From sequence record NC_052658.1: a DNA stretch of 64,000 nt; one strand, written 5' to 3'. The stretch is from Escherichia phage nepoznato. This document shows, one piece after another, positions 1 through 64,000 of the stretch. The notes beneath the pieces were generated by a model that ran no database searches, had not been told where the DNA came from, and saw only the letters and a list, made by a program, of their open reading frames with translations. How positions within the stretch are numbered: position 1 is the stretch's first letter; each line of letters starts with the position of its first letter. Position numbers and translations under genes: made by a program.

Positions 1-1
1 A

Positions 2-700
2 GATTATGTAGATGGTGTTATTAATTGCGCCGCTTATACGGCTGTAGATAAGGCAGAACATGATTTTGCTACTGCTTTGGCTGTTAATGCGTATGGACCT
101 GCAAATATTGCGGCAGTGTGCAGCAAACTTAAAATTGATTTTGTGCATATTTCTACAGATTATATTTTTAATTATTCTCATCCTATTTTTGAAGATACTA
201 CACCTAACCCAATAAACAATTATGGGTATACGAAAGAACTTGGTGAAAAAATGGTGCGAGGAGTTAACCCAAATGCATATATTATTCGAACAACCTCGGT
301 ATATAGAGAATTTGGAAATAACTTTCTAAAAACCATGTTGTCTCGCTATAATGATGGACAACGTGATTTTATTATTGTTGCTGATCAGTTCTCTTGTCCA
401 ACATATGCTCCAGATTTAGCAGAAGCTATTTTTGAAGTATTAAAAACAGGTTGGTCAAGGTCTGTTAAGACTTACCATTTTGCAGGAAGCCATCTTATTT
501 CTTGGGCGGAGTTTGCGGAAAAGATCTTGACACAGATGCCAGAACCTGTTAAGATATCGGCGGTATCAGCTTCAACCTATAATGCTCCAGCAGCACGTCC
601 GGTGAAGTCACAACTAGTAACCAGTCACTATCTTACAAAATCAGATTTAAATAAAGGTATTGAACAGTCTTTAGCAGTATTACTTAATAAGGAGAGGTAA
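2..700 (+). CDS. RmlD-family dTDP-4-dehydrorhamnose reductase-like sugar nucleotide reductase (5' end outside window)
   Basis: Frame open from window start; motifs HISTDYIF, YGYTKELGE, IVADQFSCPTYAPDLA typical of RmlD. Confidence 0.7.
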   Translation, partial: DYVDGVINCAAYTAVDKAEHDFATALAVNAYGPANIAAVCSKLKIDFVHISTDYIFNYSHPIFEDTTPNPINNYGYTKELGEKMVRGVNPNAYIIRTTSVYREFGNNFLKTMLSRYNDGQRDFIIVADQFSCPTYAPDLAEAIFEVLKTGWSRSVKTYHFAGSHLISWAEFAEKILTQMPEPVKISAVSASTYNAPAARPVKSQLVTSHYLTKSDLNKGIEQSLAVLLNKER

Positions 701-960
701 TGGAATTTGTAATTTTTGGTAAACCTAACTGTCAATTTTGCGAAATGTCAAAACAACTATTAACCATGCGCAATAAACAGTTTGAATATTTAAGTCTTGA
801 TCAAGACTATGATTTAGAATCAATGACTAAAACAGTTGTTGATCTTACCGGAGTTCCTCCACGCACATTTCCACAAATTCTGTCTGAAGTGAACGGGGAG
901 GTAACATACGTAGGCGGTTTTACCGAACTGCGTGATCTCATGGCTCAAATTGCGGAGTAA
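700..960 (+). CDS. nrdC: glutaredoxin-like redoxin (T4 NrdC-like)
   Basis: 86 aa; CQFC active site near N-terminus; C-terminal GGF..L signature; start overlaps upstream stop. Confidence 0.6.
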   Translation: MEFVIFGKPNCQFCEMSKQLLTMRNKQFEYLSLDQDYDLESMTKTVVDLTGVPPRTFPQILSEVNGEVTYVGGFTELRDLMAQIAE

Positions 961-965
961 CAATT

Positions 966-1115
966 ATGAAAAGTAAACAGAAACGTAAGATCTTTTCTCG
1001 TGCTTTGGCAAATGAGCTGAAGTCCAACATAAAGAAAACGAAACCAAAACGTGAAACTTCTCCAGAACATCTGTTGTTTAACGAGTTGGATCACGGAGTA
1101 GGAGACGACGAATAG
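966..1115 (+). CDS. small basic hypothetical protein (about 49 aa)
   Basis: ATG-initiated ORF filling gap between redoxin and lysozyme; below track length cutoff; approximate coordinates. Confidence 0.3.
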   Translation: MKSKQKRKIFSRALANELKSNIKKTKPKRETSPEHLLFNELDHGVGDDE

Positions 1116-1122
1116 GAAGTAA

Positions 1123-1623
1123 ATGGCTAAAGTAGTAGATGAGTTTGATATGCTACGAGTCGATGAAGGACTGAAGCTTACTGTTTATCAAGACCATCTT
1201 GGTTATTGGACAGTCGGCATAGGACACCTTCTGACTAAAATAAAAGATAAAGCAAAGGCTATTCAAATCTTAGATAATCTTCTTGGTCGTAAGACTAATG
1301 GAGTTATCACAGAAAAAGAAGCCCGTCAAATCTTTGCTGACGATGTTGCAAAAGTGAAGAGAGACATAAAAAACAGTGCTATCTTATCACCAATCTATGA
1401 TAAGGTGAGTGATACTCGTAAATTGGGAATAATTAACATGGTTTTCCAGTTGGGGTTAAAAGGTGCTGAAGGGTTTCAAAATAGCTTGACTTTAATCAGC
1501 AATGCATATTATACTCAAGCAGGTAAAAACATGCGTAAAAGCCGATGGTATAGCCAGACGCCAAACCGTGCTGAACGAGTAATTAAAGTTCTGACTTCTG
1601 GAACTTTAGATGCTTACAACTAA
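1123..1623 (+). CDS. e: T4-type lysozyme (endolysin, GH24 muramidase)
   Basis: Near-colinear match to T4 lysozyme blocks: EGLKL..Y.D..GYWTVGIGHLLTK, INMVFQLG, AGF.NSL, KSRWY.QTPNRA.RVI. Confidence 0.9.
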   Translation: MAKVVDEFDMLRVDEGLKLTVYQDHLGYWTVGIGHLLTKIKDKAKAIQILDNLLGRKTNGVITEKEARQIFADDVAKVKRDIKNSAILSPIYDKVSDTRKLGIINMVFQLGLKGAEGFQNSLTLISNAYYTQAGKNMRKSRWYSQTPNRAERVIKVLTSGTLDAYN

Positions 1624-1626
1624 TAA

Positions 1627-1645
1627 AGGGGCTTCGGCCCCTTCT
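1627..1645 (+). terminator. GGGGC-UUCG-GCCCC tetraloop hairpin (mRNA-stabilising or terminator)
   Basis: Perfect 5-bp GC stem with UUCG loop followed by UUCU; same hairpin recurs at 15124. Confidence 0.4.
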
Positions 1646-1660
1646 AAAAGGAGTGCTACT

Positions 1661-2419
1661 ATGGGAAATAAAACCGCAGCTAAAACACAACGGCAGAAAC
1701 TGGCTAATTCAGCAAAGATTGAAAGCCGTTATGCAGCAAAAGCGGTAGGTAATGACGATTACCGTTTAGATGAATTTATGCCTGAAGGGGACCAAAATAA
1801 GATTGTTCAAAGCATGATTTGGAATGATCTGACTGTTGTAAATGCTCCGGCAGGGACTGGTAAAACCTCTGTTGCTTTATGGAAAGCTTTGCAGATGCTT
1901 CGTTCAGGAGACTTCCGTAAACTACTTTTTATCAAGAACCCTACTGAAGTAGGAGATGATCAGATTGGTTTCTTGTCTGGGGATAAAACAGATAAACTAG
2001 CAGCACACTATGAATCTACAAAACGTATTTTCCAGCAATTCATGACAGCCAACAAATTGGAAAACGATATTGGATCAGGTAAGATCGAATTGAATATTCC
2101 TAACTATTTGTTGGGAGCTACCCTGGATAATACAATTGTCATTATTGACGAAGCACAACTTATGTCAACAGAAACACTTAAACTTCTTATTGAACGTGCA
2201 GGTATTAATACGCATGTTATTGTATTAGGCGATGTTCGCCAGACATATGCAATTAAAAAACGTAGCAATGGTCTGCATCAAATTTTGGAACTTTTATATC
2301 CAGAAAATGAAGAAGGTGTTCGTGAGCCAATTGTAGATTTTATTGGATATGTTGAACTGACAACGGACGATAATAAACGTGGACGTTTGTCTAAACTGAT
2401 TACTGAAGTGTTTATTTAA
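1661..2419 (+). CDS. phoH: PhoH-like ATPase
   Basis: Walker A NAPAGTGKTS, Walker B IIDEAQ, PhoH-like KNPTEVGDDQIGFL and HVIVLGDVRQ; start set to ATG 1661 after hairpin. Confidence 0.85.
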   Translation: MGNKTAAKTQRQKLANSAKIESRYAAKAVGNDDYRLDEFMPEGDQNKIVQSMIWNDLTVVNAPAGTGKTSVALWKALQMLRSGDFRKLLFIKNPTEVGDDQIGFLSGDKTDKLAAHYESTKRIFQQFMTANKLENDIGSGKIELNIPNYLLGATLDNTIVIIDEAQLMSTETLKLLIERAGINTHVIVLGDVRQTYAIKKRSNGLHQILELLYPENEEGVREPIVDFIGYVELTTDDNKRGRLSKLITEVFI

Positions 2420-2451
2420 TAACGTGGCAGGGAAGCCATTTATAAGGAGGA

Positions 2452-2955
2452 TTGATGGGTGTAGCAACAATAGCTATCGGAAGAAGCGGTATAGATGAGT
2501 GCTATCAAACGGGACTCGTAAAACCTAACGAATTTCGTCAAATTTGTGTAAACCATATTGAAAAAGAGATTGCTCTTACTTTAGAGAATATGACCCTCCG
2601 AGATAAACTGGAAATGTTTAAATGTTGGTGTCTAGGAGAAGATTGGCTTTTAAACCATTTTCAAGAACTTTCTGATAGTAAAGAAAGCTTGTTTGATTGT
2701 ATAATAGGAATAGCTGGCTCCGATCCCAGCCTTCTGCACATAACAGAAGAAGAGGCGAAGTTACTGTTCTTAAGTAATTTGTTTAATAAGAAAGCACTGC
2801 TTGTTCGTGATTGTAGTGATCTTCTTAATAACCCGCTCGCAACGTCTGATCAAATTTTTGTTGACAAAGAGACACTACGTGCGATAGAATACATCTGCAA
2901 ATATGTGAATGGCGGGAAAGCGGTTCTTAAAACATTAACAGAGGAGGAAGAATAG
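2452..2955 (+). CDS. hypothetical protein
   Basis: 167-aa ORF with RBS AAGGAGG upstream; no recognisable domain. Confidence 0.5.
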   Translation: MMGVATIAIGRSGIDECYQTGLVKPNEFRQICVNHIEKEIALTLENMTLRDKLEMFKCWCLGEDWLLNHFQELSDSKESLFDCIIGIAGSDPSLLHITEEEAKLLFLSNLFNKKALLVRDCSDLLNNPLATSDQIFVDKETLRAIEYICKYVNGGKAVLKTLTEEEE

Positions 2956-3647
2956 TGACGACAATTATTGCAACCAAGAATAAGATTTTGAGTGATGGTA
3001 AGGTAACTTTTGGCGGACGTGTAGATTCTATTAATTTCAAAAAGGTCCGAAAAATTGGAGATTACCTTGTAGGTGGTGCTGGTCGTCTGACCTCCGTGCT
3101 TTCTTTCTTTCAATGGTTTGAACAAAACCTACAGTGCGAAGCAGCACGTGATGCTGTCCCTGGTTTGATGATTCATTCTGATCCAGACAAAGAAGATGAA
3201 GAGTTTATTGCGCTTGTTGTTCATCCAGACGGACGTATTTTCCTGCACGAAGGTAACAATCCAACACGTGCATATCCGATTGATGAAGAATATTATGCAG
3301 TAGGAAGTGGGTCAGACTTTGCTTTAGCTGCTCTTGATGCAGGGGCAACACCAGAACAAGCTATGGAAGTAGCTAAAAAGCGAGATGCTTTTTCTGGTGG
3401 TGAAACATTTATTGAAGAACAAGACGAGATTATTGAATTAACAGACGATGATTTAGAAAACTTCTCCAAAGAAGAATTAATCAATCTTTTGAAATTCGGT
3501 AATCCCTACGGTGAAGAAGAACCTCGTAACGTGGCAGGTAACGAGGCGGATACTGAAGAAAAATCTGTTGCAGAAAACAACTTGACTTCTAAATCTGAAA
3601 ATATTAATCTCGTAAATGTGGCGGATTTCGAAGGAACCGCTATTTAA
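2955..3647 (+). CDS. HslV-like Ntn-hydrolase peptidase
   Basis: N-terminal MTTII (Thr nucleophile after Met), KKVRK, GGAG, AVGSGSDFALAAL blocks matching HslV; acidic C-terminal extension. Confidence 0.55.
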   Translation: MTTIIATKNKILSDGKVTFGGRVDSINFKKVRKIGDYLVGGAGRLTSVLSFFQWFEQNLQCEAARDAVPGLMIHSDPDKEDEEFIALVVHPDGRIFLHEGNNPTRAYPIDEEYYAVGSGSDFALAALDAGATPEQAMEVAKKRDAFSGGETFIEEQDEIIELTDDDLENFSKEELINLLKFGNPYGEEEPRNVAGNEADTEEKSVAENNLTSKSENINLVNVADFEGTAI

Positions 3648-3653
3648 CAAACT

Positions 3654-3672
3654 GCCCCTTCGGGGGCATTTC
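3654..3672 (+). terminator. GCCCC-UUCG-GGGGC tetraloop hairpin
   Basis: GC stem with UUCG loop followed by AUUUCUU, between two plus-strand genes. Confidence 0.4.
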
Positions 3673-3692
3673 TTAAACATAGGAGATTAATA

Positions 3693-4127
3693 ATGTTACA
3701 AGTTCCTGCTAAGTTTGTTGAAGGCGCTATCCACTCTTACCGTCAAACATGTAAGAGGGCAAGAAACTGTTTAGATGGTCTGGTGGCAAAAACCTATACT
3801 GTTGAAAAGAAGAAACGTTGGTTTGGCAAAGATGTTTACGAAGTTAATATTTTTGGTGAACATAAACTAAACCACGATACTCCTGAAAACATGTTAGAAA
3901 TATTTCTAAGAGATGACAAAATATCTCCTATGGATTACCAACTTTTAAAATTTTATGATTCTTCTTTGGCTATTGATAAGTTTGTTGAGGATATTCTGTC
4001 TAGAAAAACAGATAAAAACACTTATCCTCTAGAGGCTGATCAAATAGGATTATTAAACGAGATTTCATCTTTTAAAGAGTTGGATAATATTACAAAAGAG
4101 GAGATTTTAGATGGCATTAGATTATGA
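3693..4127 (+). CDS. hypothetical protein
   Basis: 144-aa ORF, RBS AGGAGA upstream. Confidence 0.5.
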   Translation: MLQVPAKFVEGAIHSYRQTCKRARNCLDGLVAKTYTVEKKKRWFGKDVYEVNIFGEHKLNHDTPENMLEIFLRDDKISPMDYQLLKFYDSSLAIDKFVEDILSRKTDKNTYPLEADQIGLLNEISSFKELDNITKEEILDGIRL

Positions 4128-4620
4128 TCGCCCAACGAGCGATTATTATCCAACACCGCAAAAAGCAATCAATAGTTTGTTTAGTGTTATAGATTTCAAA
4201 AATCTAAAGGAAGAAGGTTGGGTTTTTGCAGAACCTTGCAGAGGTGAAGCTGAAGCGATTTATCGCCATTTTCCTGAAGGTTCAGAATATTGTGAACTTG
4301 AAGAAGGTAAGGATTATTTTAGTCACGAGTGGGAAAATCGTCCCGACATTATAATCACAAACCCTCCATTTAAGTTAGCAATGGAGTTCTTGGAAAAGAG
4401 CTTAAAAGAGGCGGATGTTTGTATTTATCTTCTTCGGTTGGGCTTCTTGGAGTCAAAGAAACGACGAGAGTTCCATCAAAAGAATCCACCGACAAACCTT
4501 ATAGTTCTTTCAGAACGGCCTTCGTTTGTTGCAGGTGGAACAGATAAGACAGCATACGCTTGGTATGTATACGACCCAAAGAATCGTTTGGGCCTCTCTC
4601 AACCATTTTATTTTGTTTAA
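4111..4620 (+). CDS. dam: phage Dam-type DNA N6-adenine methyltransferase
   Basis: N-terminal DYYPTP and catalytic NPPF motif in a 169-aa protein, as in small phage Dam-family methylases. Confidence 0.7.
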   Translation: MALDYDRPTSDYYPTPQKAINSLFSVIDFKNLKEEGWVFAEPCRGEAEAIYRHFPEGSEYCELEEGKDYFSHEWENRPDIIITNPPFKLAMEFLEKSLKEADVCIYLLRLGFLESKKRREFHQKNPPTNLIVLSERPSFVAGGTDKTAYAWYVYDPKNRLGLSQPFYFV

Positions 4621-4632
4621 GGAGTGTGAACT

Positions 4633-4869
4633 ATGGGTAAACTAATTATGACAGTGGCTATTGATTTTGATGAAGTAGATGAAAGCCTCAACCTTTCACT
4701 TTCTACTGATGTAGAGGGTGAAATGGATAATATTGAAGCAGCTACTGCTCTTTTCTTCAAAAAAGCTATTGAAGTTTATGCCGAACATGCTGCAAACCAA
4801 GCAGTAGACTATGGCGGCATCGTGCGAGCTTTGGTTCACTCTACCGAGGACAATGACTGGGAAGACTAA
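4633..4869 (+). CDS. hypothetical acidic protein
   Basis: 78-aa ORF in tandem same-strand array. Confidence 0.45.
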   Translation: MGKLIMTVAIDFDEVDESLNLSLSTDVEGEMDNIEAATALFFKKAIEVYAEHAANQAVDYGGIVRALVHSTEDNDWED

Positions 4870-5072
4870 TGGCTTACAATTATTACTGCATTTATGCACA
4901 TGAAAAGAAAAAAGGTGACACTGGGACTAACGTTTATGCGGAGTCTGAATCTCATGCAAAAGAGATTGGTGCTATCCTTCTATCACGCTGGACTGGAAAT
5001 AATTACAGTGCAGAAGATATGTTTGCAGAAGTAGATTCTGGTATCCAAGAAGACAACATAACAACTACGTGA
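4869..5072 (+). CDS. hypothetical protein
   Basis: 67-aa ORF, ATGA-type overlap with upstream gene. Confidence 0.4.
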   Translation: MAYNYYCIYAHEKKKGDTGTNVYAESESHAKEIGAILLSRWTGNNYSAEDMFAEVDSGIQEDNITTT

Positions 5073-5117
5073 TATACTTATACTCCCTTCTCGGAGGGAG
5101 TATTTTAAGGAGGGATT

Positions 5118-5312
5118 ATGCAGAGCGGAGAAGAACTTTTAGAGAAACAATTCTCAACGCGTCAACAAGCTTTAAGTTATATGGTTTTTCTAAGCAATCT
5201 TGATGTGAATGAGATACTTTTACGGCGCGAAGGTAATTTCTGGAGCGTTAAATATCATGCAACAAGGTCTGTAATCTACCTGGAAGAGGCGGAATTCTCT
5301 TTGGTAGAATGA
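5118..5312 (+). CDS. hypothetical protein
   Basis: 64-aa ORF preceded by hairpin and RBS AAGGAGGG. Confidence 0.45.
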   Translation: MQSGEELLEKQFSTRQQALSYMVFLSNLDVNEILLRREGNFWSVKYHATRSVIYLEEAEFSLVE

Positions 5313-5326
5313 TCCGAGGAGTAGTT

Positions 5327-5899
5327 ATGCGTTCAACTTTCACTGGCAAAATAAACGCTGGTTTGATTTTTACCGCAGTAAGCATTCTTAGCAAAAAGTT
5401 TAAAGTTGTTAACTTACCTGTGTGTGTCGATTTCGATCATGTTTTTGATCCTTCGAACCCCACTCGTTGCATAGTAAGGAGTAATGTTGAAAACCCAACA
5501 GAAAATCTTTTTTATGTAACAAAACCATCTCAAAGCATACTTAACCAGGTTGAGGCGAAATTGATACCTAACGGTAAATATTACTCCTTTTTACCTTGTA
5601 AGTCGGTTGAAGTAGAGAATAGCAGTACTTTCGCTAACAACTTGTCTGTATTCGTTTTCTTTGTTTCGCACGAAGATGAAACAGATGAAATGGTAGCAAC
5701 AGTGAGATCACTTTATGACTCTTTAGGGGTTGTTTATAGACAACAAGTGTGCGAAAATAATAAAGCCTGTGTAGATTTCATTATCAACGGTATTTGTGTT
5801 TGTAGAGTAGAATCTTTTTGGCTGCACGATACATATGTGACTGTAGCAGAGGTTATATCTGAACCAAAATTTAGTCATGCTGTTTCGTTAATAATTTGA
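5327..5899 (+). CDS. hypothetical protein
   Basis: Track ORF 5309-5899; start moved to internal ATG preceded by GAGGAG. Confidence 0.45.
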   Translation: MRSTFTGKINAGLIFTAVSILSKKFKVVNLPVCVDFDHVFDPSNPTRCIVRSNVENPTENLFYVTKPSQSILNQVEAKLIPNGKYYSFLPCKSVEVENSSTFANNLSVFVFFVSHEDETDEMVATVRSLYDSLGVVYRQQVCENNKACVDFIINGICVCRVESFWLHDTYVTVAEVISEPKFSHAVSLII

Positions 5900-5909
5900 G
5901 GAGGAAGGA

Positions 5910-6239
5910 ATGGAAATTACTACAGAACAAGCCCTTATCGACGAGGGTCGTAAAATCTTAGAAAAGCATTTAGGGGAGATTCATAAAACTCCTGGCTATT
6001 TGGGTTGGAGAATTGTTGAAGCTGTAGATTTCCTTCCTCGTAACAGTAAAAGCGTCGAAATGCGATCTCTTTTCTTATTAGTAAAGGTGGATGGGGATAC
6101 ACCTTTTAAAGATGCCGCAGAGCATATTGAAAAAGTTGAAGAGAAAGCTTATGCAGAATTTGCCGATCTTGTTTTAGAACAAGAGATTGAAGGAAAGGTG
6201 AATATTTTTATTTTCTTAGATTTTGAGGAGGATAAGTGA
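5910..6239 (+). CDS. hypothetical protein
   Basis: 109-aa ORF, RBS GGAGGAAGG upstream. Confidence 0.45.
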   Translation: MEITTEQALIDEGRKILEKHLGEIHKTPGYLGWRIVEAVDFLPRNSKSVEMRSLFLLVKVDGDTPFKDAAEHIEKVEEKAYAEFADLVLEQEIEGKVNIFIFLDFEEDK

Positions 6240-6979
6240 TCATACATAGAGAAATTACTGTTAAAAGCGATCAAGATCTTTTTATAATTGGAGATCTACA
6301 CGGTTGTTATAATTTGTATGAAAAAGGAAAGGCAAAGTTAGGTATCCGAGATACAGATGTAGTTGTATCTTTAGGAGATCTTACTGACCGTGGAAAGCAA
6401 AACTTTCGTTGTGTTTTAGAATTTACTCGTAAACACAATCGCTACGCTATTCGTGGAAATCATGAAGACATGATGATTAAAGGTATGCTGGAAGGAGATC
6501 GTAGCTACTTCGAGTGTTGGTATCAAAATGGAGGATATACAGTCCTTGAAGAATGTGGTGAAGAAGGAGCTACAGCCTTAGCAATGATGACAGAAGATTT
6601 ACCTGTTGTTCTCATTGTTAACTACAGAGGCATGAAACTTGCGTTTATTCATGGTGGGTATCCATCTTCTTTGGAATATCTCCCTGTAACAGATATTCCA
6701 GAATACACTTTGAAGATGACAAAAACACAGGAAAACCGTTTTGCTGAAGCACTTATGTGGGACAGAGATATGGTGGACTGTGCTAAAGAGGGAATGAAAC
6801 TTCCTGTTGTGATGGGTGTGGACTATGTGTTTCATGGACACTCTTATGTAAAAACACCTATTATCAATGCGAATCGTGTTTATATGGATACTGGATCTGT
6901 GTTCAATAATAACTTAACATTTGCTTATTTCGATATGGACGGTGGTCTTCAATTTTATTCAACTCTTGAGGAGGATTAA
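6236..6979 (+). CDS. Ser/Thr protein phosphatase (calcineurin-like metallophosphoesterase)
   Basis: Metallophosphatase motifs GDLHGCY, GDLTDRG, GNHED, GHS in order; GTG start overlapping upstream stop. Confidence 0.8.
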   Translation: MIIHREITVKSDQDLFIIGDLHGCYNLYEKGKAKLGIRDTDVVVSLGDLTDRGKQNFRCVLEFTRKHNRYAIRGNHEDMMIKGMLEGDRSYFECWYQNGGYTVLEECGEEGATALAMMTEDLPVVLIVNYRGMKLAFIHGGYPSSLEYLPVTDIPEYTLKMTKTQENRFAEALMWDRDMVDCAKEGMKLPVVMGVDYVFHGHSYVKTPIINANRVYMDTGSVFNNNLTFAYFDMDGGLQFYSTLEED

Positions 6980-7287
6980 TGTATAAGATTACAATTATTC
7001 AAAGTGTAGGTAATATCCGTAAAGAAGTTATCTTAGAAACAGAAGATGTTAATCTTGTTCGTGAGATTGTTTTTAAGGAAGATAACCTGCAAACTGTAGA
7101 ATCGGATGCACCGAATCTTATGGTGGATCAAGAATATTCTGAACTTCGTCGTATTTTTGAAGAGATTCAGAAGAAAGAAACACAACCTACCATAAAACCT
7201 TTTGGTCCTTATGATCCGAGCAATCCTAGCAGTCCTTGGATCATGAGAAATACGGAACCCTATACACCTTTTGAAATTACTTGTTGA
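6979..7287 (+). CDS. hypothetical protein
   Basis: 102-aa ORF with RBS GAGGAGG. Confidence 0.45.
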   Translation: MYKITIIQSVGNIRKEVILETEDVNLVREIVFKEDNLQTVESDAPNLMVDQEYSELRRIFEEIQKKETQPTIKPFGPYDPSNPSSPWIMRNTEPYTPFEITC

Positions 7288-7294
7288 GGTGATT

Positions 7295-7876
7295 ATGGCA
7301 GAACTGTTCTATACGGGAGTTGGAAGTAGAGACATATCTGAAGAAGAGTGGGCTTTGATGGTAGGCATAGGAAAATGGCTTTCAAACCTTGGGTTTAAAT
7401 TAAGGTCTGGGAAGGCAGAGGGTAGTGATTCTGCTTTTGAAACAGGTGTCCAAGAGTCTGAAAATCCTACTAACAAGGAGATTTATGTTCCTTGGGAAAA
7501 TTTCAAAGGTAATCAGATTCCAGGTGATGTTATTGTTCTTGCAAAACCAGATACAATGAACTATGCTATCTCTGTGCAATGGATCAAAGATGTTCACCCA
7601 GCTTATGAAAAGCTTAAGCAGGGTGCTAGAAAATTGCACCAACGTAATGTGCATCAGGTGTTAGGCAGAGATTTGGAGAATCCTGCTCCATCGTGTTTCT
7701 TGTTGGCTTGTGCTAATACTGATAAACATGGGGATGCAAAAGGTGGAACAGCTACGGCTTGGAAGATAGCTAAAGCCAATAATGTTCCTTGTTTAAACAT
7801 TCGTGGGAAAACAAAACAAGAGATTTACGATTTTCTACGACCTTTGGTAATGAGGGCAATAACAAGTGATTCCTAA
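7295..7876 (+). CDS. SLOG/DprA-like Rossmann-fold nucleotide-binding protein
   Basis: GVGSRD ... SGKAEGSDSA ... GGTATAW pattern; start moved to ATG after GAGGTG. Confidence 0.4.
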   Translation: MAELFYTGVGSRDISEEEWALMVGIGKWLSNLGFKLRSGKAEGSDSAFETGVQESENPTNKEIYVPWENFKGNQIPGDVIVLAKPDTMNYAISVQWIKDVHPAYEKLKQGARKLHQRNVHQVLGRDLENPAPSCFLLACANTDKHGDAKGGTATAWKIAKANNVPCLNIRGKTKQEIYDFLRPLVMRAITSDS

Positions 7877-8378
7877 ACGTAAACGTGGTGAACAAAGAAC
7901 AAATTTGGCAGAAATCTTAGATTACAACATGGTTAATGATGTGACAAAAGAAATTCTCCCTATTGTAGAAGATATTCTTCGTAGAGGGTTACGATTCTGC
8001 TCGGATCGGGTACATTTCATGTGGACACATAAAAGTGACTCCGCTTTGAATTTCTATCCTTTAGATTATACTCTGAACAATACAGAGATGAAAGATATCA
8101 ACAAATACTTAATGGGATATAAAGATATAACCGAAACTGTTCTTGGAGAATTGGCAGAGATCTTGGCTAATGATATCCTTAGAAATATTAATAAGGCTCT
8201 TGACAGAAGTCCAGCAGGAGTAGTAGTATCTTTTGCTGTGCCAGATATGGTTAAATATGAGTCTACAATACCTAATAAAGCTTATGCCTTTCTTCGGAGA
8301 GACGTTCGTGGAAATGTGTTGGAGATGGAGTCAAACTACAAGATTGAGGAGGTTTTATGGCAGAGTTCGGATCAGTAA
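7866..8378 (+). CDS. hypothetical protein
   Basis: 170-aa ORF in tandem array. Confidence 0.45.
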   Translation: MIPKRKRGEQRTNLAEILDYNMVNDVTKEILPIVEDILRRGLRFCSDRVHFMWTHKSDSALNFYPLDYTLNNTEMKDINKYLMGYKDITETVLGELAEILANDILRNINKALDRSPAGVVVSFAVPDMVKYESTIPNKAYAFLRRDVRGNVLEMESNYKIEEVLWQSSDQ

Positions 8379-8647
8379 CAAGTTTTGAAAGTAACTTCGT
8401 TACCGCTTGGGAAGCTTGGGATGAAATGGGTGTTGGGGAACTTTATTTTTACAATGTAACACTACGTCCAGAGTATGCTTACCTGGTACCAGAAGGAACA
8501 GTTCAAATTGGCATGTATTTGTCTTCTCAAGACGGTGTTGTTCAATTTGAGTTTTATTCTAACACAACGGACAACGAATTTACATACCGCGCATTTCATG
8601 TCAACATGTCTTTAGGAGAGGAGAAATTTTATGACGACCAAGTTTAA
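8357..8647 (+). CDS. hypothetical protein
   Basis: 96-aa ORF in tandem array. Confidence 0.4.
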   Translation: MAEFGSVTSFESNFVTAWEAWDEMGVGELYFYNVTLRPEYAYLVPEGTVQIGMYLSSQDGVVQFEFYSNTTDNEFTYRAFHVNMSLGEEKFYDDQV

Positions 8648-8828
8648 AACAGTAGAAGAAGCCGTAAAAGCAGCTTATGAGGCTTTAGCGGAAGCAGAGC
8701 AGTTAGCAGATGAGACTGGTAAAGGTTTCCGTTTCTCCCCTGAATATGGGATGGGTGGTTATTATGATCCAGAAGACGAAAATGAGAACACTGGAACAAA
8801 TTGGCATCCATCTTCTTTAAGTTGTTAA
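8631..8828 (+). CDS. hypothetical protein
   Basis: 65-aa ORF with RBS GGAGAGGAG. Confidence 0.4.
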   Translation: MTTKFKTVEEAVKAAYEALAEAEQLADETGKGFRFSPEYGMGGYYDPEDENENTGTNWHPSSLSC

Positions 8829-9109
8829 TAGGAGGTAAAGTGGGAATCGAAGATATCAAAGGTTATAAACCGCATACCGATGACAAAATTGGTAAAGTGA
8901 ATGCTATTAAAGATGCTGAAGTTCGATTAGGATTAATCTTTGATGCTCTAATGTCTGAATTGTGGGCTGAACTGGATGATTGTGAAGATTTGGAAGAGTC
9001 TACCAATATATCCACCCGCCTTGACCAAATTTCAATAGCAAAGACTAAGTTGAAAGAAGCTTCTATGTGGGCCTGTCGTTCCGTTTTCCAACCAGAGGAG
9101 AAATACTAA
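8801..9109 (+). CDS. hypothetical protein (true start possibly GTG near 8840)
   Basis: Track ORF; AGGAGG followed by GTG about 40 nt inside. Confidence 0.4.
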   Translation: MASIFFKLLIGGKVGIEDIKGYKPHTDDKIGKVNAIKDAEVRLGLIFDALMSELWAELDDCEDLEESTNISTRLDQISIAKTKLKEASMWACRSVFQPEEKY

Positions 9110-9327
9110 TGAGTGATCGTAATGTTGAAGAATTAACTGAAAAAGCCCAAGCTATTATGGCTTTAGTGGACGAACTTACAAAAGAAGCTGAAGATGCTGG
9201 TTTTGGTCTTAGTTTAGAAAATGACGCAATCTGTTTTGAAGATTGGCAATCCTCTTCTTGTTATGGTGAAGGTGATGATGGTTTCGTCGTTAATTCTCAA
9301 GGCGTTTGGCACAGTAGTAGCTGTTAA
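9109..9327 (+). CDS. hypothetical acidic protein
   Basis: Track ORF 9067-9327; start moved to ATG after GAGGAG. Confidence 0.4.
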   Translation: MSDRNVEELTEKAQAIMALVDELTKEAEDAGFGLSLENDAICFEDWQSSSCYGEGDDGFVVNSQGVWHSSSC

Positions 9328-9336
9328 GGAGAGATT

Positions 9337-9609
9337 GTGGAGTCTGAAGGCGAACTGCTGATAAAAAAGAAAGTTAAAGAGATGGAACAAGCACAAAGAA
9401 AGTTTCGTAAGGAGATTGAAGAACTTTGTGAACAGTTTCAGGAACAAGCTTGGATAGGTGACTACGGTAACGGAGAAACTTATTACCCTACAGGAACGCC
9501 AGCCGCAGATCACTATATTGATTTCATTTGTGAAGATTATGGTGTAGAGTTGGATGAAAATGGTTTAACCACAAGAGGTGTTTGGATCTCTTCTTCCTCA
9601 ATGTGTTAG
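9337..9609 (+). CDS. hypothetical protein
   Basis: 90-aa ORF followed by intrinsic terminator. Confidence 0.45.
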   Translation: MESEGELLIKKKVKEMEQAQRKFRKEIEELCEQFQEQAWIGDYGNGETYYPTGTPAADHYIDFICEDYGVELDENGLTTRGVWISSSSMC

Positions 9610-9618
9610 TAAATAATA

Positions 9619-9640
9619 ACCCGCTTCGGCGGGTTTTTTA
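9619..9640 (+). terminator. intrinsic terminator
   Basis: ACCCGC-UUCG-GCGGGU hairpin followed by UUUUUU. Confidence 0.7.
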
Positions 9641-9669
9641 TTGACAGAAATCTGGAAGCTTGATAAACT
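9641..9669 (+). promoter_or_regulatory. sigma70-type promoter
   Basis: TTGACA, 17-bp spacer, TAAACT; directly after terminator and before RBS GAGGAG of next gene. Confidence 0.55.
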
Positions 9670-9699
9670 TAACCTATCAACCAATAGAGGAGAAATATT

Positions 9700-10635
9700 A
9701 TGGTGTTAATTGGTAGCCGTGCATTACAAATTCATGCTATGGATATGGGAAAAGACTTGTATCGCCCTTGTGTAGATTTAGATTACCTCTGTACAGAACA
9801 AGAATGGGAAGAATTATCAAAAATGTTCTCTCAAGATGAGTTTGTTGAACTTGTAGAGCGTAAAGGGAACAAGGGCCATGTCAAAATGATAGCTGGTGCA
9901 CATTTGGAATACGATATTGCTTCTCAAGGAGATAGCACAGAAGCTTTGATTAGTTATTGTGAAGACTCTGATGATATTCGTCGAACTTACGCTGGACACG
10001 TTGTTGCTCCTTTAGATGTGCTCTACCTTCTTAAAATGAGTCATCGTTTTAAAAAGGATAGTCCTCACTTCTTTAAAACTATGAAAGATATTCATTTCAT
10101 GCGGTCACTGGGCGCAAAGATCCCAGAAAATCTTAAGAGTATTTATGAGTTGCGTGAGAAAGAAACATACACTTACTCTCATCCAAACTTAAACGTGAGA
10201 AGTAAAGACTTCTTTAAAGGTGATGAGGTTCCGTATGTTTATGATCATGACTCTATTCATGAAGCAATCGCAGTAATGGATGCTCCAGCATATAAATCTT
10301 ATATGAAAGATGGAAGTGAAGTTATGACCAGCAAAGAAAAGTTTTTTGCTCAACCAAAACATGTGCGCCTGTTAGGTGTTTATGAAGAAGCGTGTGTTTT
10401 GGCTTTGGAACGTTCACAAATTCCTTTCGGTGAAGAGATCGGAGGTCCAACCCCTAAGCAAAGTTTTATGATGGCTTTATCTAAAGTTTGCACATCTATC
10501 ACTAGTGGTTGGTTTCGTGAATATGCCTATGAATCCTTCCATGTCGTGATGAAGCTTTATGAAAGTATGGGAGAAGATGATTACATCAAAAGATTCCACG
10601 CTAATAAACACTTACTTAAACCTTTTGAGGAATAG
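9700..10635 (+). CDS. hypothetical protein (311 aa)
   Basis: Long ORF after promoter with RBS; no confident domain. Confidence 0.55.
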   Translation: MVLIGSRALQIHAMDMGKDLYRPCVDLDYLCTEQEWEELSKMFSQDEFVELVERKGNKGHVKMIAGAHLEYDIASQGDSTEALISYCEDSDDIRRTYAGHVVAPLDVLYLLKMSHRFKKDSPHFFKTMKDIHFMRSLGAKIPENLKSIYELREKETYTYSHPNLNVRSKDFFKGDEVPYVYDHDSIHEAIAVMDAPAYKSYMKDGSEVMTSKEKFFAQPKHVRLLGVYEEACVLALERSQIPFGEEIGGPTPKQSFMMALSKVCTSITSGWFREYAYESFHVVMKLYESMGEDDYIKRFHANKHLLKPFEE

Positions 10636-10636
10636 T

Positions 10637-11308
10637 ATGGGGAGGAAATTAGAAAACCTGTCTGGAATGGTATTCAATGGTATAACAGTTCTTGATGTAG
10701 CAATTAAGGAGACTGGATGATCTACAAAATGGAATTGTATTTGTCATTGCGGTGAGAAGTTTGTTACTACAGCCGAAAGATTAAAATCTGGTAAAACTAA
10801 ATCTTGTGGTTGTGAGCGTTACCATTACAAGTTCATTGAGGATAGATATACATATAATTCCTACAATGCCATGATAGACAGGTGCACCAATGAGAACTCA
10901 CCGAATTATCCTAAGTATGGAGGTAGTGGAGTTTCTGTATGCTGTAGATGGTTAGAGAAGGGGGACTTAGGTTTTTTGAATTTCGTTGAGGATATGGGTA
11001 GTAGACCACAAAACACAACCTTAAACAGAATTAATTCTGCTGATGTTTATAGCAAAGAAACCTGTGAGTGGGCTTCACTCGCAATGCAATCTTATGATCA
11101 AAAACTAAGGAAAGATAATCTATCCGGTATTTGTGGGGTAAAATACAGAAAAGATAGGGGCAAATGGATTGCATACATCCGAGTCAATGGAGAGCATATT
11201 AGTTTATACTATGGTAACAGTAAAGAAGAAGCTATTCGTAAACGGAAGGAGGCAGAGATGTTATATTATGATAGGGCTAAGGTGAAACCTTACGAAGGAG
11301 GTTATTGA
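10637..11308 (+). pseudogene. AP2-domain homing-endonuclease-like ORF interrupted by in-frame TGA near 10718
   Basis: Continuous frame from ATG 10637 except one TGA after 27 codons; downstream Cys-rich C.C.CG...SCGC motif and AP2-like GVKYRKDRGKWIAYIRVNGEHISLYYGNSKEEAIRKRKEAE. Confidence 0.4.
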
Positions 11309-11309
11309 T

Positions 11310-11708
11310 ATGGGTTGGTGTGATCAGTCACAAAGTTACTTCAAAGTAACACATGCGGATCTCAACAAAGCAAGAGTGAAGTTGTTGAGTATCGAAAAAG
11401 AAACAGTGGCTATTGACAAACGTCTCCGAGAGAGTAAAGTGGTAATCACTTCTTGGTTTGGACTGAAACGTAAAGTCATGACGCAACGAGAGCATGTAGT
11501 TAAAAATATGCACGGTTGGGCTTGGTTCCACGATATGGCAGAACATTTGGGATACATTTCTCCTGAAGAACATGATCTCTTGGAGTTACGCTACCGCCTT
11601 CCAGATGTAGAAGATTTAGATTTGTGGATCAGTTCAGAACAGATCTTCCTAACAGAAAGTGATTGGCGTAAAGTTATGGCTTGTCTTGAATGGAGGGGTA
11701 ATGAGTAA
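11310..11708 (+). CDS. hypothetical protein
   Basis: 132-aa ORF. Confidence 0.45.
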   Translation: MGWCDQSQSYFKVTHADLNKARVKLLSIEKETVAIDKRLRESKVVITSWFGLKRKVMTQREHVVKNMHGWAWFHDMAEHLGYISPEEHDLLELRYRLPDVEDLDLWISSEQIFLTESDWRKVMACLEWRGNE

Positions 11709-12384
11709 AACAGTTTTGTCTATGTTTGACGGATCTGGGATCATGGTGTTACGTTATGCCGAAGCAGGTCACAAGTGTTTTTGTGTAAACGCTGATGAAG
11801 GGGACCACGGTAAATACGAGGTTAGGATGGAGCACCCAAACATAACCTATGTGAATGCTTGGATAGATTCTACATTCAACCCTGAAGATCATGGAATACC
11901 TAAACCCGATATTATTTTTGGATTTCCACCTTGCACTATGTTAGCAGGTAGTGGTAGCAAACACGAACGCAGCACAGAGGAATTAGATGAAGCTTTAGCT
12001 AATATTCGTGTAGTGGAAGATTTGGGTAACAAATACAATGTTCCTTGGATGATTGAGAACCCAGTAGGTAAACTTTCAACCTTATGGCGTAAACCAGATT
12101 TTTACTTTGATCCTTATGAGTATGGTGGGTATTTGTTTGAAGAGGAAGGAAGCTTTCATCCTAAAATGCCTACCCGTGATGGGTATACAAAGAAAACTTG
12201 TATTTGGCACGGCAATGGTTTTGTTCAACCAGTGAAGAAACCAGTAGATCATATAGGCTGCTTCTGGGGTTGGAAAAGCTTAGGTGGAGCTAGTGCAAAA
12301 ACAAAACAACTTAGATCACTAACCGCACGTGGTTTTGCTCGTGCAGTGTTTTTGTCTAACAATCTTCTAGATAAGGAGAAATAA
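11701..12384 (+). CDS. C5-cytosine methyltransferase-like protein (short)
   Basis: Motif I-like SMFDGSG, motif IV-like GFPPCT, motif VI-like MIENPVG; shorter than canonical C5-MTases. Confidence 0.45.
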   Translation: MSKTVLSMFDGSGIMVLRYAEAGHKCFCVNADEGDHGKYEVRMEHPNITYVNAWIDSTFNPEDHGIPKPDIIFGFPPCTMLAGSGSKHERSTEELDEALANIRVVEDLGNKYNVPWMIENPVGKLSTLWRKPDFYFDPYEYGGYLFEEEGSFHPKMPTRDGYTKKTCIWHGNGFVQPVKKPVDHIGCFWGWKSLGGASAKTKQLRSLTARGFARAVFLSNNLLDKEK

Positions 12385-13034
12385 TGTCAAATTCAAAACC
12401 AGTGGTTGCTTATCAAGTAGATCGTAATGATGGTGAAGGAAGTGTTGTTATTTTCAGTACACACGGTCTTGAGGCTCGTCGAAAAGGTGCATATCGTTTA
12501 GAATGTGAGTTTGAAGACTGCACAAGCCACCGTGTCAAACAATTCGATCAATATGCTGATAAAGGCTTCGTCCCTATCAAAGCCTTACTGGAAGATGGTT
12601 GGTGGGTATATTCTGCTTTTGATGGTGTTAGACTCGACGAACCTGTAGGAGGTCTTGAGGCAGATTTTGATGAATGCGAAGATGGCTTGTATATTGAAGA
12701 GGATCTTGTATTCTCCCTTGACGAGAAAAGTGTGTGGAAGAACTGGGAAGAAATGGAACGTCACGCGCATTTTATCAACAATGCTTTGATTCGTAAAGCT
12801 TGGTTTATGGAGGCGGTGAAGGTAGCGTATCCGCAGTTCACCTTTACAGAGGTTTGGGGCGGTCCACACCACATCACCCATACAGCATTTTTCGACTTCC
12901 CTGGTTCACGTTACAAAGGTAATATAATGTGGGACTGGGATGAGAATAAAGTACCATCTGTTAAAGACTTTCGTTGCTATGTTTGCCAAGGTGATCAAGA
13001 AGCCCTTGACAAATACCTACAAAGTCTGGTATAG
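12384..13034 (+). CDS. hypothetical protein
   Basis: 216-aa ORF, overlapping start/stop with upstream gene. Confidence 0.5.
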   Translation: MSNSKPVVAYQVDRNDGEGSVVIFSTHGLEARRKGAYRLECEFEDCTSHRVKQFDQYADKGFVPIKALLEDGWWVYSAFDGVRLDEPVGGLEADFDECEDGLYIEEDLVFSLDEKSVWKNWEEMERHAHFINNALIRKAWFMEAVKVAYPQFTFTEVWGGPHHITHTAFFDFPGSRYKGNIMWDWDENKVPSVKDFRCYVCQGDQEALDKYLQSLV

Positions 13035-13051
13035 TGCCAACATCTGAACAA

Positions 13052-13080
13052 AGCCTCCTGTTTCAGGGGGCTTTTCTTTT
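13052..13080 (+). terminator. probable intrinsic terminator
   Basis: GC-rich imperfect hairpin (AGCCTCCTG..CAGGGGGCT) followed by T-run. Confidence 0.45.
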
Positions 13081-13092
13081 ATAGGAGGGAAT

Positions 13093-13572
13093 ATGTTTCA
13101 AGTAAATATCAATGTGCATAATAGTTACTCTGATTGTGAAACGTGTGGCTATAATTCATCTAATGTTGTTCGTATTAGTGGCGATTTAGGAGAAGCTTCT
13201 TTTGGAGAAGAAGCAAGTTGCTTTAGTGGTATGGATGCAGAATGGAATGATATTGCACATTGGTTGGTGAGCAAACTAAAAGAAAAAGAGAAACCCTTTC
13301 CTACTCTGCTTGATCGTTCCTTTGTAGAAGATGCAGGTAAAGCATATGCGGATTATGCTTATGCAGACGGGAAATATTTGGAAGATGATAAGGCTAACCA
13401 TTTGCTTTATGTTTATTATGAAGCTGAATCTGCCTACGATAATTATTATAGCATGTCTAACATCCTCCGTCTATTTGCAGAGTTTGATATTTATTTTGAA
13501 GTAGAATTTTCAGAAGATGATACTTACGAATATGATTCTTATGATCCATTTGAGGAGGACGAGGGTGAATGA
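13093..13572 (+). CDS. hypothetical highly acidic protein
   Basis: 159 aa, D/E/Y-rich; RBS AGGAGGG. Confidence 0.5.
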   Translation: MFQVNINVHNSYSDCETCGYNSSNVVRISGDLGEASFGEEASCFSGMDAEWNDIAHWLVSKLKEKEKPFPTLLDRSFVEDAGKAYADYAYADGKYLEDDKANHLLYVYYEAESAYDNYYSMSNILRLFAEFDIYFEVEFSEDDTYEYDSYDPFEEDEGE

Positions 13573-14309
13573 TAGAACGAAAACCCTTACCAGATAGAGA
13601 TTACTTGTTATCAAGGTTTAGTGTGGAGAATGGTCGTCTTGTTTGGAAACCTAAACCTTCTACAACAAAAGAGAACAAAAGGTGGAATAGCAGATACGCA
13701 GGGAAGATTGCAGGGACTATTGATAAAGTTGGTTACTCTCATGTCAAAATAGATGGTATTGTATACTTGGAGCACAGAGTTTGTTTTAAAATGTACCATA
13801 ATTACTGTCCAGATGTTATAGATCATGATGATGGCAATAAGCTTAATAATGCGGAAAGTAATTTATTGGATAGTAACTATTTATTAAATAATAACAATAG
13901 ACATGTGGATGGGTTAGAAGGTATTTATGAAAAGGATGGTGTTTTTCTTTGGGTTATAAACTACAACCAAGAAACTTTCTCTGTTTCAGGTTTCAAAACT
14001 AAAGAGGAAGCTACTGTAGCTAGAGCTTTAGCAAAACAAGAAATTTTGAAAGGATCTTATATCAAAAAAGAAAAGAAGCGTATAGATAACACTTCAGGAT
14101 TAAGTTGTGTGTTTGTGGCAACAAGAGAGAGAACATTCTTTTTCAAGTTTGTGTTTGACAAGACCACGTATTGCAAATATGGTTTCAACGATCCAGAGAG
14201 ATGTGCTATAGCTCTGGAGAAGCTAAGGTTGAAGGTGATGAAAGAAAAATATAAACCTGCAAATAAAAGCATTTGCGAAAAACATAAGGAGGAGATTTAT
14301 GCCGCGTAG
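13569..14309 (+). CDS. free-standing HNH homing endonuclease-like protein
   Basis: GYSHVKIDGIVYLEHRV and IDHDDGNKLNNAESNL motifs typical of HNH nucleases. Confidence 0.6.
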   Translation: MIERKPLPDRDYLLSRFSVENGRLVWKPKPSTTKENKRWNSRYAGKIAGTIDKVGYSHVKIDGIVYLEHRVCFKMYHNYCPDVIDHDDGNKLNNAESNLLDSNYLLNNNNRHVDGLEGIYEKDGVFLWVINYNQETFSVSGFKTKEEATVARALAKQEILKGSYIKKEKKRIDNTSGLSCVFVATRERTFFFKFVFDKTTYCKYGFNDPERCAIALEKLRLKVMKEKYKPANKSICEKHKEEIYAA

Positions 14310-15114
14310 AGTCATATTCATAACTGGCGCAGGACTATCTGTGGATAGCGGTATCCCAGCTTTTAGAACAGATACTTCTTCAGGGGAGGCGTTATGGTCT
14401 TCTTATAATCTTTCTGAAGTCTGTGACATTTTCAACTTCCGTGACGGTTATCAGCAAGAACAAGGTATTCTTGATGCTATGGGCGGTTTAGATGCGGAAG
14501 GATATAACCTCTACCGTAAAACTCACGACTTTTACAATAAACGTCGCGCGGAATTAGAGAAAGTTGACCCGAATCCGGCACATCTTCAGATTGGGGAATG
14601 GTTCAAAAAACATGGTGCAGAAAAGATTATTAACATCACTACTAACGTTGATGACCTCCTTGAACGAGCAGGAGTAGATAGGGAAGAAGTGCTACATGTG
14701 CATGGTTTTCTTCCTGAAATTACTTTTCAAAGAAAAGCTGGACAACCTACAATTGTAAAAGATGTTGGTTATCAAGCCATAGATGTAGATGACTACCATT
14801 ATGTAAAACCTAATGTAATCTTCTTTGGGGAAGCTGCTCCACTTTACACAGATATGTATCATATTTTTGATACACTGACGGCTCAAGATATGGTTATCGT
14901 TGTAGGCTGCTCTAACCAAGTAATCAACTTCAACTGGGAACTCTTCCCTGCCCTGAATATTGGGGTTAAGATGGTTGTAGTTAACCCAGGTTTGAATTTT
15001 GTAGAACAAACTCTCTACGAAGAACGTGGAGTGCTTGTCTACCGAGAGAAAGCAGGAACAGTCTTCAGTGATGAAGGCTTTATCAAAATGGTCGAAGACC
15101 ACTTAAACAAATAA
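14299..15114 (+). CDS. Sir2-family NAD-dependent protein (sirtuin-like)
   Basis: Sirtuin motifs GAGLSVDSGIPAFR, TTNVDDL, HVHG, KPNVIFFGEAAP; no obvious Zn-binding Cys tetrad. Confidence 0.75.
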   Translation: MPRRVIFITGAGLSVDSGIPAFRTDTSSGEALWSSYNLSEVCDIFNFRDGYQQEQGILDAMGGLDAEGYNLYRKTHDFYNKRRAELEKVDPNPAHLQIGEWFKKHGAEKIINITTNVDDLLERAGVDREEVLHVHGFLPEITFQRKAGQPTIVKDVGYQAIDVDDYHYVKPNVIFFGEAAPLYTDMYHIFDTLTAQDMVIVVGCSNQVINFNWELFPALNIGVKMVVVNPGLNFVEQTLYEERGVLVYREKAGTVFSDEGFIKMVEDHLNK

Positions 15115-15123
15115 ACCACTCAA

Positions 15124-15143
15124 GGGGCTTCGGCCCCTTTCTT
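15124..15143 (+). terminator. GGGGC-UUCG-GCCCC hairpin with U-tract
   Basis: Same tetraloop hairpin as at 1627, followed by UUUCUUAUU. Confidence 0.5.
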
Positions 15144-15157
15144 ATTAGGAGAATAAA

Positions 15158-15430
15158 ATGACTGAAGAAATCCGTGATTACTACCTTGCACATTACGTTT
15201 ACTACTTTGCTAATGCTACACAAAAAGGGGAAGGTAATCTTTACTTGGCAACAGGGCATGGAACAGGTGTTAGGAAATCAAATATTGATAATGCCTTGGC
15301 TCAAGTGGCTGCTGGGCTAGAAGATAAACTTAAAACACCTGTAGTTGTAGTGATGCAAAACATAAGTTACCTAGCAAGTTGTACTGAAACCGAATTTAAC
15401 GCGTCTGAAACGCAATCTAACGAAGAATAA
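15158..15430 (+). CDS. hypothetical protein
   Basis: 90-aa ORF, RBS AGGAGA; last gene of plus block. Confidence 0.5.
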   Translation: MTEEIRDYYLAHYVYYFANATQKGEGNLYLATGHGTGVRKSNIDNALAQVAAGLEDKLKTPVVVVMQNISYLASCTETEFNASETQSNEE

Positions 15431-15436
15431 AATAAA

Positions 15437-15462
15437 GGCACCCACTTGGGTGCCTTTCCTAT
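15437..15462 (+). terminator. intrinsic terminator at convergent junction
   Basis: GGCACCC..GGGTGCC hairpin then UUUCCUAUUUU. Confidence 0.65.
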
Positions 15463-15499
15463 TTTAGAGCGTCTCTGTTTGATTTAGGTGGGTTCTAGC

Positions 15500-15730
15500 T
15501 TACTTGTGTAGTGCTCTCTCGTATAACTCAATAATCAATTCATCCTCTACTGTAATACGCGCCATTTGATCCGTCTTAAGGATTGTTGGTTGGTAGTGGT
15601 GCATTTCACTATTGATACTACAATCCCATTCGTCATTACCTAAATACTCTCCTATGTGGATCTTAACCATAAACGGAAACGGGTTATCTACCAAAAATGC
15701 CATACAACCTTCTTCGATTTTATTTAACAC
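15500..15730 (-). CDS. hypothetical protein
   Basis: 76-aa ORF, last on minus block. Confidence 0.4.
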   Translation of the reverse strand: MLNKIEEGCMAFLVDNPFPFMVKIHIGEYLGNDEWDCSINSEMHHYQPTILKTDQMARITVEDELIIELYERALHK

Positions 15731-15754
15731 ACGACCTCCTATTGCTACAGATAT

Positions 15755-15776
15755 GAAAAAACCCGCCGAAGCGGGT
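15755..15776 (-). terminator. intrinsic terminator (minus strand)
   Basis: On minus strand ACCCGC-UUCG-GCGGGU followed by UUUUUU. Confidence 0.6.
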
Positions 15777-15821
15777 TCTATTGCTACGATAGAATCACTA
15801 TCCTATAGTATTGTTTCTGTG

Positions 15822-16103
15822 TCAAGCCTTAGCGTAGAAAAACTTCTCATATTCAGCTTTTGTTACGATTGTGGGGCAACCTTTTGTTCCATCCTCGATA
15901 ACAGGGGCTTCTACCATTCTGGTGTTGAATAAGCAATAATTTCCACGCATGTAAATACCCAGTTTTGTTTCTACGATGTGCTCTTTACTTACACTTGAAA
16001 ACTTAATCTCACCATCGGAGTCTCTTATAGCAATAAGCGCATGTTCGGGCCAATCTTTTCCTTTTGCTCCTAAAGCATTATACAATTCTTGAACGAGTTC
16101 CAT
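15822..16103 (-). CDS. hypothetical protein
   Basis: 93-aa ORF with RBS GGAGG. Confidence 0.5.
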   Translation of the reverse strand: MELVQELYNALGAKGKDWPEHALIAIRDSDGEIKFSSVSKEHIVETKLGIYMRGNYCLFNTRMVEAPVIEDGTKGCPTIVTKAEYEKFFYAKA

Positions 16104-16115
16104 ATGACCTCCTTA

Positions 16116-16316
16116 TTAAATAACAAATTTTTCTTCTTCTGGCTTATCGTAATCTGGAGAATAAACATGTGCGGGATTAAAACCTTTAAAATTTCCGCGA
16201 CCTTTACGTGGACAGTTGAATGTGCGAGCTTGATGATCCCCAAAAGATTTCCCACAATGCATACATTTAAAATCAGTGCGTTTAGTCATGCCATATCTCC
16301 TTTTAAAAGGCTGCAC
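16116..16316 (-). CDS. small Cys-rich (zinc-finger-like) basic protein
   Basis: 66 aa with CMHCG and FNCP Cys pairs. Confidence 0.5.
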   Translation of the reverse strand: MQPFKRRYGMTKRTDFKCMHCGKSFGDHQARTFNCPRKGRGNFKGFNPAHVYSPDYDKPEEEKFVI

Positions 16317-16452
16317 CTATTGAAGATGCAGCTTTGATAGATTATTTAGATGAGTCTAAAATGTCTTTTACTTTTGCCGTGATAACGTCTTGATATTTGT
16401 TAATAAGATAGCCTACAACTACACCTACGATAAATGAAACCATTATTTCTCC

Positions 16453-17061
16453 TTATTTAAGTGGTGAGAGAACAATCTCTCGGTTTTTTAAGAACCAAAG
16501 CATGTCATCTTGATCATAGTCTGATCCCTCTGTAGTAGAATTTTTGATAGAATCAAAAAACCAACGAGGTATGCCAAAACAACTTCCAGATGACTGCACG
16601 TCTTTCTGCGACATTTTAAATGTGATTGGAAAATCACAATTCTCAATCTCTCGGATATCTGCTGAAGATAATATTGTAACTTCAACCAGTTCGTCGTTAG
16701 ATGTAGTATCGTTGTCTTCCTCAATAATGTCAAGTGCTTTTTGCACATCTTTTACATCTAATGTTAAACCTGTGGCTTTCTGAAAAGCCGAAACAAAAAT
16801 GAGAGCTTCTTCAGAGCAAGGGGCTTCCAGCAAATGAGCCATAATAGGTGACAAGCAAATGTTAAGATCTTTGTCATACCAACGAACAATCCACACAGGT
16901 GTTGATCCGTTTTGTTTGTCACGAGCCAAAATTGTAACGTGCTGACCCTCTTCTGGTATATGATACAAACCAGAAAAACCAGGGCCTGTAGTAGATTTTT
17001 TGACACGTGCTACATGTCCCACTTCTAAAGGATCTTTACCATCCCAAATCTTCTCTTCCAT
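16453..17061 (-). CDS. hypothetical protein
   Basis: 202-aa ORF with RBS GGAGG. Confidence 0.55.
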   Translation of the reverse strand: MEEKIWDGKDPLEVGHVARVKKSTTGPGFSGLYHIPEEGQHVTILARDKQNGSTPVWIVRWYDKDLNICLSPIMAHLLEAPCSEEALIFVSAFQKATGLTLDVKDVQKALDIIEEDNDTTSNDELVEVTILSSADIREIENCDFPITFKMSQKDVQSSGSCFGIPRWFFDSIKNSTTEGSDYDQDDMLWFLKNREIVLSPLK

Positions 17062-17069
17062 ATAACCTC

Positions 17070-17333
17070 CTAAATAACATCTTTGAAATAGTGAATCACT
17101 TCAATATTATGATACAAAGTGCTTCGCTCTTTTGTGTACTCTGTTTTAGTAACAAACACTTTTGCAATACCGTACTTATGTGCTGGTAGGTTTGGATTAG
17201 TTTGCATAATTTCTTTCACTACGCTTATAGTTTCGTGCTCGGATTCCCAATAAGTGAAGTAACCCTCACTATCAACGATTAAAGACTCGTTTTCAAGATC
17301 TACAAAACAGAAAAATATTGACGGATGGCTCAT
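17070..17333 (-). CDS. hypothetical protein
   Basis: 87-aa ORF. Confidence 0.5.
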   Translation of the reverse strand: MSHPSIFFCFVDLENESLIVDSEGYFTYWESEHETISVVKEIMQTNPNLPAHKYGIAKVFVTKTEYTKERSTLYHNIEVIHYFKDVI

Positions 17334-17497
17334 TCTTTTTCTTCAACCTTCCTCAAAGCTTTTTGATCGAATATGGCGTGTTGCAATTCCCCGTTTTCAT
17401 CGAACCAAGTTACTTTACAAGATTCACCATAACTTTCTATTACTGTCATTTGTTTGTTTGCACCTTTAAGGCAAACCACATCACCTACTTGCATCAT
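17330..17497 (-). CDS. small YodC/DUF2158-like protein (about 55 aa)
   Basis: Minus ORF MMQVGDVVCLKG..MTV....CKVTWF below track cutoff; approximate coordinates. Confidence 0.35.
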   Translation of the reverse strand: MMQVGDVVCLKGANKQMTVIESYGESCKVTWFDENGELQHAIFDQKALRKVEEKE

Positions 17498-17943
17498 GAT
17501 TGAGTTCCTTTTTGTTTTTCAATAGCTGCACGAATTTCTGCTAAAGGTTCTGCTACCAAGTCTTCAACTTCTTGGATTTGTTCATTCATCACATCACGAA
17601 CCATTTGAATACGCTCTTCAAGGGAAACAGCAAGTTCATCTGCATAAGCCATATTAAGAACGTGGTAGAAATTTTCTTGTGCACTTAAAGCACCAGATAA
17701 CAAATAATCCTGATCTTCCTCTGGTAAAAGCATGTGTTGCTCATATTCAGCAAAAGTGTTTTTGTTAATCTCAAGCAAAGCACCCATCATAACATCATAC
17801 TGATAATCTTTATGACCAGGATTGTTTAAAATAATATCTTCAAAGATATTAAGAAGAATCTTAGTAACAAAAGCATTGTTTTCGGCACCTTCCATCTGAC
17901 GGATTACCGTGATTACTTCTTTTTCTTTAGCGTTTTGGCTCAT
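17494..17943 (-). CDS. hypothetical protein
   Basis: 149-aa ORF. Confidence 0.5.
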   Translation of the reverse strand: MSQNAKEKEVITVIRQMEGAENNAFVTKILLNIFEDIILNNPGHKDYQYDVMMGALLEINKNTFAEYEQHMLLPEEDQDYLLSGALSAQENFYHVLNMAYADELAVSLEERIQMVRDVMNEQIQEVEDLVAEPLAEIRAAIEKQKGTQS

Positions 17944-18133
17944 AGTGTTTCTCCTCTGATTCTATTTCGATATAGCCTGTGGTTTTGCACGGGTTACACT
18001 CGTAAATTTGACCTACATCCGCCATAACATATCCTGCACCACCACAATAGGGGCAAGGCATAGGAGGACAAGGTATGGACGTAGTGATTGTTACGACATT
18101 ATCAATTTCCAACATTTTCGCCATTATTACCAT
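17927..18133 (-). CDS. small Cys-rich zinc-ribbon-like protein
   Basis: 68 aa with CPPMPCPYCGG and CNPC. Confidence 0.45.
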   Translation of the reverse strand: MVIMAKMLEIDNVVTITTSIPCPPMPCPYCGGAGYVMADVGQIYECNPCKTTGYIEIESEEKHYEPKR

Positions 18134-18372
18134 TCCGCTATTAACGTCAAACCAAGTGCATCGTTAAAACGCTCAACATTTGAGTATAGGTATGGAGGGG
18201 TTATTTGCTCTAAAATTTGTGCTGCTTCCACTTGGTGCTCTATGTTTTGAGAAGTTCGGGCATAAACTAAGACACCCATTTTATTCAAAATAAAAACAGA
18301 ATCAGACCCATCCAGCTTATCAACGGCTGCATACATTTTAGTCATATTTTCTCCTGGATTACCATTCAGCAA
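18127..18372 (-). CDS. hypothetical protein, C-terminal LIAEW (paralog of 18359-18574)
   Basis: 81 aa; shares C-terminal LIAEW-stop with neighbour. Confidence 0.4.
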   Translation of the reverse strand: MLNGNPGENMTKMYAAVDKLDGSDSVFILNKMGVLVYARTSQNIEHQVEAAQILEQITPPYLYSNVERFNDALGLTLIAEW

Positions 18373-18574
18373 TAAGACTAGGATTCATAGCAAAAGCTTT
18401 GAAAGTTGTTATGTCATGACTAACATTAAAACTAACGCCTTTTACTTTCTCTAGTATTTGAACTTTCGTCTCTCCGTCCCACGGTAGTATGATAACACCA
18501 TCTTCTGTGATCAACCACCAATGGTTCTCTCCATCTCGTGAATCTTTTGCTTTGTATAGAAAATTGGAACTCAT
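18359..18574 (-). CDS. hypothetical protein, C-terminal LIAEW
   Basis: 71 aa; RBS AGGAGG; first gene after minus-strand promoter. Confidence 0.45.
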   Translation of the reverse strand: MSSNFLYKAKDSRDGENHWWLITEDGVIILPWDGETKVQILEKVKGVSFNVSHDITTFKAFAMNPSLIAEW

Positions 18575-18612
18575 TCTTCCTCCTGTTCGGTATTATTCAC
18601 TTGTGAGACACA

Positions 18613-18641
18613 ATGTAACACAAGCTTTGTGAGTTTGTCAA
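18613..18641 (-). promoter_or_regulatory. sigma70-type promoter for minus block 18574-15500
   Basis: On minus strand TTGACA, 17-bp spacer, TTACAT with TG two nt upstream. Confidence 0.4.
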
Positions 18642-18775
18642 GGATCTAATTACATTCTACAGAAGAAGAGGGTTAATAACTATAGGAATAGTCTTACTAT
18701 AGGTGCAATACTAGTTAAGAGTTAGATTGATAGGTAAGATTTATCTTAAACACATAATTGATAGGTGAACCAGCA

Positions 18776-18840
18776 TTGACTTTTTCAAAAAAATATGGTA
18801 CCCTAAACATATGTTTACGAGCGATAGCGAGTAGTAGATT
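18776..18840 (+). promoter_or_regulatory. conserved promoter-like element, copy A (TTGACT, 17 bp, TGnTACCCT, then CGAGCGATAGCGAGTA box)
   Basis: About 60-bp near-identical copy at 49918; extended -10 with GC-rich discriminator. Confidence 0.4.
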
Positions 18841-18934
18841 TCTATATAATAATGTTTCATGTTACTCACGATAGTGAGGTATGAAACGTAAGTGAAGGTA
18901 GATAAACTATGATCATCTATCTACCATCTATTAA

Positions 18935-19144
18935 TCAGTATAGATCTAATGTTAGACTAACAGTTATCCAACAAACAATAACAGTCCATATAACAAGTAA
19001 TGATCTACAAAATACATCCCATTCAAATACATTGTATGTTAACCATTCTCCCATCACAACAGAAGAACCTAACCAACATCCAACAATAACTATAATCCAA
19101 TAAAAGAATCCTACAGTGGAGTATATAGCAAAAGCTTTTAACAT
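18935..19144 (-). CDS. small hydrophobic membrane protein
   Basis: 69 aa, W/I/V-rich predicted TM segments; strong RBS GGAGGAAAG. Confidence 0.45.
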   Translation of the reverse strand: MLKAFAIYSTVGFFYWIIVIVGCWLGSSVVMGEWLTYNVFEWDVFCRSLLVIWTVIVCWITVSLTLDLY

Positions 19145-19557
19145 CTTTCCTCCAGAAGTTGTTCAACAGTTTGACGAGTATGATTGTCCCAGTAAACCTT
19201 AGTGAAGTCAAGAGTTCCTTGTTCGTTTCTCTTAGTTTCGAAGAAGTATCCGCCTTCTCTTTCTACTCTGTCTCTAATGTGCTCTATGAGGTGCTTTTTA
19301 CAAGATGCTGATAAACAGTAGTCATACTCCCCACGAAGTAACGCTATAGCTGCAAGTCTGTTATCACCAACTTGAGATATTGTCCAAGAAAGCATACTAC
19401 CTTCTATACCTAAAGGTGTTTGTCGGATTGAATATCCACCATACCGACTGATAGAAATTATGGAGAGTGGTTCTCCTGTTAGAGATCTTCCTAATGCACC
19501 TTCTGTTGGACTTCCTTCAATAATACGTTTGAAAAAAGCTTTGATCTTACCTAACAT
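19138..19557 (-). CDS. hypothetical protein
   Basis: 139-aa ORF. Confidence 0.5.
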   Translation of the reverse strand: MLGKIKAFFKRIIEGSPTEGALGRSLTGEPLSIISISRYGGYSIRQTPLGIEGSMLSWTISQVGDNRLAAIALLRGEYDYCLSASCKKHLIEHIRDRVEREGGYFFETKRNEQGTLDFTKVYWDNHTRQTVEQLLEERC

Positions 19558-19701
19558 AAGTCCCCCTTAAAAACTTACTTGTTTAAAGTATCTCTTACTT
19601 GTTCTGCTTGACGTTTAGTAATAAAAGTTCCAACAGAAACATTAAACTCATTGACTACAGAGAACGATCCATCACGATTCTCACGAATATTAAACAACTT
19701 C

Positions 19702-19905
19702 TTACTCATTACTACCTCCTTCAATGCTTTGTGCCGTACCGTCCCAAGACATTAGAATGTTTGCCAATAGTTCACGAGGCTCTTTAAACCAAACTTCCAT
19801 CTCATCTAGAATCTCGTCCGTGTCGTAAGTATAACCTGGAACACCAAGTTCACATTTCTTAAGGTAGCTTTCTAACCAACGGTGATAATTCTTAACCCCA
19901 TTCAT
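19702..19905 (-). CDS. hypothetical protein
   Basis: 67-aa ORF. Confidence 0.45.
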   Translation of the reverse strand: MNGVKNYHRWLESYLKKCELGVPGYTYDTDEILDEMEVWFKEPRELLANILMSWDGTAQSIEGGSNE

Positions 19906-20278
19906 ACTGTGCTACCTTTTCTTTTACCCAATTTACACGATCTTTGTCATAATGTTGAGTGCCAATGAAAAGAGCATTGTGGAAGCTTTCAGCACCGAAA
20001 GGGTAGATTGGATCTAAACCATCTTCTTCAAATAACATTTTTAGTCTCTTTGATGTAGATTTCTTAGTTTCTGAATCGTAGCTTGTGGTTATAAGCCAAT
20101 CTTCCAAACAACGACATAACCCTTGACGAGAATCCCAAGGAAAAACACAATCTCCGACAGGAGCTTGTTCAGCCCATTTCAACCAGCCTTTAAAAAAGTT
20201 ATACAATATGTAGTCTTCAGTGTAATACATTAGCGCCTCCTTTACGTATACAATAACACCCCGCAGAACGGGGTGCAA
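19892..20278 (-). CDS. hypothetical protein, member of GLC.CL/YPF paralog family
   Basis: Shares W..W......GLCRCLEDWL ... YPFG pattern with 21170, 24605, 28158, 31243. Confidence 0.5.
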   Translation of the reverse strand: MHPVLRGVIVYVKEALMYYTEDYILYNFFKGWLKWAEQAPVGDCVFPWDSRQGLCRCLEDWLITTSYDSETKKSTSKRLKMLFEEDGLDPIYPFGAESFHNALFIGTQHYDKDRVNWVKEKVAQYEWG

Positions 20279-20281
20279 CTA

Positions 20282-20893
20282 TTATTTAATCTGTTTAAAA
20301 ATTTCGTTTGGAACGGTACCGTTTAAAATACCTTCTACGATCTCTTGTGCAGATGTGTAAGAGAGTCCAAAAGAAGCTACGCCTAAAATTGCCTCCTTCA
20401 AAGGATCTGGCAGGGGTTCAAAATTACCTGCAACAAAGCCACCTGCACAAGCAGCGCCTTCATCATCCCAGAAAACAACTGCTACATCGTTACCATGCGA
20501 AGTTGTGCGATGTGCAATAACTTCAACTTCTGTTCCTTCTTTAGGAACAGAATAAGAACTGTCCCAAGAATATCTTTCCAAATCAGGAACAAAGATAACC
20601 TTTTCACCTACTGGCGGCAGTTCACAACGATAATACCAAGAATTTTTTTCGTTCATTGTTTTATTTTCCTCCACGTCTTCAAAAGTAACGATCCAATCGT
20701 AGCCGTAAGAAAACGGATATTTTAGATCTAAAGAATAAGTTTGACCTAGATCGTCCTCAACAAGAACCATCCTGTCAAAGTTTGCGATGTTAGGATTATG
20801 TTTAATGACAGGGTATGTTTCCCCTACAGTAAATTGTCCCAAATGGTAAAGTTCATCTCTCCAAGTAATTTGGATATGAGTGCATTGAATCAT
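20282..20893 (-). CDS. hypothetical protein
   Basis: 203-aa ORF. Confidence 0.55.
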   Translation of the reverse strand: MIQCTHIQITWRDELYHLGQFTVGETYPVIKHNPNIANFDRMVLVEDDLGQTYSLDLKYPFSYGYDWIVTFEDVEENKTMNEKNSWYYRCELPPVGEKVIFVPDLERYSWDSSYSVPKEGTEVEVIAHRTTSHGNDVAVVFWDDEGAACAGGFVAGNFEPLPDPLKEAILGVASFGLSYTSAQEIVEGILNGTVPNEIFKQIK

Positions 20894-20897
20894 AAAA

Positions 20898-21170
20898 TCA
20901 CCCCCAAGAAATATTTATATATCTTACAATGTTTGCACTGTCTAAAGCCATGTTTGCACCACACCCACGCTCGCGCCAATAACTAACAATACCTTCACAG
21001 ATACTCTCTTGTATCTTCTTATCACTTGGCATTTCTAGTATAAGACTTGGGTTGTGGATGTTTATGTTATAATATCCTTCCTCTGCGGCTTGAGCTACCA
21101 ATTTACTTACTTTTTCAAAGTACGGGGAATTAGTGGCATCTGCCATTGCTTTTAAGGTTTGTCTATCCAT
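20898..21170 (-). CDS. hypothetical protein
   Basis: 90-aa ORF. Confidence 0.5.
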   Translation of the reverse strand: MDRQTLKAMADATNSPYFEKVSKLVAQAAEEGYYNINIHNPSLILEMPSDKKIQESICEGIVSYWRERGCGANMALDSANIVRYINISWG

Positions 21171-21568
21171 TATTCTGCCTCATCATAGAAGAAATCCAAC
21201 TCTTGTTCCAGTTGTTTAACTCGCTCCTTAACCCACTGTACACGTTTTTCATTAAACATGCAACGTTTTTCCTTACACTCTTGCTCAAAAGATTTTGCTG
21301 TGTTAAACGGGAAAGTTGTATCTAAACCAGCATTTTCAAAACTGGCTAATTGCATACCATAAACAGAATATGCTAAAGAATGATCGGCTCGAAATTCATC
21401 ACTTATATACATACGTAGACCTCGGCATAAGCCAACATCAGCGTAACCACTTTCTCGTGGAAAGAGACGGAGGTGTTCTAACCAATTATTATAGAAATCT
21501 AAAAGAATCCTCTTACACTTCAAATCAATTGTCATAAAAAGTTTCTCCTTCATCGAACAAGTTGGCAA
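21170..21568 (-). CDS. hypothetical protein, GLC.CL/FPFN paralog family
   Basis: FYNNWLEHL..GLCRGL...FPFN pattern. Confidence 0.5.
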   Translation of the reverse strand: MPTCSMKEKLFMTIDLKCKRILLDFYNNWLEHLRLFPRESGYADVGLCRGLRMYISDEFRADHSLAYSVYGMQLASFENAGLDTTFPFNTAKSFEQECKEKRCMFNEKRVQWVKERVKQLEQELDFFYDEAE

Positions 21569-21935
21569 GATTGTTCACCGCAATTTGGGTGGAAAGAAGA
21601 CAACTGTTTGCAGACACATAAGCACGGGCTATTTTGTAAACATAAACTTTCGTATTGCAATCTTCTAAAATCGGAAGACTTTCATCGATAGCATCTATAA
21701 CACTAAACATCACATCTAAAACTTTAATTGTAAGTATTGTATCTATATCTTCGTAACCTTTTTCAATCCGACCTGAATAGAAAGTATAGTCCTCAACAGT
21801 TCGTCGTTTAAATTGGCGCATAAAATCAGAACCATCTGTAGCAGAATTGAACAAATTTTCAAAAAATACCTCCCATCCGGCAAAAAGGGCTGACAGCATG
21901 ATTAAGTGATCTACAGATTCATTTTCTTGTTTCAT
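21525..21935 (-). CDS. hypothetical protein
   Basis: 136-aa ORF. Confidence 0.5.
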   Translation of the reverse strand: MKQENESVDHLIMLSALFAGWEVFFENLFNSATDGSDFMRQFKRRTVEDYTFYSGRIEKGYEDIDTILTIKVLDVMFSVIDAIDESLPILEDCNTKVYVYKIARAYVSANSCLLSTQIAVNNLANLFDEGETFYDN

Positions 21936-21943
21936 ATCCTCTC

Positions 21944-22621
21944 CTATTTAATGTTCAATCTAGCACACAAGCGAGAAACAGTTTTAGCATCCCACTTACC
22001 ACCACGTGCTGTTGCGATTTTCTTACTATTGAATTTTTCAGCAATAGTTTTGTAAGGTGTATTTAAATCTCTAAGGATTTCTAAGCGTTCACGGAATGTC
22101 TCTGCAAAAGCATCTGCTTTAACAGAATTGTATTCCATTTTTCCTTTTCTACGTGCAGCGGCAGTTTTAGGATTAGCACTGCCTAATAAAACACCTTTGC
22201 TTTTTGCTACAGCAAGACCCTTTTTAATACGATCAGCAATACCTCTGACTTCTTGTTCAGCCAAAACAGACAGAAGCTGTATAACCATTTTATCTGCGTC
22301 TGGCATGATGGCTATCTTAACATCGATCATTTCTAGAAGAGTTGCTACGGAGGCGTTGTTACGACCCAAGCGGTCAACTTTAGCTACCAATAAAGTTGCT
22401 CCGGTAGCTTTACACATTTCAACCGCTTTAACCAGTTCCTTACGTTGCTTCCAATCGCCCTTACCAGAATAGTATTCAGAAAATTGACCAATAACTTCAG
22501 CATCAGGCACAGAGTCTAAGAAGTAACGGATATCGTTCTCTTGGCTCTCCATACCATATTGTGCCTCACCTTTTTTCTGTTTAGAAAGACGACTGTAAAC
22601 AACAAACTTTTTCATAACCAC
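21944..22621 (-). CDS. small serine recombinase (resolvase/invertase family)
   Basis: N-terminal VVYSRLS catalytic-Ser region, VAKVDRLGRN, C-terminal HTH-like tail; about 225 aa. Confidence 0.8.
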   Translation of the reverse strand: MVMKKFVVYSRLSKQKKGEAQYGMESQENDIRYFLDSVPDAEVIGQFSEYYSGKGDWKQRKELVKAVEMCKATGATLLVAKVDRLGRNNASVATLLEMIDVKIAIMPDADKMVIQLLSVLAEQEVRGIADRIKKGLAVAKSKGVLLGSANPKTAAARRKGKMEYNSVKADAFAETFRERLEILRDLNTPYKTIAEKFNSKKIATARGGKWDAKTVSRLCARLNIK

Positions 22622-22685
22622 TCCTAAACCATTGCTGTATTCTCACTTTACAAAACGAATAAACACTTGTCAAGGTATTTATTAT

Positions 22686-22898
22686 TTACAGCCATTCTAC
22701 TTTTAAGCAGTATTCTTCGACATGTTGTTTACGCTTGTTTTTGTCTATGTAAGTGTATTCAACAAATGTCCCAAGATAATCCTTGTCCACATTGTGTTGG
22801 CTATTAATTGGACATTTAGTACGACAAACCCGTTGCCACTGACGAAGAATTACGGCTTTGTTTTTAGGATCAAAGGGATGAGGGTAATGTGCCTTCAT
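22686..22898 (-). CDS. hypothetical protein
   Basis: 70-aa ORF. Confidence 0.45.
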   Translation of the reverse strand: MKAHYPHPFDPKNKAVILRQWQRVCRTKCPINSQHNVDKDYLGTFVEYTYIDKNKRKQHVEEYCLKVEWL

Positions 22899-23222
22899 TC
22901 ACGCCTCCTGTTTTAGTCGAAAAATATTTTGAATAACGAGAGATGTATAGTTATCACTTAGTCCCATAAGTTCTACTTCCAAGTTTCGAATATCTTCCAC
23001 CGTAGGAGGATATGTTGGTAAAAATGCTTGAGCATTACCAGATCCAACCTCATTGCTGTAAGCAGTTGTAAAATTGTAAGATACAAAACATGAAACACCT
23101 TTTTGTCGGTACCCGATTAATCGACGAATACACCAGATAAGAGCCAAACCTATGAGAACACCTCCTAAACCAGCTAACAAGAAGGATAAGTTCATAATAG
23201 CTTCGTTAACAACTGCTTGCAT
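22899..23222 (-). CDS. membrane protein (single TM)
   Basis: Hydrophobic stretch LSFLLAGLGGVLIGLALIW. Confidence 0.5.
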   Translation of the reverse strand: MQAVVNEAIMNLSFLLAGLGGVLIGLALIWCIRRLIGYRQKGVSCFVSYNFTTAYSNEVGSGNAQAFLPTYPPTVEDIRNLEVELMGLSDNYTSLVIQNIFRLKQEA

Positions 23223-23232
23223 TCTTTTCTCC

Positions 23233-23580
23233 TTAGTTGTGTAAACCCAAATGTGCTACAACTTCTCTACGATAAGATAACTGCATAGCGATTTTATAGC
23301 CAGGATGAAAACCATTTACATCAATGTCATCAAACCAAACCTCAAATGAACCGTGTTTAAGAGTCATTAAGTTAATATACCATTCAATAGTATAATGATC
23401 GTTAGCAATACCTTCGATGTAAAATTCTCGACAACAGTGAGATAAATCTTCACTTGTTTCACGTTTCCAGTCTTTGATAGCACCCTTCTCTTTGGCTTTA
23501 TTCAGAATGTGGATCAGGTCTTCAACTTGCATATTCTCTCCTTTAGTTCCAACTAATAATAATGTGTTTGATAATCCCAA
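23233..23580 (-). CDS. hypothetical protein
   Basis: 115-aa ORF. Confidence 0.5.
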   Translation of the reverse strand: MGLSNTLLLVGTKGENMQVEDLIHILNKAKEKGAIKDWKRETSEDLSHCCREFYIEGIANDHYTIEWYINLMTLKHGSFEVWFDDIDVNGFHPGYKIAMQLSYRREVVAHLGLHN

Positions 23581-24097
23581 AAATACTGTGCTCTGCGGTT
23601 GCCAATGTTACATCCAAACCTTTTGCACGTAGCATTGTAGCTACAACATTTGCCCCTCTTTTCTGTTCACTTATCTGTTCATAAGAAGAAGGGTTATTGC
23701 ACAAACCAAAACTGGAAGGTTCAAAGTATTTTTCAAACTTCCCTTGTTCCGCACAATCTTCAATCTCTAATAGAACGGCGTCTACCATTTCAGTAAAATG
23801 GGAATTTGCTTGCAGTGCTTTATTACGCAGTTTATCACGTAAACTTCCCGTAGATTCTTCCTGCTCTTCTGTCTGTCCATCTTCACAGAAAGGATGAAGT
23901 TCAGCCCAGTCCCAAGCATCTCCTTCTAAAGCAAATAGAGTGTTGTAATTGAAGAAAGTGCAGCGCGGATATTCCCCGTTGAAAGAATCTTTCAGCAGAA
24001 TATATTTCTTACCGTTTGCATGGAAGAGTTCTCCTTTGATAACCTTACCTACAAGGATATCACTGTTAGTGGAACGGGTGCAAATAAACTTTTTCAT
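23543..24097 (-). CDS. hypothetical protein
   Basis: 184-aa ORF. Confidence 0.5.
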   Translation of the reverse strand: MKKFICTRSTNSDILVGKVIKGELFHANGKKYILLKDSFNGEYPRCTFFNYNTLFALEGDAWDWAELHPFCEDGQTEEQEESTGSLRDKLRNKALQANSHFTEMVDAVLLEIEDCAEQGKFEKYFEPSSFGLCNNPSSYEQISEQKRGANVVATMLRAKGLDVTLATAEHSIFGIIKHIIISWN

Positions 24098-24159
24098 GAT
24101 TTTCTCCTCTTTGTTTCGATGAGATGATTATGACAAAGACAGATCCTTCTGTCAACTAT

Positions 24160-24381
24160 TTATTTCCATTCCCCTTGGTGTTCTTTGATCTCATAAGAGT
24201 AGTATTCGAACATGCTCATACAAACCACACCAGACATTTCTAAACAAAGAGGTTTACTATTATAAAAGGCACTTATCATTCTTCCAGCTTTATCTGCTGA
24301 CTCTTTAGTATCACATCCACAAACTGTTCTCACCCAAGGATCAGGGCCATCATATTTAAGACGCACAATCCACATGATCAT
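24160..24381 (-). CDS. hypothetical protein
   Basis: 73-aa ORF. Confidence 0.45.
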   Translation of the reverse strand: MIMWIVRLKYDGPDPWVRTVCGCDTKESADKAGRMISAFYNSKPLCLEMSGVVCMSMFEYYSYEIKEHQGEWK

Positions 24382-24605
24382 TCTTCCATCTCAAACCATT
24401 CAGGGAACACTTTGCGGAAGACCCGCGTGTTTTCTAAGAGAAATTCCAACTCTTTTTCCAAATCTGCGTTCCAACCGTTTATTTTAACACGGATTGCCAA
24501 TGCACTTGCACGGCGACTCAATTCTTGACAGATTGGATCACGCAGAACTATTGAGTCATAAAACTGACAAACAGCCTCAAGTTCATACCAGTTATAATCC
24601 GACAT
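24378..24605 (-). CDS. hypothetical protein
   Basis: 75-aa ORF. Confidence 0.45.
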   Translation of the reverse strand: MSDYNWYELEAVCQFYDSIVLRDPICQELSRRASALAIRVKINGWNADLEKELEFLLENTRVFRKVFPEWFEMEE

Positions 24606-24931
24606 TATTCATCCTCCTCTGCAATACGATCTCTTACCCAATTAATCCTGTCCACGTTCAGGTGACATACCTCTGCATCTGATTCTAAGACATATGCATC
24701 GTAGTTCTCATTGAAAGGGAGTGCTTGACTCAACCCTTTGTGGTAAAACTGTGCGTGCATTTCATCTGACAAGGTTGTTATAAGGGGATTGTAATTACCT
24801 CTGTGCACATAATCGAACAAGTTGGCACACAAACCACAATCCCGCCGAAAAGGTTTACCATCAGGAGCACCAACATCAATCCATGCTAGATAAATTTTAT
24901 AAAACTCCATCAACCTTGTGCTTGTTTTCAT
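24605..24931 (-). CDS. hypothetical protein, GLC.NL/LPFN paralog family
   Basis: FYKIYLAWI..GAPDGKPF..DCGLCANLFDYV ... LPFN. Confidence 0.5.
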   Translation of the reverse strand: MKTSTRLMEFYKIYLAWIDVGAPDGKPFRRDCGLCANLFDYVHRGNYNPLITTLSDEMHAQFYHKGLSQALPFNENYDAYVLESDAEVCHLNVDRINWVRDRIAEEDE

Positions 24932-25169
24932 TTAGCCACCTCGTTAGTTTTTCTTGCTCTTTGTTTGCGCGTTCTAAGCTTCTGAACTTTAAACAGAGGG
25001 AACGAGAATCCCTACCCATGCACAAGCTTTCATCTAAGCTGTGCTCCCCAACCAACCAAAGAGAGTATGTTTGAACATCTAACCCATAGTTTCTGTCTTT
25101 CCATAATCTCACCCCAAGAACATCAAAAGGAGCTTCCGCGACTAAAGAAAGAAACCGATCTTTATTCAT
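24897..25169 (-). CDS. hypothetical protein
   Basis: 90-aa ORF. Confidence 0.45.
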   Translation of the reverse strand: MNKDRFLSLVAEAPFDVLGVRLWKDRNYGLDVQTYSLWLVGEHSLDESLCMGRDSRSLCLKFRSLERANKEQEKLTRWLNENKHKVDGVL

Positions 25170-25231
25170 ATTACACCACCTTGCTCACGTTGATAATGTA
25201 TGTATACCATACATAAAATAAATGTCAAGGC

Positions 25232-25432
25232 TTATCGACACAGATAGTTGTAACGATCTGCTTTATCCTCGGCTTCAGCAAAGTCAGCAATCAAGGAAGT
25301 TTTGAGTTCTTCCAACTCTTTCACCCAAGAGTCGTAATCGTTCTGTGTTTCTCCAATAGTTTGGAGAAAACAATCGTCGTAGCCAATAGACATGGCTAAC
25401 TCGATAATACGTTCCAGTTTTTCTTCCATCAC
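25232..25432 (-). CDS. hypothetical protein
   Basis: 66-aa ORF. Confidence 0.45.
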   Translation of the reverse strand: MMEEKLERIIELAMSIGYDDCFLQTIGETQNDYDSWVKELEELKTSLIADFAEAEDKADRYNYLCR

Positions 25433-25791
25433 TTCTCTCCTTCTACAGACTTCTGTTTAACATAAAAGTAAGCACCACGAGCAAGATACAAATCATGTTC
25501 AATATCGCTCACAGGAAAACCATCTGGATTTTTAAAACCGTCTTCTACAGCCAAAATGAGAGATCGTAAACTGATAGCTAACAACTCCATTTGATCTTGT
25601 AGTTTTCTATTTTCTGCATAAAGGTTTTTGCATTTTTGTTCTGCATTTTTCCATTGTTCTAATGCATGATCATAGTTTCGCATAAGGATAGCTTTTTCTT
25701 GTTCACGTTTAAAAGTTTCTTCACAAATGAAACCCGTGCCTAAACCAGTTTCTTCATCTTTGACAAACACTTCAACAAAATCTTTAGACAT
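25429..25791 (-). CDS. hypothetical coiled-coil protein
   Basis: Track ORF 25429-25923; start moved to internal ATG preceded by AGGAGA, removing overlap. Confidence 0.45.
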   Translation of the reverse strand: MSKDFVEVFVKDEETGLGTGFICEETFKREQEKAILMRNYDHALEQWKNAEQKCKNLYAENRKLQDQMELLAISLRSLILAVEDGFKNPDGFPVSDIEHDLYLARGAYFYVKQKSVEGEK

Positions 25792-25792
25792 A

Positions 25793-26056
25793 TTATCTCC
25801 TATTTGCTTTTGGATACTCCCAACCCTCTGGGAGATCTTCTTTACACATCCACTCAAAAGGCCAGCGACAATAACTGTGCCACTTTCCATCGAGATACAA
25901 GCAATCTTCATCCACTGGTCCACAAGGGTTGATAACTACAACACACCCTTTTGCTCGCCAATATTGAACTATTTCAGGGTAAAAACAAGAAACGTCGGTC
26001 CACTCCCAAATACGTTCATCATTCAAACGGTATGCTGCTGGCAATGTCTCTTTCAT
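25793..26056 (-). CDS. hypothetical Trp/Cys-rich protein
   Basis: 87-aa ORF. Confidence 0.45.
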   Translation of the reverse strand: MKETLPAAYRLNDERIWEWTDVSCFYPEIVQYWRAKGCVVVINPCGPVDEDCLYLDGKWHSYCRWPFEWMCKEDLPEGWEYPKANRR

Positions 26057-26060
26057 ATTA

Positions 26061-26507
26061 TTAAACCTCTGTCAAAGAGAAACGCCAATCCTTACTACTA
26101 CCTACACCAAGGAAGATATAGTCTCCGGTACTAACGGAATATCTCCAAGCGGGAATCCAATCAGGAATCTCTGGCTTATGGCTGTAGCCATAACGCTCGC
26201 CACTCGAATCTGTTGCAATATAATTAACAAATTCAGGAACCTCTAAAGTTTCACCTTGATACTCTACACGCTTGAAGCCATCTTCCACTTCTTTCTCACC
26301 TTCTACCAGAAGGGCAAGAAGTTTGATGTGAGGGCAAGTGAAATCTTGTCCTGGATAACGTGAACGGATATCTGTTAACAATGCGACTACAGCATCCGAT
26401 AACTCTTTATAATCCTCATATCTTACAAATGTACCTTCTGTCGGATCATCAGGACACAAACGCCAAACATCGTTGCAGTTTACAGCATAATGTCTCATTT
26501 TAGTCAT
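26061..26507 (-). CDS. hypothetical protein
   Basis: 148-aa ORF. Confidence 0.5.
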   Translation of the reverse strand: MTKMRHYAVNCNDVWRLCPDDPTEGTFVRYEDYKELSDAVVALLTDIRSRYPGQDFTCPHIKLLALLVEGEKEVEDGFKRVEYQGETLEVPEFVNYIATDSSGERYGYSHKPEIPDWIPAWRYSVSTGDYIFLGVGSSKDWRFSLTEV

Positions 26508-26579
26508 AAATACCTCTATTCATATATTAAGAAACCCAAAATAATAACCAGAACAATGAAAATGATAGTCTCTATCATA

Positions 26580-26828
26580 TTACCAAGCTGCCACTACCCC
26601 AGTGCGTAGGGTTTCTTCATACCCCCAAATATCTGCACTAAGAGCAACAGCAGTCCATTCTGGGGACCAAGTAAAACCCAACAGATCTGTCATCTTTTCA
26701 GCATCTTTTTTAATGCTTTCTTCATCAGAGAAAACACGGTAAAGATCTTCCAACTCTTTTGTAATCTCTGCACGTTCTTCTTCGGTAATCGGTGTTCCTA
26801 CACGATCAGTAGTAAAAACATTCAGCAT
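26580..26828 (-). CDS. hypothetical protein
   Basis: 82-aa ORF. Confidence 0.45.
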   Translation of the reverse strand: MLNVFTTDRVGTPITEEERAEITKELEDLYRVFSDEESIKKDAEKMTDLLGFTWSPEWTAVALSADIWGYEETLRTGVVAAW

Positions 26829-26837
26829 AATATCCCC

Positions 26838-27236
26838 TTATCGTTGCGTACAATCAGCTTCTAGAGTAAGAACATTCGTTATTGTTTTATCATTTTTTAG
26901 AAATGCAAACCAAGCCAAAGTGTCTCGATACTCTGTGCGCATCATCACAACTTCGGTAGTGCCAATAAACTGCTGTGAACCGTACATAGAACTTCCATCT
27001 TTACTCTTTCCTCCTGTGTTTTGAAGAATACCGCTCATCAAAGCACCACCCGAATTTTTAAGGATAAAAGAGTTATCTTTATTAATGACAACAGAAGCCA
27101 TTTTCTTAGGACCAGAAATCACTTCACCTTTCAGATTTTTAACAACTACATCTGATACACACTCATAAACTTGAGACGCATTTGCTGTTCCAAGAGATGC
27201 AATGAGTAACAATAAACCTACGATAATCTTTTTCAT
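26838..27236 (-). CDS. secreted or lipoprotein-like protein
   Basis: N-terminal signal peptide MKKIIVGLLLLIASLGTANA. Confidence 0.55.
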   Translation of the reverse strand: MKKIIVGLLLLIASLGTANASQVYECVSDVVVKNLKGEVISGPKKMASVVINKDNSFILKNSGGALMSGILQNTGGKSKDGSSMYGSQQFIGTTEVVMMRTEYRDTLAWFAFLKNDKTITNVLTLEADCTQR

Positions 27237-27331
27237 ATAAACTCTCCTCTTTGTTTACCCGATGCGCCCCTGTTGGGCGGAAAGGGTTGTACGCAAAATT
27301 TTTAGCTCCAATCGTCGGGTGTCCCGACTCC

Positions 27332-27538
27332 TTACGCTTTTAATGTTTTAACAGAATGACAAGCTTTGCAAACCATAACCGGAACAAGTTCGTCTCCACT
27401 ATCCGCATAAATCACTGTTTTCTTCATTCTGCCACCACATGAACAATACTCTGTATGATCCGCTGGAATATTAAATATTCCGTAATCACTTTCATACTGT
27501 TTCTTACATATGGACACTGCTTTTGTAAAACAAGACAT
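27332..27538 (-). CDS. small zinc-ribbon-like protein
   Basis: 68 aa with CSCGG and CKACH. Confidence 0.45.
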   Translation of the reverse strand: MSCFTKAVSICKKQYESDYGIFNIPADHTEYCSCGGRMKKTVIYADSGDELVPVMVCKACHSVKTLKA

Positions 27539-27540
27539 AC

Positions 27541-27762
27541 CTACTCCGAAAGAACATTCACTTCGTCAGAGAAAAATACGTAATCACAACCTTCCCAAAC
27601 ATCTTCTTCAAACCACTCCCATCCCTCAACTTTGGACATTTCTTCTATCGTAACAAAGAATGTTGTCATATCATCACTAACAAGATGTGCTTCAACAACA
27701 AAAGGAATCTGAACATTCTCAAAACCAACATAACCCAATACATCACAAACTCTAATTTTCAT
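27541..27762 (-). CDS. hypothetical protein (paralog of 30752-30982)
   Basis: Shared W.W.E....G.DYVFF C-terminal pattern. Confidence 0.45.
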   Translation of the reverse strand: MKIRVCDVLGYVGFENVQIPFVVEAHLVSDDMTTFFVTIEEMSKVEGWEWFEEDVWEGCDYVFFSDEVNVLSE

Positions 27763-27763
27763 A

Positions 27764-27964
27764 TTATGCTCCTTTGTAGATTATGTTGGTGCGTTCACAC
27801 TCTGCCACCAGCAAGCGATTAGCAATGTTGTCCATAGGAACATCAATCTCTACGCTCCAGGCATTGATATACACTTCTTCAATCTTTGCTCCAAGCATTT
27901 GTGCGATCAGAGCAACAGCCCCAGCATATTCAAGTTTAATCTCAATTACCATTTTGCACCTCAA
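27764..27964 (-). CDS. hypothetical protein
   Basis: 66-aa ORF. Confidence 0.4.
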   Translation of the reverse strand: MRCKMVIEIKLEYAGAVALIAQMLGAKIEEVYINAWSVEIDVPMDNIANRLLVAECERTNIIYKGA

Positions 27965-27966
27965 GG

Positions 27967-28167
27967 TTATTTATCTTGCTTATATCTTACAAGGCGATCA
28001 CACTCCAGGTCAAGAAATTTCTCCGCATTTCGTTCATGTTTGAGCACAATACATTGTTCTTTCAAGTCTGTAGCTCTTTGCTGCGCGGCTCCTGGGTCAA
28101 AATCCCAAAGCCATGCGGCGAAAAGAACAACCATAACAATTGCCAAGAAAACAAACACTATAGGCAT
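27967..28167 (-). CDS. small membrane protein
   Basis: Track ORF 27967-28203; start moved to ATG after AGGAGG; hydrophobic IVFVFLAIVMVVLFAAWLW. Confidence 0.4.
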   Translation of the reverse strand: MPIVFVFLAIVMVVLFAAWLWDFDPGAAQQRATDLKEQCIVLKHERNAEKFLDLECDRLVRYKQDK

Positions 28168-28472
28168 TGCACATCCTCCTGTGTAGCATGATCTTTTACC
28201 CATTTTATACGGGCAGCATTCAAATGCAATAGCCCGTTTCTTTGTGCAAAATCATATTTAAACCAGTCTCCGTCATCAAACGGGTATTCTTCAGACAACC
28301 CTGCTTCTCGAAATTGCATTTGCATTTCATAATTTAGGTCATCATAACCACCAGACCAAAGATAGAGGCAACTACATAATCCTTTATCATGCCAGAAAGG
28401 ATTATTATCTGGAGCACCAGCTAATAGCCAGTTATGATATGCCTGATAAAATTCTTTAAGTTCCTCTGACAT
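28158..28472 (-). CDS. hypothetical protein, GLC.CL/YPF paralog family
   Basis: FYQAYHNWLLAGAPDNNPF..DKGLCSCLYLW ... YPFD. Confidence 0.5.
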   Translation of the reverse strand: MSEELKEFYQAYHNWLLAGAPDNNPFWHDKGLCSCLYLWSGGYDDLNYEMQMQFREAGLSEEYPFDDGDWFKYDFAQRNGLLHLNAARIKWVKDHATQEDVQCL

Positions 28473-28664
28473 TTAACCTCCTGTATGCAGTGTTGAAAGA
28501 TACGCAGCAAAAGCATTCTCGGCTGTTTTCACCTCCTCTTCAAGATCTTCACGCTCTGCTGGCGTTAATGCATTCCGCACAGCAGCGTCTGCTTCTCGGA
28601 TTTTTCTTACTAAACGTGAAACATCTTTCAATTGTTGAAAAGTAGCCATAATCTTTCTCCTGTT

Positions 28665-28949
28665 TTAGTTAGTGTCACGCCATTCGGCAATCTCTTCGGC
28701 TAAACGATCACAAGAATCGAAAGCCACTTTACCTTTAGTCTGATTTTCATGTCGTACTTCCTTCAATGCGAGTAATGCGTTCACCAGATTATCAACACCT
28801 TGATCATCCAGTGCGATAACATCGAAGTTAAACCCTGTATCAGTTGGGACTTTACGTTTTATGGTGTAATAGTCTCCTTCATGACGTTCAACATACGCGT
28901 ATGGGTAACTGCTGTTTGGATCATGTTTCACGCGAATAGATGTTTTCAT
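28665..28949 (-). CDS. hypothetical protein
   Basis: 94-aa ORF. Confidence 0.45.
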   Translation of the reverse strand: MKTSIRVKHDPNSSYPYAYVERHEGDYYTIKRKVPTDTGFNFDVIALDDQGVDNLVNALLALKEVRHENQTKGKVAFDSCDRLAEEIAEWRDTN

Positions 28950-28964
28950 GTTTTGTTCTCCTCT

Positions 28965-29216
28965 TTAATCAAACCAGTTGTATTCGGAAGGGTAACGAGC
29001 GTAGTTTGGCTTGTACCCCAGTCTTTTCATCTTAACAGACATACGAGTGAAGCCAAAAGTTGTTTTGCCCTTAGACATAAACTTCTTCCCACTCTTCATT
29101 GGCTTCTTAGGGTTTTTGATCGTCTGGTGTAACGCTCGCGCAAGCCACAAAGTGTATGCGCTAGGCACTTGATTAACTTTCATCTTGTTACCTTTCATCA
29201 TTTCACCTCGGACCAA
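28965..29216 (-). CDS. hypothetical basic protein
   Basis: 83 aa, K-rich. Confidence 0.45.
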   Translation of the reverse strand: MVRGEMMKGNKMKVNQVPSAYTLWLARALHQTIKNPKKPMKSGKKFMSKGKTTFGFTRMSVKMKRLGYKPNYARYPSEYNWFD

Positions 29217-29497
29217 TCAATAGTGATCCACTCATATGCTCCGTTTAGGTCCATTTCTTTATAAACAACAAGCCCACGCTCACGAAGAATTGCTACTGCT
29301 TCATCCATCCATTTCACCTGATTGTAGATTTCCCCTGGGTGGGTAGGGGAATTATCCAGACCAAAATCGGATGGCGTGAAATTCCTTGAAGAGTTTCCCG
29401 CTCGTGCTTCAGCAAAACAAGTCTCGATCACTTCTTCAACAGGGAAGTTGAAGGAAGCTTCTTTTGCAATACGGCGTAACTGTTCAGTCAGATTCAT
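29198..29497 (-). CDS. hypothetical protein
   Basis: 99-aa ORF. Confidence 0.45.
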   Translation of the reverse strand: MNLTEQLRRIAKEASFNFPVEEVIETCFAEARAGNSSRNFTPSDFGLDNSPTHPGEIYNQVKWMDEAVAILRERGLVVYKEMDLNGAYEWITIDWSEVK

Positions 29498-29524
29498 CTT
29501 ATTCTCCTTTCGTTGTGTGAAACA

Positions 29525-29962
29525 TTATAACAGATCTAATGCTTTCAACTCTTCTTTCAATGATTCAAGCAGGTCACATTCAACGTCAATCAGAGATAAC
29601 AAGTGACCAACAATGCCTTCCAGATGTTGATACTCACTATAACTTATAAATTCAGAATTGTAAACAGAAACATCCTTAGTTTCTTTCACAACTTCCCCCG
29701 CAGACACGCAAATAAAAAAGTTACGCTCTCCGCGAGCTAACAATATCTCCCAACTTCTGAACGGATACTGTCCAGCCTCAATAATATCCCCGCTGTCCAA
29801 TAAAGTCAATGAGCAAACAGACCCTGATTCACTAACATCTTCGACGCGGAAACAAGACCCGTCAATCAAAGCCGCCATTTTGAAATTTTCATCAGAGATC
29901 ATAGAGAAAGCTTCACATGCAGCTTTACTTTTGAAACAGTAAACAGCATTAACTTTAAACAT
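29525..29962 (-). CDS. hypothetical protein
   Basis: 145-aa ORF. Confidence 0.5.
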   Translation of the reverse strand: MFKVNAVYCFKSKAACEAFSMISDENFKMAALIDGSCFRVEDVSESGSVCSLTLLDSGDIIEAGQYPFRSWEILLARGERNFFICVSAGEVVKETKDVSVYNSEFISYSEYQHLEGIVGHLLSLIDVECDLLESLKEELKALDLL

Positions 29963-30050
29963 AACATTCCCCTTTTAAACAAAAGACACACCGATGGTAG
30001 CAACAACCAGACGCTTATAAACTTCAACCTCTTCTGTAGGATTAGCCATT

Positions 30051-30503
30051 TTATGCTCTGCCTAGTTCATCATACCATTTCAAAGCGTCTTTTGGAAGCA
30101 TACCAAAATCTTCTTTTAGTTCTTTTTCAATCTCTTCTTTCAGTTCATTCAACACTTGCAGTTGGCGTATTTTCTTCCGTAACAAAGCTTCCCGTTCACT
30201 GTTGCTTGGTGTTACTTCATTTCCTGCTATCATCACATATCCTGTCGGAGAGCAAGGAAGATAGTCATCAATATCTTCTAAAGCATAACGATAATTGGAG
30301 TCCAGGAAGTTTACATGCACACGATCACATCCAAACAAGGTAGCACGGAATACTTCGTAACGAGTTTCAGATAGGATATGTTGCACACAGACAATACCTA
30401 CATCATTTTGCACTGCACAGGTTACATCCAACAAACTTGAATGTTCTTTGACATAATCTGCAACACATTGCACATGTGCTTCCAGTATAGATAGTTGTTT
30501 CAT
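30051..30503 (-). CDS. hypothetical protein
   Basis: 150-aa ORF. Confidence 0.5.
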   Translation of the reverse strand: MKQLSILEAHVQCVADYVKEHSSLLDVTCAVQNDVGIVCVQHILSETRYEVFRATLFGCDRVHVNFLDSNYRYALEDIDDYLPCSPTGYVMIAGNEVTPSNSEREALLRKKIRQLQVLNELKEEIEKELKEDFGMLPKDALKWYDELGRA

Positions 30504-30748
30504 TTTCTACCTCCCCATAATGCTAACATTTTATTGAAAATGGAAACGCGTCGTGCGCGAGATGCCATATCATAATTCATTCTTTCCGTCTCTGCAAGAA
30601 ATTGATCTACTGTAATCAACGCTTTTGTCTTCTCTTTCAGAGTTTGCATATTCATCCATTCACATTCAGAGTACCAATTATCGAAATACAAACTATCAAG
30701 AAGATCCATTGCTGCTTCATTCTGTTGTGGTGTGATCATTGCACACAA
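30500..30748 (-). CDS. hypothetical protein
   Basis: 82-aa ORF. Confidence 0.45.
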   Translation of the reverse strand: MCAMITPQQNEAAMDLLDSLYFDNWYSECEWMNMQTLKEKTKALITVDQFLAETERMNYDMASRARRVSIFNKMLALWGGRK

Positions 30749-30751
30749 CCT

Positions 30752-30982
30752 TTAATAAACAATTTCATATTCGTGAGGAAAGAAAACATAATCTTCTCCT
30801 TCTCGTGCATCTATCTCGTCCCAAAACCATTCCTGCACTTCCATCATCTTCGAGAATCGCACATGAGCAAGTCCACTGTATTCCACCGTAGCTTCCAGCA
30901 CAAGTGGAAATTTTGCATGTGCCAAGCCTTTATAACCACCATCATTCTCAATACGAATTTTCATGCGTTTCATGTTATGCAT
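30752..30982 (-). CDS. hypothetical protein (paralog of 27541-27762)
   Basis: W.W.E....GEDYVFF pattern. Confidence 0.45.
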   Translation of the reverse strand: MHNMKRMKIRIENDGGYKGLAHAKFPLVLEATVEYSGLAHVRFSKMMEVQEWFWDEIDAREGEDYVFFPHEYEIVY

Positions 30983-31184
30983 CCTTCAGACCCTTAATAA
31001 AGTAACGACCAACCGGATTCCCTCGGAAGTATTCGTTAATGAAATCGATAACACACGTTTCACTGCCTGTCACAACGGACGGCTTACAGTTTTGGAATTC
31101 TACAGCTACACGGCTGGCTTTAGCCAGTGCTTGCACACGTGTAGGATTAGTCAAGAACATTGTGACAGTTTTCAAATTCTTCAT
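30975..31184 (-). CDS. hypothetical protein
   Basis: 69-aa ORF. Confidence 0.45.
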   Translation of the reverse strand: MKNLKTVTMFLTNPTRVQALAKASRVAVEFQNCKPSVVTGSETCVIDFINEYFRGNPVGRYFIKGLKDA

Positions 31185-31242
31185 TTCATCTCCTCATTAA
31201 CTGTTTGTTATGCGCGGTATGCAAACTATCATACAAACATCT

Positions 31243-31617
31243 TTATTCAATGCAAGCATTATTTGCATCTTCAATTCTGTCTTTCACCCACTGAAGACGT
31301 AACGTGTTGGTATGACACGCCAAGTTTATACACTCTGAAAGGTAATCCATGCAATCTGCATTGAACGGAAGATTGTAGTCCAGCCCTGCACATGTAAATT
31401 GTTTCCTCATTTCATATTTCAAACGGTCTAACAAATGATCACGCCATCTTCTATCTTCTTCTCTAGTTGTCTCACCAACAAAATCATCTACGTAATCTAC
31501 CAGACAACCACATAAGCCACTCGTTGTGCGATTCATTGCAGGATAGTTGGCAATCCATGCTTTATAGAAGCGAAGCAATGTTGCACTACTCAACGGAACA
31601 TTTTTACTCTCTTGCAC
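31243..31617 (-). CDS. hypothetical protein, GLC.CL/LPFN paralog family
   Basis: FYKAWIANYP...GLCGCLVDYV ... LPFN. Confidence 0.5.
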   Translation of the reverse strand: MQESKNVPLSSATLLRFYKAWIANYPAMNRTTSGLCGCLVDYVDDFVGETTREEDRRWRDHLLDRLKYEMRKQFTCAGLDYNLPFNADCMDYLSECINLACHTNTLRLQWVKDRIEDANNACIE

Positions 31618-31955
31618 GATAATCTCCTCTCATCATTAGCCATCTTTCATGGCAATCATCAATCACCAACATCATACGATCAATCTTCGGCAATTACAAT
31701 CGAATTATCATAGGGGATTCCTATCAATTATCCCATATATACTGATTATTTTTGACACCCCACTCTTGTATAAAAAGTAACCCAAAATATCTACGGGGAG
31801 AGATTATTTCGGGACACCCTGTTTCATGGCAATCATGGCAAGAATATCTAATAGAATCAATATCATATGGCAAAAATCATGGCGTATACGTAAGAAGTGC
31901 TTAACGCGAATTTTCGGGCCGTCAGGTCCACGCAGCGACAATTCCCAAATATCAT

Positions 31956-31979
31956 GCGAATGAGAATAATTATCATTCG
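31956..31979. promoter_or_regulatory. Fur-box-like palindrome
   Basis: GCGAATGAGAATAATTATCATTCG; GATAAT/ATTATC hexamer arrangement. Confidence 0.3.
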
Positions 31980-32137
31980 TATTCAATGACTTATGCAAGG
32001 CTCATGCCAACATAGCGACAAGGTGGGCCACTTGATTATAAATCACACAAACACTTATTTATCAATGGTTTGGCAACTTCATCATATGACGGAACATTGT
32101 CAACTGATCCCGCTCATGACAAGCAGACTATTATTTA

Positions 32138-32156
32138 TATGAGAATGATTATTATT
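32138..32156. promoter_or_regulatory. Fur-box-like element
   Basis: ATGAGAATGATTATTATT. Confidence 0.25.
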
Positions 32157-32213
32157 TAAACGTTTATTAACATAAAAACTAAAATAAATCAAGATTATTC
32201 TGATTTTATTTAC

Positions 32214-32410
32214 GTTTAAGAGAAGGTGCTCAACATCCTACCGGATCGCCGTTGGCAATCCTGCGGATATTTACGCCCCCATGATTAAGGTTTATCTCTT
32301 TTCTTAGTGCTCAACATATCGCGTAGCGATAGTATTCGCCCCCGTGATATTTGCTCTTCTCTTAGTGCTCAACATTCCCGCCTGTGGCGGTAACATTTCG
32401 CCCCCAAAAT
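32214..32410. repeat. three direct iterons: CTTAGTGCTCAACAT box, variable short hairpin, (A)TTTCGCCCCC box
   Basis: Boxes near 32225, 32304 and 32363, each followed 30-40 bp later by CGCCCCC; spacing about 60-70 bp. Confidence 0.6.
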
Positions 32411-32453
32411 TATTGACTTTTATTCTATTATGTGCATAGTGTGCAATGTATCG

Positions 32454-32472
32454 GAATGATGATAATCATCCT
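32454..32472. promoter_or_regulatory. Fur-box-like palindrome
   Basis: GGAATGATGATAATCATCC (GATGAT-A-ATCATC). Confidence 0.3.
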
Positions 32473-32779
32473 CCCATTGCCCCCATAATTATTGCCATGC
32501 TAATTGTTTCCTTATGTAATTATCACAATGACTATTGTTATTGCGCTAATGTTATGATCTTGGTAATTACATATAATGCTAATAATAAGCCAGCGCAATA
32601 AGTGTAAGCGTCATTACGCTTGCAATTATTGCAAGCTACGCAGTAACAAGAAATAACCATCACCGATGGTTATGATTGTTGGGGTGTAGTTGGCTTATTA
32701 TTAGCTCGCTACGTGTCCGGCGTAGCGTGCTAATGATGAGTCTGTAAATGATTCATTGTGTAATGATTTCATTCAGGCA

Positions 32780-32995
32780 CTATTTTGCTAATAGTTATTA
32801 TTTTAATGGTTTCGTTTGTTATTGTTCGTTAGTTGGTTGTTTTGTCGTGTTATCGTTATCTTGCTTAGTATTCATCATGGTTTGATTGTTTGTCGTTATC
32901 AATCATCTTGCTATTATTCCTTTGATTATGATTAGTTTGCTTATTGTTTTATGTTGTTTGTTGGTTAGTTGTTGCGAACTATTATCAACATTATA
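32780..32995. repeat. T/G-skewed low-complexity tract (GTT/TTG-rich, nearly A-free on plus strand)
   Basis: About 200 bp of gtttgttattgttcgttagttggttgttttgtcg... with extreme strand asymmetry. Confidence 0.5.
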
Positions 32996-33030
32996 ATTAT
33001 GCGCTTATATTGCATAGATAATCATGGGTA

Positions 33031-33050
33031 GATGATAATGGTTATCATTG
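33031..33050. promoter_or_regulatory. Fur-box-like element
   Basis: GATGATAATGGTTATCATTG. Confidence 0.25.
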
Positions 33051-33271
33051 CACTAGAAAGGAGGTAAAAGGGTGTTTTTGATGGTTTGTTGTTGGTTGTT
33101 GATCGATTTTAACCGCTCTAAATGGCTCTCTAACAGCCTGTAACCCTGGGAGGTATGGTTATTCGTTTGCTGGTTGATTAGCTCGATACCGCGATTTATT
33201 CAGTTTTGTTCTGTGTCGGTTTTTCATAGGCGGAAGCTATCAATATTGTTCGGGCAAAAATAAAGGGCGCT

Positions 33272-33292
33272 TAGTGCGCCCCTTGTATAATC
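33272..33292 (-). terminator. intrinsic terminator (minus strand) ending the cassette array
   Basis: On minus strand GGGGCGCACUAAGCGCCC hairpin then UUUAUUUUU. Confidence 0.6.
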
Positions 33293-33661
33293 TTACTTTG
33301 TGCTGTTGTAAACGTTATCGCGTTCAACCATCACCGCAAGGCGGATCAGTTGATCAGTTGTATCGCGTAAATTGTCGGGCCATGTTTTACTGTTCCAGCT
33401 ATCCAGGTTTGATTGTATATAGGTTTCAATGGCTTGATCCATATTATCAAACAAGTTTTCCTCCAGGCTCTCGGCTGTTTCACACTGGAAAGCATTAGCG
33501 ACACTATTAATCAATAAGCAAGCCAGTAAATCAGCGTTGCGCCAATTTTTACGGATAGTTTCATCTGTCAGATAACCAACGAGATTAACCTTTGCGCCAG
33601 TGGTGGACGTTGCGATCACTTCTTGCGCTTTTTCAACTGCTTTAATTGCTGATTTGCTCAT
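33293..33661 (-). CDS. hypothetical protein (cassette 1 ORF)
   Basis: Track ORF 33293-33739 runs into the promoter; start moved to ATG (MSKSAIK) after RBS AAAGAGG. Confidence 0.5.
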   Translation of the reverse strand: MSKSAIKAVEKAQEVIATSTTGAKVNLVGYLTDETIRKNWRNADLLACLLINSVANAFQCETAESLEENLFDNMDQAIETYIQSNLDSWNSKTWPDNLRDTTDQLIRLAVMVERDNVYNSTK

Positions 33662-33677
33662 CTTCTTTTCCTCTTTG

Positions 33678-33739
33678 TGGGCTTGCTGTATTGCTCGCCC
33701 TACGTGATAAATAATAATATAAGGGTGATCCCGTGTCAA
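33678..33739 (-). promoter_or_regulatory. PeSL-like early promoter with weak leader hairpin (unit 1)
   Basis: Minus strand TTGACA, 17 bp, TATTAT, TATCACGTAGG, weak GC hairpin, RBS. Confidence 0.5.
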
Positions 33740-33877
33740 TAGGTAGAATTGTAAAGATTTGATAGTTTATCTCTTTGATGCTTTGTTGTTTGATAGATGT
33801 TAGCTATCAATATATAGCGGGGTCGTCCGGTGATTATCTTCCCTGTTTCCAGTGCCGCCCGTTCAATAAGCATAACA

Positions 33878-33905
33878 AAAAACAGGACAAAAACAAGCCC
33901 TGTTT
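33878..33905 (-). terminator. probable intrinsic terminator (minus strand)
   Basis: ACAGG...CCUGU hairpin followed by U-run on minus strand. Confidence 0.35.
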
Positions 33906-33913
33906 TGTAAAGA

Positions 33914-34117
33914 TTAGATGATCTGCATATCTTCCACGATAATTTCTAATTTCCAAACAAGATGATCTAAGCTCCCTGATAAAAATGATTCCGATACATA
34001 ACCGCCATCGGACACCGTAGCAAGGATCTCGCCATTTGCTTGCTCTTTGATTTGAACATCCAGGCGGTTAGCCTTTGCTTTGTTCAGGACGGCGATCAGG
34101 CGGTTAGCTGTAGTCAT
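33914..34117 (-). CDS. hypothetical protein (cassette 2 ORF)
   Basis: Start moved to internal ATG (MTTANRL) 20 nt after leader hairpin. Confidence 0.5.
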   Translation of the reverse strand: MTTANRLIAVLNKAKANRLDVQIKEQANGEILATVSDGGYVSESFLSGSLDHLVWKLEIIVEDMQII

Positions 34118-34140
34118 GATGTTTCTCTCTTCTGTTGTGA

Positions 34141-34197
34141 GCGGCACTATTGCCGCCCTACGTGATAAACTTTACTACCTGTTGCGCCTGCTGTCAA
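34141..34197 (-). promoter_or_regulatory. PeSL-like early promoter with leader stem-loop (unit 2)
   Basis: Minus strand TTGACA, 17 bp, TAAAGT, TATCACGTAGG, GCGGCA-AUAG-UGCCGC. Confidence 0.6.
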
Positions 34198-34198
34198 A

Positions 34199-34303
34199 CT
34201 ATTTTTTCTTTGCTTCCATTCGTCTAAGGTTACGGCTTGACTTGTTACGCAAGGCGCTCAAATCATCATAACCTTTAAAAGGTTGCATATTGTTCGGATT
34301 CAT
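34199..34303 (-). CDS. small basic protein (about 34 aa)
   Basis: Minus ORF MNPNNMQPFKGYDDL... with RBS AAGGGG; stop abuts -35 of unit 2; approximate. Confidence 0.3.
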   Translation of the reverse strand: MNPNNMQPFKGYDDLSALRNKSSRNLRRMEAKKK

Positions 34304-34313
34304 GCTACGCCCC

Positions 34314-34592
34314 TTAACGGTTATAAACGTCGTGAATAGTGATAAAGGCGCTACGACCATAAGCCGCCAAATCGGGATTGATCCAAGTGTTATCTAACAG
34401 TGTTTCAAGGACGATAGAATCATCATGAATAGCATCATAGAAATCAGGATGTATGATCGTTTCAATATCGTCCGGTGTTAGTTCCCAATTAAGGTTGCAA
34501 ACCGCTAAAACGTCTACCAATAACTTCCAATCTTGCAAATTAGTGGTTAATACTGTTTTCATTTCTTCGGTAGTGAGTTTAACGATGGTCAT
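34314..34592 (-). CDS. hypothetical acidic protein (cassette 3 ORF)
   Basis: 92-aa ORF about 20 nt after leader hairpin. Confidence 0.5.
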   Translation of the reverse strand: MTIVKLTTEEMKTVLTTNLQDWKLLVDVLAVCNLNWELTPDDIETIIHPDFYDAIHDDSIVLETLLDNTWINPDLAAYGRSAFITIHDVYNR

Positions 34593-34612
34593 GATATTTT
34601 CTCTTTTTGATG

Positions 34613-34673
34613 AGGCGGAAAGTGTTCCCGCTCTCGATGTGAAACATTATACAACACTAAAAACTGATTGCAA
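34613..34673 (-). promoter_or_regulatory. PeSL-like early promoter with leader stem-loop (unit 3)
   Basis: Minus strand TTGCAA, 16 bp, TATAAT, TTTCACATCGAGA, GCGGGAA..TTCCGCC hairpin. Confidence 0.55.
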
Positions 34674-34683
34674 GTGTTTTTAA

Positions 34684-35013
34684 TTATCGCTTGCTATTCT
34701 CTTTCTCTACTTCCCCGATAGCATCGCAAAATTGATTGATAACATCAGGGTGAACGTCAATAGCGTCAAACAATCCGCTATTAGTTGCATTTTGTAAAGC
34801 AATAGACAATTCAGCCAGGGCGTTCAATTGTTTTACACGGAATTGATCGCGGATTGAATCCATATATTCCATCACTGCACTTTCCAGTGTTTCCCATGTA
34901 GTCGCTGCACCTTCGCCTACAGTTACATCCCACAAATTAGACTCGATTTGAGTCAGTACTACAGTTGGGCGACCAGCAACAACACTGCGGGCTAATTCGA
35001 TTTCATTAAACAT
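34684..35013 (-). CDS. hypothetical protein (cassette 4 ORF)
   Basis: 109-aa ORF. Confidence 0.5.
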   Translation of the reverse strand: MFNEIELARSVVAGRPTVVLTQIESNLWDVTVGEGAATTWETLESAVMEYMDSIRDQFRVKQLNALAELSIALQNATNSGLFDAIDVHPDVINQFCDAIGEVEKENSKR

Positions 35014-35020
35014 TTTATTT

Positions 35021-35079
35021 TCCTCTTTGTGGGGAGAACTATTCTCCCCTTCATGTAAAACAGTCTACAGGTTTATTTC
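35021..35079 (-). promoter_or_regulatory. PeSL-like early promoter with leader stem-loop (unit 4)
   Basis: Minus strand TTGACA, 16 bp, TAGACT, TTTTACATGAA, GGGGAGAA-UAG-UUCUCCCC. Confidence 0.6.
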
Positions 35080-35089
35080 TCAATGTCAA

Positions 35090-35269
35090 CTATTTATTAT
35101 CGGGATTGTAAGCCAGGACCGCGCCACTTGCTTTCACCGCCCCAGCCTCATAGCTGCGTAAATCTTCCTCGGTGATATTCATTGCGATCACTTCCTCGAC
35201 CTCTACGCCAGTAGCAAGGGCGATCTCTTTGATGATATTTGATGTTTTGATAATGTCGATAGTTTTCAT
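35090..35269 (-). CDS. hypothetical protein
   Basis: Track ORF 35090-35317; start moved to ATG (MKTIDIIK) after AAGGGG. Confidence 0.45.
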   Translation of the reverse strand: MKTIDIIKTSNIIKEIALATGVEVEEVIAMNITEEDLRSYEAGAVKASGAVLAYNPDNK

Positions 35270-35279
35270 AGTAAGCCCC

Positions 35280-35399
35280 TTACAGAAGAATAGCCGCGAT
35301 GGTTGAAATGAAAGCAATAACAGCGACGATGATCATCATGTTTTTACCTTCGGTTACTGCTACGTTTTCGGTGCTGTATTCTACGGTATATTTGCTCAT
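35280..35399 (-). CDS. small tail-anchored membrane peptide (about 39 aa; cassette 5 ORF)
   Basis: MSKYTVEYSTENVAVTEGKNMMIIVAVIAFISTIAAILL; first ORF after unit 5 leader. Confidence 0.4.
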   Translation of the reverse strand: MSKYTVEYSTENVAVTEGKNMMIIVAVIAFISTIAAILL

Positions 35400-35415
35400 C
35401 TTTCTACCCTCGTTT

Positions 35416-35475
35416 GTGGTTGGCTGTTGTCGCCGCCCTATGTATTTAATATACACTACCACGGCAGCATTGCAA
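35416..35475 (-). promoter_or_regulatory. PeSL-like early promoter with weak leader hairpin (unit 5)
   Basis: Minus strand TTGCAA, 16 bp, TATATT, TACATAGG, GC-rich leader. Confidence 0.5.
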
Positions 35476-35488
35476 GTTTATTTTGCAA

Positions 35489-35779
35489 TTATTTTTCTTC
35501 TGTAAAAAGCCCATCATTAACAACGGCGGCGATGATTTCACGGGCCATTGATTCGGGAAACGGTAGGCTATAATCCTGGCTTGTTTCATCTTCGCAAGAT
35601 ACCCAATGATAAGCTAATGAATAATACCCCTTAGAAACGGTTTTCAGGCTAACAATGATCACGGTGTTTTGTTCGTTGGTAAACGTCGCCGTGATGGTCT
35701 GGTCGTTTTGCACCATATCCATCAAACGGGCGTTATCATTTACCAGGGAAAACATTAGCACGGTGTTAGCTTTACTCAT
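35489..35779 (-). CDS. hypothetical protein (cassette 6 ORF)
   Basis: Start moved to ATG (MSKANTV) 20 nt after leader hairpin. Confidence 0.5.
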   Translation of the reverse strand: MSKANTVLMFSLVNDNARLMDMVQNDQTITATFTNEQNTVIIVSLKTVSKGYYSLAYHWVSCEDETSQDYSLPFPESMAREIIAAVVNDGLFTEEK

Positions 35780-35799
35780 GATTGCATCCTCAAAGGGGC

Positions 35800-35854
35800 G
35801 CGGCACCATTGCCGCCCTACACGATAACTATAACACAATGTAAAACAGGATCAA
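35800..35854 (-). promoter_or_regulatory. PeSL-like early promoter with leader stem-loop (unit 6)
   Basis: Minus strand TTGATC, 16 bp, TATAGT, ATCGTGTAGG, GCGGCA-AUGG-UGCCGC. Confidence 0.55.
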
Positions 35855-36057
35855 CCTTTATTTTTCCACGGTGTCAGCTTGTTAATCATTGGTGATAAAT
35901 AGCGTTTACCAACGTAAAACAGTACGCCAACTGATGCAACGGCGGCGACCTCATGCATAGCCGACGGGAAACGGGTATCATAATAAGATCCAATAATAGC
36001 GATAGCGGCAACGGCTGCAACGTCGATAATGATTTTTTCTTGTTTTGCGGTGATCAT
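35851..36057 (-). CDS. small membrane protein (cassette 7 ORF)
   Basis: 68 aa with hydrophobic AAVAAIAIIGS and VAAVASVGVLFYVG segments. Confidence 0.5.
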   Translation of the reverse strand: MITAKQEKIIIDVAAVAAIAIIGSYYDTRFPSAMHEVAAVASVGVLFYVGKRYLSPMINKLTPWKNKG

Positions 36058-36079
36058 AATATTTACCTTTTTGTATGGT

Positions 36080-36136
36080 GGGGAACTATTCCCCGCCTGA
36101 TGTAATACAGTTTAACAGGTCCGGTTATGGTGTCAA
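36080..36136 (-). promoter_or_regulatory. PeSL-like early promoter with leader stem-loop (unit 7)
   Basis: Minus strand TTGACA, 16 bp, TAAACT, TATTACATCAGGC, GGGGAA-UAG-UUCCCC. Confidence 0.6.
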
Positions 36137-36142
36137 CCGTTT

Positions 36143-36328
36143 TTAAAGATATTTTATGCTAATAACGTTTTCCGGTTTAACCTTGTTATAATGTGCATCA
36201 ACATAGATCAAACCATCGTCAGAAAAGCCCAGGATCACGCCCTGCGCAATAAAACCGTATTCGTCACGGTAACGCACGGCTATTTTTAATGTTGCGCTGT
36301 ACGCTGTTTTAAGCTCGTTTAAAGTCAT
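36143..36328 (-). CDS. hypothetical protein
   Basis: 61-aa ORF after a terminator-like hairpin and RBS GAGGAT. Confidence 0.45.
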   Translation of the reverse strand: MTLNELKTAYSATLKIAVRYRDEYGFIAQGVILGFSDDGLIYVDAHYNKVKPENVISIKYL

Positions 36329-36357
36329 TTTTGTTTATCCTCTACATGTAAAAAGAA

Positions 36358-36381
36358 AGGGCGCTTGGTGCGCCCTTGTTA
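36358..36381 (-). terminator. intrinsic terminator or attenuator inside the array
   Basis: On minus strand AAGGGCGCACCAAGCGCCCUU then UUCUUUUU; near-identical to 33272 hairpin. Confidence 0.5.
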
Positions 36382-36383
36382 TG

Positions 36384-36530
36384 TTAATCCTCTAAATCCA
36401 TCCAATTATATTTGTCACTCTTCCCGCGCTTTGTTTTATTACGCTTGTCGCCTTTGCGGATCACTTCCTCGTTCCAGGCCTTGCGGATCTTGGAAGATTG
36501 AATTTTTTCTGCGCGATTAGATGTATTCAT
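36384..36530 (-). CDS. small basic protein (about 48 aa; cassette 8 ORF)
   Basis: MNTSNRAEKIQSSKIRKAWNEEV...; RBS AAGAGGAAAC; below track cutoff. Confidence 0.4.
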   Translation of the reverse strand: MNTSNRAEKIQSSKIRKAWNEEVIRKGDKRNKTKRGKSDKYNWMDLED

Positions 36531-36550
36531 TTTGTTTCCTCTTCATATGA

Positions 36551-36603
36551 GCGGCACCATTGCCGCTATATTGTTAATTTAAACTGTTTTGTAAAATTGT
36601 CAA
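36551..36603 (-). promoter_or_regulatory. PeSL-like early promoter with leader stem-loop (unit 8)
   Basis: Minus strand TTGACA, 16 bp, TAAATT, GCGGCA-AUGG-UGCCGC. Confidence 0.55.
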
Positions 36604-36609
36604 GGTTTA

Positions 36610-36960
36610 TCATTCATAAGAGCAAGCAAGGATCACGCCTGCAATATAAAGCCAATAATTTTCCCTTTCTCGTTGGATTTTATCATCGCGGCTATTCTCT
36701 TTAATGTATCCCCAGGATGTTAACAGGCGATCAATTTCCCAATATTCGAAAGCGATATTGATATCTGATGGCAAACCTTGTAACCAACTTGCCAGGGCGC
36801 GGACTATTGATCCGTTATATCGTTTTTGATTATCAGGGTACCAGTACTCTGATTCAAAGCGGCGCATCAGTTCGGCTATCTTCTCTTTTTCGCCAGTGAT
36901 GCCATAGTCGATTGATGCTAGGATGTAACCTTTAATTTCGTTTTGTGCTTTCATGGTCAA
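36610..36960 (-). CDS. hypothetical protein
   Basis: 116-aa ORF immediately downstream of 36967-37188 (co-transcribed). Confidence 0.5.
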   Translation of the reverse strand: MTMKAQNEIKGYILASIDYGITGEKEKIAELMRRFESEYWYPDNQKRYNGSIVRALASWLQGLPSDINIAFEYWEIDRLLTSWGYIKENSRDDKIQRERENYWLYIAGVILACSYE

Positions 36961-36966
36961 TCTCTC

Positions 36967-37188
36967 TTATTTACTTACAACCAGTTGATAACCGTTTTCT
37001 ACATTGCTAAACACTGTTAGCCCGTCGTCGCGCTCACTCATCAACAAGCAAGGCGATAACATGCGTTCGGCAGCTTTACACTCATTATAAGCGGCAGTGA
37101 TGTCTCCTGCTGCCTTGTCTTCTGTAGTAAATGTCTCGTTTACGTAAACCTGACCAGCAACAACGGCGACAATAGCAAAAGTAATCAT
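36967..37188 (-). CDS. hypothetical protein (cassette 9 ORF)
   Basis: 73-aa ORF with N-terminal hydrophobic segment. Confidence 0.5.
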   Translation of the reverse strand: MITFAIVAVVAGQVYVNETFTTEDKAAGDITAAYNECKAAERMLSPCLLMSERDDGLTVFSNVENGYQLVVSK

Positions 37189-37221
37189 GATGTTTCCTTG
37201 TTAATAGTGGTTTCTCTTCTC

Positions 37222-37259
37222 TATAGCGCCCATTATAAAGCGCTATAACGAAAAGTCAA
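37222..37259 (-). promoter_or_regulatory. sigma70 promoter with -10 inside an 8-bp-arm palindrome (operator-like; unit 9)
   Basis: Minus strand TTGACT, 16 bp, TATAAT; TATAGCGC-N10-GCGCTATA inverted repeat spans the -10. Confidence 0.55.
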
Positions 37260-37262
37260 CGA

Positions 37263-37430
37263 TTATTTTTTAAGGCTTAAAGTACCTAACTTGTCAGCAT
37301 GACGCAGACCAGGGAAGATCCATTTGCCTGATTCATCTTTTACCGGAGCTTTAAGCGTAGCGCCCAGGTTGGCGGCGTTAACTTTACGTGCAACGTTGCG
37401 AGCGGCTTCACGGGTAGCGCAAGTGATCAT
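37263..37430 (-). CDS. small protein (about 55 aa; cassette 10 ORF)
   Basis: MITCATREAARNVARKVNAANLG...; 20 nt after unit 10 hairpin; below track cutoff. Confidence 0.35.
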   Translation of the reverse strand: MITCATREAARNVARKVNAANLGATLKAPVKDESGKWIFPGLRHADKLGTLSLKK

Positions 37431-37454
37431 GATGTTTTCCTCTTCTCTTTGTTA

Positions 37455-37516
37455 GGCGGTGGACCATTCCGCCGCCTTGATGTAATACAGTTTACTCTTT
37501 TTCTTTCCGGTGTCAA
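37455..37516 (-). promoter_or_regulatory. PeSL-like early promoter with leader stem-loop (unit 10)
   Basis: Minus strand TTGACA, 16 bp, TAAACT, TATTACATCAAGG, 9-bp stem with G-U wobble and AUGG loop. Confidence 0.6.
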
Positions 37517-37526
37517 CAATCTTTTT

Positions 37527-37754
37527 TCAGATTAATTCATCCAGGCATAACAGGCGATCAACGTTGAGATCGGTTAGGCTGATGGTTGGCACCTGGTAGG
37601 ATTCGATGTACTCAACGCTCGACCATTGCCCGAAGTTAGCGACCGCCCAGCTATTCAAGGAAGAGTGAAGATCATCCCCTTTCTTCTCGGTGATAACTGC
37701 TACTACCTGGGAAGTGCCAACGGTGCCGGATACGCGAACAATATTGATAGCCAT
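37527..37754 (-). CDS. hypothetical protein (cassette 11 ORF)
   Basis: 75-aa ORF 20 nt after leader hairpin. Confidence 0.5.
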   Translation of the reverse strand: MAINIVRVSGTVGTSQVVAVITEKKGDDLHSSLNSWAVANFGQWSSVEYIESYQVPTISLTDLNVDRLLCLDELI

Positions 37755-37777
37755 GATTTTTCTCTCTTCTGTTAGGC

Positions 37778-37832
37778 GGGGCGCTTGTCGCCCCTATGTG
37801 ATACATCTTACACTAATTTTAAACGTTGTCAA
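37778..37832 (-). promoter_or_regulatory. PeSL-like early promoter with leader stem-loop (unit 11)
   Basis: Minus strand TTGACA, 16 bp, TAAGAT, TATCACATAGG, GGGCGACAAGCGCCCC hairpin. Confidence 0.6.
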
Positions 37833-37927
37833 ATTATTTTCTATTTCTTCCGTAATAGCCCAATTTATGATCTAAGCTAAAACGTTTTGTTAGATAGGTA
37901 GAACGATGTTTCATTTTTATATCTCCT

Positions 37928-38167
37928 TTACATTCCAACCATCGCGGCGCGGATCGCTGTAGTGCTATACTTGAAACCGTCTGGAGTTTTATCTTGTCCA
38001 GTTTGTTCCAGGAATAACATCATATCACGGGCAGCATCATTACGATTAGTATTAGCGGCGATAAATTCTTTCGCCAACCGATATAACGATTCATCGTTAT
38101 TAATCCAAAGGCTTACATTCCAATGAGTTTTATTTTTGTGACCTAAGAACATTTTTGATTTAGCCAT
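37928..38167 (-). CDS. hypothetical protein (cassette 12 ORF)
   Basis: 79-aa ORF. Confidence 0.5.
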   Translation of the reverse strand: MAKSKMFLGHKNKTHWNVSLWINNDESLYRLAKEFIAANTNRNDAARDMMLFLEQTGQDKTPDGFKYSTTAIRAAMVGM

Positions 38168-38192
38168 GATGTTAATCTCTTTTTTCAGTGAG

Positions 38193-38251
38193 GCGGGAAG
38201 TGTTCCCGCTCTCTATGTAATACAGTTTACTCTTTTTATTCGTGCTGTCAA
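38193..38251 (-). promoter_or_regulatory. PeSL-like early promoter with leader stem-loop (unit 12)
   Basis: Minus strand TTGACA, 16 bp, TAAACT, TATTACATAGAGA, GCGGGAA-CAC-UUCCCGC. Confidence 0.6.
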
Positions 38252-38257
38252 TGCTTT

Positions 38258-38623
38258 TTATAAATCTTTTTTACGTTTAACATCGCTCGCATGACTGTAT
38301 ACAGTGATCCCATTATCACGGCAAAAACGGGAAAGATACGCGCCGCGTGAAAACTCTTTACCTTCCATATTAATAACCTTGCTAAATTCTTCCAGGGCGA
38401 CGGTATCAAAATGATCACCATAACCATATTGAAACGGAACGTTAACCACCTCGATCAGTTTACCGCCGATCTCAACGTCAACCATTAAAGAAAAATATGT
38501 ATTACCGTAGGACTGTTGAAACCAACGACGGGCGCTAATATGCACCGCCTCAATGCTGGATAGTTCAATTTTAGCCGTGTCAGCCAGGGTAGCATAAGAG
38601 GAAACATTAATATTAATAGCCAT
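38258..38623 (-). CDS. hypothetical protein (cassette 13 ORF)
   Basis: 121-aa ORF. Confidence 0.5.
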   Translation of the reverse strand: MAININVSSYATLADTAKIELSSIEAVHISARRWFQQSYGNTYFSLMVDVEIGGKLIEVVNVPFQYGYGDHFDTVALEEFSKVINMEGKEFSRGAYLSRFCRDNGITVYSHASDVKRKKDL

Positions 38624-38645
38624 GATGATAACCTTTTTATTGTTG

Positions 38646-38701
38646 GCGGCACCATTGCCGCCCTACGTGATAAACTATAACAGAATTTTAAACAATGTCA
38701 A
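38646..38701 (-). promoter_or_regulatory. PeSL-like early promoter with leader stem-loop (unit 13)
   Basis: Minus strand TTGACA, 16 bp, TATAGT, TATCACGTAGG, GCGGCA-AUGG-UGCCGC. Confidence 0.6.
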
Positions 38702-38711
38702 ACGTTTTTTC

Positions 38712-38957
38712 TTAGTTTGCGAAATATGGCGCGGCGGCTGATGCCGTTAAGCTCCAAGTGATTTGACTATCGATCAAGTATTCTTCATTCTTGATCCGCA
38801 CGGTATCAATCGAGAAGTTACTAAAAGGTTTACTTTTAATTTTACGAACAACCGTTACACGACGGTTATTTTTCATCTCTTTTAACTGAATCCAGGCGAA
38901 ACCTTTTTCATTAACGAAAATTTCATTGTGGTTAGTGATAGATGATAAGTGTTTCAT
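38712..38957 (-). CDS. hypothetical protein (cassette 14 ORF)
   Basis: Start moved to ATG (MKHLSSI); the track N-terminus YHVGRR is just the translated leader. Confidence 0.5.
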   Translation of the reverse strand: MKHLSSITNHNEIFVNEKGFAWIQLKEMKNNRRVTVVRKIKSKPFSNFSIDTVRIKNEEYLIDSQITWSLTASAAAPYFAN

Positions 38958-38980
38958 GATTTTTCTCTCTTCTGTTTTGA

Positions 38981-39040
38981 GCGGTGGACCATTCCGCCGC
39001 CCTACGTGATACATATTACTACTTTTTCAAACGTTGTCAA
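38981..39040 (-). promoter_or_regulatory. PeSL-like early promoter with leader stem-loop (unit 14)
   Basis: Minus strand TTGACA, 16 bp, TAATAT, TATCACGTAGG, 8-bp stem with AUGG loop. Confidence 0.6.
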
Positions 39041-39049
39041 CAATCTTTT

Positions 39050-39331
39050 TCAACTATATGATCCGCACCGTTCGCAATAGTGATCTTCTTCCTCTTCCAC
39101 TACTTGACCGACAAAATGATCAACCTTTGATTTCAGGCTTTTATAATTACTTTCTACTTCCTGTAGTCGTCGTTGGTAGTATTCCAGGGCTTGCACATAT
39201 GCCGCTTGTTCTGTTTTAGCTTGCATCGCTAAATTCATGCCGCGCGTGTCATCATACAACCAATAACCATCATTGCATTCACTGATTGACAGTGTGGGGC
39301 TTAGTTTTTCGTGACGGATAACCTTGCTCAT
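39050..39331 (-). CDS. hypothetical protein with C-terminal Cys pair
   Basis: Track ORF 39050-39364; probable start MSKVIRHEKL; ends CERCGSYS. Confidence 0.45.
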   Translation of the reverse strand: MSKVIRHEKLSPTLSISECNDGYWLYDDTRGMNLAMQAKTEQAAYVQALEYYQRRLQEVESNYKSLKSKVDHFVGQVVEEEEDHYCERCGSYS

Positions 39332-39341
39332 AGTGTGCGCC

Positions 39342-39446
39342 TTATAGAATGATTGAAACAACAATTGCTACAGTGATCCACACTGGAACGGCTAACAAAA
39401 TAGCGTTAATCGTTCCAACCGTCAAGCTATTTCCTTTATTAATCAT
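39342..39446 (-). CDS. small membrane peptide (about 34 aa; cassette 15 ORF)
   Basis: MINKGNSLTVGTINAILLAVPVWITVAIVVSIIL; RBS AAGAGG; approximate. Confidence 0.35.
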   Translation of the reverse strand: MINKGNSLTVGTINAILLAVPVWITVAIVVSIIL

Positions 39447-39475
39447 TGTAAGCCTCTTGCATAATTTCACTATGA

Positions 39476-39532
39476 GCGGCACCATTGCCGCCCTACGTGG
39501 TAAATATTATGCCAGTGGCGGCGATATGTCAA
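39476..39532 (-). promoter_or_regulatory. PeSL-like early promoter with leader stem-loop (unit 15)
   Basis: Minus strand TTGACA, 17 bp, TAATAT, TACCACGTAGG, GCGGCA-AUGG-UGCCGC; 42-bp core identical to unit 18. Confidence 0.6.
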
Positions 39533-40086
39533 AGACTATTTTCAAAGTTTTCTAGGGCGATCCTTTTTTCTTCCTCTGTCGGCTGATAATCAGGAAAAGC
39601 ATCAGCACACAACAACGGCGGGATCTCTTCGTACTCTTCCTCTTCCGTTGTCTCCTCGTCTTCCTCCTGGGCTATGGCTGCAATTTTGGCTAATTTTCTT
39701 TCAGCTTGAATCAATTTACCATCAAGTACGTTTTTTGCCATGTTGTAAGCGGTCCAGGTGATGCGCTTACTTTCCAGGGCCTGATCGAGCGCCGCTATCT
39801 TGCTGGGGTATTCATCCAGGACACGAAAAGCCGGATCAACTTTGTACAAAGGATTATCTTTCGCGCCGTCGCTCGCATCTTCCGCACTGGATAAATCAGC
39901 GTTACCATTTGCCAGCCAGCCAGGGCGCACATAACGCGCTTTTATGTTGCCGTTACTACGTGCTAACCTGTTACCTATTTGCTCACCGCTATATCCCGTG
40001 GATTCATCGATAAGATGATCGGGAATGATGCGCGGATCATCTGCTTCATGTTTTACCCAAGACTGGATCACATATTCGCGGCCCAT
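39529..40086 (-). CDS. hypothetical protein with acidic C-terminal region
   Basis: Start moved to ATG (MGREYV) after AGGTGG; co-transcribed with 40088-40345. Confidence 0.5.
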   Translation of the reverse strand: MGREYVIQSWVKHEADDPRIIPDHLIDESTGYSGEQIGNRLARSNGNIKARYVRPGWLANGNADLSSAEDASDGAKDNPLYKVDPAFRVLDEYPSKIAALDQALESKRITWTAYNMAKNVLDGKLIQAERKLAKIAAIAQEEDEETTEEEEYEEIPPLLCADAFPDYQPTEEEKRIALENFENSL

Positions 40087-40087
40087 A

Positions 40088-40345
40088 TTAACCACCTTTT
40101 TTCAACAATCGGCATACTTTAAAAAGACTTGCTGAATCCTTGCAAGGGTAGAAAGATGTACGATAATCACGTACGCCAACCTTGCGGATCTCGATGTTTT
40201 CGCATGTTGTTTGATCAAAGATATTTATTTCATCACGCCCCCTTATATAAACATAGTGGGGATGTATTAACGCATATTTTGCTAATCTGTAAAAAGCGTT
40301 ATCTTTGAACGCGATCACGTGACCTTTTAATTTGATGTAAAACAT
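40088..40345 (-). CDS. hypothetical protein (cassette 16 ORF)
   Basis: 85-aa ORF after RBS AAGGTGG. Confidence 0.5.
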   Translation of the reverse strand: MFYIKLKGHVIAFKDNAFYRLAKYALIHPHYVYIRGRDEINIFDQTTCENIEIRKVGVRDYRTSFYPCKDSASLFKVCRLLKKGG

Positions 40346-40363
40346 TCTACCACCTTACAAATA

Positions 40364-40418
40364 GCGGGAACTATTCCCGCTTTATGTAACATATTAACAA
40401 ATTAGTCGTTAATGTCAA
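40364..40418 (-). promoter_or_regulatory. PeSL-like early promoter with leader stem-loop (unit 16)
   Basis: Minus strand TTGACA, 16 bp, TAATAT, TTACATAAA, GCGGGAA-UAG-UUCCCGC. Confidence 0.6.
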
Positions 40419-40421
40419 GCC

Positions 40422-40694
40422 TTAAAGCAAAAACGCTACATCTTGCGCTTTTAATGTAGTGTCAACCATTTTTGGGCTTTTATAATCAACAAAACGCGCG
40501 GTTTTTTCAATAGCAAAACCGAGATAATCTTGTTTATTGAATTTACATTCTTTCTTAAATGTTTCCCGCGCCACGGTGATCGCTGCGTCCAGGGATAAAC
40601 GCCCGTCAATGTTGATATTTGCGAAAGATCCGCCACCGCTCATAGGTTTACCAGTGGTGCCAGCTACGATCATTGTTGCGCTATATGATGCCAT
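40422..40694 (-). CDS. hypothetical protein (cassette 17 ORF)
   Basis: Start moved to ATG (MASYSATMIV). Confidence 0.5.
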   Translation of the reverse strand: MASYSATMIVAGTTGKPMSGGGSFANINIDGRLSLDAAITVARETFKKECKFNKQDYLGFAIEKTARFVDYKSPKMVDTTLKAQDVAFLL

Positions 40695-40719
40695 GATTAT
40701 AATCTCTCTTCTGTTGTGA

Positions 40720-40780
40720 GCGGCTGAACCATTCCGCCGCCCTATGTGATACATCTTATCAGGTTGTTGGTTGTTGTCAA
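40720..40780 (-). promoter_or_regulatory. PeSL-like early promoter with leader stem-loop (unit 17)
   Basis: Minus strand TTGACA, 16 bp, TAAGAT, TATCACATAGG, 8-bp stem with AUGG loop. Confidence 0.6.
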
Positions 40781-40786
40781 TACTTT

Positions 40787-40984
40787 TTATTCTATTCCTG
40801 CAATCTGATTAACGCGTTTGCATTTTGTAGCGTGCTGGTCTTCTGTAATTACTCCCATTTCTAACAGTGAATCAATGAAAGATAAAACCGTTTCATGATC
40901 ATCCTGGGGATGACTGAACTCAGTAAAACCGTTTACTACCACGTTTATTTGTCCAGCTTTCGCCACAATGTGCAATGTTGCCAT
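40787..40984 (-). CDS. hypothetical protein (cassette 18 ORF)
   Basis: Start moved to ATG (MATLHIV). Confidence 0.5.
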   Translation of the reverse strand: MATLHIVAKAGQINVVVNGFTEFSHPQDDHETVLSFIDSLLEMGVITEDQHATKCKRVNQIAGIE

Positions 40985-41005
40985 GATTTTAACTCCAAAT
41001 AATGA

Positions 41006-41062
41006 GCGGCACCATTGCCGCCCTACGTGGTAAATATTATGCCGCCACCTGGCGAACGTCAA
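41006..41062 (-). promoter_or_regulatory. PeSL-like early promoter with leader stem-loop (unit 18)
   Basis: Minus strand TTGACG, 17 bp, TAATAT, TACCACGTAGG, GCGGCA-AUGG-UGCCGC. Confidence 0.6.
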
Positions 41063-41171
41063 TCACTTTTTCAATCTTTTTTATTTTCTTTTTGCTTGCT
41101 ATATATAAAAGAAAGGGCTATCATCTTTCTACCGCGCCAACCTGGGCGCACATCAAAGAAAGGGCGATACC

Positions 41172-41438
41172 ATGACAAATACTACATTACACCTTATGCA
41201 CTCATTGGGCTGGCAAGGCGGCACGGTGCACCAGGTAGCAAGCGCAACGGGCTTAAAGGTTGAAACCGTTCTCAACCTATCAGATTATAAGGTCGAGGAT
41301 AGTTATCAATTACAAAGTTACACGGGCGGTTTTACCTGGGCGCGTGAAGGTGGGAAAGAAAGCAATATACCACATTGGGGAAAAGGTGATATTCATTTTT
41401 GGCTAGGTGTCCTGACCTGGCAAGAAAACAAAAAATAA
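41172..41438 (+). CDS. hypothetical protein
   Basis: 88-aa plus-strand ORF diverging from the minus array. Confidence 0.45.
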   Translation: MTNTTLHLMHSLGWQGGTVHQVASATGLKVETVLNLSDYKVEDSYQLQSYTGGFTWAREGGKESNIPHWGKGDIHFWLGVLTWQENKK

Positions 41439-41440
41439 TC

Positions 41441-41469
41441 TTGACAAGCCCAGGGATCGGGCTTATACT
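41441..41469 (+). promoter_or_regulatory. sigma70-type promoter with PeSL-like leader, no downstream ORF
   Basis: TTGACA, 17 bp, TATACT, then GTTTTACATACAG and GC-rich hairpins; no plus ORF of 20 aa or more before 42.2 kb. Confidence 0.5.
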
Positions 41470-41477
41470 GTTTTACA

Positions 41478-41600
41478 TACAGAAGAGGAAGCGCCACCCC
41501 CACGGCGTAAAGGCGGGGCTAACATACCAGGGGCACTGGTTGGAAGGTTGATCGCCGGTAGGCTGGGCGCTATATATTTGTAAAGAAATGTAAAGATAAA
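41478..41600 (+). ncRNA. candidate structured non-coding transcript or leader
   Basis: About 80-nt GC-rich segment flanked by GCGCC...GGCGC with internal hairpins, downstream of the consensus promoter; not tRNA-like. Confidence 0.25.
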
Positions 41601-41699
41601 ATAATCGCTTGCTTTCCTGGCTGGATCTGTTATTCTTATTACATGGCGAGGGGACACGGGAGCGCGAGACAAACACCGCCCCTGCGCGTCATTCTCTAA

Positions 41700-41720
41700 A
41701 TGAGAATGATTATCATTTAC
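41700..41720. promoter_or_regulatory. Fur-box-like palindrome (AATGAT-T-ATCATT)
   Basis: GAGAATGATTATCATTTAC; perfect 6-1-6 inverted repeat. Confidence 0.35.
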
Positions 41721-41759
41721 TTTATTAAATAAGAATCAATCTCATTTATAAACCTAAAT

Positions 41760-41778
41760 GCGAATCATTATCATTTGC
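41760..41778. promoter_or_regulatory. Fur-box-like element
   Basis: GCGAATCATTATCATTTGC. Confidence 0.3.
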
Positions 41779-42159
41779 ATTTCCACATGAGAACTCTTCT
41801 CATTCCCATCTGCATAAATTTTTGTAAACTTTAAATTTTGCTTTTGTACTTTCATTTTTGTAAAAGCAAAAAAACTTTAAATACTGTGGGCGCGCAAAAT
41901 TTTTAAAATTTTCCTTGACTTTTGAGTTTTGTTTTGTATCTGACATTTTAAGATAATTTTCCTAAACTTTAAATTTTGGTTTTCAACTTTCACTTTTGTA
42001 AATTCTTAAAAAGTTTAAATAATTTGAGGGATTTTTGAGATAATGGATAGTGGGAATTTGATATAACCTTTAATCTTATTAGTAGACCTTCAGGAACCCA
42101 CCTAGATCGAATCCTGGTGATGCAAACTGAAAAAGACAAGGGTTTGTATAGGACAAAAT

Positions 42160-42195
42160 AATAGGCTCTCTACGGTGCTGTAGGAGCCTTATTTC
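42160..42195 (+). terminator. long hairpin with U-tract at convergent junction
   Basis: AGGCTCTCTAC...GTAGGAGCCT stem followed by TATTTCT. Confidence 0.5.
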
Positions 42196-42244
42196 TGTGC
42201 TACAAAGTGACACCTTTGTTCTAAAAATGAAAAAAGTTAAAATA

Positions 42245-42787
42245 TCACAAATATCGTCTTTGCGGTATTTTGTCTGGGAAAAGTATTTCGATCAGTTTGT
42301 TATGATATTTACCTAAAAGATTTTGCCCTTTCCAGTTGACCGGATTTAGCACCCCTGGTTCATACATCCCCATTCCAATTCCGTAAACCTTATCGTAGGG
42401 GCTTGCTTCAACAAACGTTTTGTATTGGTAAAGGTGTAAGTCTGCATACAAATCTGGATTCTGTACATATTTCAAGCATAAACCTCGCATAACAATACGC
42501 TCACGGTTCTCTTCCCATACGTTGTTATCAAAATCCGACACTGCCCTACCCATACGTTTGTAATAAGCTTGGATCTTCTCATCTTTCCGTATCAAACTAT
42601 GAGTCAGAATAGCCTGTGCAGTGTTGTGGTCATTAAAAAGCAAAGCTTTACGCCACATCATATATTGTTCGACACAATTAAATGTTTGATTGTAACCTGG
42701 TTCGGTTTCTGTAAAGGGTGCAATATACCAATTACTAAACACATCTTTATGTGAAAAGAAGAATACATAATCATCAGTTATTCGCAT
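42245..42787 (-). CDS. NADAR-domain (YbiA-like, DUF1768) protein
   Basis: FFFSHKDVFSNWY, EQYMMWRKA, YGIGMG and WKGQNLLGKYHNKL blocks matching the NADAR/YbiA family. Confidence 0.7.
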   Translation of the reverse strand: MRITDDYVFFFSHKDVFSNWYIAPFTETEPGYNQTFNCVEQYMMWRKALLFNDHNTAQAILTHSLIRKDEKIQAYYKRMGRAVSDFDNNVWEENRERIVMRGLCLKYVQNPDLYADLHLYQYKTFVEASPYDKVYGIGMGMYEPGVLNPVNWKGQNLLGKYHNKLIEILFPDKIPQRRYL

Positions 42788-42998
42788 TTTTCATACTCTC
42801 CAAAATTTCACGTTGCCCTTTCTGATAGGCTTTCATCAGGACCACTTTAAGGTTTGTCTCCAAAAGATCTTCATTGTAGTTATACCGCTCCACAACATAT
42901 GTCAATTCATCATAAAGATCAAGAACGGGGTAGAATACAGGGTTATCTGCTAAACGTGCCATAGTTTCTCCTTTGTTAGTCCATCCACCAGTAGCCAT
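42774..42998 (-). CDS. hypothetical protein
   Basis: 74-aa ORF. Confidence 0.45.
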   Translation of the reverse strand: MATGGWTNKGETMARLADNPVFYPVLDLYDELTYVVERYNYNEDLLETNLKVVLMKAYQKGQREILESMKNANN

Positions 42999-43341
42999 AA
43001 ACTGCGTCTGCGTCGATGAGTTTGTGTTTGTTGTTCCGCATGTAGTCTAAGATAAGTAGACGTTTATTGTATCTGGAGAGATTATGACCCTCTTTTCCGC
43101 CATAGTCAAAATATTTTGCAAGATCTTTACACTCAAACAAAATCAGTTCGGGAGTTTCTTCACACTGGTCTGTCTGGTACACTTGACGAATGATCATGTA
43201 TACATCATCGTCTTCCGCTAAATGCTCTACTGGTCCACATCCAGCAGGAACAAATTCATAGTCCCATCGGATCAGATGTTTCTCTACTGCTTCAAAGAAA
43301 TCCATCCTTTCGTTGCGCATAATTTGAACGTCAACTAACAT
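42976..43341 (-). CDS. hypothetical protein
   Basis: 121-aa ORF. Confidence 0.45.
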   Translation of the reverse strand: MLVDVQIMRNERMDFFEAVEKHLIRWDYEFVPAGCGPVEHLAEDDDVYMIIRQVYQTDQCEETPELILFECKDLAKYFDYGGKEGHNLSRYNKRLLILDYMRNNKHKLIDADAVYGYWWMD

Positions 43342-44519
43342 GTTTCCTCCTGTAATGTTCCACCATAAAGTTTATAAATGTTTTGTATTGATGCCATGCA
43401 AGATAACTCCGCTGTCTCTGTGTAGCCATCTGGCATAGCATATTTGCTCACTGCTTCCGTGTGAAGGACACGCTTACAACGCTTTTCTGCATCTTTGCAT
43501 TGCTTCACAGTAGGGAAGTGCCACACTTGGCCCTGTTTCATAGTAAACACATTACGACTATTTTGTTCTTTGATACGGCGATTACTATTATTAGCAATAC
43601 CAAACTTCAGTGCACAGATAATATCTTGCTCATCGTAAATATAATTAATGTAGGCTTGTTGTTGATTTTTGTTAGCACACTGCGGACAACCTTGTCCTAT
43701 GTTTAAAAGGTTGTTTGCAGTTCCTTTTTGTTCCCCATGACTCTTACATACATATTTAAACTTACCTATAGAAGATGGTTTGGTAATCCATCCTATCCAA
43801 ACATACCCTTTCTTTTCTATTTTCTTTCTTACTTTATACGTAATCTGTTCCGCTGTATACCTATAAGATGCAGAGCAACGGCAGGGTAAGTGTCCATATT
43901 TAAGATTGCTACGCGTCATATAAAACTTACCATCACATAGTCCAGCTTTAACATATTCATCATGAGAACAAACAGGACACTGAACCATCCATACCGGATC
44001 ACACCCTTTACGTTCCCCCGTGTTGGTGAAAATAGTGCCTTCCTTAAACTTCCCTGTAGAAAAGAAATCTGCAATATGTTGATCGTCGGGTATTGTTTGT
44101 GACCTCCTTGTGTTCTCATACCTACATATAAGACAACCACTGCCATGTTTAAAACTATCAAAACTACATGTATTCCATTCATGACCATACCTACAACGTA
44201 GCATCATTTTCGTACGCGCACCTTTAAACGGTTCTACGATACCTATGATGGTAATCCCCTTAGCTTCCGCTATTGGTTTACATTCAGTAAGGTATGTTTT
44301 TAAATCTTTAATTTGACCTGCACACATAGGACAACCACTACCACGTTTAAAACTGTTAATACTTGTAGTATCCCATTTATAACCACAATGACACAACAAA
44401 TCAAGTTTTGTATTAACCCCTTTCCATTCTCCCGTCCATCCTAAGATTTGGATTTGCTTACTCTCTGCTATGGGTTGACACTCTTCTTTATATTGTTCCC
44501 ATGATTTTGGTGCTGCCAT
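43335..44519 (-). CDS. Cys-rich protein with three tandem zinc-ribbon-like repeats
   Basis: Three repeats of GW.G......L.C.CG..W.T....F..GSGC..C in 394 aa; function unknown, possibly nuclease-associated. Confidence 0.5.
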   Translation of the reverse strand: MAAPKSWEQYKEECQPIAESKQIQILGWTGEWKGVNTKLDLLCHCGYKWDTTSINSFKRGSGCPMCAGQIKDLKTYLTECKPIAEAKGITIIGIVEPFKGARTKMMLRCRYGHEWNTCSFDSFKHGSGCLICRYENTRRSQTIPDDQHIADFFSTGKFKEGTIFTNTGERKGCDPVWMVQCPVCSHDEYVKAGLCDGKFYMTRSNLKYGHLPCRCSASYRYTAEQITYKVRKKIEKKGYVWIGWITKPSSIGKFKYVCKSHGEQKGTANNLLNIGQGCPQCANKNQQQAYINYIYDEQDIICALKFGIANNSNRRIKEQNSRNVFTMKQGQVWHFPTVKQCKDAEKRCKRVLHTEAVSKYAMPDGYTETAELSCMASIQNIYKLYGGTLQEETC

Positions 44520-44554
44520 CTGTTGCTCCTCTTATTAATCTGATATCCATACAA

Positions 44555-44580
44555 GAGAAAACCCGCCGAAGCGGGTTTAA
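44555..44580 (-). terminator. intrinsic terminator (minus strand)
   Basis: On minus strand AACCCGC-UUCG-GCGGGUU followed by UUCUC. Confidence 0.5.
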
Positions 44581-44594
44581 TAAATCTCAACTTA

Positions 44595-45734
44595 TTAGAA
44601 CACGCTACCTAATGTGGTGGAACGTTGTGTTACAGGCTCCAGCACCACTCGCAGAGTGTTTCCTGGTGTAGTGCTCATCACCAGAATCTTACCACCTTCA
44701 ATCAGATCACAAGTTAGACCATCAGCAGTTGCACACAGATCAATATGTGGGTCGCCATCTTCATCCAGGATAACATAACTGTTGGTTTCCATTGCTTCCA
44801 CTTCATCATCTTTCAAACTTTGCAGATAGATGTTCAGGGAACAAGCACCCGACAAAAACTTAGTAGGGGTGAAGTCGTGCCAGTTATTGATCCAATTCAC
44901 CTTCAGGGTTTTGCCATTAGCTACGATAGAAGCCACATTCCATTTAGCATCGTTGCCTAAAGAAATACCCATCATTTCCAGACATTCTTTAAAAGTCATT
45001 TTTGGATAGAAATTCAATTCTTCTACAATACCTTGAATAACATCAAAAGACAACTCTGTGCTAACATCCCATAAACGTTGGAAGTTATCTACGTGTTTTT
45101 TATTTACCAAGTTCTTATCCAAGTAATCTAACATAGTTTCACTAGACAGTTTATCGTAATTGAAACTGTAATAGATACGACTAGGACGGTTTACAAAATA
45201 TTCCGAGATATAGCCACTATTTTTAGTGAGGATGTAAAGTTTATTTCCACTTCCTGTTCCATCCAACAAGGTCAACAGTGCTTCCTGATCTTCTTTCTTA
45301 GCGTACACTTTATCAAATTCGTCAAATAAAACAACAGCACGATCTGTAATTTTACTCATAAATTCTAAGAAGCCAGCATCTGTGTAAGGCTGTGTAACCA
45401 AAATGGTTGGAATACCTAAACCTTCTGTGGACATTAGAGACATGCTAATCAGTTTAGCTAACATCGTCTTACCACTGCCCTTTGTCCCTGTCAGTAACAC
45501 CCCAGTATTTTTACCTTCTTTACTACGACGAGCAAATGTTTTAATAACATGTGCGGCGCGGTCTTTAGTTTCCCCATAAAGAGTGTTCGGAAGAGAGAAA
45601 CTTTCGCCACGCACTAAAGAGTAGTTACCGTGCGGATCGCAGTTGACAACCCAAACTCCAGCAGGAAGTTTATTAGCTTCAACACCATATTCCTTATTTA
45701 CAACAGCCACATCTCCAAAAATAGTGTATTTCAT
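44595..45734 (-). CDS. AAA-type ATPase
   Basis: Walker A GTKGSGKT, Walker B VLFDEFDK. Confidence 0.6.
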   Translation of the reverse strand: MKYTIFGDVAVVNKEYGVEANKLPAGVWVVNCDPHGNYSLVRGESFSLPNTLYGETKDRAAHVIKTFARRSKEGKNTGVLLTGTKGSGKTMLAKLISMSLMSTEGLGIPTILVTQPYTDAGFLEFMSKITDRAVVLFDEFDKVYAKKEDQEALLTLLDGTGSGNKLYILTKNSGYISEYFVNRPSRIYYSFNYDKLSSETMLDYLDKNLVNKKHVDNFQRLWDVSTELSFDVIQGIVEELNFYPKMTFKECLEMMGISLGNDAKWNVASIVANGKTLKVNWINNWHDFTPTKFLSGACSLNIYLQSLKDDEVEAMETNSYVILDEDGDPHIDLCATADGLTCDLIEGGKILVMSTTPGNTLRVVLEPVTQRSTTLGSVF

Positions 45735-46090
45735 TAGAACGTTTCTCCTTTTAAAATAATTACTGTAAACTTTGCAGTTTTTTCACTCTTAATATTCTTG
45801 ATTAATAAGTACTCTCCTCCAGGTGCATCTTTGTATTGTTTAATAGCTACTATTTCATTTTTGCAAGTAGCTATAATCGAATAAAAAGGACGTTCCGTGT
45901 TATCTTCTTTTCCTGTATATGCCTCAACATCTTTGCACTCTTCTAGAACACCATTCCCAGGTGTATAGTAAAACTTGTTGCCTGTGATCACAACATCTTT
46001 ACCAATATCCGTTTTAACTGCTACAAATTTTTGAGCGTAAGTGGTGAAGCTTACGGTAGCCAGCAATGTGGCTAAGATTAATTTTTTCAT
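45734..46090 (-). CDS. secreted or lipoprotein-like protein
   Basis: Start moved to ATG after GGAGGG; signal peptide MKKLILATLLATVSFTTYA. Confidence 0.5.
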   Translation of the reverse strand: MKKLILATLLATVSFTTYAQKFVAVKTDIGKDVVITGNKFYYTPGNGVLEECKDVEAYTGKEDNTERPFYSIIATCKNEIVAIKQYKDAPGGEYLLIKNIKSEKTAKFTVIILKGETF

Positions 46091-46104
46091 AAACTTCCCT
46101 CCTA

Positions 46105-46269
46105 TTCCCACAACATACAAATCGCAGCGACAAACATGTTAGCAACAGCCGCACCAAGAACTATAAACATCGCCAGTTCAGAAAAATATTCACCAACCAG
46201 AGGGGATACTATTGCACAGAGTAGTCCCAATGTCAAACACAAGTTGATGATGAAGTTTAAAATCATATT
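46105..46269 (-). CDS. small membrane protein (about 54 aa)
   Basis: MILNFIINLCLTLGLLCAIVSPLV...; below track cutoff; approximate. Confidence 0.3.
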
Positions 46270-46275
46270 CTCTCC

Positions 46276-46467
46276 TTACAACCAACCCTTTGCCTGGTAG
46301 CCTTTAGAAAATCCATCTTCCCATTCTTCGAATTCCTTTTTGTGTGTCTTTGGACAATATGGATTTACTTTATTAAACATACCAAACTTGAACCCTGCGG
46401 TATACCCCTTCTTAAAAGCTATTGATTCTAAAGAGATCATATTCTTTCTCCTCTTAGAACTCGACAA
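46276..46467 (-). CDS. hypothetical protein
   Basis: 63-aa ORF. Confidence 0.45.
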   Translation of the reverse strand: MSSSKRRKNMISLESIAFKKGYTAGFKFGMFNKVNPYCPKTHKKEFEEWEDGFSKGYQAKGWL

Positions 46468-46705
46468 TGATTTTGTCTAAGTGTTCTGCTTCAACTTGGG
46501 ATAATGTTAACACCTGCACCAAACCTCTGTCAATACCAATTTTAATGACTTGCAAATAATCACCAAAAAGATCTGATAAAGAAATAGCATGTTCCGTAAC
46601 TACAATAACTTCATTACCTTTAGTGTATTCTTTCCACACCCGACCACATTTATAAATGTAATCTTTTTGATCTTCAGTAATCATTTTAGGTTTGATACTT
46701 AGCAT
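46454..46705 (-). CDS. hypothetical protein
   Basis: 83-aa ORF. Confidence 0.45.
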   Translation of the reverse strand: MLSIKPKMITEDQKDYIYKCGRVWKEYTKGNEVIVVTEHAISLSDLFGDYLQVIKIGIDRGLVQVLTLSQVEAEHLDKIIVEF

Positions 46706-47043
46706 TAAAGACTCCCGTATTCTGGTTCAATATTATGTTTACGACAAATAGTATCCCAACGTTCATTACCAAAACTTCTTCCATGTAGAGCGTTAAATGC
46801 GAAATGCTCTGCCAACCACAATACTACATCATCAGGATCTGTGTCAAGTGGAATCCTAAACTCTCGGTCATAACGCATACGCAGAATAAAATCCTTATCA
46901 TCTTCAAGGAGATACATGTGGCTTTTAGCCCGTGATGCCAAATCAAAGAAAGGAGGCTCATCTTTCCAAATGTGACGCTCAACTTCAACACCATGATCAA
47001 CTACCAGAGTAGCGATCACCTCTCTCATCTCTTTACTAAACAT
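46705..47043 (-). CDS. hypothetical protein
   Basis: 112-aa ORF. Confidence 0.45.
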   Translation of the reverse strand: MFSKEMREVIATLVVDHGVEVERHIWKDEPPFFDLASRAKSHMYLLEDDKDFILRMRYDREFRIPLDTDPDDVVLWLAEHFAFNALHGRSFGNERWDTICRKHNIEPEYGSL

Positions 47044-47044
47044 A

Positions 47045-47296
47045 TTAAAGCCCTCCTAATTTAATGGTCCACTCGACACCTGTTGGGTAACTTCCACGGC
47101 AAATCTTACCATCAGAATGCCAGTTGATACTGTCAGGAAAGGTGTGGTTGACTACTTTTTCATGTGGAAGCCAAGCCGTAGGCTTCTCTCCGCCGTTGAT
47201 CCACACAAAACCTGCATCTTCGAGAAGTTCAAGTGCAAATTCCATATCTTTTGCGTCGTATACCGTCATCTTTTGACCTTTTTGGAACTGAATCAT
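47045..47296 (-). CDS. hypothetical protein
   Basis: 83-aa ORF. Confidence 0.45.
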   Translation of the reverse strand: MIQFQKGQKMTVYDAKDMEFALELLEDAGFVWINGGEKPTAWLPHEKVVNHTFPDSINWHSDGKICRGSYPTGVEWTIKLGGL

Positions 47297-47308
47297 ATTA
47301 CCCCCCTA

Positions 47309-47497
47309 TTAACCAATTAGTTCAACTGCTTTGCAGATGTAGATCCAAACCGGAGTGAGCATAAGAGCTATACCAAATACACAATTCCACTTGATTCCCA
47401 TTTCCTCTATTAGAGACATGATTAAGCCAACAGCACTAATAATCAGATAGATCCCTAAGAAAGCCATTGTGAAGAATTCAGACATATTTAGCTCCAA
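47309..47497 (-). CDS. small membrane protein
   Basis: 62 aa, two hydrophobic segments. Confidence 0.45.
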   Translation of the reverse strand: MELNMSEFFTMAFLGIYLIISAVGLIMSLIEEMGIKWNCVFGIALMLTPVWIYICKAVELIG

Positions 47498-47847
47498 AGA
47501 TTATCAAAATAACTAGCGAATAAAAGACGGCCCTCTAACCGTGCCTTCCTTTGATCTTCAGCATACACGATTTCTGGATTACCACTATCAATAAAAGCAT
47601 TCTCCATCTTTTCTAAAATATTTAACCACTCTCTTCTACCTGTCTCCTCTTCTTCATCTGTATACGGCGCACTTCTATTTGGATACAAAACACGCATCAG
47701 TTTAGTGGGGATCATGACAAACGTGCTATTGTTTGCCTTCTCACGGAAGGCTTTAATTCCTGCATAGATTACCTTCCCCAAAACTGCATCCAAATCCATC
47801 AAGTCACTTTCTTCTATTTGAATTTCGTCGTGTACAATTTTCATCAT
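47488..47847 (-). CDS. hypothetical protein
   Basis: 119-aa ORF. Confidence 0.45.
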   Translation of the reverse strand: MMKIVHDEIQIEESDLMDLDAVLGKVIYAGIKAFREKANNSTFVMIPTKLMRVLYPNRSAPYTDEEEETGRREWLNILEKMENAFIDSGNPEIVYAEDQRKARLEGRLLFASYFDNLWS

Positions 47848-48128
47848 GCCTTCTCCCGATCTGCATCTAATTTCGACAAGAAAGCTGTATACTCTTCCGA
47901 ACCTTGGTGTAAAAACATGCGATAAGAGCTTACCAGTTTCTTGGTCGTTGTATAACGTTCCATTTCCCCAACAACACCTCCACCTAGTGTGTAGAGCACA
48001 ATACCTTCAACTCCAACATGGGTTACTACTTCAACCAAATCTGTGTTATCCCAATGGTAGTTAGGTGACACAATAAGATCGCCAACTGTCAGTTTAATGT
48101 TTGCTGCTTCGTCTTGTGAATAATACAT
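47844..48128 (-). CDS. hypothetical protein
   Basis: 94-aa ORF. Confidence 0.45.
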   Translation of the reverse strand: MYYSQDEAANIKLTVGDLIVSPNYHWDNTDLVEVVTHVGVEGIVLYTLGGGVVGEMERYTTTKKLVSSYRMFLHQGSEEYTAFLSKLDADREKA

Positions 48129-48140
48129 TTTGTTCTCCTC

Positions 48141-48434
48141 TCACATTAAGACACGTTTTGTATCGATGGGTGCATTATCAAACATGTTAAGAACATTGTC
48201 AAGCAGTTTTACTAATTCATTTGTAATTTGTTCTTTTGAACGGGAGGAAGTGAGCACTTTGCTTTCACCAACGATATGCATAACTTTTATAGGGGCATCT
48301 AAAATAATGTTGTGTTGACGATCCTCTTCAAAAGAAGCCAACCATTTCTCATTGTTACCGTGCAAGGCTACAATCACACCAAAACCGTTAATTGTTTCAG
48401 AAATATTCTTAGTTGCTAAAGTAATGTTCATCAT
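48141..48434 (-). CDS. hypothetical protein
   Basis: 97-aa ORF, first gene of minus block. Confidence 0.45.
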   Translation of the reverse strand: MMNITLATKNISETINGFGVIVALHGNNEKWLASFEEDRQHNIILDAPIKVMHIVGESKVLTSSRSKEQITNELVKLLDNVLNMFDNAPIDTKRVLM

Positions 48435-48490
48435 CTACCTCTCTTGTTAATGTTCATACATGATACCTGAAAATAATTTCAGATCAAGTA

Positions 48491-48518
48491 TTGACATACT
48501 TTTTAATCTTGTTAAGAT
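48491..48518 (+). promoter_or_regulatory. sigma70-type promoter for plus block
   Basis: TTGACA, 16 bp, TAAGAT, upstream of RBS AAGGAG and ATG 48549. Confidence 0.55.
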
Positions 48519-48548
48519 CAACTCCTACCAAACAAAAGGAGAAAACAA

Positions 48549-48992
48549 ATGCAAAACATCCAAAACATCAAACTAACTTGGCCCGAAGCTAAAGAAGCAA
48601 TGAAGGAAGGTAGACGTGTTGAGCACCGCCATTTTTGTGGTGGCGAATGGTTTGAGATGCGAGATGGTGTTATTCTCGACGAACAAGGTTATAACATGGA
48701 AACTTGGTTCAGAGGGGAAGCTTGGCAGGAAGAGGGTTGGTCTGTAATTGAAAAAGAAGACAGTAAGGAAGAAGGCGTGTTGTCTAATGTAGAACGCAAG
48801 ATGAGGGAAACAAAGATACCTGCTTTGGATTTTGTATACCTGGAAGAACTTGTGGCAGCATCTTTTGTAGCAGGAAATCTTTGGAATACACCTGTTAGCC
48901 GACTGGAGAACCAAAATAACCCATCTGCTCGTAATCACAAGCTTTATAAGGGTAAAGGTCACAACAAATTAAAGAAAGGAAAGAAGAAATGA
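48549..48992 (+). CDS. DUF2829-like protein (Tad2-like candidate) with basic C-terminal tail
   Basis: N-terminal LTWPEAKEAMKEGRRVEHRHF..W resembles the DUF2829 signature; C-terminal K-rich tail. Confidence 0.45.
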   Translation: MQNIQNIKLTWPEAKEAMKEGRRVEHRHFCGGEWFEMRDGVILDEQGYNMETWFRGEAWQEEGWSVIEKEDSKEEGVLSNVERKMRETKIPALDFVYLEELVAASFVAGNLWNTPVSRLENQNNPSARNHKLYKGKGHNKLKKGKKK

Positions 48993-49138
48993 TCTACAAA
49001 AACAAGTTCACTGGTTGTCTCCGTAAATTTATCAATAAGAAAGGGTATGTTTCTCTTGACAAGGGTGTTACGTGGGTGCAAAATGGCACTTCAGAACAAC
49101 TGATCAAGGCTTTACCTTACTATGAGGAGGTTTTATGA
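48989..49138 (+). CDS. small hypothetical protein (about 49 aa)
   Basis: MIYKNKFTGCLRKFINKKGY...; below track cutoff; approximate. Confidence 0.3.
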   Translation: MIYKNKFTGCLRKFINKKGYVSLDKGVTWVQNGTSEQLIKALPYYEEVL

Positions 49139-49395
49139 CACTTTATCACGTAACTACAGAAGGCGACTGTGAAGGCCGCACTACAAAAGATTTGGGGTAT
49201 GTTGAAGCAGATTCACCTGAACATGCTATCAAATACCTGCATTCCATTGGGAAGTATGCGGGTTATGAGTATACTATCTACGAGGTTGAAATTATTAACC
49301 TTATACAAGTGGCAACTCCTATGGCAGAGTTGAAACATCTTAAGGCAAAAGTAAGACCTGGTATAGTGTCCGATTACAAAGGGGAAGTAAAGTGA
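49135..49395 (+). CDS. hypothetical protein
   Basis: 86-aa ORF with RBS GAGGAGG. Confidence 0.45.
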   Translation: MTLYHVTTEGDCEGRTTKDLGYVEADSPEHAIKYLHSIGKYAGYEYTIYEVEIINLIQVATPMAELKHLKAKVRPGIVSDYKGEVK

Positions 49396-49604
49396 GTGGA
49401 TGGATTAAAGTATCTGGTACCGAGGATGTTCCTATCGGAGAGTGGCTTGTAATCATGGCAAACGGCAAGAAGGGATTCTGTGAAGTTAACAAAACACGCA
49501 ATGGCACGATAGCTGTTATCAATGGTCATTTTTATTTTGACTTGGCACCTGTGATCGCATACCATGCACTACCAACATATGAAGAGGAGATTAACAATGG
49601 CTAA
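49392..49604 (+). CDS. hypothetical protein
   Basis: 70-aa ORF. Confidence 0.45.
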   Translation: MSGWIKVSGTEDVPIGEWLVIMANGKKGFCEVNKTRNGTIAVINGHFYFDLAPVIAYHALPTYEEEINNG

Positions 49605-49914
49605 CAAAGAACCACATGTATATACTGCACTGGTAAAGCACTTGAACAAAGAACGTAACAGGATCATTGCAGATTATCGTAAATTTAAACGTAGTAGTCT
49701 AAATCGTAAATACATGCCACATGCAGCTTTTGACGCTACACGTGCAGTATTTCGTGCAAAGATTGCGGAAATGGATAATCTGCTTAAGCTTGCACGATTA
49801 TCTATTCATGCATCCAAAGTAACAGGAGTCACTCACTTCTTTGACTTCGATACTAAAGCACTATATGCACCAGAAGCAGGTGAACAATTGATTTATCTAC
49901 TTACCAAAAAATAA
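49597..49914 (+). CDS. hypothetical protein
   Basis: Track ORF 49564-49914; start moved to ATG after GAGGAG. Confidence 0.45.
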   Translation: MANKEPHVYTALVKHLNKERNRIIADYRKFKRSSLNRKYMPHAAFDATRAVFRAKIAEMDNLLKLARLSIHASKVTGVTHFFDFDTKALYAPEAGEQLIYLLTKK

Positions 49915-49917
49915 GTG

Positions 49918-49980
49918 TTGACTTTTTTCAAAAAATATGCTACCCTAACCCCGAAGGGTCGAGCGATAGCGAGTATAGAT
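49918..49980 (+). promoter_or_regulatory. conserved promoter-like element, copy B (TTGACT, 17 bp, TGnTACCCT, then CGAGCGATAGCGAGTA box)
   Basis: Near-identical to copy A at 18776. Confidence 0.45.
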
Positions 49981-50090
49981 TATGTAATAGATTAATCTCT
50001 ATCGTTAGATGTTCGAAGAACAGAGATTTAAGTACTTGTTCTTATCGGTAGATGATCGTAAGATCAAGAACAATAATAGGAGAGTGTGTT

Positions 50091-50288
50091 ATGTTAGTCA
50101 GTGAAATACTACCTGACTCTAATGGTAATCAGATCACTATTGATTGGTTTCCTGGTACTGGTACACTAGATCTAACTGCTGAATGGTCTGGTGATATTTA
50201 TGGAGAAGGTGTATTATCATTGTCTACAGAACAAATGATCATCCTTCGTGACTTCTTAATTAGTTTAGATCTAGGAGAAAACAAATGA
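50091..50288 (+). CDS. hypothetical protein
   Basis: Track ORF 50052-50288; start moved to ATG after GGAGAG. Confidence 0.4.
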   Translation: MLVSEILPDSNGNQITIDWFPGTGTLDLTAEWSGDIYGEGVLSLSTEQMIILRDFLISLDLGENK

Positions 50289-50554
50289 GTAAGACTTCTA
50301 TCGAGTTTATCGAGAAATCCCCTGTTCCAAAATTATATCGTTTAGATGAAATTGAACCTATGTCTGTTTTCTACTACTACGATTCAGAAGTAAGTGAACA
50401 AGAACGGGACTACTACTTAGCTACAGATACAGGTGCAGTGTGCTTAACAGGTTCTCGTGCAGGAGAATACATTGTGACTAGTCGTTTTAATGAAGCAGAC
50501 TACTGTTGGGCTAAGGTTGAAACTAAGATTGTCATCAACATCACCAATCATTAA
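50285..50554 (+). CDS. hypothetical protein
   Basis: 89-aa ORF. Confidence 0.45.
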   Translation: MSKTSIEFIEKSPVPKLYRLDEIEPMSVFYYYDSEVSEQERDYYLATDTGAVCLTGSRAGEYIVTSRFNEADYCWAKVETKIVINITNH

Positions 50555-50576
50555 GACTAATCTGATAAAGAGCTAC

Positions 50577-50606
50577 TTGACATGTGCAAAGCTCTTTGTG
50601 TAGAAT
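50577..50606 (+). promoter_or_regulatory. sigma70-type promoter
   Basis: TTGACA, 18 bp, TAGAAT, followed by RBS AAGGAG and ATG 50637. Confidence 0.4.
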
Positions 50607-50636
50607 AAAGATTCACTTACTAAGGAGATTTTATAA

Positions 50637-50834
50637 ATGGCTACAAAGAAACAGAAAATGAAATGTCTTACTCTCACTGAACTGGGTCAAGCTTCCAACT
50701 GCGTTACTGTTGGTAAGATTTATTCTACAGTTCTTGATAAAGACAACAACAGTTTTACTTTCAAAGATGATAACGGAAACCCTCAAGTTGGAATCTACCC
50801 TTCCTGTGCTTTTGGTACTTGGGAAAAAGTGTAA
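50637..50834 (+). CDS. hypothetical protein
   Basis: 65-aa ORF. Confidence 0.45.
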   Translation: MATKKQKMKCLTLTELGQASNCVTVGKIYSTVLDKDNNSFTFKDDNGNPQVGIYPSCAFGTWEKV

Positions 50835-50877
50835 CTAATTAGAGGGTATACTTGTAAATAAGATTAAGGAGGCATTT

Positions 50878-51051
50878 ATGGGAGATAAACAAAGTAACAT
50901 CCGTTACGCTCTTTATGGAAGAATGGGTGCAGATTGTGAATGGATGCTTCTGTCGCAACGTATACCCTCTTACAAAGAGGCTCTTGCGAAAAGAGAACAC
51001 TACAAGCAAACTTGGCGTTTGGTCATCTGTAAGGCTTATGAGGAGGCATAA
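50878..51051 (+). CDS. small hypothetical protein (about 57 aa)
   Basis: MGDKQSNIRYALYGRMGADCEW...; RBS AAGGAGG; below track cutoff; approximate. Confidence 0.35.
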   Translation: MGDKQSNIRYALYGRMGADCEWMLLSQRIPSYKEALAKREHYKQTWRLVICKAYEEA

Positions 51052-51359
51052 TGAGCACATTAACGAAAGCAGTGGAAGTTCACCAGGCATACGAAGAAGC
51101 TGTTAAGGATCATCCAAACCCTTCTTCACTGGTATTTGAAGACTTAAGCCAATACAAGTGGTGTGAAACTCATGATGAAGTCTACTTTTGGAATCCTCCT
51201 AGTTGCGAAGGTAATGTTCATCTGTATAGCTACGAATTGGAATACCGACATGCTGTAGATGAAGATGATAACTACATCATGTTCTACATCAACGATGGGT
51301 GTGGTAGCCAGTGGCACGTTGTCTTCGACAAAAACAAAAAGTCTGACGAGGAGATGTAA
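51051..51359 (+). CDS. hypothetical protein
   Basis: 102-aa ORF. Confidence 0.45.
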   Translation: MSTLTKAVEVHQAYEEAVKDHPNPSSLVFEDLSQYKWCETHDEVYFWNPPSCEGNVHLYSYELEYRHAVDEDDNYIMFYINDGCGSQWHVVFDKNKKSDEEM

Positions 51360-51718
51360 TGAAAAAGTTGCTATTTGTCCTAATGTTGGCGGTGTCTGTC
51401 AGTGCTTCTGCTCGTGACGGCTTCAAGGTTGGGGCAGATCGCACTAAATTCTTCACATGGTTCGGAGGTGAAGCACTTTACCAAGATGGTAAAGATAAAA
51501 TAAAATGTAAGTATGTAGAAACATTAAAAGGTGTGGATGATTGGGGTGATGCTTATCAAGCAACAGGCTTCTCTTGTAAGAAACACCTTTACATTGTAGT
51601 AAAAGAGTTTCAAGATATAAATAAACAACTTTTTATTTTAGTAGATCCTAGCAAATTTGATGAACGGACAGCTTATGAAGTTGACATGTTCTTAGAATAC
51701 AAGAAGGAGGAAAAATGA
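51359..51718 (+). CDS. secreted protein
   Basis: Signal peptide MKKLLFVLMLAVSVSASA. Confidence 0.5.
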   Translation: MKKLLFVLMLAVSVSASARDGFKVGADRTKFFTWFGGEALYQDGKDKIKCKYVETLKGVDDWGDAYQATGFSCKKHLYIVVKEFQDINKQLFILVDPSKFDERTAYEVDMFLEYKKEEK

Positions 51719-52077
51719 GAGAAACGATTGTAGATGTTGTTATTAATGGTCAACGTTATGTGCCTGTTGTAGAGAAAGCTGAACCAGACGCTTTAGATGT
51801 TGTTTTTGAAGACGATGATCTTGGAACTGTTACTGTGCGTGAATATTTCAGACGACTGCTCTCTACACTTTGGGAAGAAGAAGACAGTTTCAGTGGAAAA
51901 CGCCCTTTCGGTAACTCTTGCTGGCAGTTCGATTTGATTATTGGTTTGATCGATGCTGGGTACCTGGAAGGTAAAGTTTATCGTGACGAAGATGGTGGTA
52001 TAGAAGATACCGACTATGATCGTGAAGAAGCAGATAAACTCATCCAGGGTCTGATCGCACGTATGTGTTTAGGTTAA
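51715..52077 (+). CDS. hypothetical acidic protein
   Basis: 120-aa ORF. Confidence 0.45.
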   Translation: MRETIVDVVINGQRYVPVVEKAEPDALDVVFEDDDLGTVTVREYFRRLLSTLWEEEDSFSGKRPFGNSCWQFDLIIGLIDAGYLEGKVYRDEDGGIEDTDYDREEADKLIQGLIARMCLG

Positions 52078-52190
52078 ATAGTGAAGGGTATAGTCATGCA
52101 GGGATTGGTAAGGTTCTAAACAGATCTCGCAACTCTGTATCCCACAGGTTAATGCGAAATAAGGTCAACACAAAATAAGAGGAGAATTTT

Positions 52191-52544
52191 TTGAAAAATA
52201 TTATTGATGTAGATGTGTTTGGTATCACAACACTACAAGACAAACAAGCAACATTGTATTACCATAAAAAAGAGGACCAAGCTTACATCTACATCGGGGC
52301 AGAAAAGTTTGGTGTCGGAGATATGGTTTTAAATGTCGAAGGAGATCTTCCTTTAGAACAAAAGTTGAAAGTTTTTCGTTTCACAGGAGATGTTAAACTA
52401 GACGGCGTTATCGCAATCCTACAAGAAGACCATTATTACATGGTAACTTTCGTTACTCCTGCTTTCTCTGGCCTTAATGGAGAAGAAGCTCTTAACGATG
52501 TTATTATCTTAAAGATTGGTAATGCTCTAAACGATGTAAACTAA
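52191..52544 (+). CDS. hypothetical protein
   Basis: 117-aa ORF. Confidence 0.45.
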   Translation: MKNIIDVDVFGITTLQDKQATLYYHKKEDQAYIYIGAEKFGVGDMVLNVEGDLPLEQKLKVFRFTGDVKLDGVIAILQEDHYYMVTFVTPAFSGLNGEEALNDVIILKIGNALNDVN

Positions 52545-52551
52545 AGGGGGA

Positions 52552-53067
52552 GTGAGTATGTTCTTTGATGCAAATTCTCTTTTTGTATCTACAGCAGGGC
52601 AGTCTGCTGTTAATGCAGAATTTGAGGAAAGAGAAGAATGGATTGATAATCACAACTACGATCCAAGTAATTTAAACTGGTGCAGTTTGGATGTTGGTAA
52701 TCTTAGTCGAGATAATGCACTTAGAGCATACTACTCTGTATATACTGTTGACAATCTTTATCAATACTACGTGTTTCGTAGTCTTATTGTTAATCTTAAT
52801 TTAGCTGGACGTTTAAAGAACAATAAGGCATTCACATTGGGACATTATATTCCCTTCCGTAAAGGTGGTGTGCATTTTCCATGTAATTGGATTATTCAAA
52901 CACGAAAAGAAAACAGTTTAGCAGGAGACACCATGCCAAGATTTAAAGATAAGTGGACATGGGAAAAACAAATGGGATACATTAATGCACATTTGCCACC
53001 TAATCTAAAAGAACCTTACGCCAGCAGAGCTAAGGAAATGATGAGGATTGTCAAGAGTTTTTATTAA
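52552..53067 (+). CDS. hypothetical protein (possible His-Me finger nuclease motif)
   Basis: GHYIPFRKGGVHFPCNW...RKEN loosely resembles an HNH core. Confidence 0.35.
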   Translation: MSMFFDANSLFVSTAGQSAVNAEFEEREEWIDNHNYDPSNLNWCSLDVGNLSRDNALRAYYSVYTVDNLYQYYVFRSLIVNLNLAGRLKNNKAFTLGHYIPFRKGGVHFPCNWIIQTRKENSLAGDTMPRFKDKWTWEKQMGYINAHLPPNLKEPYASRAKEMMRIVKSFY

Positions 53068-53081
53068 GAGAGGAGAAATAC

Positions 53082-54674
53082 GTGTCTACACAATTGAGTT
53101 TTACACCTACCGACGAACAATACGCTATTGAAAGTGGGTATCAAGAAAATCGTTTCGTTACAATTCAAGCTAAATCTGGATCAGGTAAAACGTCAACGCT
53201 GTATATGTTGGCTAATGGCACAAATGATAGTATTCTATACTTAGCATTTAACAAAAGTATGGCAGAGGAAGCTCGACGTAAAATGCCGCCCAATGTTATG
53301 TGCCGAACGCTACATTCTATCTGTTACCAGCGTCTTCCACAAAACCTTCGACACAAATTATCTCGTCCAGAAGGTCAATATGTTAACGTAGCTGGCACTG
53401 GTAGTGAGATTGCCAAGAAATTCAAGATTCAGAACTTGATCGATAAGAATGGTAAAGTGCTACTGACTCGTGCAATGATCGGGTTAATGGTAAAACAAAC
53501 TTTAGCTAAATATGAGTTTTCTGACGATGAACATATCGGACATAAACATTTTCCTAAAGTGCACATGTCAGACTTAAAACGTAAAAACATCAACGAACAA
53601 AAACTTATTAACGAAGTTGTTAAATATGCGAAGCAACTTTGGCGTGAGCGTATTGATCCTAAATCAGAAACCATTATGACTCATGACACCTACGTGAAAC
53701 TCTTTGAATTGAGCAAAGAAGACTTAGGATACGATATTATTTTTGGAGATGAATTCCAGGATGTTAACCCTGCATTCCTGTCTATCCTTCGCAATGCTAA
53801 ATCGGCTAAACGTATTGTTGTTGTGGGTGATGAATTTCAGAGTATTTATCAGTTCCGTGGAAGCCAGAACATGATGAAGCAAACGGCTACATATGGGGTT
53901 GAGTTGCCTCTGACAGCTTGTTTTCGCTTTGGTCCTAAAGTTGCGGACATTGCTAATGCGATCCTTTCTGATCGCTCACCTCTGAAGCATCCGCTGGTAG
54001 GCAAAGGTTATGATACTGTCACTGGAAGTTTTCATTCCGATGTGGTAGATTATAGTAAACCTTACACCATTATTTTCCGTAAGAATTTGACCCTGTTGCT
54101 CGAAGCTATGGACCGAATCGCTAACGGAGAAGAGATTATTATTAACGTAGATACCAAAGATTTCATTTCTATGGTCGATAGTGTTAATGCTTTACGTAGA
54201 GGTGATTTGGACAAAGTTAAGCATGAGACAGTTCTACCTTACACTTCTTGGGAAGAATTTGTAGAGTGTGCAGAATCAGATCCTGATGCAAAACGACTTT
54301 TAAACATTGTTGTTTCTGGTAAAGCTAATAATATTGCATACACTTTACGTATGCACCGTAACTCTCCAACGGCTAAAGTTACTTTAACTACAGCCCACAA
54401 ATCAAAAGGTTTGGAATGGGATCAGGTTATTGTTGCAAATGACTTCCCTTCTAATTATGATAAGAAGGGTGAGTGGGTAGGTCTTGAAGAATCAGAACGA
54501 AATCTTCTGTATGTTGCACATACACGTTGTATTAAATGTCTGCAATGGAACCGGACTGTTCAAGAGATTTTAGACATGCATCGTTTAGGTAAGAGCACGG
54601 CTCCTGTATCTGAAGAAGATAAGCTTATAGCTGCCCTTGCTCGTAAGATTAATCAAATCAGAGAGGATCGTTAA
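53082..54674 (+). CDS. UvrD/Rep-family SF1 DNA helicase
   Basis: Walker A AKSGSGKTST, DEFQD, QSIYQFRG, C-terminal VAHTRC motif. Confidence 0.75.
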   Translation: MSTQLSFTPTDEQYAIESGYQENRFVTIQAKSGSGKTSTLYMLANGTNDSILYLAFNKSMAEEARRKMPPNVMCRTLHSICYQRLPQNLRHKLSRPEGQYVNVAGTGSEIAKKFKIQNLIDKNGKVLLTRAMIGLMVKQTLAKYEFSDDEHIGHKHFPKVHMSDLKRKNINEQKLINEVVKYAKQLWRERIDPKSETIMTHDTYVKLFELSKEDLGYDIIFGDEFQDVNPAFLSILRNAKSAKRIVVVGDEFQSIYQFRGSQNMMKQTATYGVELPLTACFRFGPKVADIANAILSDRSPLKHPLVGKGYDTVTGSFHSDVVDYSKPYTIIFRKNLTLLLEAMDRIANGEEIIINVDTKDFISMVDSVNALRRGDLDKVKHETVLPYTSWEEFVECAESDPDAKRLLNIVVSGKANNIAYTLRMHRNSPTAKVTLTTAHKSKGLEWDQVIVANDFPSNYDKKGEWVGLEESERNLLYVAHTRCIKCLQWNRTVQEILDMHRLGKSTAPVSEEDKLIAALARKINQIREDR

Positions 54675-54926
54675 ATGGCAGGGTATCACATAACAAATAT
54701 TAAGAAGCAACCTTATGGCAGCATAGAAAAGATTAAAGAGGAAGTAGAAGAACTTTTTGATGCTGTTGAACAGGATTGCAAAATAATGCAACTTGTTGAA
54801 TTATCAGATATTATAGGTGCTGTCGAGGGAGTTTTAGAACAACAGTTCCCAGATATGACTTTACAAGATTTGATCATTATGTCAAACATTACTAAACGCG
54901 CTTTCCGCACAGGAGGAAGATCATGA
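54675..54926 (+). CDS. MazG-like nucleotide pyrophosphohydrolase-like small protein
   Basis: 83-aa predicted all-alpha protein with EE..E acidic pattern (KEEVEELFDAVEQD, GAVEGVLEQ). Confidence 0.35.
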   Translation: MAGYHITNIKKQPYGSIEKIKEEVEELFDAVEQDCKIMQLVELSDIIGAVEGVLEQQFPDMTLQDLIIMSNITKRAFRTGGRS

Positions 54927-55480
54927 ACGTAGCTGTTATTGCTCAAGCTATTGATTACTATGGACGGTTTGCGGAGATGTTGGAAGTCCCTTATCTTGTA
55001 GATGCAGATATCCTTGCATATACATTACCAGAAGGTAAAGAGGATCGCCCCTTGGGGCATCCTAATGGGAAGTTTTATGTTGCCAGTGCCGAGCAATCAT
55101 TCTTGCAAATGGAAAAGGATGGCTACGAGTTTATCGCTGGTCATCCCTACATGGCCCTGACACCATGTTACCGCACAGAGGAAGTGTTGGATGATTCTCA
55201 CTTCAACATCTTCTTGAAGCTGGAGTTGATTGAGTTCTATCCCAGCTTTGGTGAAGTGAAAGAGTATGCCGAAGAAATGCGATACTTCTTCTGGACCTAC
55301 TACAAAGTCCAAACAAGAATTGTAGAAACAGAAATAGGGCTTGACGTGGAAGACATGAATGGTTTAGAATTAGGGTCATTCGGAACAAGATTGTCCCCAC
55401 AAGATCATCCATATATTTATGCAACAGCCATAGCCGAACCTCGTGCATCTATGGCAATTAACAGGAGGAATCATGATTAA
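54923..55480 (+). CDS. hypothetical protein
   Basis: 185-aa ORF. Confidence 0.45.
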   Translation: MNVAVIAQAIDYYGRFAEMLEVPYLVDADILAYTLPEGKEDRPLGHPNGKFYVASAEQSFLQMEKDGYEFIAGHPYMALTPCYRTEEVLDDSHFNIFLKLELIEFYPSFGEVKEYAEEMRYFFWTYYKVQTRIVETEIGLDVEDMNGLELGSFGTRLSPQDHPYIYATAIAEPRASMAINRRNHD

Positions 55481-56858
55481 TAAATTTGCCCGTAAACAGG
55501 AAGTTGCTGAAGCAGCACGTCGCGCTGGTGTGTATGACAAATTGTGTGAAGGTATTGTGAAGGTGTATGGCTGGGAGGGAGAAGATGATCCAACCTGTTC
55601 AGGTGATTTTGCAATGAACGATATGACCTTCCCATATATTTCCTACAATGTCTCCACTGGTGAAATAAACGGTGTAACCAGCACCAGTGTTGATCGTTAT
55701 CCAGACGCAGAACAAACCACAGGAGGTTACATGTTAGATTTGATTCTTAAGAAATCAGGGTTATTGGGAATCGAAGACGTTTTCGTAGATGCAGATAGTT
55801 TATCATTAGGAGATGTTGTTAAACTACTGGTAGACTTTAGGTTTGCAACAGGTAAAAGCTTCTGGAAGCCAGAAGATGCTGAACGTTTGAAGACAATCGA
55901 TCCAAGTATGTATGAACTGCCACAATATAAAGATAAACAATTCCGCAAGGTTATCTTCTTTGATCGTCAAGCAGGCTTAGATGCAATGCATATTGAAGTT
56001 GGGGATTTACCACGCCCACACTCTGCTGCTACTGGTGATCGCGGCCTTGTAGAAGTCACGGCTCAAGAATTTAAAAATATGTTTGCTGCGAAATACGATG
56101 AAGCTGCGCCTGTGCCAAGTATTGAGGAGCAAGAGGAAGAACAGTTTGTAGCGGAAGATACTGCATTTGAATATCTGCCGAACACAGGTGTTATGCCTTC
56201 GGAAGATTTCGTGCAGGTTCGCTTCAACAATGGTCAAACAGATGTTGCTAAGGGAACAGTGTTCACTTGGAATATCGACAATCTGGAAGAGTGGGCGATT
56301 AAAGAATACTTCATTCTCCCGCGCACGGCAAAATACAACTATAATAATGGTGGACACCGCCCTTGTGGTGGTCACGTAGAAGTTCTCTTTCGTGACGGAA
56401 CTACGGATAGTGGATCGGCTACGCATTTCACTTGGGGTCATGTTGGATATGATCGGGATATTGTTGGTTGGCTTCCAACTAACAACCCTAAACCACGTTA
56501 CCGTAAGCCTCGTAAGAAGCCTCCGGTAGGTAAGAAGAGTGTCGTTCGTGTCCTCTACACTACGCAACAGACCTACACATTTAAAAATGTGGTAGACGTG
56601 CAAGTAACCGAGGAGCGAGTTTATATCCAATATGATCGTGAAGTTACAGAGGGTATCAAAGAATCGGTTACTACCGAAATTGAAAATAAGCTTGTTATGG
56701 CAATCATTGTGGAAGAAAGTAAAGTAGAGAACGGTAAAGCCTATACTGTTCGTGATAGCTTCTTGCGTAATATCGATGGAACCTGGGATTACAATGGACA
56801 CGATGGGACCGCTGTGAAGAACGGTAAGATCATGGGAAGACAATTCCTCTCCAAATGA
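55473..56858 (+). CDS. hypothetical protein (about 461 aa)
   Basis: Track ORF 55443-56858; start moved to ATG after AGGAGG. Confidence 0.5.
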   Translation: MINKFARKQEVAEAARRAGVYDKLCEGIVKVYGWEGEDDPTCSGDFAMNDMTFPYISYNVSTGEINGVTSTSVDRYPDAEQTTGGYMLDLILKKSGLLGIEDVFVDADSLSLGDVVKLLVDFRFATGKSFWKPEDAERLKTIDPSMYELPQYKDKQFRKVIFFDRQAGLDAMHIEVGDLPRPHSAATGDRGLVEVTAQEFKNMFAAKYDEAAPVPSIEEQEEEQFVAEDTAFEYLPNTGVMPSEDFVQVRFNNGQTDVAKGTVFTWNIDNLEEWAIKEYFILPRTAKYNYNNGGHRPCGGHVEVLFRDGTTDSGSATHFTWGHVGYDRDIVGWLPTNNPKPRYRKPRKKPPVGKKSVVRVLYTTQQTYTFKNVVDVQVTEERVYIQYDREVTEGIKESVTTEIENKLVMAIIVEESKVENGKAYTVRDSFLRNIDGTWDYNGHDGTAVKNGKIMGRQFLSK

Positions 56859-56868
56859 TAAAACTTAA

Positions 56869-56895
56869 AGGCGCACTTTGCGCCTTTTTTGATTT
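56869..56895 (+). terminator. intrinsic terminator
   Basis: AAGGCGCA-CUUU-GCGCCUU hairpin followed by UUUUU. Confidence 0.65.
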
Positions 56896-56961
56896 CCCTC
56901 AAAGCTTTTTTCGGTTGAAAGAGGTAGAATAATAGTTCTACTCACAAAATAAGGATTAATA

Positions 56962-57834
56962 ATGAAAGATTTGTACCAAGATGTTTTTTCTTTTTTAGAT
57001 CGCACTTCAGAAACATACACTAGAGAGAATGCAAACAAACCTTCCCACCTTGTTAACACGCACAGGGATCTCTTGGCGGGGATTTTAAGCAAACATATGG
57101 CAATGACACAGATACTGCCAAAAAACTTGTCAGAATGGCATACAGAAGGTTTTGGACATATTCACGACTTGGATTATCTGCTCTCTCCTCTTACAAACTG
57201 TTGTCTTGTTAATTATCAAGATATGTTAGAGAATGGTTTTAAGATCGGTGCTGCACAGATAGAAAAACCAAAATCTATTGGAGTAGCTACTACAGTGCTA
57301 ACTCAAATCATCCAAGCTGTTGCCTCCAGTCAGTATGGAGGTCAGACGTGTGCGCACATTGATAAAGGTCTTAGTCCTTATGTTGAAGCCAGTTTCCTTA
57401 AAAACATGGAGATAACCAAACGTCGCTACGGTTGTTATGCAAGGAAAGAAGCCCTAGAAATGACCGAACAAGATGTATATGACGCTATGCAAACTCTTTT
57501 GTATCAGGTTAACACTTTAATGAGTGTTAATGGACAATCTCCTTTTATTACAATCAGTATGGGTCTGGATACCTCTGTTTTTGGCAGAATGATCACAGCT
57601 AACTATCTTAAAGTGCATAGTAACGGTCTAGGTAAAGATCATGTAACGCCTGTATTCCCTAAAGTTATTTTCTTTTTACAAGAAGGTGTTAACATGAAAC
57701 CTAGTGATCCTAACTACGACCTTAAGCAACAAGCTTTGGCATGTTGTGCTGATCGTATTTATCCAGATTTTATTTCTGTTCCTTTGAACAAAGAAGTTAC
57801 GGGATCAGCAGATGGTACCGTTACGAGTATGGGT
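56962..57834 (+). CDS. nrdD: anaerobic ribonucleoside-triphosphate reductase NrdD, exon 1
   Basis: Colinear with T4 NrdD N-terminal half (NANK, RDL.AGI.SKH, NCCLV, ENGFK.G.AQIE.PKSIGVAT, SPMG); track ORF stop lies inside the intron. Confidence 0.85.
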
Positions 57835-58604
57835 AAACTATAACTGCTCATGTAAAATCTGCCTAAACGGGGGAACTCTCAACAGAGACAATCCCGTGCT
57901 AAACGTAACAGAACTCCCAACACAGAAGAAGGGGGTACTGATATGAGAAAACAAATTCGTGATTTTGAAGGGTATGAAATTGACGAGCTTGGAAATGTTT
58001 ATTGTACCAGGTATAAGGATGAAAGAATCCTTCGCTCGTGGGAAGAAATAAACACAGGATACCAACTTGTCAGAATACGTAAAAACAAGAAAACTGTTTG
58101 CTTTCGGGTGCACAGACTTGTAGCTGAAGCGTTTTTACCCAATCCAGACAATTTACCTTATGTGAAGCATAAAGGTGACAATAGGAAAGACAACAGTGTA
58201 TACAATCTTGAGTGGGGATCTTGTCCAGACAACACGCAAGAGGGTTACGATAATAACTGTTATGCTTTCTACACAAGGTGTCACAGTGTAAAAGCTACTC
58301 ATAAGGCTACTGGTGAAGTTTTTTACTTTAAAAGTCTGAGATGTTGTGCTGACGCTTTAGGGTTGGACAGAAAAAGAATATCTGCAATCTTAAAACAAGG
58401 AGCACCAAATAATTATGATTATGAGTTCTGTTACGAAATGCCTAACGACTAGCTGTGATGAATGTAGCAGCGTAGGGTGTAAGCCTATGACACCCCAAAT
58501 GGTAGACATGCTTTAAGCATGAAGATATAGTCTGATCTGCATGGTGACATGCAGCAGCACGTAATGGTGCGGGAGTGGCCTTGCGAGCCACTTTGAACAT
58601 AATG
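57835..58604 (+). mobile_element. group I intron in nrdD carrying an HNH homing endonuclease ORF
   Basis: 770-bp insertion between SMG and CRSFLS codons; exon 1 ends in T and the insertion ends in G; boundaries inferred from T4 NrdD alignment. Confidence 0.6.
57943..58452 (+). CDS. intron-encoded HNH homing endonuclease
   Basis: GYEIDELGNVY...VHRLVAEAFLPNP...KHKGDNRKDNSVYNLEWG motifs typical of phage HNH endonucleases. Confidence 0.75.
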   Translation: MRKQIRDFEGYEIDELGNVYCTRYKDERILRSWEEINTGYQLVRIRKNKKTVCFRVHRLVAEAFLPNPDNLPYVKHKGDNRKDNSVYNLEWGSCPDNTQEGYDNNCYAFYTRCHSVKATHKATGEVFYFKSLRCCADALGLDRKRISAILKQGAPNNYDYEFCYEMPND

Positions 58605-59546
58605 TGTAGAAGTTTCTTGTCATACTATGCAACAGAGCAAGGAGAAAAATATGATGGACGATTCAACCTTGGAGTAGTTTCTATCAACTTGCCTCTGATT
58701 GCTGCGGAAGCGAGAAGTAAAGGAGAATCTTTCACCGATCTTCTTAATAAACATATGGAGATAGCCTACGATGCTCACATGCTACGTGTAAACCGTATCA
58801 GACATACCAAAGCATCTGAAAACCCTATTCTTTTCATGGAAGGGGCTTTAGCGCGTTTAAATGCCAATGATGAAATTGGTGTTTTGTTTGAAGGTGGTTA
58901 TGCTTCTATTAGTATTGGTTATGTAGGTCTTGCCGAAGCTTTGGAAATCCTTTATCCAGAAGAAAAAGATAAAAAGGAACTTGGTAAAAACATTCTGCAA
59001 CATATGAAAGATGTGTGTGCTGTGTTTAAAGAGCGATCTAAGCTGGCATTTAGTCTCTATGGAACTCCAGCAGAATCTTTGTGCTATAAGTTTGCAACAG
59101 CTTTAAATGAAAAATACCCAGGTTTGGTAGAAAGAGACTATCTTACTAACTCTTTTCATCAACCTGTATGGTTGGTAACAAATCCTTTTGAAAAATGGGA
59201 TTATGAAGCAGGTTTTGCACAGATTAGTAATGGTGGTAACATAAGTTATGTCGAAACACCAAACTTAAAGAATAACTTAGAAGCTTTGGAGACTTTAGTA
59301 GACTACGCTTATGAACATATTCACTATTTTGGTATTAATCAGCCCGTGGATCAATGCTTTAAGTGTGGTTTTCATGGAGAATTTAAGGCAACGGCTAAAG
59401 GGTTTGAGTGTCCTGATTGTGGCAACCATGAAGAAGAAACTATTTCTGTAGTTAGACGTGTATCAGGGTATCTTTCTGCTCCTAATTCACGGCCTTATAA
59501 CAAAGGTAAAATGCAGGAAGTTTTGCAAAGGGAGAAACATCTTTGA
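58605..59546 (+). CDS. nrdD: anaerobic ribonucleoside-triphosphate reductase NrdD, exon 2
   Basis: CRSFLS...NLGVV.INLP, TPAE.LCY.F, Zn-site CFKCG...CPDCG and glycyl-radical motif RVSGYL; joined product about 604 aa. Confidence 0.85.
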   Translation, partial: CRSFLSYYATEQGEKYDGRFNLGVVSINLPLIAAEARSKGESFTDLLNKHMEIAYDAHMLRVNRIRHTKASENPILFMEGALARLNANDEIGVLFEGGYASISIGYVGLAEALEILYPEEKDKKELGKNILQHMKDVCAVFKERSKLAFSLYGTPAESLCYKFATALNEKYPGLVERDYLTNSFHQPVWLVTNPFEKWDYEAGFAQISNGGNISYVETPNLKNNLEALETLVDYAYEHIHYFGINQPVDQCFKCGFHGEFKATAKGFECPDCGNHEEETISVVRRVSGYLSAPNSRPYNKGKMQEVLQREKHL

Positions 59547-60013
59547 ATTTTGCAGGATATGAACCTGTAGATCTTATTAATGGTGAGGGAGTTAGGTGCT
59601 CCCTCTGGGTTAGTGGTTGTAGCCACGGTTGTCGTGGCTGTTTTAACCAGAAAGCCTGGTCTTATTCTTACGGGGAACCGTTTACTCACGAAAATGTAGA
59701 GCAAGTTTTAAAAGATTTGTCAAGACCGTTTGTAAAAGGTTTAACAATTTTAGGAGGAGAACCATTAGATCCGCAGAATATTTACAATGTTAAAAGCCTT
59801 ATAGAAAAGGTTAGAGACGTTTATGGGTCAAGCAAAGATATAATGGTGTATACAGGATATACTTTTGAGGAAGTGCCTTTATATATTAAAAATCTTGTTG
59901 ACATTATTGTAGACGGAAAGTATGAAATAAACAATCCAACTACAAAACCTTTCAGAGGGTCAGATAATCAAAGATTATGGACCAAAACGGCAAGTGGTTG
60001 GCAATCAGATTAA
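59543..60013 (+). CDS. nrdG: anaerobic RNR activating protein NrdG (radical SAM)
   Basis: Cys cluster CSLWVSGCSHGCRGC near N-terminus; directly downstream of nrdD. Confidence 0.85.
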   Translation: MNFAGYEPVDLINGEGVRCSLWVSGCSHGCRGCFNQKAWSYSYGEPFTHENVEQVLKDLSRPFVKGLTILGGEPLDPQNIYNVKSLIEKVRDVYGSSKDIMVYTGYTFEEVPLYIKNLVDIIVDGKYEINNPTTKPFRGSDNQRLWTKTASGWQSD

Positions 60014-60015
60014 CT

Positions 60016-60218
60016 TAGGAGGTTTCATGGTTACATATTTTGCTGTAGGAGATAGAGTAGGGACGGCAGGAGAACTGTTGAAGAACAGTGATCGGGACGT
60101 TAAGGAGATTCTTGCAACCCTTGTGGATATTTTACAAAGAAAAGAGTTGCTTTCTGATCGAGATGTTGCTAAATTACTTGATATCGGAGGAGATGAACTT
60201 CAAAGACTTCCATTTTAA
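60016..60218 (+). CDS. hypothetical protein
   Basis: Track ORF 59994-60218; probable start MVTYFAV after GGAGG. Confidence 0.4.
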
Positions 60219-60233
60219 GTGAGGAGATAAGTA

Positions 60234-60839
60234 ATGCAACATAGTGTAGTAGTCAACATGCCGAATAGTGGGGATAAATCTTTTGGTGTCCCTGCTAAAA
60301 AAGTGTGGAAAGCCCATTTTCATCTTACTTTATCTAACGTTAGTTCTGAAGAGTTGATGAAAGCAGCTAAGATTATTGGTGCCAAATGCACAACAATTGA
60401 TTTACATCGGGATACAAAGTCTCAACGTGATCGTATGTTAACAAAGTATCAAAGCGATCTCGACACTACTTTAATGTTGCAGTGTGTAGAAAAACTTGAG
60501 AATGCAGGTTTCAATGTTGTTCGTTACAAACTGGAACGAATGTTTAAACATGTTGCCTGTGTTCTTTTCATGGATCTAAGTAAAGAAAATTATGGAGAAG
60601 TTCACATTAAGACTTCAGCAAGTGATCCCGAAGTAGAAACAAACTTCTTCCGTATTTCTTCTAATGCTGAAGAAATTGATTACCGATTTTATAATGCTCG
60701 CTTATATTCCGCAGAAGATAAGTTGCGTTTCAATGAAGCGTATGATATGCTCTTGAACAGTGGGATACAGATAAAAGGCTACCACATAGAACAAGTGGTA
60801 GTGGACAGTAATCTTAACTTAGACGCATGGTGGGCTTAA
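60234..60839 (+). CDS. hypothetical protein (one H-x-T-x motif; weak 2H-phosphoesterase resemblance)
   Basis: 201 aa with FHLTL near residue 28; second motif not evident. Confidence 0.45.
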   Translation: MQHSVVVNMPNSGDKSFGVPAKKVWKAHFHLTLSNVSSEELMKAAKIIGAKCTTIDLHRDTKSQRDRMLTKYQSDLDTTLMLQCVEKLENAGFNVVRYKLERMFKHVACVLFMDLSKENYGEVHIKTSASDPEVETNFFRISSNAEEIDYRFYNARLYSAEDKLRFNEAYDMLLNSGIQIKGYHIEQVVVDSNLNLDAWWA

Positions 60840-60840
60840 T

Positions 60841-61497
60841 ATGACTATTAAACATATCTCTTTTGATGTATGGAACACACTGATCACAGCAAACTCCAAT
60901 TACGCAGACATGCGAGCCTGGACTATCGCAAAATATGGAGATATTACGGAAGTGGAAGCAAGAGCAGCTTATAAGAAGATCAAAAAGGAACTGGATAATG
61001 CAGCACTTCAAGGCAAAGCCGAGTGTGCAGCATACGCCTGGGAAAGACTTGGTTCTGAACTTGGGATAACACCTTGGAAGTCTGCAAAGCTTCGTTTCGA
61101 GTGTGAACAGTGGTTCCTTAAGTTTCCACCACACGTAGCCGTGGATCTGCCGATGTACTTGCTGTATCTTTCGGGACGTTATGATTTGAGTATTAAGAGC
61201 AATACCAACTTTATATCAGGGGATATCCTGCGTCGTGCTTGTAAGTTTGATAGTTGGAATTGTTTTGAGTTCACCCATTTCTCGGATGAAGCTTTACTTT
61301 GTAAACCAGATCCGCGATTCTTTGCTCGCACGCTCACATATTCTCCGATCCCTCTGTTAGGGCACGAAGTATTGCACGTAGGCGATAGTGAAGAATATGA
61401 TGGAAAATGTGTTGACTTAGGATTTAACTTCTGTCATATTAAGAACCCTAACGACTTACTAGAGAAACTTAAAAGAGGAGAAATTGTAAATGCGTAA
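60841..61497 (+). CDS. HAD-superfamily hydrolase-like protein
   Basis: Motif I-like FDVWNTL near N-terminus and motif IV-like HVGDSEEYD. Confidence 0.5.
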   Translation: MTIKHISFDVWNTLITANSNYADMRAWTIAKYGDITEVEARAAYKKIKKELDNAALQGKAECAAYAWERLGSELGITPWKSAKLRFECEQWFLKFPPHVAVDLPMYLLYLSGRYDLSIKSNTNFISGDILRRACKFDSWNCFEFTHFSDEALLCKPDPRFFARTLTYSPIPLLGHEVLHVGDSEEYDGKCVDLGFNFCHIKNPNDLLEKLKRGEIVNA

Positions 61498-62317
61498 TCA
61501 AACTCAAATTTTTGCAAATAAATTTGATGACCTGGAAACTGCTACTTTTGATATCCAAGATTATTCAAAATTGAAATTTGGTAGTAACCAAGCCGCGCGT
61601 CGTATGGGTAAAGAATTGGCACTTCAGTTTTTTGCTCAAGTGGCAATGAAACATATTGGGGAACAATTTGTTATCATTCCTTCTCCTTACAACCATGTGC
61701 ATAATGCTGCAACAATGATGACAGATCATTTTATTAATTACTTTAACATGTTGCAATCACAATATAATCAAGGTCGTTCAGCAGAACTGGACATTATTCA
61801 TCGTAAAGTTAGCTATATCAACGATTATGGTTTCTTGGATAAAGCTAGTCGTAAGAAACTTATTGATGGGGATACATTCTACTGCAACAAAGAATTCTGG
61901 GGTGATAAGAAGCTTGTATTCATTGATGATGTAAATATCACTGGAACGCATGAAGACAAACTGATTGAGATTCTTGATGAAAATCAAGTTAAAAATGATG
62001 TTTACTTCCTGTATTTTGCAAAATATGAAGGTAATCAAGCAGATACCGAAGCTAAACTGAATTTTAACTACATTAATACACCAGAAGCGTTTGTTAAAAT
62101 GATTAATGAAGAACGTGATGCACAGTGTCTTGTTCGTCCTATTAAATATCTTATGGGCCAAAATCATGAAGACTTCAAAATCATTCTTAGCCAATTGCCA
62201 CACTACTATGTAGAGCAACTTTTCTTCGGCTGTTTAGCTGAAGGCTACAATCGAATTGCAAAGTATACTGAAAACTTTGAATTCTTGGATCGTTACACAA
62301 AACAACACATTCTGTAA
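61490..62317 (+). CDS. phosphoribosyltransferase-fold protein
   Basis: PRPP-binding-loop-like KKLVFIDDVNITGTHEDK. Confidence 0.5.
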   Translation: MRNQTQIFANKFDDLETATFDIQDYSKLKFGSNQAARRMGKELALQFFAQVAMKHIGEQFVIIPSPYNHVHNAATMMTDHFINYFNMLQSQYNQGRSAELDIIHRKVSYINDYGFLDKASRKKLIDGDTFYCNKEFWGDKKLVFIDDVNITGTHEDKLIEILDENQVKNDVYFLYFAKYEGNQADTEAKLNFNYINTPEAFVKMINEERDAQCLVRPIKYLMGQNHEDFKIILSQLPHYYVEQLFFGCLAEGYNRIAKYTENFEFLDRYTKQHIL

Positions 62318-62331
62318 TAAGGAGCTAAAAA

Positions 62332-62805
62332 ATGCTTAAAATGAAAACAGGTAATCTTATTGATGCCGCTAAAGCAGGTGAAGTAACTGTTATTGCTCAT
62401 TGTTGCAATTGTATGTGTAATATGGGGGCAGGAATTGCTCCGCAAATTAAACGAGCATTCCCTTATGCATATGCGGCGGATTTAGACACAATGGCTGGTG
62501 ATCAGAGTAAGTTAGGTTCTTTTAGTTTAGGGGTGCCAGACGAACAATCAGACCCTTTGGTATATAATCTATACGGGCAATACCGTTACGGATATAATGC
62601 TAAAGGTCGTCAGTTGGACTATGATGCCCTATACGATGCACTAATAGCTATGGCTAATGATTTGCTTCTCCGTGACCAAAAATGTAAGATCGGTTTACCT
62701 ATGATTGGAGCGGGACATGCCGGAGGTAATTGGGCTATCATCCAAGTGATGATTGAAGAAACTTTAGTAAAAACAGGTCACGATGTGACTATTTATAAAC
62801 TTTAA
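62332..62805 (+). CDS. macro-domain protein (ADP-ribose binding/processing)
   Basis: VIAHCCNCMCNMGAGIA and IGLPMIGAGHAGG glycine-rich loops typical of macro domains; 157 aa. Confidence 0.55.
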   Translation: MLKMKTGNLIDAAKAGEVTVIAHCCNCMCNMGAGIAPQIKRAFPYAYAADLDTMAGDQSKLGSFSLGVPDEQSDPLVYNLYGQYRYGYNAKGRQLDYDALYDALIAMANDLLLRDQKCKIGLPMIGAGHAGGNWAIIQVMIEETLVKTGHDVTIYKL

Positions 62806-62817
62806 GAGGAGATTAGT

Positions 62818-63039
62818 ATGGGTGTTTTTGCAGGTATTGTTGCAGTGGTAAGCTTTTTTGTTATTGCTTTTATGCTTAGTTTGATTCCAGCTTGGTTACT
62901 GTTGCTGGCTTACAACTATGTTGCTGAAGTTATGGGTCATGCAGATATCACTGTCCCAGTAACCTTCTGGACCGTGGTTTGTGTTTCGTTTATTCTGGCT
63001 GTATTACGAGGAATCTTTTCCTCTCATTCAACAAAATAA
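62818..63039 (+). CDS. small membrane protein (two TM segments)
   Basis: 73 aa, hydrophobic. Confidence 0.45.
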   Translation: MGVFAGIVAVVSFFVIAFMLSLIPAWLLLLAYNYVAEVMGHADITVPVTFWTVVCVSFILAVLRGIFSSHSTK

Positions 63040-63042
63040 GTG

Positions 63043-63101
63043 TTGACATAGTTCTTAAAAAGAGTAAGATATATCACATGAAGCGGGGAATAGTTCCCCG
63101 C
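63043..63101 (+). promoter_or_regulatory. PeSL-like early promoter with leader stem-loop (plus strand)
   Basis: TTGACA, 16 bp, TAAGAT, TATCACATGAA, GCGGGGAA-UAG-UUCCCCGC, RBS GAGAGGAG, ATG. Confidence 0.6.
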
Positions 63102-63118
63102 AAAGAGAGGAGAAAAGA

Positions 63119-64000
63119 ATGCAACTCGGTTTCCCAATTATTGATGTAGTTGTTTTAGTTGGTATTTTGGCATTGTCTATTGGTATCGATTTCTTTGGTC
63201 ATAAAGAGAATAAAGAAATTGGAATTAAATCTGCTTTGCTTTGGTCTATTTTTTGGATTGCTTTAGCTTTAGGATATTACGCATTCATTTGGGTAGAACA
63301 TGGTAAAGAGTTTGCCGCGCTTTTCCTAAGTGGCTATGTGTTGGAAAAGAGTCTTTCTGTAGATAACCTGATGGTGTTCATGGCAATTTTTGCAAGCTTT
63401 GGAATTAAGAGCACACATCTCCAACATAAGATTTTACTTTGGGGGATTGCAGGAGCCATTGTCTTCCGAGGTATTTTTGTTGCAGCAGGCACCGCTTTGT
63501 TTAACCTTCATTGGTCGGTACAAGTGTTGTTCGGTTTGATTGTAGCTTGGTCTGCCGTAGCTATCATCAAAGGTGGTGACGAAGAAGAGGATATTGATTA
63601 CTCTAAGCATTGGGCTGTTCGTTTAGTAGGTAAAGTTCTGCCTGTGCACAATGCACTGGATGGTGAAAAGTTCATTACCATTAAGAATGGTATTAAATAT
63701 GCAACTCCTGCTCTTCTTTGTGTGTTTGTTATTGAGCTTACAGATATTGTCTTCTCTTTTGATTCAGTTCCGGCTGTGATCGGTGTGACACAAGAACCTC
63801 TGCTGGTTTATTCTGCAATGCTGATGGCTGTTCTTGGTTTACGTGCGCTTTTCTTTGTGTTAAGTGTAGCTGTGAAATATCTGGTTCACTTAGAGAAAGC
63901 TGTTGCTGTGGTTCTGGTGTTTGTTGGTGTTAAACTTATGTATCACCCGTTCGGTGAAACACTTCATGCCAAGTGGTCATTCCTCCCGCATGATATTTCC
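63119..64000 (+). CDS. TerC-family integral membrane protein (3' end outside window)
   Basis: Open frame of 294 codons to window end; multiple TM segments; TerC motifs LSVDN and FSFDSVPAV. Confidence 0.7.
   Translation, partial: MQLGFPIIDVVVLVGILALSIGIDFFGHKENKEIGIKSALLWSIFWIALALGYYAFIWVEHGKEFAALFLSGYVLEKSLSVDNLMVFMAIFASFGIKSTHLQHKILLWGIAGAIVFRGIFVAAGTALFNLHWSVQVLFGLIVAWSAVAIIKGGDEEEDIDYSKHWAVRLVGKVLPVHNALDGEKFITIKNGIKYATPALLCVFVIELTDIVFSFDSVPAVIGVTQEPLLVYSAMLMAVLGLRALFFVLSVAVKYLVHLEKAVAVVLVFVGVKLMYHPFGETLHAKWSFLPHDIS

Follow-up and report, generated by a model that had tools for sequence, protein, structure and literature searches.

The window (the whole 64,000-nucleotide stretch of DNA analysed) carries at 41698-41805 a phased array of sequences that read as operators for the host protein Fur. 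The array belongs to a conserved module at a phage chromosome boundary, with homology to a part of the T5 iss region, and as far as sequence goes its reading as Fur boxes has good support. Our best explanation, which we regard as an even call, is that a four-unit, 29-bp-phased array of high-affinity host-Fur operators acts as a protein-DNA boundary of the early block of the phage.

The array consists of four tandem 21-bp dyad iterons of the form AAATGAGAAT-N-ATTnTCATTT (repeat family D6), with a 29-bp period and starts at 41698, 41727, 41756 and 41785:

41698-41718, unstranded: iteron 1, AAATGAGAATGATTATCATTT, an exact match to the pattern, holding the first palindrome
41727-41747, unstranded: iteron 2, AAATAAGAATCAATCTCATTT, 29 bp after iteron 1, 16/19 to the gpmA operator
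41756-41776, unstranded: iteron 3, AAATGCGAATCATTATCATTT (with TGCATTTCCAC), 18/19 to the gpmA operator, holding the second palindrome
41785-41805, unstranded: iteron 4, ACATGAGAACTCTTCTCATTC, degenerate, with a perfect dyad ATGAGAA-N3-TTCTCAT, 16/20 to the iteron consensus and in the 29-bp phase

The initial annotation had described here a pair of palindromes 60 bp apart. Both palindromes are real, GAGAATGATTATCATTTAC at 41702-41720 and GCGAATCATTATCATTTGC at 41760-41778, but they are units 1 and 3 of four phased units, and the true spacing of their starts is 58 bp, that is, 2 × 29. The perfect 6-1-6 inverted repeat AATGAT-T-ATCATT that had been seen in the first of them is indeed present (41705-41717), and so is the placement at the start of an AT-rich tract: the GC content is 0.28 at 41696-41812 and 0.24 at 41813-42070, versus 0.53 in the block just upstream and 0.39 in the window. 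When the 64-kb window is searched with the pattern AAATGAGAATNATTNTCATTT allowing up to 3 mismatches, we observe 11 matches at 6 sites (31958, 32137, 32186, 41698, 41727 and 41756). Shuffles of the window produce 0.13 ± 0.44 matches, and 0 of 100 reach 11. All matches are confined to two clusters that flank an array of genes, one at 31958-32206 and the other at 41698-41776.

At the level of sequence, the phage iterons are top-tier Fur operators. Compared with the 19-bp Fur consensus GATAATGATAATCATTATC, 41702-41720 agrees at 16 of 19 positions, which is the best score in the 64-kb window, and 41760-41778 agrees at 14 of 19; the stretch TGAGAAT-G-ATTATCA is one base short of the 7-1-7 Fur form. 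We also used blast to compare a 32-nt T5-type iteron with 5,426 complete E. coli genomes, and inspected three of the matching loci, of which the two chromosomal ones are the mntH and gpmA promoters. The gpmA operator AATGAGAATCATTATCATT has 18 of its 19 bases in common with iteron 1, the central base being the difference, and 18 of 19 with iteron 3, the difference being one base of a dyad arm. The mntH operator AAATGAGAATGATTATCA, beside an MntR box, is the first 18 bases of iteron 1. With 27.4 bits, the gpmA site shares the top rank among the Fur sites of K-12, and it is gel-shift positive; the mntH Fur site has 19.9 bits and is located at -56 (Chen et al. 2007, PMC2189734). Near identity to these two verified E. 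coli operators bears out the earlier description of the palindromes as Fur-box-like. Judging from the match, Fur would very probably bind the iterons in vitro; that Fur binding is also the function for which they have been selected seems to us somewhat better than an even bet.

Host operators and phage iterons are alike in sequence, and both fit the 6-1-6, 7-1-7 and 19-bp models of the Fur box, but their arrangement is different. Host Fur operators overlap promoters (303 of the 363 E. coli Fur clusters overlap a strong one), and their neighbouring sites are 3 or 6 bp apart, so that the sub-sites overlap (Chen et al. 2007, PMC2189734), whereas the phage has four full sites with a 29-bp spacing in a non-promoter position. 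The sole promoter-like match over the iterons is a weak one (9/12, at 41745-41774 on the plus strand). No Fur homologue was found to be encoded in the window using an approximate E. coli Fur sequence as the query. The searchable literature yielded nothing relevant on a connection of Fur boxes with T5, phAPEC8 or phage infection, and in it we found no phased array of top-strength Fur operators at a conserved non-promoter position in a lytic phage.

In order to place the cluster on the chromosome, we need the identity of the phage and of its ends. By megablast, the window comes from a Phapecoctavirus, a phAPEC8-like E. coli myophage of the Stephanstirmvirinae, with ~98% identity to SKA64 and anhysbys. 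It covers 43% of the phage genome, and a phage-encoded protein that binds the iterons could sit in the remainder. On the far side of the gene array, the relevant features are:

33200-41062, minus strand: the gene array, ~30 small genes read in the direction of the terminal repeat (annotated in anhysbys and phAPEC8; repeat families D1-D7)
31902-32230, unstranded: the equivalent of the direct terminal repeat (chromosome end), where the exact 329-bp end repeat of Schickermooser maps with 96.7% identity
31958-31978, 32137-32157 and 32186-32206, unstranded: sister sites in the terminal-repeat equivalent, from matches to the iteron pattern

Each gene of the array has its own sigma-70 promoter and 5′ hairpin, and the promoters are annotated in phAPEC8, as predictions of PHIRE and MEME. 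For the Phapecoctavirus Schickermooser, a terminal repeat of 328 bp has been reported (Korf et al. 2019, PMC6563267), and its sequence record carries an exact 329-bp repeat at the ends. By homology to Schickermooser, the other flank of the array (31902-32230) is the physical chromosome end. Since the end repeat maps there, the array would be the terminal ~9.8 kb of the virion DNA. By the same homology, the iteron cluster is the inner boundary of a terminal ~9.8-kb early-gene block whose outer boundary is the short direct terminal repeat; the distance from the cluster to the repeat equivalent is 9,468-9,796 bp.

The initial annotation had also proposed that the sites mirror motifs at 31.9-32.5 kb and bracket the gene array on both sides. 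Both proposals hold, the mirrored motifs lying at 31.9-33.05 kb, and the layout is conserved in other genera. The functions that it suggested fare less well. Coordinated control of the array is not borne out: none of the array promoters is overlapped by the sites, and such promoter-like matches as coincide with them are weak. A packaging role agrees with the other flank, where the sites at 31958 and 32137 are inside the homologue of the Schickermooser repeat; for the flank studied here, which is 9.5-9.8 kb away from it, such a role is conjectural.

Several other readings of this part of the genome were tried and rejected. A long T5-like terminal repeat spanning the array is ruled out by the short repeats of the relatives, determined from coverage or from end overlap. 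An apparent 1.5-kb insertion in SKA64 and other relatives is an alignment artefact of an exact 42-bp duplicate (39472-39513 and 41002-41043). As for a tRNA array, the annotation of Klebsiella phage K45PH128C2 places a tRNA-Ile and a tRNA-Met on the homologous stretch, but ARAGORN and Rfam support neither, and find no tRNA genes or Rfam families in the window, a permissive scan of 41000-42300 included.

The cluster is embedded in a larger module with a recognizable set of elements:

41441-41469, plus strand: promoter P1, TTGACA-17-TATACT, 11/12 to sigma-70, of the array-promoter family but facing the iterons
41476-41560, plus strand: GC-rich structured block, a candidate ncRNA or DNA element, 70-78% identical across subfamilies, mostly without an annotated gene
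41609-41636, plus strand: promoter P2, TTGCTT-16-TATTCT, from alignments, its position kept in six genera
41688-41710, plus strand: terminator-like hairpin GTCATTCTC-TAAAT-GAGAATGAT, from a terminator scan, its 3′ arm being the left half of iteron 1
41817-42026, unstranded: AT-rich tract holding a 72-bp direct repeat in two copies (41817-41888 and 41955-42026; family D10, 82% identity)
42035-42044, plus strand: TTGAGATAAT, the core of T5 direct repeat A copies 2/3, closing the module on the interior side

P1 is an inverted copy of the promoter and 5′-UTR sequence of the array (repeats I5, I13 and I21), and it is conserved across genera. P2 is clearer in other genera (TTGCAA-17-TATATT), and a consensus scan misses it in the window phage. 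Seunavirus and Mydovirus show a further promoter, P3, immediately behind the iterons; in the window phage it is not clear. In the RNAalifold consensus of the GC-rich block there are 16 base pairs, of which one covaries (A-U/G-C 11:9), and an apical hairpin that varies; the block has no Rfam or tRNA match. The 72-bp repeats are lineage-specific, and they stand in the place of the T5 DRD and of GATC-rich repeats in other genera. The first nine bases of the closing 10-mer, TTGAGATAA, occur only once in the window, and the same relative position is taken by 10026-10064 in T5 and by GAGATAA motifs in other genera. We find no DnaA box (TTATCCACA with at most one mismatch) in 41000-42300, and no IHF sites in the module. 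The T5 nick octamer CCCTGCGC adjoins iteron 1, which is not significant by itself. No ORF was found to span the iteron cluster. The neighbouring genes encode a NADAR protein, a CapR-domain endonuclease and an AAA ATPase, and there is no initiator or terminase gene near the module. At ~42151-42188, on the minus strand, the interior operon has a terminator of its own.

The module is deeply conserved. A distant blastn comparison of 41440-42250 finds 41472-41752 conserved at 70-78% nucleotide identity in two subfamilies of rV5-like phages, in the genera Justusliebigvirus, Vequintavirus, Seunavirus, Certrevirus and Mydovirus, where it is mostly unannotated; the rV5 genome paper notes just a "non-coding" box, and no defined origin. 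From side-by-side reading and an alignment of 20 sequences, the common order of the module is P1, the GC-rich block, TTTGTAAAGAAATGTAAAGA, P2, the hairpin, the iterons, lineage-specific short repeats and a GAGATAA motif. The number of iterons varies across genera from 1 to 5. The first one is at a fixed distance from the conserved block and the others follow exactly 29 bp apart, an arrangement that we see in Phapecoctavirus, Justusliebigvirus, Certrevirus, Seunavirus and Mydovirus. Iteron 1 keeps its fixed position in 15 of 16 rV5-like contigs from IMG/VR and in the GenBank relatives compared, and iteron 2 is kept as AAATAAGAATGCTTCTCATTC in Mydovirus.

The layout with two clusters is also shared by relatives whose ends are known. 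As an example, in the Vequintavirus HdK5 the repeat is exact and 459 bp long, one iteron is 8 bp away from the end, and the boundary module is found at 11.4-11.85 kb. The Mydovirus KPP-1 has a 514-bp repeat, determined from coverage and PhageTerm (PMC9862379); we find sites in and beside this terminal repeat, and the boundary iterons are 8.3-8.8 kb away. In Schickermooser the distance from the boundary to the end is ~14 kb, and thus the distance, which ranges from 8.3 to 14 kb among the relatives, is not fixed. The start of the ETEC-TG record at the edge of the module is uninformative as a terminus, because that record is circular. Beyond the rV5-like phages, the exact 21-mer is found at 117 IMG/VR loci. 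Several uncultured contigs that are unrelated to T5 or to the window phage beyond the motif have 4-7 copies with a 28-30 bp period, and in one contig of 270 kb the array of sites is inside a divergent intergenic region of 960 bp.

The same motif is found in T5. In T5-like phages, the iterons have blastn matches of 77-85% identity over 55-95 bp. The T5 palindromes E, G and I and the direct repeat C copies 1-4 (9472-9631), which belong to Repeat Region 3 of the left terminal repeat, are the same 21-bp motif. T5 palindrome G differs from iteron 1 at the central base alone, and iteron 3 with its flank is almost identical to T5 direct repeat C / palindrome G, AAATGAGAATCATTATCATTTGCATTTCAC. Repeat Region 3 has been proposed as a candidate injection stop signal, with a calculated shear point for first-step transfer (FST) at 9618; it also carries DnaA boxes, and the palindromes E, G and I, to which that work gives no function, are said in it to be possible cleavage sites, with Fur going unmentioned (Davison, bioRxiv 10.1101/866236). 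The 7.9% nick of T5 is annotated at 9661-9668, in or next to the iteron cluster.

The two phages share more than the motif. Both have several non-coding copies of the 21-bp sequence with the flank TTGCATTTC, placed at the inner edge of a ~10-kb terminal, host-transcribed early block, and in both the iterons are followed by short lineage-specific repeats and then by the TTGAGATAAT motif. The boundary is 9.47-9.80 kb from the terminal-repeat equivalent in the window phage (by homology to Schickermooser) and at 9.47-9.63 kb in T5. The differences are also clear. In T5 a terminal repeat of 10.1 kb takes up the whole block, made up of pre-early genes, whereas in the window phage a 329-bp repeat (again by homology) is found at the far end of the block. 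In T5, DnaA boxes (IRD′-spacer-IRC′) precede the iterons and DRD follows them, and the window phage has neither; the T5 iterons are irregularly spaced, by 23-46 bp, in contrast with the strict 29 bp here; and T5 has a strand nick after the iterons, while the window phage has the conserved promoter and structured-RNA block before them. A search by tblastn for a phage protein common to the T5 terminal repeat and the window returned only noise. Since the same motif is present in T5 with no homologue of a T5 terminal-repeat protein, and no Fur homologue, in the window, a shared host factor is the simpler explanation. A host protein also accounts better than a cognate phage protein for a motif that does not change between unrelated phages when its neighbouring repeats do so with lineage.

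Our proposal for how the array would work is as follows. After DNA entry, Fe2+-Fur dimers would fill the four sites, covering ~110 bp; four times 29 bp is about 11 helical turns, and the result could be a stable nucleoprotein block. Its most likely local effect would be that of a barrier: transcription running rightward from P1 and P2 would end at the hairpin over iteron 1, and the early terminal block would be insulated from the interior operon. The conserved non-coding module (the early-type promoters P1 and P2, the GC-rich block, the Fur iterons, the AT-rich repeats and the GAGATAAT motif) would mark where the early block ends on its inner side. Sequence identity with verified Fur operators, phasing, conservation and position relative to the chromosome end are what we observe; from them we infer occupancy by Fur in vivo and all function downstream of it.

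A transcription barrier is the simplest reading of a bound array. The roadblock idea is weakened by the finding that Fur bound downstream of a promoter represses only weakly (Chen et al. 2007, PMC2189734). Also against a barrier, host clusters normally overlap promoters, and the 29-bp spacing is absent from the host pattern in that same study. The T5 module sits where first-step DNA transfer halts, which makes a role in DNA entry or end processing, by analogy, a serious second possibility. The pointers in that direction are the sister sites associated with the chromosome end, the T5 shear point and the Fur sites of nohA and nohB. A host-factor site in a phage packaging region has a known example in the IHF site I1 of lambda cosB. 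The nohA and nohB Fur sites, which we take to be at the cos location, resemble it in that a site for a host DNA-binding protein is found beside a chromosome end or packaging region; the likeness applies to our sister cluster alone, which is at the end, whereas the cluster studied is 9.5-9.8 kb from the terminal repeat. The two strong sites are upstream of the Nu1-like genes nohB (25.3 bits) and nohA (22.3 bits, gel-shift positive) in cryptic lambdoid prophages (Chen et al. 2007, PMC2189734). The boldest version of this idea would be that the Fur array is the core of a boundary signal common to T5-like and rV5-like phages, at which host Fur, by itself or together with other factors, causes or stabilizes a pause in DNA transfer. 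We think this unlikely.

Other explanations dispense with Fur. The iterons could bind a phage-encoded or virion protein (an initiator, a small terminase or an injection protein) as part of an origin or of a packaging or ejection signal, with the likeness to Fur operators being incidental or mimicry. With promoters nearby, four dyad iterons that adjoin a repeat-bearing AT-rich tract (24% GC) are indeed laid out in the classic manner of iteron origins such as lambda ori and those of theta plasmids, and the equivalent region in T5 has DnaA boxes. Three genera carry sister sites within or next to their terminal repeats, that of HdK5 almost at the physical end, and the ends of the phiWec189 record overlap by 148 bp, a stretch that begins at an iteron and stops within the following one. 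On the other hand, iteron origins have their cognate initiator gene at or beside the origin, and here we have repeats of a host-operator sequence, equal to it base for base, with no initiator or terminase gene adjacent and no DnaA boxes in the module. The sites of a cognate protein normally diverge by lineage, as the accompanying repeats do, but this 21-mer is common to phage families with no detectable shared protein in the regions compared, and to unrelated uncultured phages. The cluster at 41698-41805 does not coincide with physical DNA ends, although its sister does: terminal repeats measured by coverage are short and 8-14 kb away, and the phiWec189 overlap is ambiguous as a terminus, as sister records from the same laboratory start elsewhere. 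We consider a phage-protein target rather unlikely.

Alternatively, the palindromes could act as DNA structure, in the form of hairpins or cruciforms that pause translocation through the portal and tail or that mark a nuclease site. As single-stranded DNA, 41685-41815 folds with -19 kcal/mol versus -7.6 in shuffles (z = -5.1), with iterons 1 and 2 pairing over ~23 bp, and in T5 the FST shear point, the nick and the suggested cleavage sites all fall in or next to the cluster. But any similar array of palindromes would fold well, and thus the fold is not independent evidence; the stems are short and AT-rich; and structure leaves unexplained why sequence, beyond symmetry, is conserved across families and why it is identical to that of Fur operators. 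We find this quite improbable. We give least credence to a view in which nothing is conserved but an intrinsic terminator, that of a small early RNA made from P2; iteron 1 would provide its 3′ stem, the other copies being functionless duplicates produced by slippage. The hairpin at 41688-41710 does overlap iteron 1, the two-hairpin RNA fold of 41640-41725 has z = -3.6, and the ATTCT...GAGAAT pairs are kept in seven genera, but they are mostly invariant, and such minimal covariation offers weak support for a small RNA. Moreover, iterons 2-4 have no upstream partner and yet keep a full dyad and the exact 29-bp phase in several genera, and the motif is found in terminal repeats and in T5 outside any such RNA context. 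Finally, Fur might bind for a different purpose, in that replicated genomes, with ~8-10 strong sites each multiplied by copy number, would act as a sponge that titrates Fur, derepresses host iron uptake and so supplies iron enzymes of the phage. Titration by multicopy Fur boxes is an established assay. A sponge does not need a fixed position at a chromosome-end boundary, and T5, which has the array, destroys the host DNA early, so that derepression would be pointless there; as a general role we think it very unlikely.

Returning to the host-Fur array, Fur boxes are textbook promoter operators, and what we describe is a phased array of them in a conserved non-promoter position, found both at genome ends and at the limit of the early block on its inner side. 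The T5 palindromes at the point where first-step transfer stops consist of the same motif, and Fur is thus a named, purchasable host candidate for a question that dates from the 1960s. If the proposal of a shared transfer pause were true, rV5-like phages would deliver their terminal early block first, and Fur would be the missing trans-acting factor in the 50-year-old T5 injection-stop problem. Arrays of Fur sites phased at 28-30 bp would then be a widespread, undescribed phage cis-element that links DNA entry or end processing to the iron status of the host. The idea is thereby raised that rV5-like therapeutic phages may sense host iron status. And even if Fur does not bind, the module is a deeply conserved cis-element in a phage group that is widely used for therapy.

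Two elements of the boundary module are associated with a conserved or predicted RNA fold:

41476-41560, plus strand: GC-rich conserved block, GCGCCACCCCCACGGCGTAAAGGCGGGGCTAACATACCAGG..CTGGTTGGAAGGTTGATCGCC, with the promoter P1 (41441-41469) upstream.
41609-41720, plus strand: conserved promoter P2, followed by an RNA of about 75 nt with two hairpins.

The GC-rich block is deeply conserved, and every rV5-like genus examined carries it. Its consensus structure comprises 16 pairs, among them one clean covariation (A-U/G-C, 11:9), along with an apical hairpin that varies, and a search of Rfam returned no match for the block. We consider it a candidate early ncRNA or, alternatively, a DNA element. 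The predicted two-hairpin transcript of P2 has an RNA fold z of -3.6, and its terminator-like hairpin shares bases with iteron 1. The promoter-hairpin-iteron unit occurs as a tandem duplicate in Vequintavirus, where the loop AGACAAnCA is conserved.

Two short motifs lie upstream of iteron 1. The sequence GTAAAGAAATGTAAA (GTAAA-N5-GTAAA, 41580-41594) has a single copy in the 64 kb and is kept across genera; it has the form of the CpxR box and is a candidate for one. Ten bp upstream of the iteron, CCCTGCGC (41680-41687) is the octamer annotated as the 7.9% nick site of T5. Because the window holds 2 copies vs. 0.43 expected, the presence of this octamer beside iteron 1 is not significant alone.

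As for the genome ends, the relevant features are on the other side of the array:

31902-32230, no strand assigned: counterpart of Schickermooser's direct terminal repeat (329 bp).
32299-32386: 58-bp repeats, within a non-coding stretch that continues beyond the terminal-repeat equivalent to about 33.2 kb.

Given this equivalence with Schickermooser, the physical ends of the genome are probably at 31902-32230. The same non-coding stretch includes an unusual tract rich in T and G (32.7-33.0 kb).

The record of phiWec189 (LC739538.1) has ends that share an exact 148-bp overlap inside the boundary module, from the first base of one iteron to base 12 of the following one; its sister records, made in the same laboratory, have different start points, so this overlap is ambiguous as real ends. 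In Klebsiella phage K45PH128C2, GenBank places a tRNA-Ile and a tRNA-Met on the minus strand over the conserved block and the iterons (1616-1769), an annotation that is probably wrong since neither ARAGORN nor Rfam finds a tRNA there. And a 1.5-kb insertion reported by BLAST in relatives is false, an artifact that arises because a terminator/promoter unit within the array is present in two copies identical over 42 bp (39472-39513 and 41002-41043).

Tandem arrays of 4-7 copies of the Fur-type 21-mer that makes up the iterons, often with a period of 28-30 bp, are also found on IMG/VR contigs of uncultured phages unrelated to T5 or nepoznato:

L064, 5018-5229: array.
L133, 2215-2343: array.
L036, 5779-5907: array.
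L062, 11036-11670: array.
L048, L052, L102 and L124: arrays on further contigs.

For L064 and L062, GenBank has no close relatives.

In T5 (AY587007), TGATAATCATTATCA at 232-246 forms a Fur core with perfect 7-1-7 symmetry; it falls within the dmp coding region, some 230 bp in from the left end. T5, too, therefore has a Fur-type site near the outer edge of its terminal repeat. In E. coli K-12 (NC_000913.3), AGATGATAATTATTATCATTT at 580591-580611 lies within the cryptic prophage DLP12 and probably corresponds to the nohB site that Chen et al. 2007 (PMC2189734) score at 25.3 bits; the nohA site is gel-shift positive. The nohA and nohB cases show that small-terminase-like genes of lambdoid type can have strong Fur sites upstream.

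Follow-up and report, generated by a model that had tools for sequence, protein, structure and literature searches.

The 64-kb window that we analyzed (the whole stretch of DNA, 64,000 nucleotides) encodes on its minus strand a 180-amino-acid protein whose profile match, fold, and catalytic residues all place it in the NADAR superfamily. From its sequence and its relatives, this protein is likely to be a stand-alone guanine-ADP-ribose glycohydrolase of the AdfN type, an orphan that would act like an antitoxin in counter-defense against DarTG1. Its closest counterpart with a published activity is AdfN^Bas60, the NADAR of a phage in the sister genus, and orthology to that protein, taken with the literature on it, is the decisive evidence for this reading.

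The NADAR gene and its surroundings

The preliminary description of this DNA had placed a 180-amino-acid ORF at 42245–42787. These coordinates proved exact, and the gene runs on the minus strand, which that description had left out. The gene, its expression signals, and the co-oriented genes upstream of it are as follows.

42245..42787, minus strand: gene for the NADAR-domain protein (180-amino-acid ORF with an ATG start, stop codon included; orthologue of phAPEC8 gp010)
42796..42801, minus strand: Shine-Dalgarno sequence GGAGAG, read from the sequence, 8 nucleotides 5′ of the NADAR ATG
42155..42189, minus strand: intrinsic-terminator-like hairpin and U-run, ~55 nucleotides past the NADAR stop codon
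42774..45734, minus strand: co-oriented upstream block comprising a 74-amino-acid ORF, a 121-amino-acid ORF, a CapR-domain/zinc-finger 'endonuclease', and an AAA ATPase (Pfam and PHROG matches)
43335..44519, minus strand: the 394-amino-acid 'endonuclease' of that block, two genes upstream of the NADAR gene, in which Pfam (PF21817, PF14311) finds four CapR-homology domains as well as a treble-clef zinc finger

The 30 nucleotides upstream of the NADAR gene read ...TTTTGGAGAGTATGAAAA-ATG, and the start of the gene shares 14 nucleotides with the 3′ end of the upstream 74-amino-acid gene. At the other end, RNA folding gave the hairpin at 42155..42189 an energy of –17.6 kcal/mol (z = –4.6 relative to shuffled sequences), and the hairpin is followed by AUUAUUUUG. 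An ARNold terminator is annotated at the equivalent position in the phAPEC8 record; the hairpin was absent from the list returned by a simple terminator scan. It is probably the end of the NADAR transcription unit.

We treated the upstream block only as context for the NADAR gene, and its 74- and 121-amino-acid ORFs carry no functional assignment. Searches of the neighboring ORFs with Pfam and PHROG turned up no ADP-ribosyltransferase or DarT gene adjoining the NADAR gene, and when all six reading frames of the 64-kb window were scanned by HMM, no other NADAR appeared. The gene is stand-alone, with no adjacent toxin, and lies inside a block of small early-type genes.

Two other features of this region are recorded here in their own right. 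The 'endonuclease' varies in length from ~330 to 467 amino acids among relatives, which suggests that it is a mobile or rapidly changing gene resembling those for homing endonucleases. Downstream of the NADAR gene, the stretch at 41690..42030 is AT-rich, non-coding, and rich in repeats, with three copies of a unit at 29-nucleotide spacing, each containing an inverted repeat (TAAATGAGAAT..ATCATTTA), and a 72-nucleotide direct repeat, 138 nucleotides apart. Repeat regions are annotated at the matching stretch of the relative 'tuntematon', and no tRNA gene or Rfam family reached threshold within 41690..42030. These repeats could be a regulatory or promoter array of the small-gene block.

Profile, fold, and active site of the protein

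The preliminary description had assigned the protein to the NADAR/YbiA-like family and had proposed that this be checked by a profile search, structure prediction, and active-site comparison, all of which bore the assignment out. The Pfam profile PF08719 (NADAR/DUF1768) matched the 180-amino-acid protein with 123 bits (cutoff 35.1; E = 1.8e-35), beginning at residue 11 and spanning profile positions 3–154 of 163, and PHROG 1017 matched it with E = 7e-52. The TIGR02464 model ('riboflavin biosynthesis intermediates N-glycosidase', cutoff 73.7) gave 112 bits for the window protein, 109 for AdfN^Bas60, and 169.5 for YbiA, and because AdfN^Bas60 scores like the window protein and true YbiA scores 169.5, a match to this model does not discriminate between clades. 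The PADLOC model PDC-M42C likewise gave 120 bits for the window protein and 117 for AdfN^Bas60. Membership in NCBIfam DS32_2 ('NADAR family anti-phage protein') was rejected at 16.5 bits against a cutoff of 240.

Searching the PDB by phmmer with the window protein retrieved 8BAU, the complex of the Phytophthora nicotianae NADAR with ADP-ribose (E = 4e-15), and did not recover YbiA. An AlphaFold2 model built on a 69-homologue alignment had a mean pLDDT of 95.6 and showed the core fold of the NADAR superfamily, a YbiA-like alpha-helical core with flanking small beta sheets. When this model was compared with the PDB using Foldseek, the sole significant matches were 8BAU (TM 0.79, E = 2.7e-10) and E. 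coli YbiA (2B3W, E = 3.4e-07).

To relate residues of the window protein to known functions, we projected the 8BAU alignment on the published active site of the P. nicotianae enzyme, PnNADAR (PMC11543638). Counterparts of all eight active-site residues were present in the window protein (window = PnNADAR: E40 = E43, K47 = K50, K77 = K75, R81 = R79, W91 = W89, R95 = R93, E127 = E125, and D132 = D130), with E40, K47, W91, E127, and D132 invariant across the 69-homologue alignment and K77 and R81 nearly so. The catalytic Glu/Lys pair is E43/K50 in PnNADAR and E88/K95 in C7 NADAR (PMC11543638), and mutation of the counterparts of E40 and K47, which are E43 and K50 in PnNADAR and E36 and K43 in T4 AdfN, impairs activity. 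The lysine corresponding to K77 (K75 in PnNADAR, K115 in E. coli C7) is required to counteract DarT1 in vivo (PMC11543638). The second acidic residue of the window protein is a Glu (E127), as in the stand-alone NADAR and YbiA groups; this position is occupied by His in T4-type phage NADARs and by Asp (C7 D171) in the DarT1-associated DarG1.

In several GenBank phage records (e.g., MW175890.1, PQ571307.1, and OR352953.1) the orthologue is labeled 'GTP cyclohydrolase II', and in PQ529420.1 it is labeled 'DNA methyltransferase'. We rejected the former identity because NADAR is the one domain that Pfam recognizes across the 180 amino acids, a RibA/GTP cyclohydrolase II domain being absent; the label is an annotation error inherited from RibA-fused NADAR/COG3236 entries.

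Relationship to AdfN^Bas60

Over 172 amino acids the window protein is 59% identical (E = 7e-69) to bas60_0111 (QXV83846.1), which is annotated as a 'putative YbiA-like N-glycosidase' in Escherichia phage PaulScherrer (Bas60; MZ501100.1). Bas60 belongs to the genus Justusliebigvirus, sister to Phapecoctavirus within the subfamily Stephanstirmvirinae, and Bas60–62 are phi92-like phages, the sister group of the phAPEC8-like phages. When six-frame translations covering 99% of the Bas60 genome (all but ~1.4 kb at 99001–100425) were scanned by HMM, bas60_0111 was the sole NADAR match, and from this single NADAR gene in the scanned genome we infer that bas60_0111 is the published AdfN^Bas60. The two proteins have similar lengths (180 amino acids in the window, 183 in Bas60), the same catalytic and ADP-ribose-binding residues, and the similar TIGR02464 and PDC-M42C scores given above; they come from the same subfamily, and the gene order AAA ATPase–CapR-type endonuclease–NADAR is common to the window and Justusliebigvirus. 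They differ at 41% of residues and by an indel of 6 residues in the loop that follows residue 27, and in the window two extra ORFs (74 and 121 amino acids) lie between the endonuclease and NADAR genes.

The activity of AdfN^Bas60 is described by Johannesman et al. (Nat Commun 2025; PMC11825919). AdfN stands for 'anti-DarT factor NADAR', a name also given to T4 gp30.3, which removes DarT1-made ADP-ribose from phage DNA. AdfN^Bas32 and AdfN^Bas60, two unrelated phage NADARs, neutralized DarT1 in E. coli, and with either of them RB69, T5, and Bas25 again formed plaques on DarTG1 hosts; neither rescued T5 from the thymidine-specific DarTG2, and every phage NADAR tested was ineffective against thymidine-specific DarT2. 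In the sections consulted, the evidence for Bas60 comes from ectopic expression, and a deletion in the native phage is not described. Johannesman et al. place AdfN^Bas60 among the bacterial NADARs that are not associated with DarT, outside the YbiA-like housekeeping clade, a placement that agrees with the cellular relatives of the window protein, of which the nearest (40–46% identity) stand alone and are annotated simply as 'NADAR family protein', with examples on plasmids of Pseudomonas syringae and Burkholderia.

These results bear on the proposal in the preliminary description that the gene counters toxins of the DarT type. For the guanine-specific DarT1 the proposal holds up, given the 59%-identical, syntenic AdfN^Bas60, whereas for DarT in general it does not, because all phage NADARs tested failed against DarT2 (PMC11825919). 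Narrowed to DarT1 and guanine, a putative anti-DarT role for the window gene is thus supported by orthology. The window protein would have the same activity and in vivo role as AdfN^Bas60, and at 59% identity its substrate or context specificity could diverge. [quoted passage not shown] A search of the available literature library found no paper joining Phapecoctavirus with NADAR, DarTG, or AdfN.

Comparison with other NADAR systems

Like AdfN^T4 (gp30.3), the prototype of phage NADAR counter-defense that reverses guanine ADP-ribosylation by DarT1, the window protein is an orphan NADAR encoded by a phage and has the E/K pair (E36/K43 in T4, E40/K47 in the window). The similarity is otherwise limited: identity is ~15% in the alignment, T4 has His where the window protein has E127, and the T4 type, which is limited to the core domain, reaches full activity only in the context of T-even infection. 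In addition, gp30.3 matches none of the NCBIfam and PADLOC models matched by the window protein. Membership in the T4-type 'phage NADAR' clade was rejected on the retained E127 and the low identity to gp30.3, and the window type appears to be an acquisition separate from that of the T4 type.

With DarG1 (E. coli C7, Geobacter/Trichlorobacter lovleyi) the window protein shares its fold, a predicted ability to hydrolyze guanine-N2-ADP-ribose, and the logic of a type IV antitoxin, in which the product of the toxin is undone and the toxin itself is not bound. Judged against the described features of DarG1, it differs: it has no adjacent DarT1, it has Glu (E127) in place of Asp, and it does not have the N-terminal beta1-beta2-alpha1 extension, its model showing a single short strand ahead of the conserved core. 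PADLOC gave no DarG match for the NADAR protein. With no neighboring toxin and no such match, we set aside the idea that the protein is a DarG1-type antitoxin of a phage-borne TA system.

The stand-alone NADARs, represented by the P. nicotianae enzyme of 8BAU, are the closest group with a solved structure, both by sequence and by fold. The ADP-ribose-contacting residues are conserved between that enzyme and the window protein, the bacterial relatives named above are also stand-alone, and the difference is that the window protein is encoded by a phage. Taken together, the features of the AdfN class found in the window protein are that it is phage-encoded, stands alone without a cognate DarT, and is orthologous to a validated AdfN; in every respect open to computational test, this putative AdfN fits the class.

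Proposed mechanism and alternative substrates

In a DarTG1 host, DarT1 would ADP-ribosylate the N2 of guanine in the DNA of the infecting phage and thereby block its replication. The phage NADAR would bind the ADP-ribose, contacting its pyrophosphate through K47, R81, W91, and R95 and its distal ribose through E40 and E127, and would then hydrolyze the N-glycosidic bond to guanine to yield replicable DNA. The enzyme would thus target the modification itself without binding the toxin, in the manner of a type IV antitoxin.

A related possibility, which we consider unlikely, is that the protein is a broader or different de-ADP-ribosylase of nucleic-acid bases, with G- or C-ADPr RNA or DNA made by ADP-ribosyltransferases of other defense systems or competitors as its main target and reversal of DarT1 as a side activity. 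All NADAR families tested strip G-ADPr from RNA as well as from DNA, and cytidine-ADPr is also removed by the stand-alone and YbiA-type enzymes, but not by the DarG1 or T4 types; the window protein, in keeping E127, has the Glu of the cytidine-ADPr-active groups rather than the His of T4 or the Asp of DarG1. Moreover, homologues at 36–41% identity are carried by hundreds of myoviruses of Gram-positive hosts (Staphylococcus, Listeria, Enterococcus, and Bacillus), and their abundance hints that the selective pressure on the family may extend beyond E. coli DarTG1. Against this, in vivo the AdfN^Bas60 lineage has no known phenotype other than the one against DarTG1 (PMC11825919), and the cited NADAR literature names no E. 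coli defense system whose ADP-ribosylation target is cytosine, or guanine in RNA.

Another proposal is that of Iyer et al. (2022), who argued from contextual analysis that the Macro, NADAR, SLOG, and Nudix proteins of phages act for the most part on soluble molecules. Under that proposal the window enzyme would degrade soluble ADP-ribose derivatives (either cADPR-type immune signals or toxic ADPr derivatives) and so blunt NAD-based signaling defenses, and the annotation of Bas60 does contain other NAD/ADPr genes, namely those for a macrodomain protein, a sirtuin family protein, NAMPT, and PRPP synthetase. The proposal was, however, purely contextual and older than the biochemical work: every NADAR assayed since then has had base-linked ADPr as its substrate, and the orthologue AdfN^Bas60 counters DarT1. 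In the window neighborhood, moreover, Pfam and PHROG searches found the NADAR gene neither fused nor adjacent to a SLOG, Nudix, or Macro gene. We regard a soluble substrate as very improbable.

We give least credence of all to a YbiA-like housekeeping N-glycosidase acting on reactive intermediates of the riboflavin pathway, which would cover both the 'NAD housekeeping' entertained in the preliminary description and the 'GTP cyclohydrolase II' label: the TIGR02464 score is above the cutoff and the orthologue goes by the name of GTP cyclohydrolase II or YbiA-like N-glycosidase in several records, but the validated AdfN^Bas60 scores close to the window protein and far from YbiA on that model, only 29% of residues are identical to those of E. 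coli YbiA, the phmmer search recovered 8BAU rather than YbiA, the only domain found by Pfam is NADAR, and Johannesman et al. place the Bas60-type protein outside the YbiA-like housekeeping clade (PMC11825919). The window protein and E. coli YbiA do share a superfamily and a core fold; YbiA differs also in having given no in vivo protection from DarT1. The housekeeping suggestion of the preliminary description fared poorly, and an AdfN-type role against DarTG1 is the reading that we carry forward.

Conservation and distribution

The window is part of a Phapecoctavirus genome; these phAPEC8-like myoviruses of E. coli fall within the subfamily Stephanstirmvirinae. The 5 kb around the NADAR gene are 96–98% identical to ECML-183-2, TSP7_1, and phAPEC8, and the virulent-phage setting assumed in the preliminary description is borne out by this similarity to phAPEC8-like Phapecoctavirus genomes. 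In phAPEC8 the orthologue, gp010, is annotated as a 'hypothetical protein'. Among five Phapecoctavirus genomes (among them phAPEC8, Schickermooser, dw-ec, and vB_Ec-G1), the dN/dS of the NADAR gene ranged from 0.02 to 0.15 at dS values of up to about 1.1, indicating that the gene is real, constrained, and under purifying selection.

A NADAR with at least 80% identity to that of the window was found in 69 phage records, and the neighboring ATPase, counted separately at the same threshold, was also found in 69; the Justusliebigvirus version of the NADAR was present in 56 records. These counts place the gene close to the core in both genera, and in Phapecoctavirus it appears to be near-core. In all, 717 phage records matched the window NADAR.

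Some of the records concerned are described as 'Campylobacter phage' with C. jejuni as the host (MG065650.1, MG065639.1, and others), and across this region these are 94–99% identical to E. coli Phapecoctavirus or Justusliebigvirus genomes, which suggests that their hosts were mislabeled or that coliphages contaminated that data set. As for the plasmid relatives, the closest bacterial ones (43–46% identity), a P. syringae plasmid (NZ_MK621013.1; 4980..5933 of the stretch compared) encodes a longer NADAR protein of 317 amino acids directly after the gene for a 1052-amino-acid LPD1 'polyvalent protein', and on B. ambifaria pBMC401 (5001..5486 of the stretch compared) the NADAR gene adjoins genes for SbcCD-like nucleases. 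Plasmids may also employ this NADAR clade in anti-defense or DNA-repair roles.

A macrodomain gene and an interrupted nrdD in the same window

Elsewhere in the window, on the opposite strand, lie a second gene related to ADP-ribose and an interrupted gene for anaerobic ribonucleotide reductase.

62332..62805, plus strand: gene for a 157-amino-acid macrodomain protein (Pfam Macro, 23 bits; cutoff 22)
61490..62317 and 60841..61497, plus strand: ComF-like PRTase and HAD-like hydrolase genes, ahead of the macrodomain gene
56962..59546, plus strand: split nrdD (anaerobic ribonucleotide reductase), with 56962..57843 matching profile positions 1–263 and 58575..59546 matching positions 263–562
57943..58452, plus strand: 169-amino-acid HNH/I-HmuI-like endonuclease ORF between the nrdD halves

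The PADLOC DarG model matched the protein encoded at 62332..62805 over its macrodomain part (E = 1.6e-10), and the best PDB relatives of that protein were SCO6735 (5E3B), DarG from T. aquaticus (5M31), and human TARG1, which are of the type that reverses thymidine-ADPr. Bas60 has the same trio of PRTase, hydrolase, and macrodomain genes (bas60_0070–0072). On these similarities the macrodomain protein is a candidate AdfM-like factor against DarTG2, which would complement the NADAR. It is conceivable, although we hold the idea only tentatively, that the NADAR and this DarG/TARG1-like macrodomain together form a two-enzyme kit, the one acting on guanine adducts (and possibly on cytosine adducts and RNA) and the other on thymine adducts, with immunity reaching beyond DarTG1.

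The nrdD gene is uninterrupted (1815 nucleotides) in the close relative SF1-1. Between the two halves in the window, the group I intron family RF00028 of Rfam matched at 58315..58554 with 39.3 bits (E = 2.5e-08), which is below the gathering score of 50. A mobile group I intron that encodes a homing endonuclease is the probable cause of the interruption.

Discussion

That a NADAR of this kind counters DarT1 is an idea already published, in 2024–25, for the AdfN^Bas60 lineage, and because the underlying biology was published between 2023 and 2025, the window protein opens no new mechanism. What it would add is an extension of the AdfN class of counter-defense to another genus, along with a likely function for a gene that is called a 'hypothetical protein' in phAPEC8 and that wrongly bears the name 'GTP cyclohydrolase II' in the records of several relatives.

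Nearly all Phapecoctavirus phages appear to carry the gene, and the genus is under consideration for phage therapy of E. coli. We would predict that Phapecoctavirus phages resist DarTG1 hosts, which would be useful both for choosing therapeutic phages and for interpreting host range. If the NADAR clade with Glu at the second acidic position, which is shared with hundreds of myoviruses of Gram-positive hosts, does act on more substrates than the T4 type, this would point to ADP-ribosylating defenses that are still to be discovered.

Follow-up and report, generated by a model that had tools for sequence, protein, structure and literature searches.

One question raised by the nrdD locus of Escherichia phage nepoznato (NC_052658.1) is whether this gene, which appears as two reading frames separated by an insertion, is a single gene restored by splicing or two genes in their own right. 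We addressed this question computationally for a 64,000-nt stretch of the phage sequence, hereafter the window, in which the locus occupies positions 56962–59546 of the + strand (all features described below lie on this strand). Overall, we consider it highly probable that in this Phapecoctavirus the anaerobic ribonucleotide reductase gene, nrdD, has recently taken up a mobile group I intron of the T4 type (IA2) for which both splicing and nicking are predicted.

The limits of the insertion were set by comparing the locus, without gaps, with nrdD of the related phage ESCO13, which lacks the intron (L001:501–2315). The match is unbroken over 873 of 873 nt as far as the break, and the two loci differ in length by 770 nt, which places the insertion at 57835–58604 and agrees exactly with the size given in a preliminary description of this DNA. 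Exon 1 (56962–57834) comprises codons 1–291 and ends in T-S-M-G, whereas exon 2 (58605–59546) comprises codons 292–604 and the stop. The same comparison puts the break between SMG and CRSFLS, with exon 1 closing on T57834 and the insertion on G58604, all of which had been anticipated in that description. The open reading frames at 56962–57843 and 58575–59546, previously proposed to be colinear with the two halves of NrdD, do match Pfam NRDD in order (positions 1–263 and 263–562, respectively), and exon 2 additionally matches Gly_radical (E=7e-28). Moreover, the insertion is no chance pattern, since about 100 related phage records have both nrdD halves fused without it.

Joining the exons yields a 604-residue NrdD with a single terminal stop that is identical to ESCO13 NrdD at 602 of 604 residues, and residues 7–603 align with T4 NrdD 6–604 (PDB 1H78) in a single alignment (E=1e-167). 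Neither exon contains a stop or a frameshift, and identity to the ESCO13 allele is 100% for exon 1 and 98.3% for exon 2 outside the tract discussed below. The zinc site and glycyl-radical motif that the spliced product was expected to carry could both be located: the four-Cys site CFKC/CPDC (C542/C545/C560/C563) is encoded at 59355–59420, and the radical glycine of RRVSGY, Gly579, at 59466–59468. The first codon of exon 2, TGT, encodes Cys292, the finger-loop cysteine equivalent to Cys290 of T4, whose role in NrdD has been described (PMC4493059). The predicted ligated junction reads AGUAUGGGU followed by UGUAGAAG (57834/58605). Unspliced, the reading of exon 1 is stopped three codons inside the intron by an in-frame TAA (57841–57843), which ends the frame that begins at 56962; comparable early stops are found in the nrdD introns of Vibrio F102, Salmonella NS7 and T4 (GGT or AGT directly followed by TAA). 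The insertion is out of frame and contains stops, which rules out an intein. Downstream, the gene for the radical SAM activase NrdG (59543–60013; Pfam Fer4_12, E=4.5e-42, and Radical_SAM) has a TTG start that overlaps the nrdD stop.

With respect to the nature of the insertion, sequence and modelled structure identify it as a group I ribozyme of the T4-type IA2 subgroup (57835–58604; 770 nt, no P2, terminal G at 58604), with splicing activity predicted, in line with the preliminary description. The intron matches Rfam RF00028 with E=2.9e-8 and 39.3 bits, below the gathering score of 50 because a 490-nt ORF insert in P6 breaks the alignment to the model, whereas the ORF-less copy of phage phi92 reaches 70.6 bits against the same gathering score. 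The ORF splits the group I model, and Rfam at its gathering threshold returned no matches over the whole 64-kb window; a scan by E-value gave a group I match at the intron and no second one. No tRNAs were found in the window.

The P1–P9 elements that the preliminary description had proposed to look for by folding were identified as P1, P3–P9, P7.1/P7.2 and P10; P2 is lacking. P1 (57829–57851) pairs the exon end AUGGGU (57829–57834) with the internal guide GCUCAU (57846–57851) and includes a U57834·G57846 wobble; it is paired at 6 of 6 positions in all seven homologues and also forms in the full-length minimum free energy (MFE) fold. The 5′ half of the core (57858–57911), supported by the calculated fold and by covariation, shares 88% identity with the T4 nrdD intron over a 58-nt segment and contains the P3 5′ strand (57858–57863), P4 (57867–57872/57892–57897), P5 (57877–57880/57885–57888) and the 5′ strands of P6 (57898–57899) and P6a (57904–57911). 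The 3′ half (58428–58604), supported by RF00028, the fold and covariation, is 78% identical to the T4 intron over 121 nt. It contains P6a′ (58428–58435), P6′ (58440–58441), the two strands of P7 (58447–58451 and 58528–58532), P7.1 (58452–58456/58467–58471), P7.2 (58475–58480/58490–58495), P3′ (58501–58506), P8 (58507–58512/58516–58521), P9 (58537–58543/58548–58554), P9.1 (58557–58560/58567–58570) and P9.2 (58572–58579/58587–58594). The presence of P7.1 and P7.2 between P7 and P3′ is reportedly a hallmark of subgroup IA in the Michel and Westhof classification.

Support for these helices was sought in seven homologues from five phage lineages, with slid partners and 500 shuffles as controls. 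Across this set 95.5% of cells are paired, compared to 34–45% when the partners are slid, and both sides have changed in a compensatory manner in 35 of 84 pairs, a score reached by none of the 500 shuffles. Pairing is 100% in P3, P4, P5, P7, P8 and P9, double changes occur in four of the five pairs of P7.1, and P7 shows a compensatory change from U-A to C-G in TH18. Folding all 778 nt of the RNA to its MFE structure gives P1, P3, P4, P5, P6, P7.1, P7.2, P8, P9, P9.1 and P9.2 in complete form, and recovers P3 even with its strands 643 nt apart.

Alignment of the 3′ exon appears to be provided by P10, read from the sequence, in which the intron strand CUAUA (57838–57842) pairs with UGUAG at the start of exon 2 (58605–58609). 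This pairing covaries, as GCUCUAUA/UGUAGAGC in Salmonella NS7 and GGCA/UGCC in Vibrio F102. Intron-less alleles carry UGUCGU or UGCCGU at the P10 partner position, so that only two pairs are possible there. Three synonymous changes linked to the intron (TGC CGT to TGT AGA) create P10; the intron therefore carries its own 3′-exon partner. In an eight-allele comparison, TGTAGA, the first six nucleotides of exon 2, was confined to intron-containing alleles.

The P6 loop contains an ORF of 169 residues (57943–58452) whose assignment as an HNH endonuclease in the preliminary description was borne out: it matches the PHROG HNH family phrog_59 (E=3.8e-34), and residues 3–166 align with residues 4–172 of I-HmuI (PDB 1U3E), a full-length match (E=8.7e-9). 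Two Pfam-level scores fell just below their cut-offs, namely HNH_3 (22.0 vs 24.8) and the I-HmuI NUMOD-like domain PF22083 (25.4 vs 27). The final eight or so codons of the ORF overlap P6a′, J6/7 and the P7 5′ strand. Residues H76, N88 and N97 align to H75, N87 and N96 of I-HmuI and are invariant among six sequences, and codon differences from the 85% identical HMD-6 copy comprise 48 synonymous and 16 non-synonymous changes. In the paper on the I-HmuI structure (1U3E), Asp74, which precedes the catalytic His, is said to be the second metal ligand. At the equivalent position, the window copy, HMD-6 and NS7 carry Lys75 and Vibrio F102 carries Cys, and the catalytic competence of the endonuclease is therefore not guaranteed. 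In terms of its expression, the 3′ strand of a P6b hairpin (57913–57936; ACUCCC/GGGGGU) is the Shine–Dalgarno sequence of the endonuclease, 6 nt upstream of the ATG. The hairpin is seen in the fold of an ORF-deleted construct and shows a compensatory change in HMD-6 (ACUCCU/AGGAGU). P6b may tentatively be assigned a role in regulating translation of the ORF, with sequestration of the Shine–Dalgarno sequence remaining tentative because the hairpin is missing from the full-length MFE fold. A search for an internal promoter that would drive the endonuclease gave nine sigma-70-like sites, close to the chance expectation of 8.5 and hence uninformative.

I-HmuI offers a close comparison for this protein. 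This HNH nicking enzyme, encoded in the DNA-polymerase group I intron of Bacillus phage SPO1, is similar in size (a 174-residue PDB chain against 169 residues), and the two share the His/Asn/Asn triad, a C-terminal helix-turn-helix-like region and residence in a phage group I intron. They differ in host gene, in target and at the Asp74/Lys75 position, and the PDB alignment between them appears to be of low identity.

The distribution of the element points to its mobility. Coverage of at least 80% of the full 2,585-nt region is confined to 9 of the 302 phage records with a match, and in most Phapecoctavirus records the exons are fused. Identity to the Justusliebigvirus VEcB is 99.5% for the intron, against 72–78% for the exons. 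In addition, the first 33 nt of the 3′ exon (58605–58637) are identical to the Justusliebigvirus sequence and differ synonymously at 10 positions from Phapecoctavirus alleles without the intron, whereas the gene is otherwise ESCO13-identical; the eight-allele comparison places the end of this co-conversion tract between +33 and +39 and gives it a length of 33–38 nt. For reference, the intron-less site of the ESCO13 type reads ATGGGT followed by TGTCGTTCC, and that of the Justusliebigvirus muut type reads TGCCGTAGT. Such high identity of the intron relative to the exons, together with a tract that starts at the insertion site, is a signature of endonuclease-initiated homing rather than of random recombination, and these sequence comparisons point to recent homing from a Justusliebigvirus-type donor with one-sided co-conversion. 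Contiguous, intron-less junctions in the phage collection match at 90.3% at best, and at 87–90% among the best 40 of the 99 records that span at least 80% of the junction query, as would follow if these junctions lacked the 10 tract positions. A candidate for intron loss with retention of the intron-type 3′ flank, 17 IMG/VR contigs with ATGGGTTGTAGAAGTTTC, was rejected: these contigs carry an unrelated AT-rich nrdD and match the flank at 18–25 of 54 nt, consistent with coincidental codon usage. Vequintavirinae, Felixounavirus and Vibrio phages also carry an intron at the Met-Gly/Cys site.

Taken together, these observations suggest the following mechanism. Once transcribed, the ribozyme would fold and form P1 between the exon end AUGGGU and the guide GCUCAU, and exogenous guanosine would attack after U57834. 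P10 (CUAUA with UGUAG) would then align the 3′ exon for ligation after G58604, and the ligated exons would encode the Met-Gly/Cys-Arg sequence of the catalytic finger loop within a 604-residue NrdD. In a mixed infection, by analogy with I-HmuI, the product of the P6-loop ORF would nick intron-less nrdD near the insertion site, and repair from an intron-containing genome would copy the intron and a short adjoining part of the 3′ exon. The window would owe its copy to recent homing of this kind from a Justusliebigvirus-type donor. Within this scheme, we infer the splicing activity, the nicking and the position of the nick.

An alternative is that nrdD is a split gene whose halves are translated separately and assemble into an active enzyme, with an N-terminal piece of 293 residues ending in SMGKL and a C-terminal piece starting at GTG 58575 or TTG 58581. 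Such an arrangement has a precedent in the NrdA of Aeromonas phage Aeh1, split by mobE (PMC3653736), and is how several GenBank records present the gene, with two CDSs; the phi92 record annotates a GGAG ribosome-binding site before the second piece, and in some records GGAG followed by TTG (58572–58583) serves as the independent start of the C-terminal half. However, these elements lie inside P9.2, so that the candidate Shine–Dalgarno sequence and start codon are buried in a stable hairpin, and the break separates Gly291 from the radical cysteine within the finger loop, a position at which a viable protein split is very unlikely. The ribozyme is also complete and supported by covariation, its P1 and P10 helices coincide precisely with the junctions, and the joined exons recreate the intron-less protein exactly. 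We thus regard separate translation as very improbable. Still less credence can be given to the idea that nrdD is a pseudogene with an insertion that splices inefficiently. Nothing specific speaks for it beyond the possibility that the anaerobic reductase is dispensable in the laboratory, while the stop-free exons closely match a functional-looking intron-less allele and compensatory changes maintain all core helices.

A third reading accepts splicing and holds that the element is decaying, with an inactive endonuclease and spread by vertical inheritance or general recombination only. The lysine at the Asp74-equivalent position is in keeping with this, as is the fact that ORF-less derivatives, with a deletion between CTG repeats, are common in Justusliebigvirus (phi92, PD06 and ECGD1); a defective intron endonuclease has a precedent in I-TevIII of T4 (T4 annotation). 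Against it stand the intact ORF with its predominantly synonymous changes and invariant triad, and the near-identity of the intron between genera with a tract that begins exactly at the insertion site. On balance this reading appears unlikely, and an intron that is still mobile remains the preferred explanation.

The element is already represented in the databases, as judged from sequence matches: a near-identical copy is deposited from phage nieznany (99.1%), and the spliced product of phi92, gp192A (FR775895), is annotated in GenBank as a 'spliced variant'. The phi92 intron occupies the same nrdD site with the same 3′ flanking exon, and its ribozyme is 99.6% identical to the ORF-deleted core of the window copy. 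It differs in length (279 nt), the endonuclease ORF being missing through a deletion between two CTG repeats, and in host genus; the exons of its Justusliebigvirus relative VEcB are 72–78% identical to those of the window. The ORF-containing copies of nieznany and VEcB were deposited as separate genes together with a 'hypothetical protein'. No description of this nrdD intron was found in the literature searched on Phapecoctavirus, phi92, rV5 and HNH-bearing nrdD introns; the rV5 paper reports a terminase intron as its only intron, and the Felix O1 paper reports none. Our analysis argues that nrdD in nieznany, VEcB and many relatives should be annotated as one gene with a mobile intron, and not as two 'large subunit' genes and a hypothetical protein. 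Selfish elements of this kind are well known, and current understanding is not overturned by these findings. The window copy does, however, bear unusually clear traces of a recent inter-genus jump, and would represent a clean natural case of homing between genera by a selfish element inserted right at a catalytic position, that of the radical cysteine in class III ribonucleotide reductase.

Finally, we compared the intron with that of T4 nrdD (sunY). The comparison of insertion sites suggested in the preliminary description shows a shared host gene but different sites: T4 nrdD is broken after codon ~179 (RNA sequence UAUGAGU, protein sequence AYE), between residues ~177 and ~182 in window numbering, where the window gene is unbroken, whereas the window intron follows codon 291 (UAUGGGU), ~113 codons further downstream, and directly precedes the codon of the catalytic Cys. 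A shared site is thus ruled out. The two ribozymes nonetheless belong to the same lineage, with the identical guide GCUCAU, P7.1 and P7.2 in both, P2 in neither and an early in-frame stop in both. They differ in length (770 nt in the window and 1033 nt in T4) and in endonuclease, that of T4 being the GIY-YIG protein I-TevII encoded 3′ of the P9 region and that of the window an HNH protein encoded in the P6 loop. One possible, though doubtful, account is that the window ribozyme and the T4 intron are sisters, and that the former moved to an ectopic second site in the same gene, captured a new HNH gene and was thereby retargeted in its homing to the catalytic-cysteine codon. The move could have occurred by reverse splicing guided by the 6-nt P1 pairing alone, or by illegitimate repair, with P1 compatibility acting as the filter. 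Both nrdD intron sites end in an AUGRGU hexamer, and the second site is vacant in T4, where it reads CCGAUGGGU followed by UGCCGU. The element would then have spread over at least five phage lineages, namely Phapecoctavirus, Justusliebigvirus, Vequintavirinae, Felixounavirus and a Vibrio phage. The two introns, sister ribozymes that interrupt nrdD at different positions, offer a pair for studying site change and endonuclease exchange. The nrdB intron of RB3/T4 with I-TevIII, likewise an IA-type intron of T-even phages that interrupts a ribonucleotide reductase gene and carries an HNH-family ORF (PMC2988022; T4 annotation), resides in a different host gene and shows detectable nucleotide similarity to the window intron only in P7′–P9 (34 nt, 91%).

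The preliminary description had nrdD split into colinear halves by a 770-bp intron with an HNH ORF, and its observation on this gene is confirmed in all details. Specifically, the ORFs at 56962–57843 and 58575–59546 match positions 1–263 and 263–562 of the Pfam NRDD profile, with the Gly_radical domain on the 3′ piece. In an ungapped comparison with the intron-less Phapecoctavirus ESCO13, exon 1 (56962–57834) is the same at 873/873 bases and divergence begins beyond 57834. The nrdD length difference between the window and ESCO13 is exactly 770 nt, corresponding to an insertion at 57835–58604 followed by exon 2 at 58605–59546. The interruption separates SMG from CRSFLS, the last base of exon 1 being T and that of the insertion G. 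Joining the exons yields a 604-aa NrdD that is identical to ESCO13 NrdD at 602 residues, aligns continuously with T4 NrdD (1H78; E=1e-167) and contains both the zinc site (CFKC/CPDC) and the glycyl-radical motif (RRVSGY). The next gene downstream, nrdG, overlaps the nrdD stop. Directly upstream lies a 461-aa ORF (55473–56858) with no match in Pfam; it is named 'hypothetical protein' in the near-identical, intron-containing relative nieznany and 'class III ribonucleotide reductase' in ESCO13, the latter probably an annotation error. Between this ORF and nrdD sits a strong, bidirectional terminator-like hairpin (56867–56887; 9 bp with five G-C pairs, then a T-run), so a new transcription unit may begin at nrdD.

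The insertion proved to be a group I ribozyme, as had been proposed. Its Rfam RF00028 match (58315–58554; 39.3 bits, E=2.9e-8) falls short of the 50-bit gathering score, the ribozyme core being split by the ORF; the 279-nt ORF-less copy in the Justusliebigvirus phi92, 99.6% identical to the ORF-deleted core of the window intron, scores 70.6 bits. Helices were defined on the window intron with its ORF deleted and then tested on an alignment of seven homologues (the window, HMD-6, TH18, phi92, Vibrio phage F102, Salmonella phage NS7 and the T4 nrdD intron core). Standard pairs occupy 95.5% of cells, as against 34–45% when partners are slid by 1–3 columns, two-sided changes occur in 35 of 84 pairs, and none of 500 shuffles reached the observed pairing score. 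P1, P3, P4, P5, P6, P7, P8 and P9 are 100% paired across the seven, and P7 of TH18 shows a compensatory U-A to C-G change. Folding the full 778-nt RNA, ORF included, the check suggested earlier, still gave complete P1, P3, P4, P5, P6, P7.1, P7.2, P8, P9, P9.1 and P9.2; the strands of P3 are 643 nt apart. P1 (AUGGGU/GCUCAU) places a U·G wobble at the splice site, and P10 pairs CUAUA (57838–57842) with UGUAG (58605–58609), with covariation in NS7 (GCUCUAUA/UGUAGAGC) and F102 (GGCA/UGCC). With P7.1/P7.2 but no P2, the intron falls in the T4-type IA2 group. Translation that runs on from exon 1 ends at an in-frame TAA, the third codon of the intron, and equivalent early stops are found in the introns of F102, NS7 and T4 nrdD.

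With respect to the endonuclease, the 169-aa ORF at 57943–58452 matches both PHROG HNH family phrog_59 (E=3.8e-34) and I-HmuI (1U3E crystal-structure sequence) over nearly its full length (residues 3–166 versus 4–172, E=8.7e-9). The catalytic His/Asn/Asn residues (H76, N88, N97) are invariant among homologues, whereas Lys occupies the position of I-HmuI Asp74. In comparison with the 85%-identical HMD-6 copy, 48 codon differences are synonymous and 16 non-synonymous, indicating purifying selection. The ORF is situated in the loop of P6; its Shine-Dalgarno sequence, GGGGGU, is the 3′ strand of a small P6b hairpin that a compensatory change preserves in HMD-6, its final ~8 codons overlap P6a′, J6/7 and the P7 5′ strand, and its TAG stop belongs to the conserved AACGACUAG element. 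Relative to the window intron, the ORF-less form in phi92 has lost 491 nt by a precise deletion bounded by two CTG repeats. In the window, these repeats lie at 57938–57940 and 58428–58430 and flank the ORF insert (GGGGGTACTG followed by ATATG, and GAGTTCTG followed by TTACG); the introns of some Justusliebigvirus records (PD06, AMO3598) seem ~10 nt longer than that of phi92.

In terms of origin, the window and the Justusliebigvirus VEcB share 99.5% identity in the intron (766/769) versus 72% in exon 1 and 78% in exon 2. Across the junction flanks of eight alleles, window exon 1 equals the intron-less Phapecoctavirus sequence up to the junction, the nearest position informative for a Justusliebigvirus origin being −7. 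Exon 2, by contrast with Phapecoctavirus, carries 10 synonymous differences from +1 to +33, all as in Justusliebigvirus, and is back to the Phapecoctavirus type by +39. The tract includes TGTAGA, which among the eight is confined to alleles with the intron (TGCCGT in intron-less Justusliebigvirus, TGTCGT in Phapecoctavirus), and it is the TGTAGA bases that create P10. As read from these alleles, the footprint is the one classically left by endonuclease-initiated homing, with a putative Justusliebigvirus-type donor and short one-sided co-conversion, a mechanism described for T4 (PMC2988022).

Separate translation of the two nrdD halves, which are annotated as such in several records, is unlikely: the ribozyme is complete and sits exactly at the junctions, and the protein would be broken within its catalytic finger loop. 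An intein is ruled out by frame and stop codons, and an nrdD pseudogene by the intact exons. Within a spliced intron, Lys75 could point to an inactive endonuclease, but the conservation of the ORF and the recent inter-genus transfer disfavour this.

Megablast against 50,697 phage records placed the window in Phapecoctavirus, with 99.1% identity to Escherichia phage nieznany across the whole nrdD region; in most relatives the two halves are fused (70% of the query covered, in two pieces). Within the genus the intron is sporadic, ORF-containing copies being found in nieznany, 536P1 and DIJ07P2 versus dozens of intron-less genomes. The Met-Gly/Cys site also holds related introns in several other lineages, namely Justusliebigvirus (VEcB with the ORF, phi92 without), Vequintavirinae (HMD-6 with, TH18 without), Felixounavirus NS7 and Vibrio phage F102, the last two each with a homologous HNH ORF (47–53% protein identity to such copies by tblastn).

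Of T4's three introns, that of nrdD (sunY) is closest (88% identity over 58 nt, including the same guide sequence, and 78% over 121 nt). The proposed comparison of insertion sites upheld a shared gene but not a shared site: the T4 intron follows UAUGAGU near codon 179, whereas the window intron follows UAUGGGU at codon 291, and the second site in T4 nrdD (CCGAUGGGU followed by UGCCGU) is still vacant. The window intron lies directly 5′ of the Cys292 codon, a residue that corresponds by our alignment to T4 Cys290, the finger-loop cysteine. In NrdD, the finger-loop cysteine initiates radical chemistry (PMC4493059). The endonuclease of the T4 nrdD intron is annotated as the GIY-YIG enzyme I-TevII, encoded, by its coordinates, 3′ of the core's P9 region, unlike the HNH enzyme here. 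We tentatively raise the possibility that the two introns are sister ribozymes: ectopic transposition would have brought them to two AUGRGU sites of the same gene, and endonuclease replacement would have come afterwards.

Phage ribonucleotide reductase genes have been known since the 1980s to harbour group I introns that carry HNH or GIY-YIG endonucleases, and the window intron is one more case. GenBank already contains near-identical copies, and the phi92 record annotates the spliced nrdD product; the literature searched yielded no published account of this family of introns, nor of the site it occupies or the footprint of its homing.

Several further observations concern other nrdD loci. In Escherichia phage TH18 (L009:2233–2495), a ~260-nt interruption near GTPAESLCY, between residues ~452 and ~444 (window NrdD numbering), comes on top of the ORF-less Met-Gly/Cys intron and may be a second intron. 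The F102 gene (L010:1–1375) is apparently broken into more than two parts, a further HNH endonuclease gene lying upstream of the first one detected, and in NS7 (L011:3120–3677) nrdD and nrdG are separated by a free-standing homing endonuclease gene; the nrdD–nrdG region seems to be a homing-endonuclease hotspot in several phage lineages. 'Campylobacter phage' records MG065639–MG065690 (host C. jejuni; hits H46–H51, H56–H57 and H65–H68) hold nrdD and intron sequences that match those of E. coli Justusliebigvirus and Vequintavirinae phages exactly or almost exactly (e.g., 100% to the phi92 junction query), and their host labels look doubtful. Finally, 17 IMG/VR viral contigs (L012–L028), from otherwise unrelated AT-rich phages, have an intron-less nrdD whose finger-loop coding sequence, ATGGGTTGTAGAAGTTTC, is an 18-mer identical to the window's spliced junction; as targets, these genes would be compatible with both P1 and P10 of the window intron.
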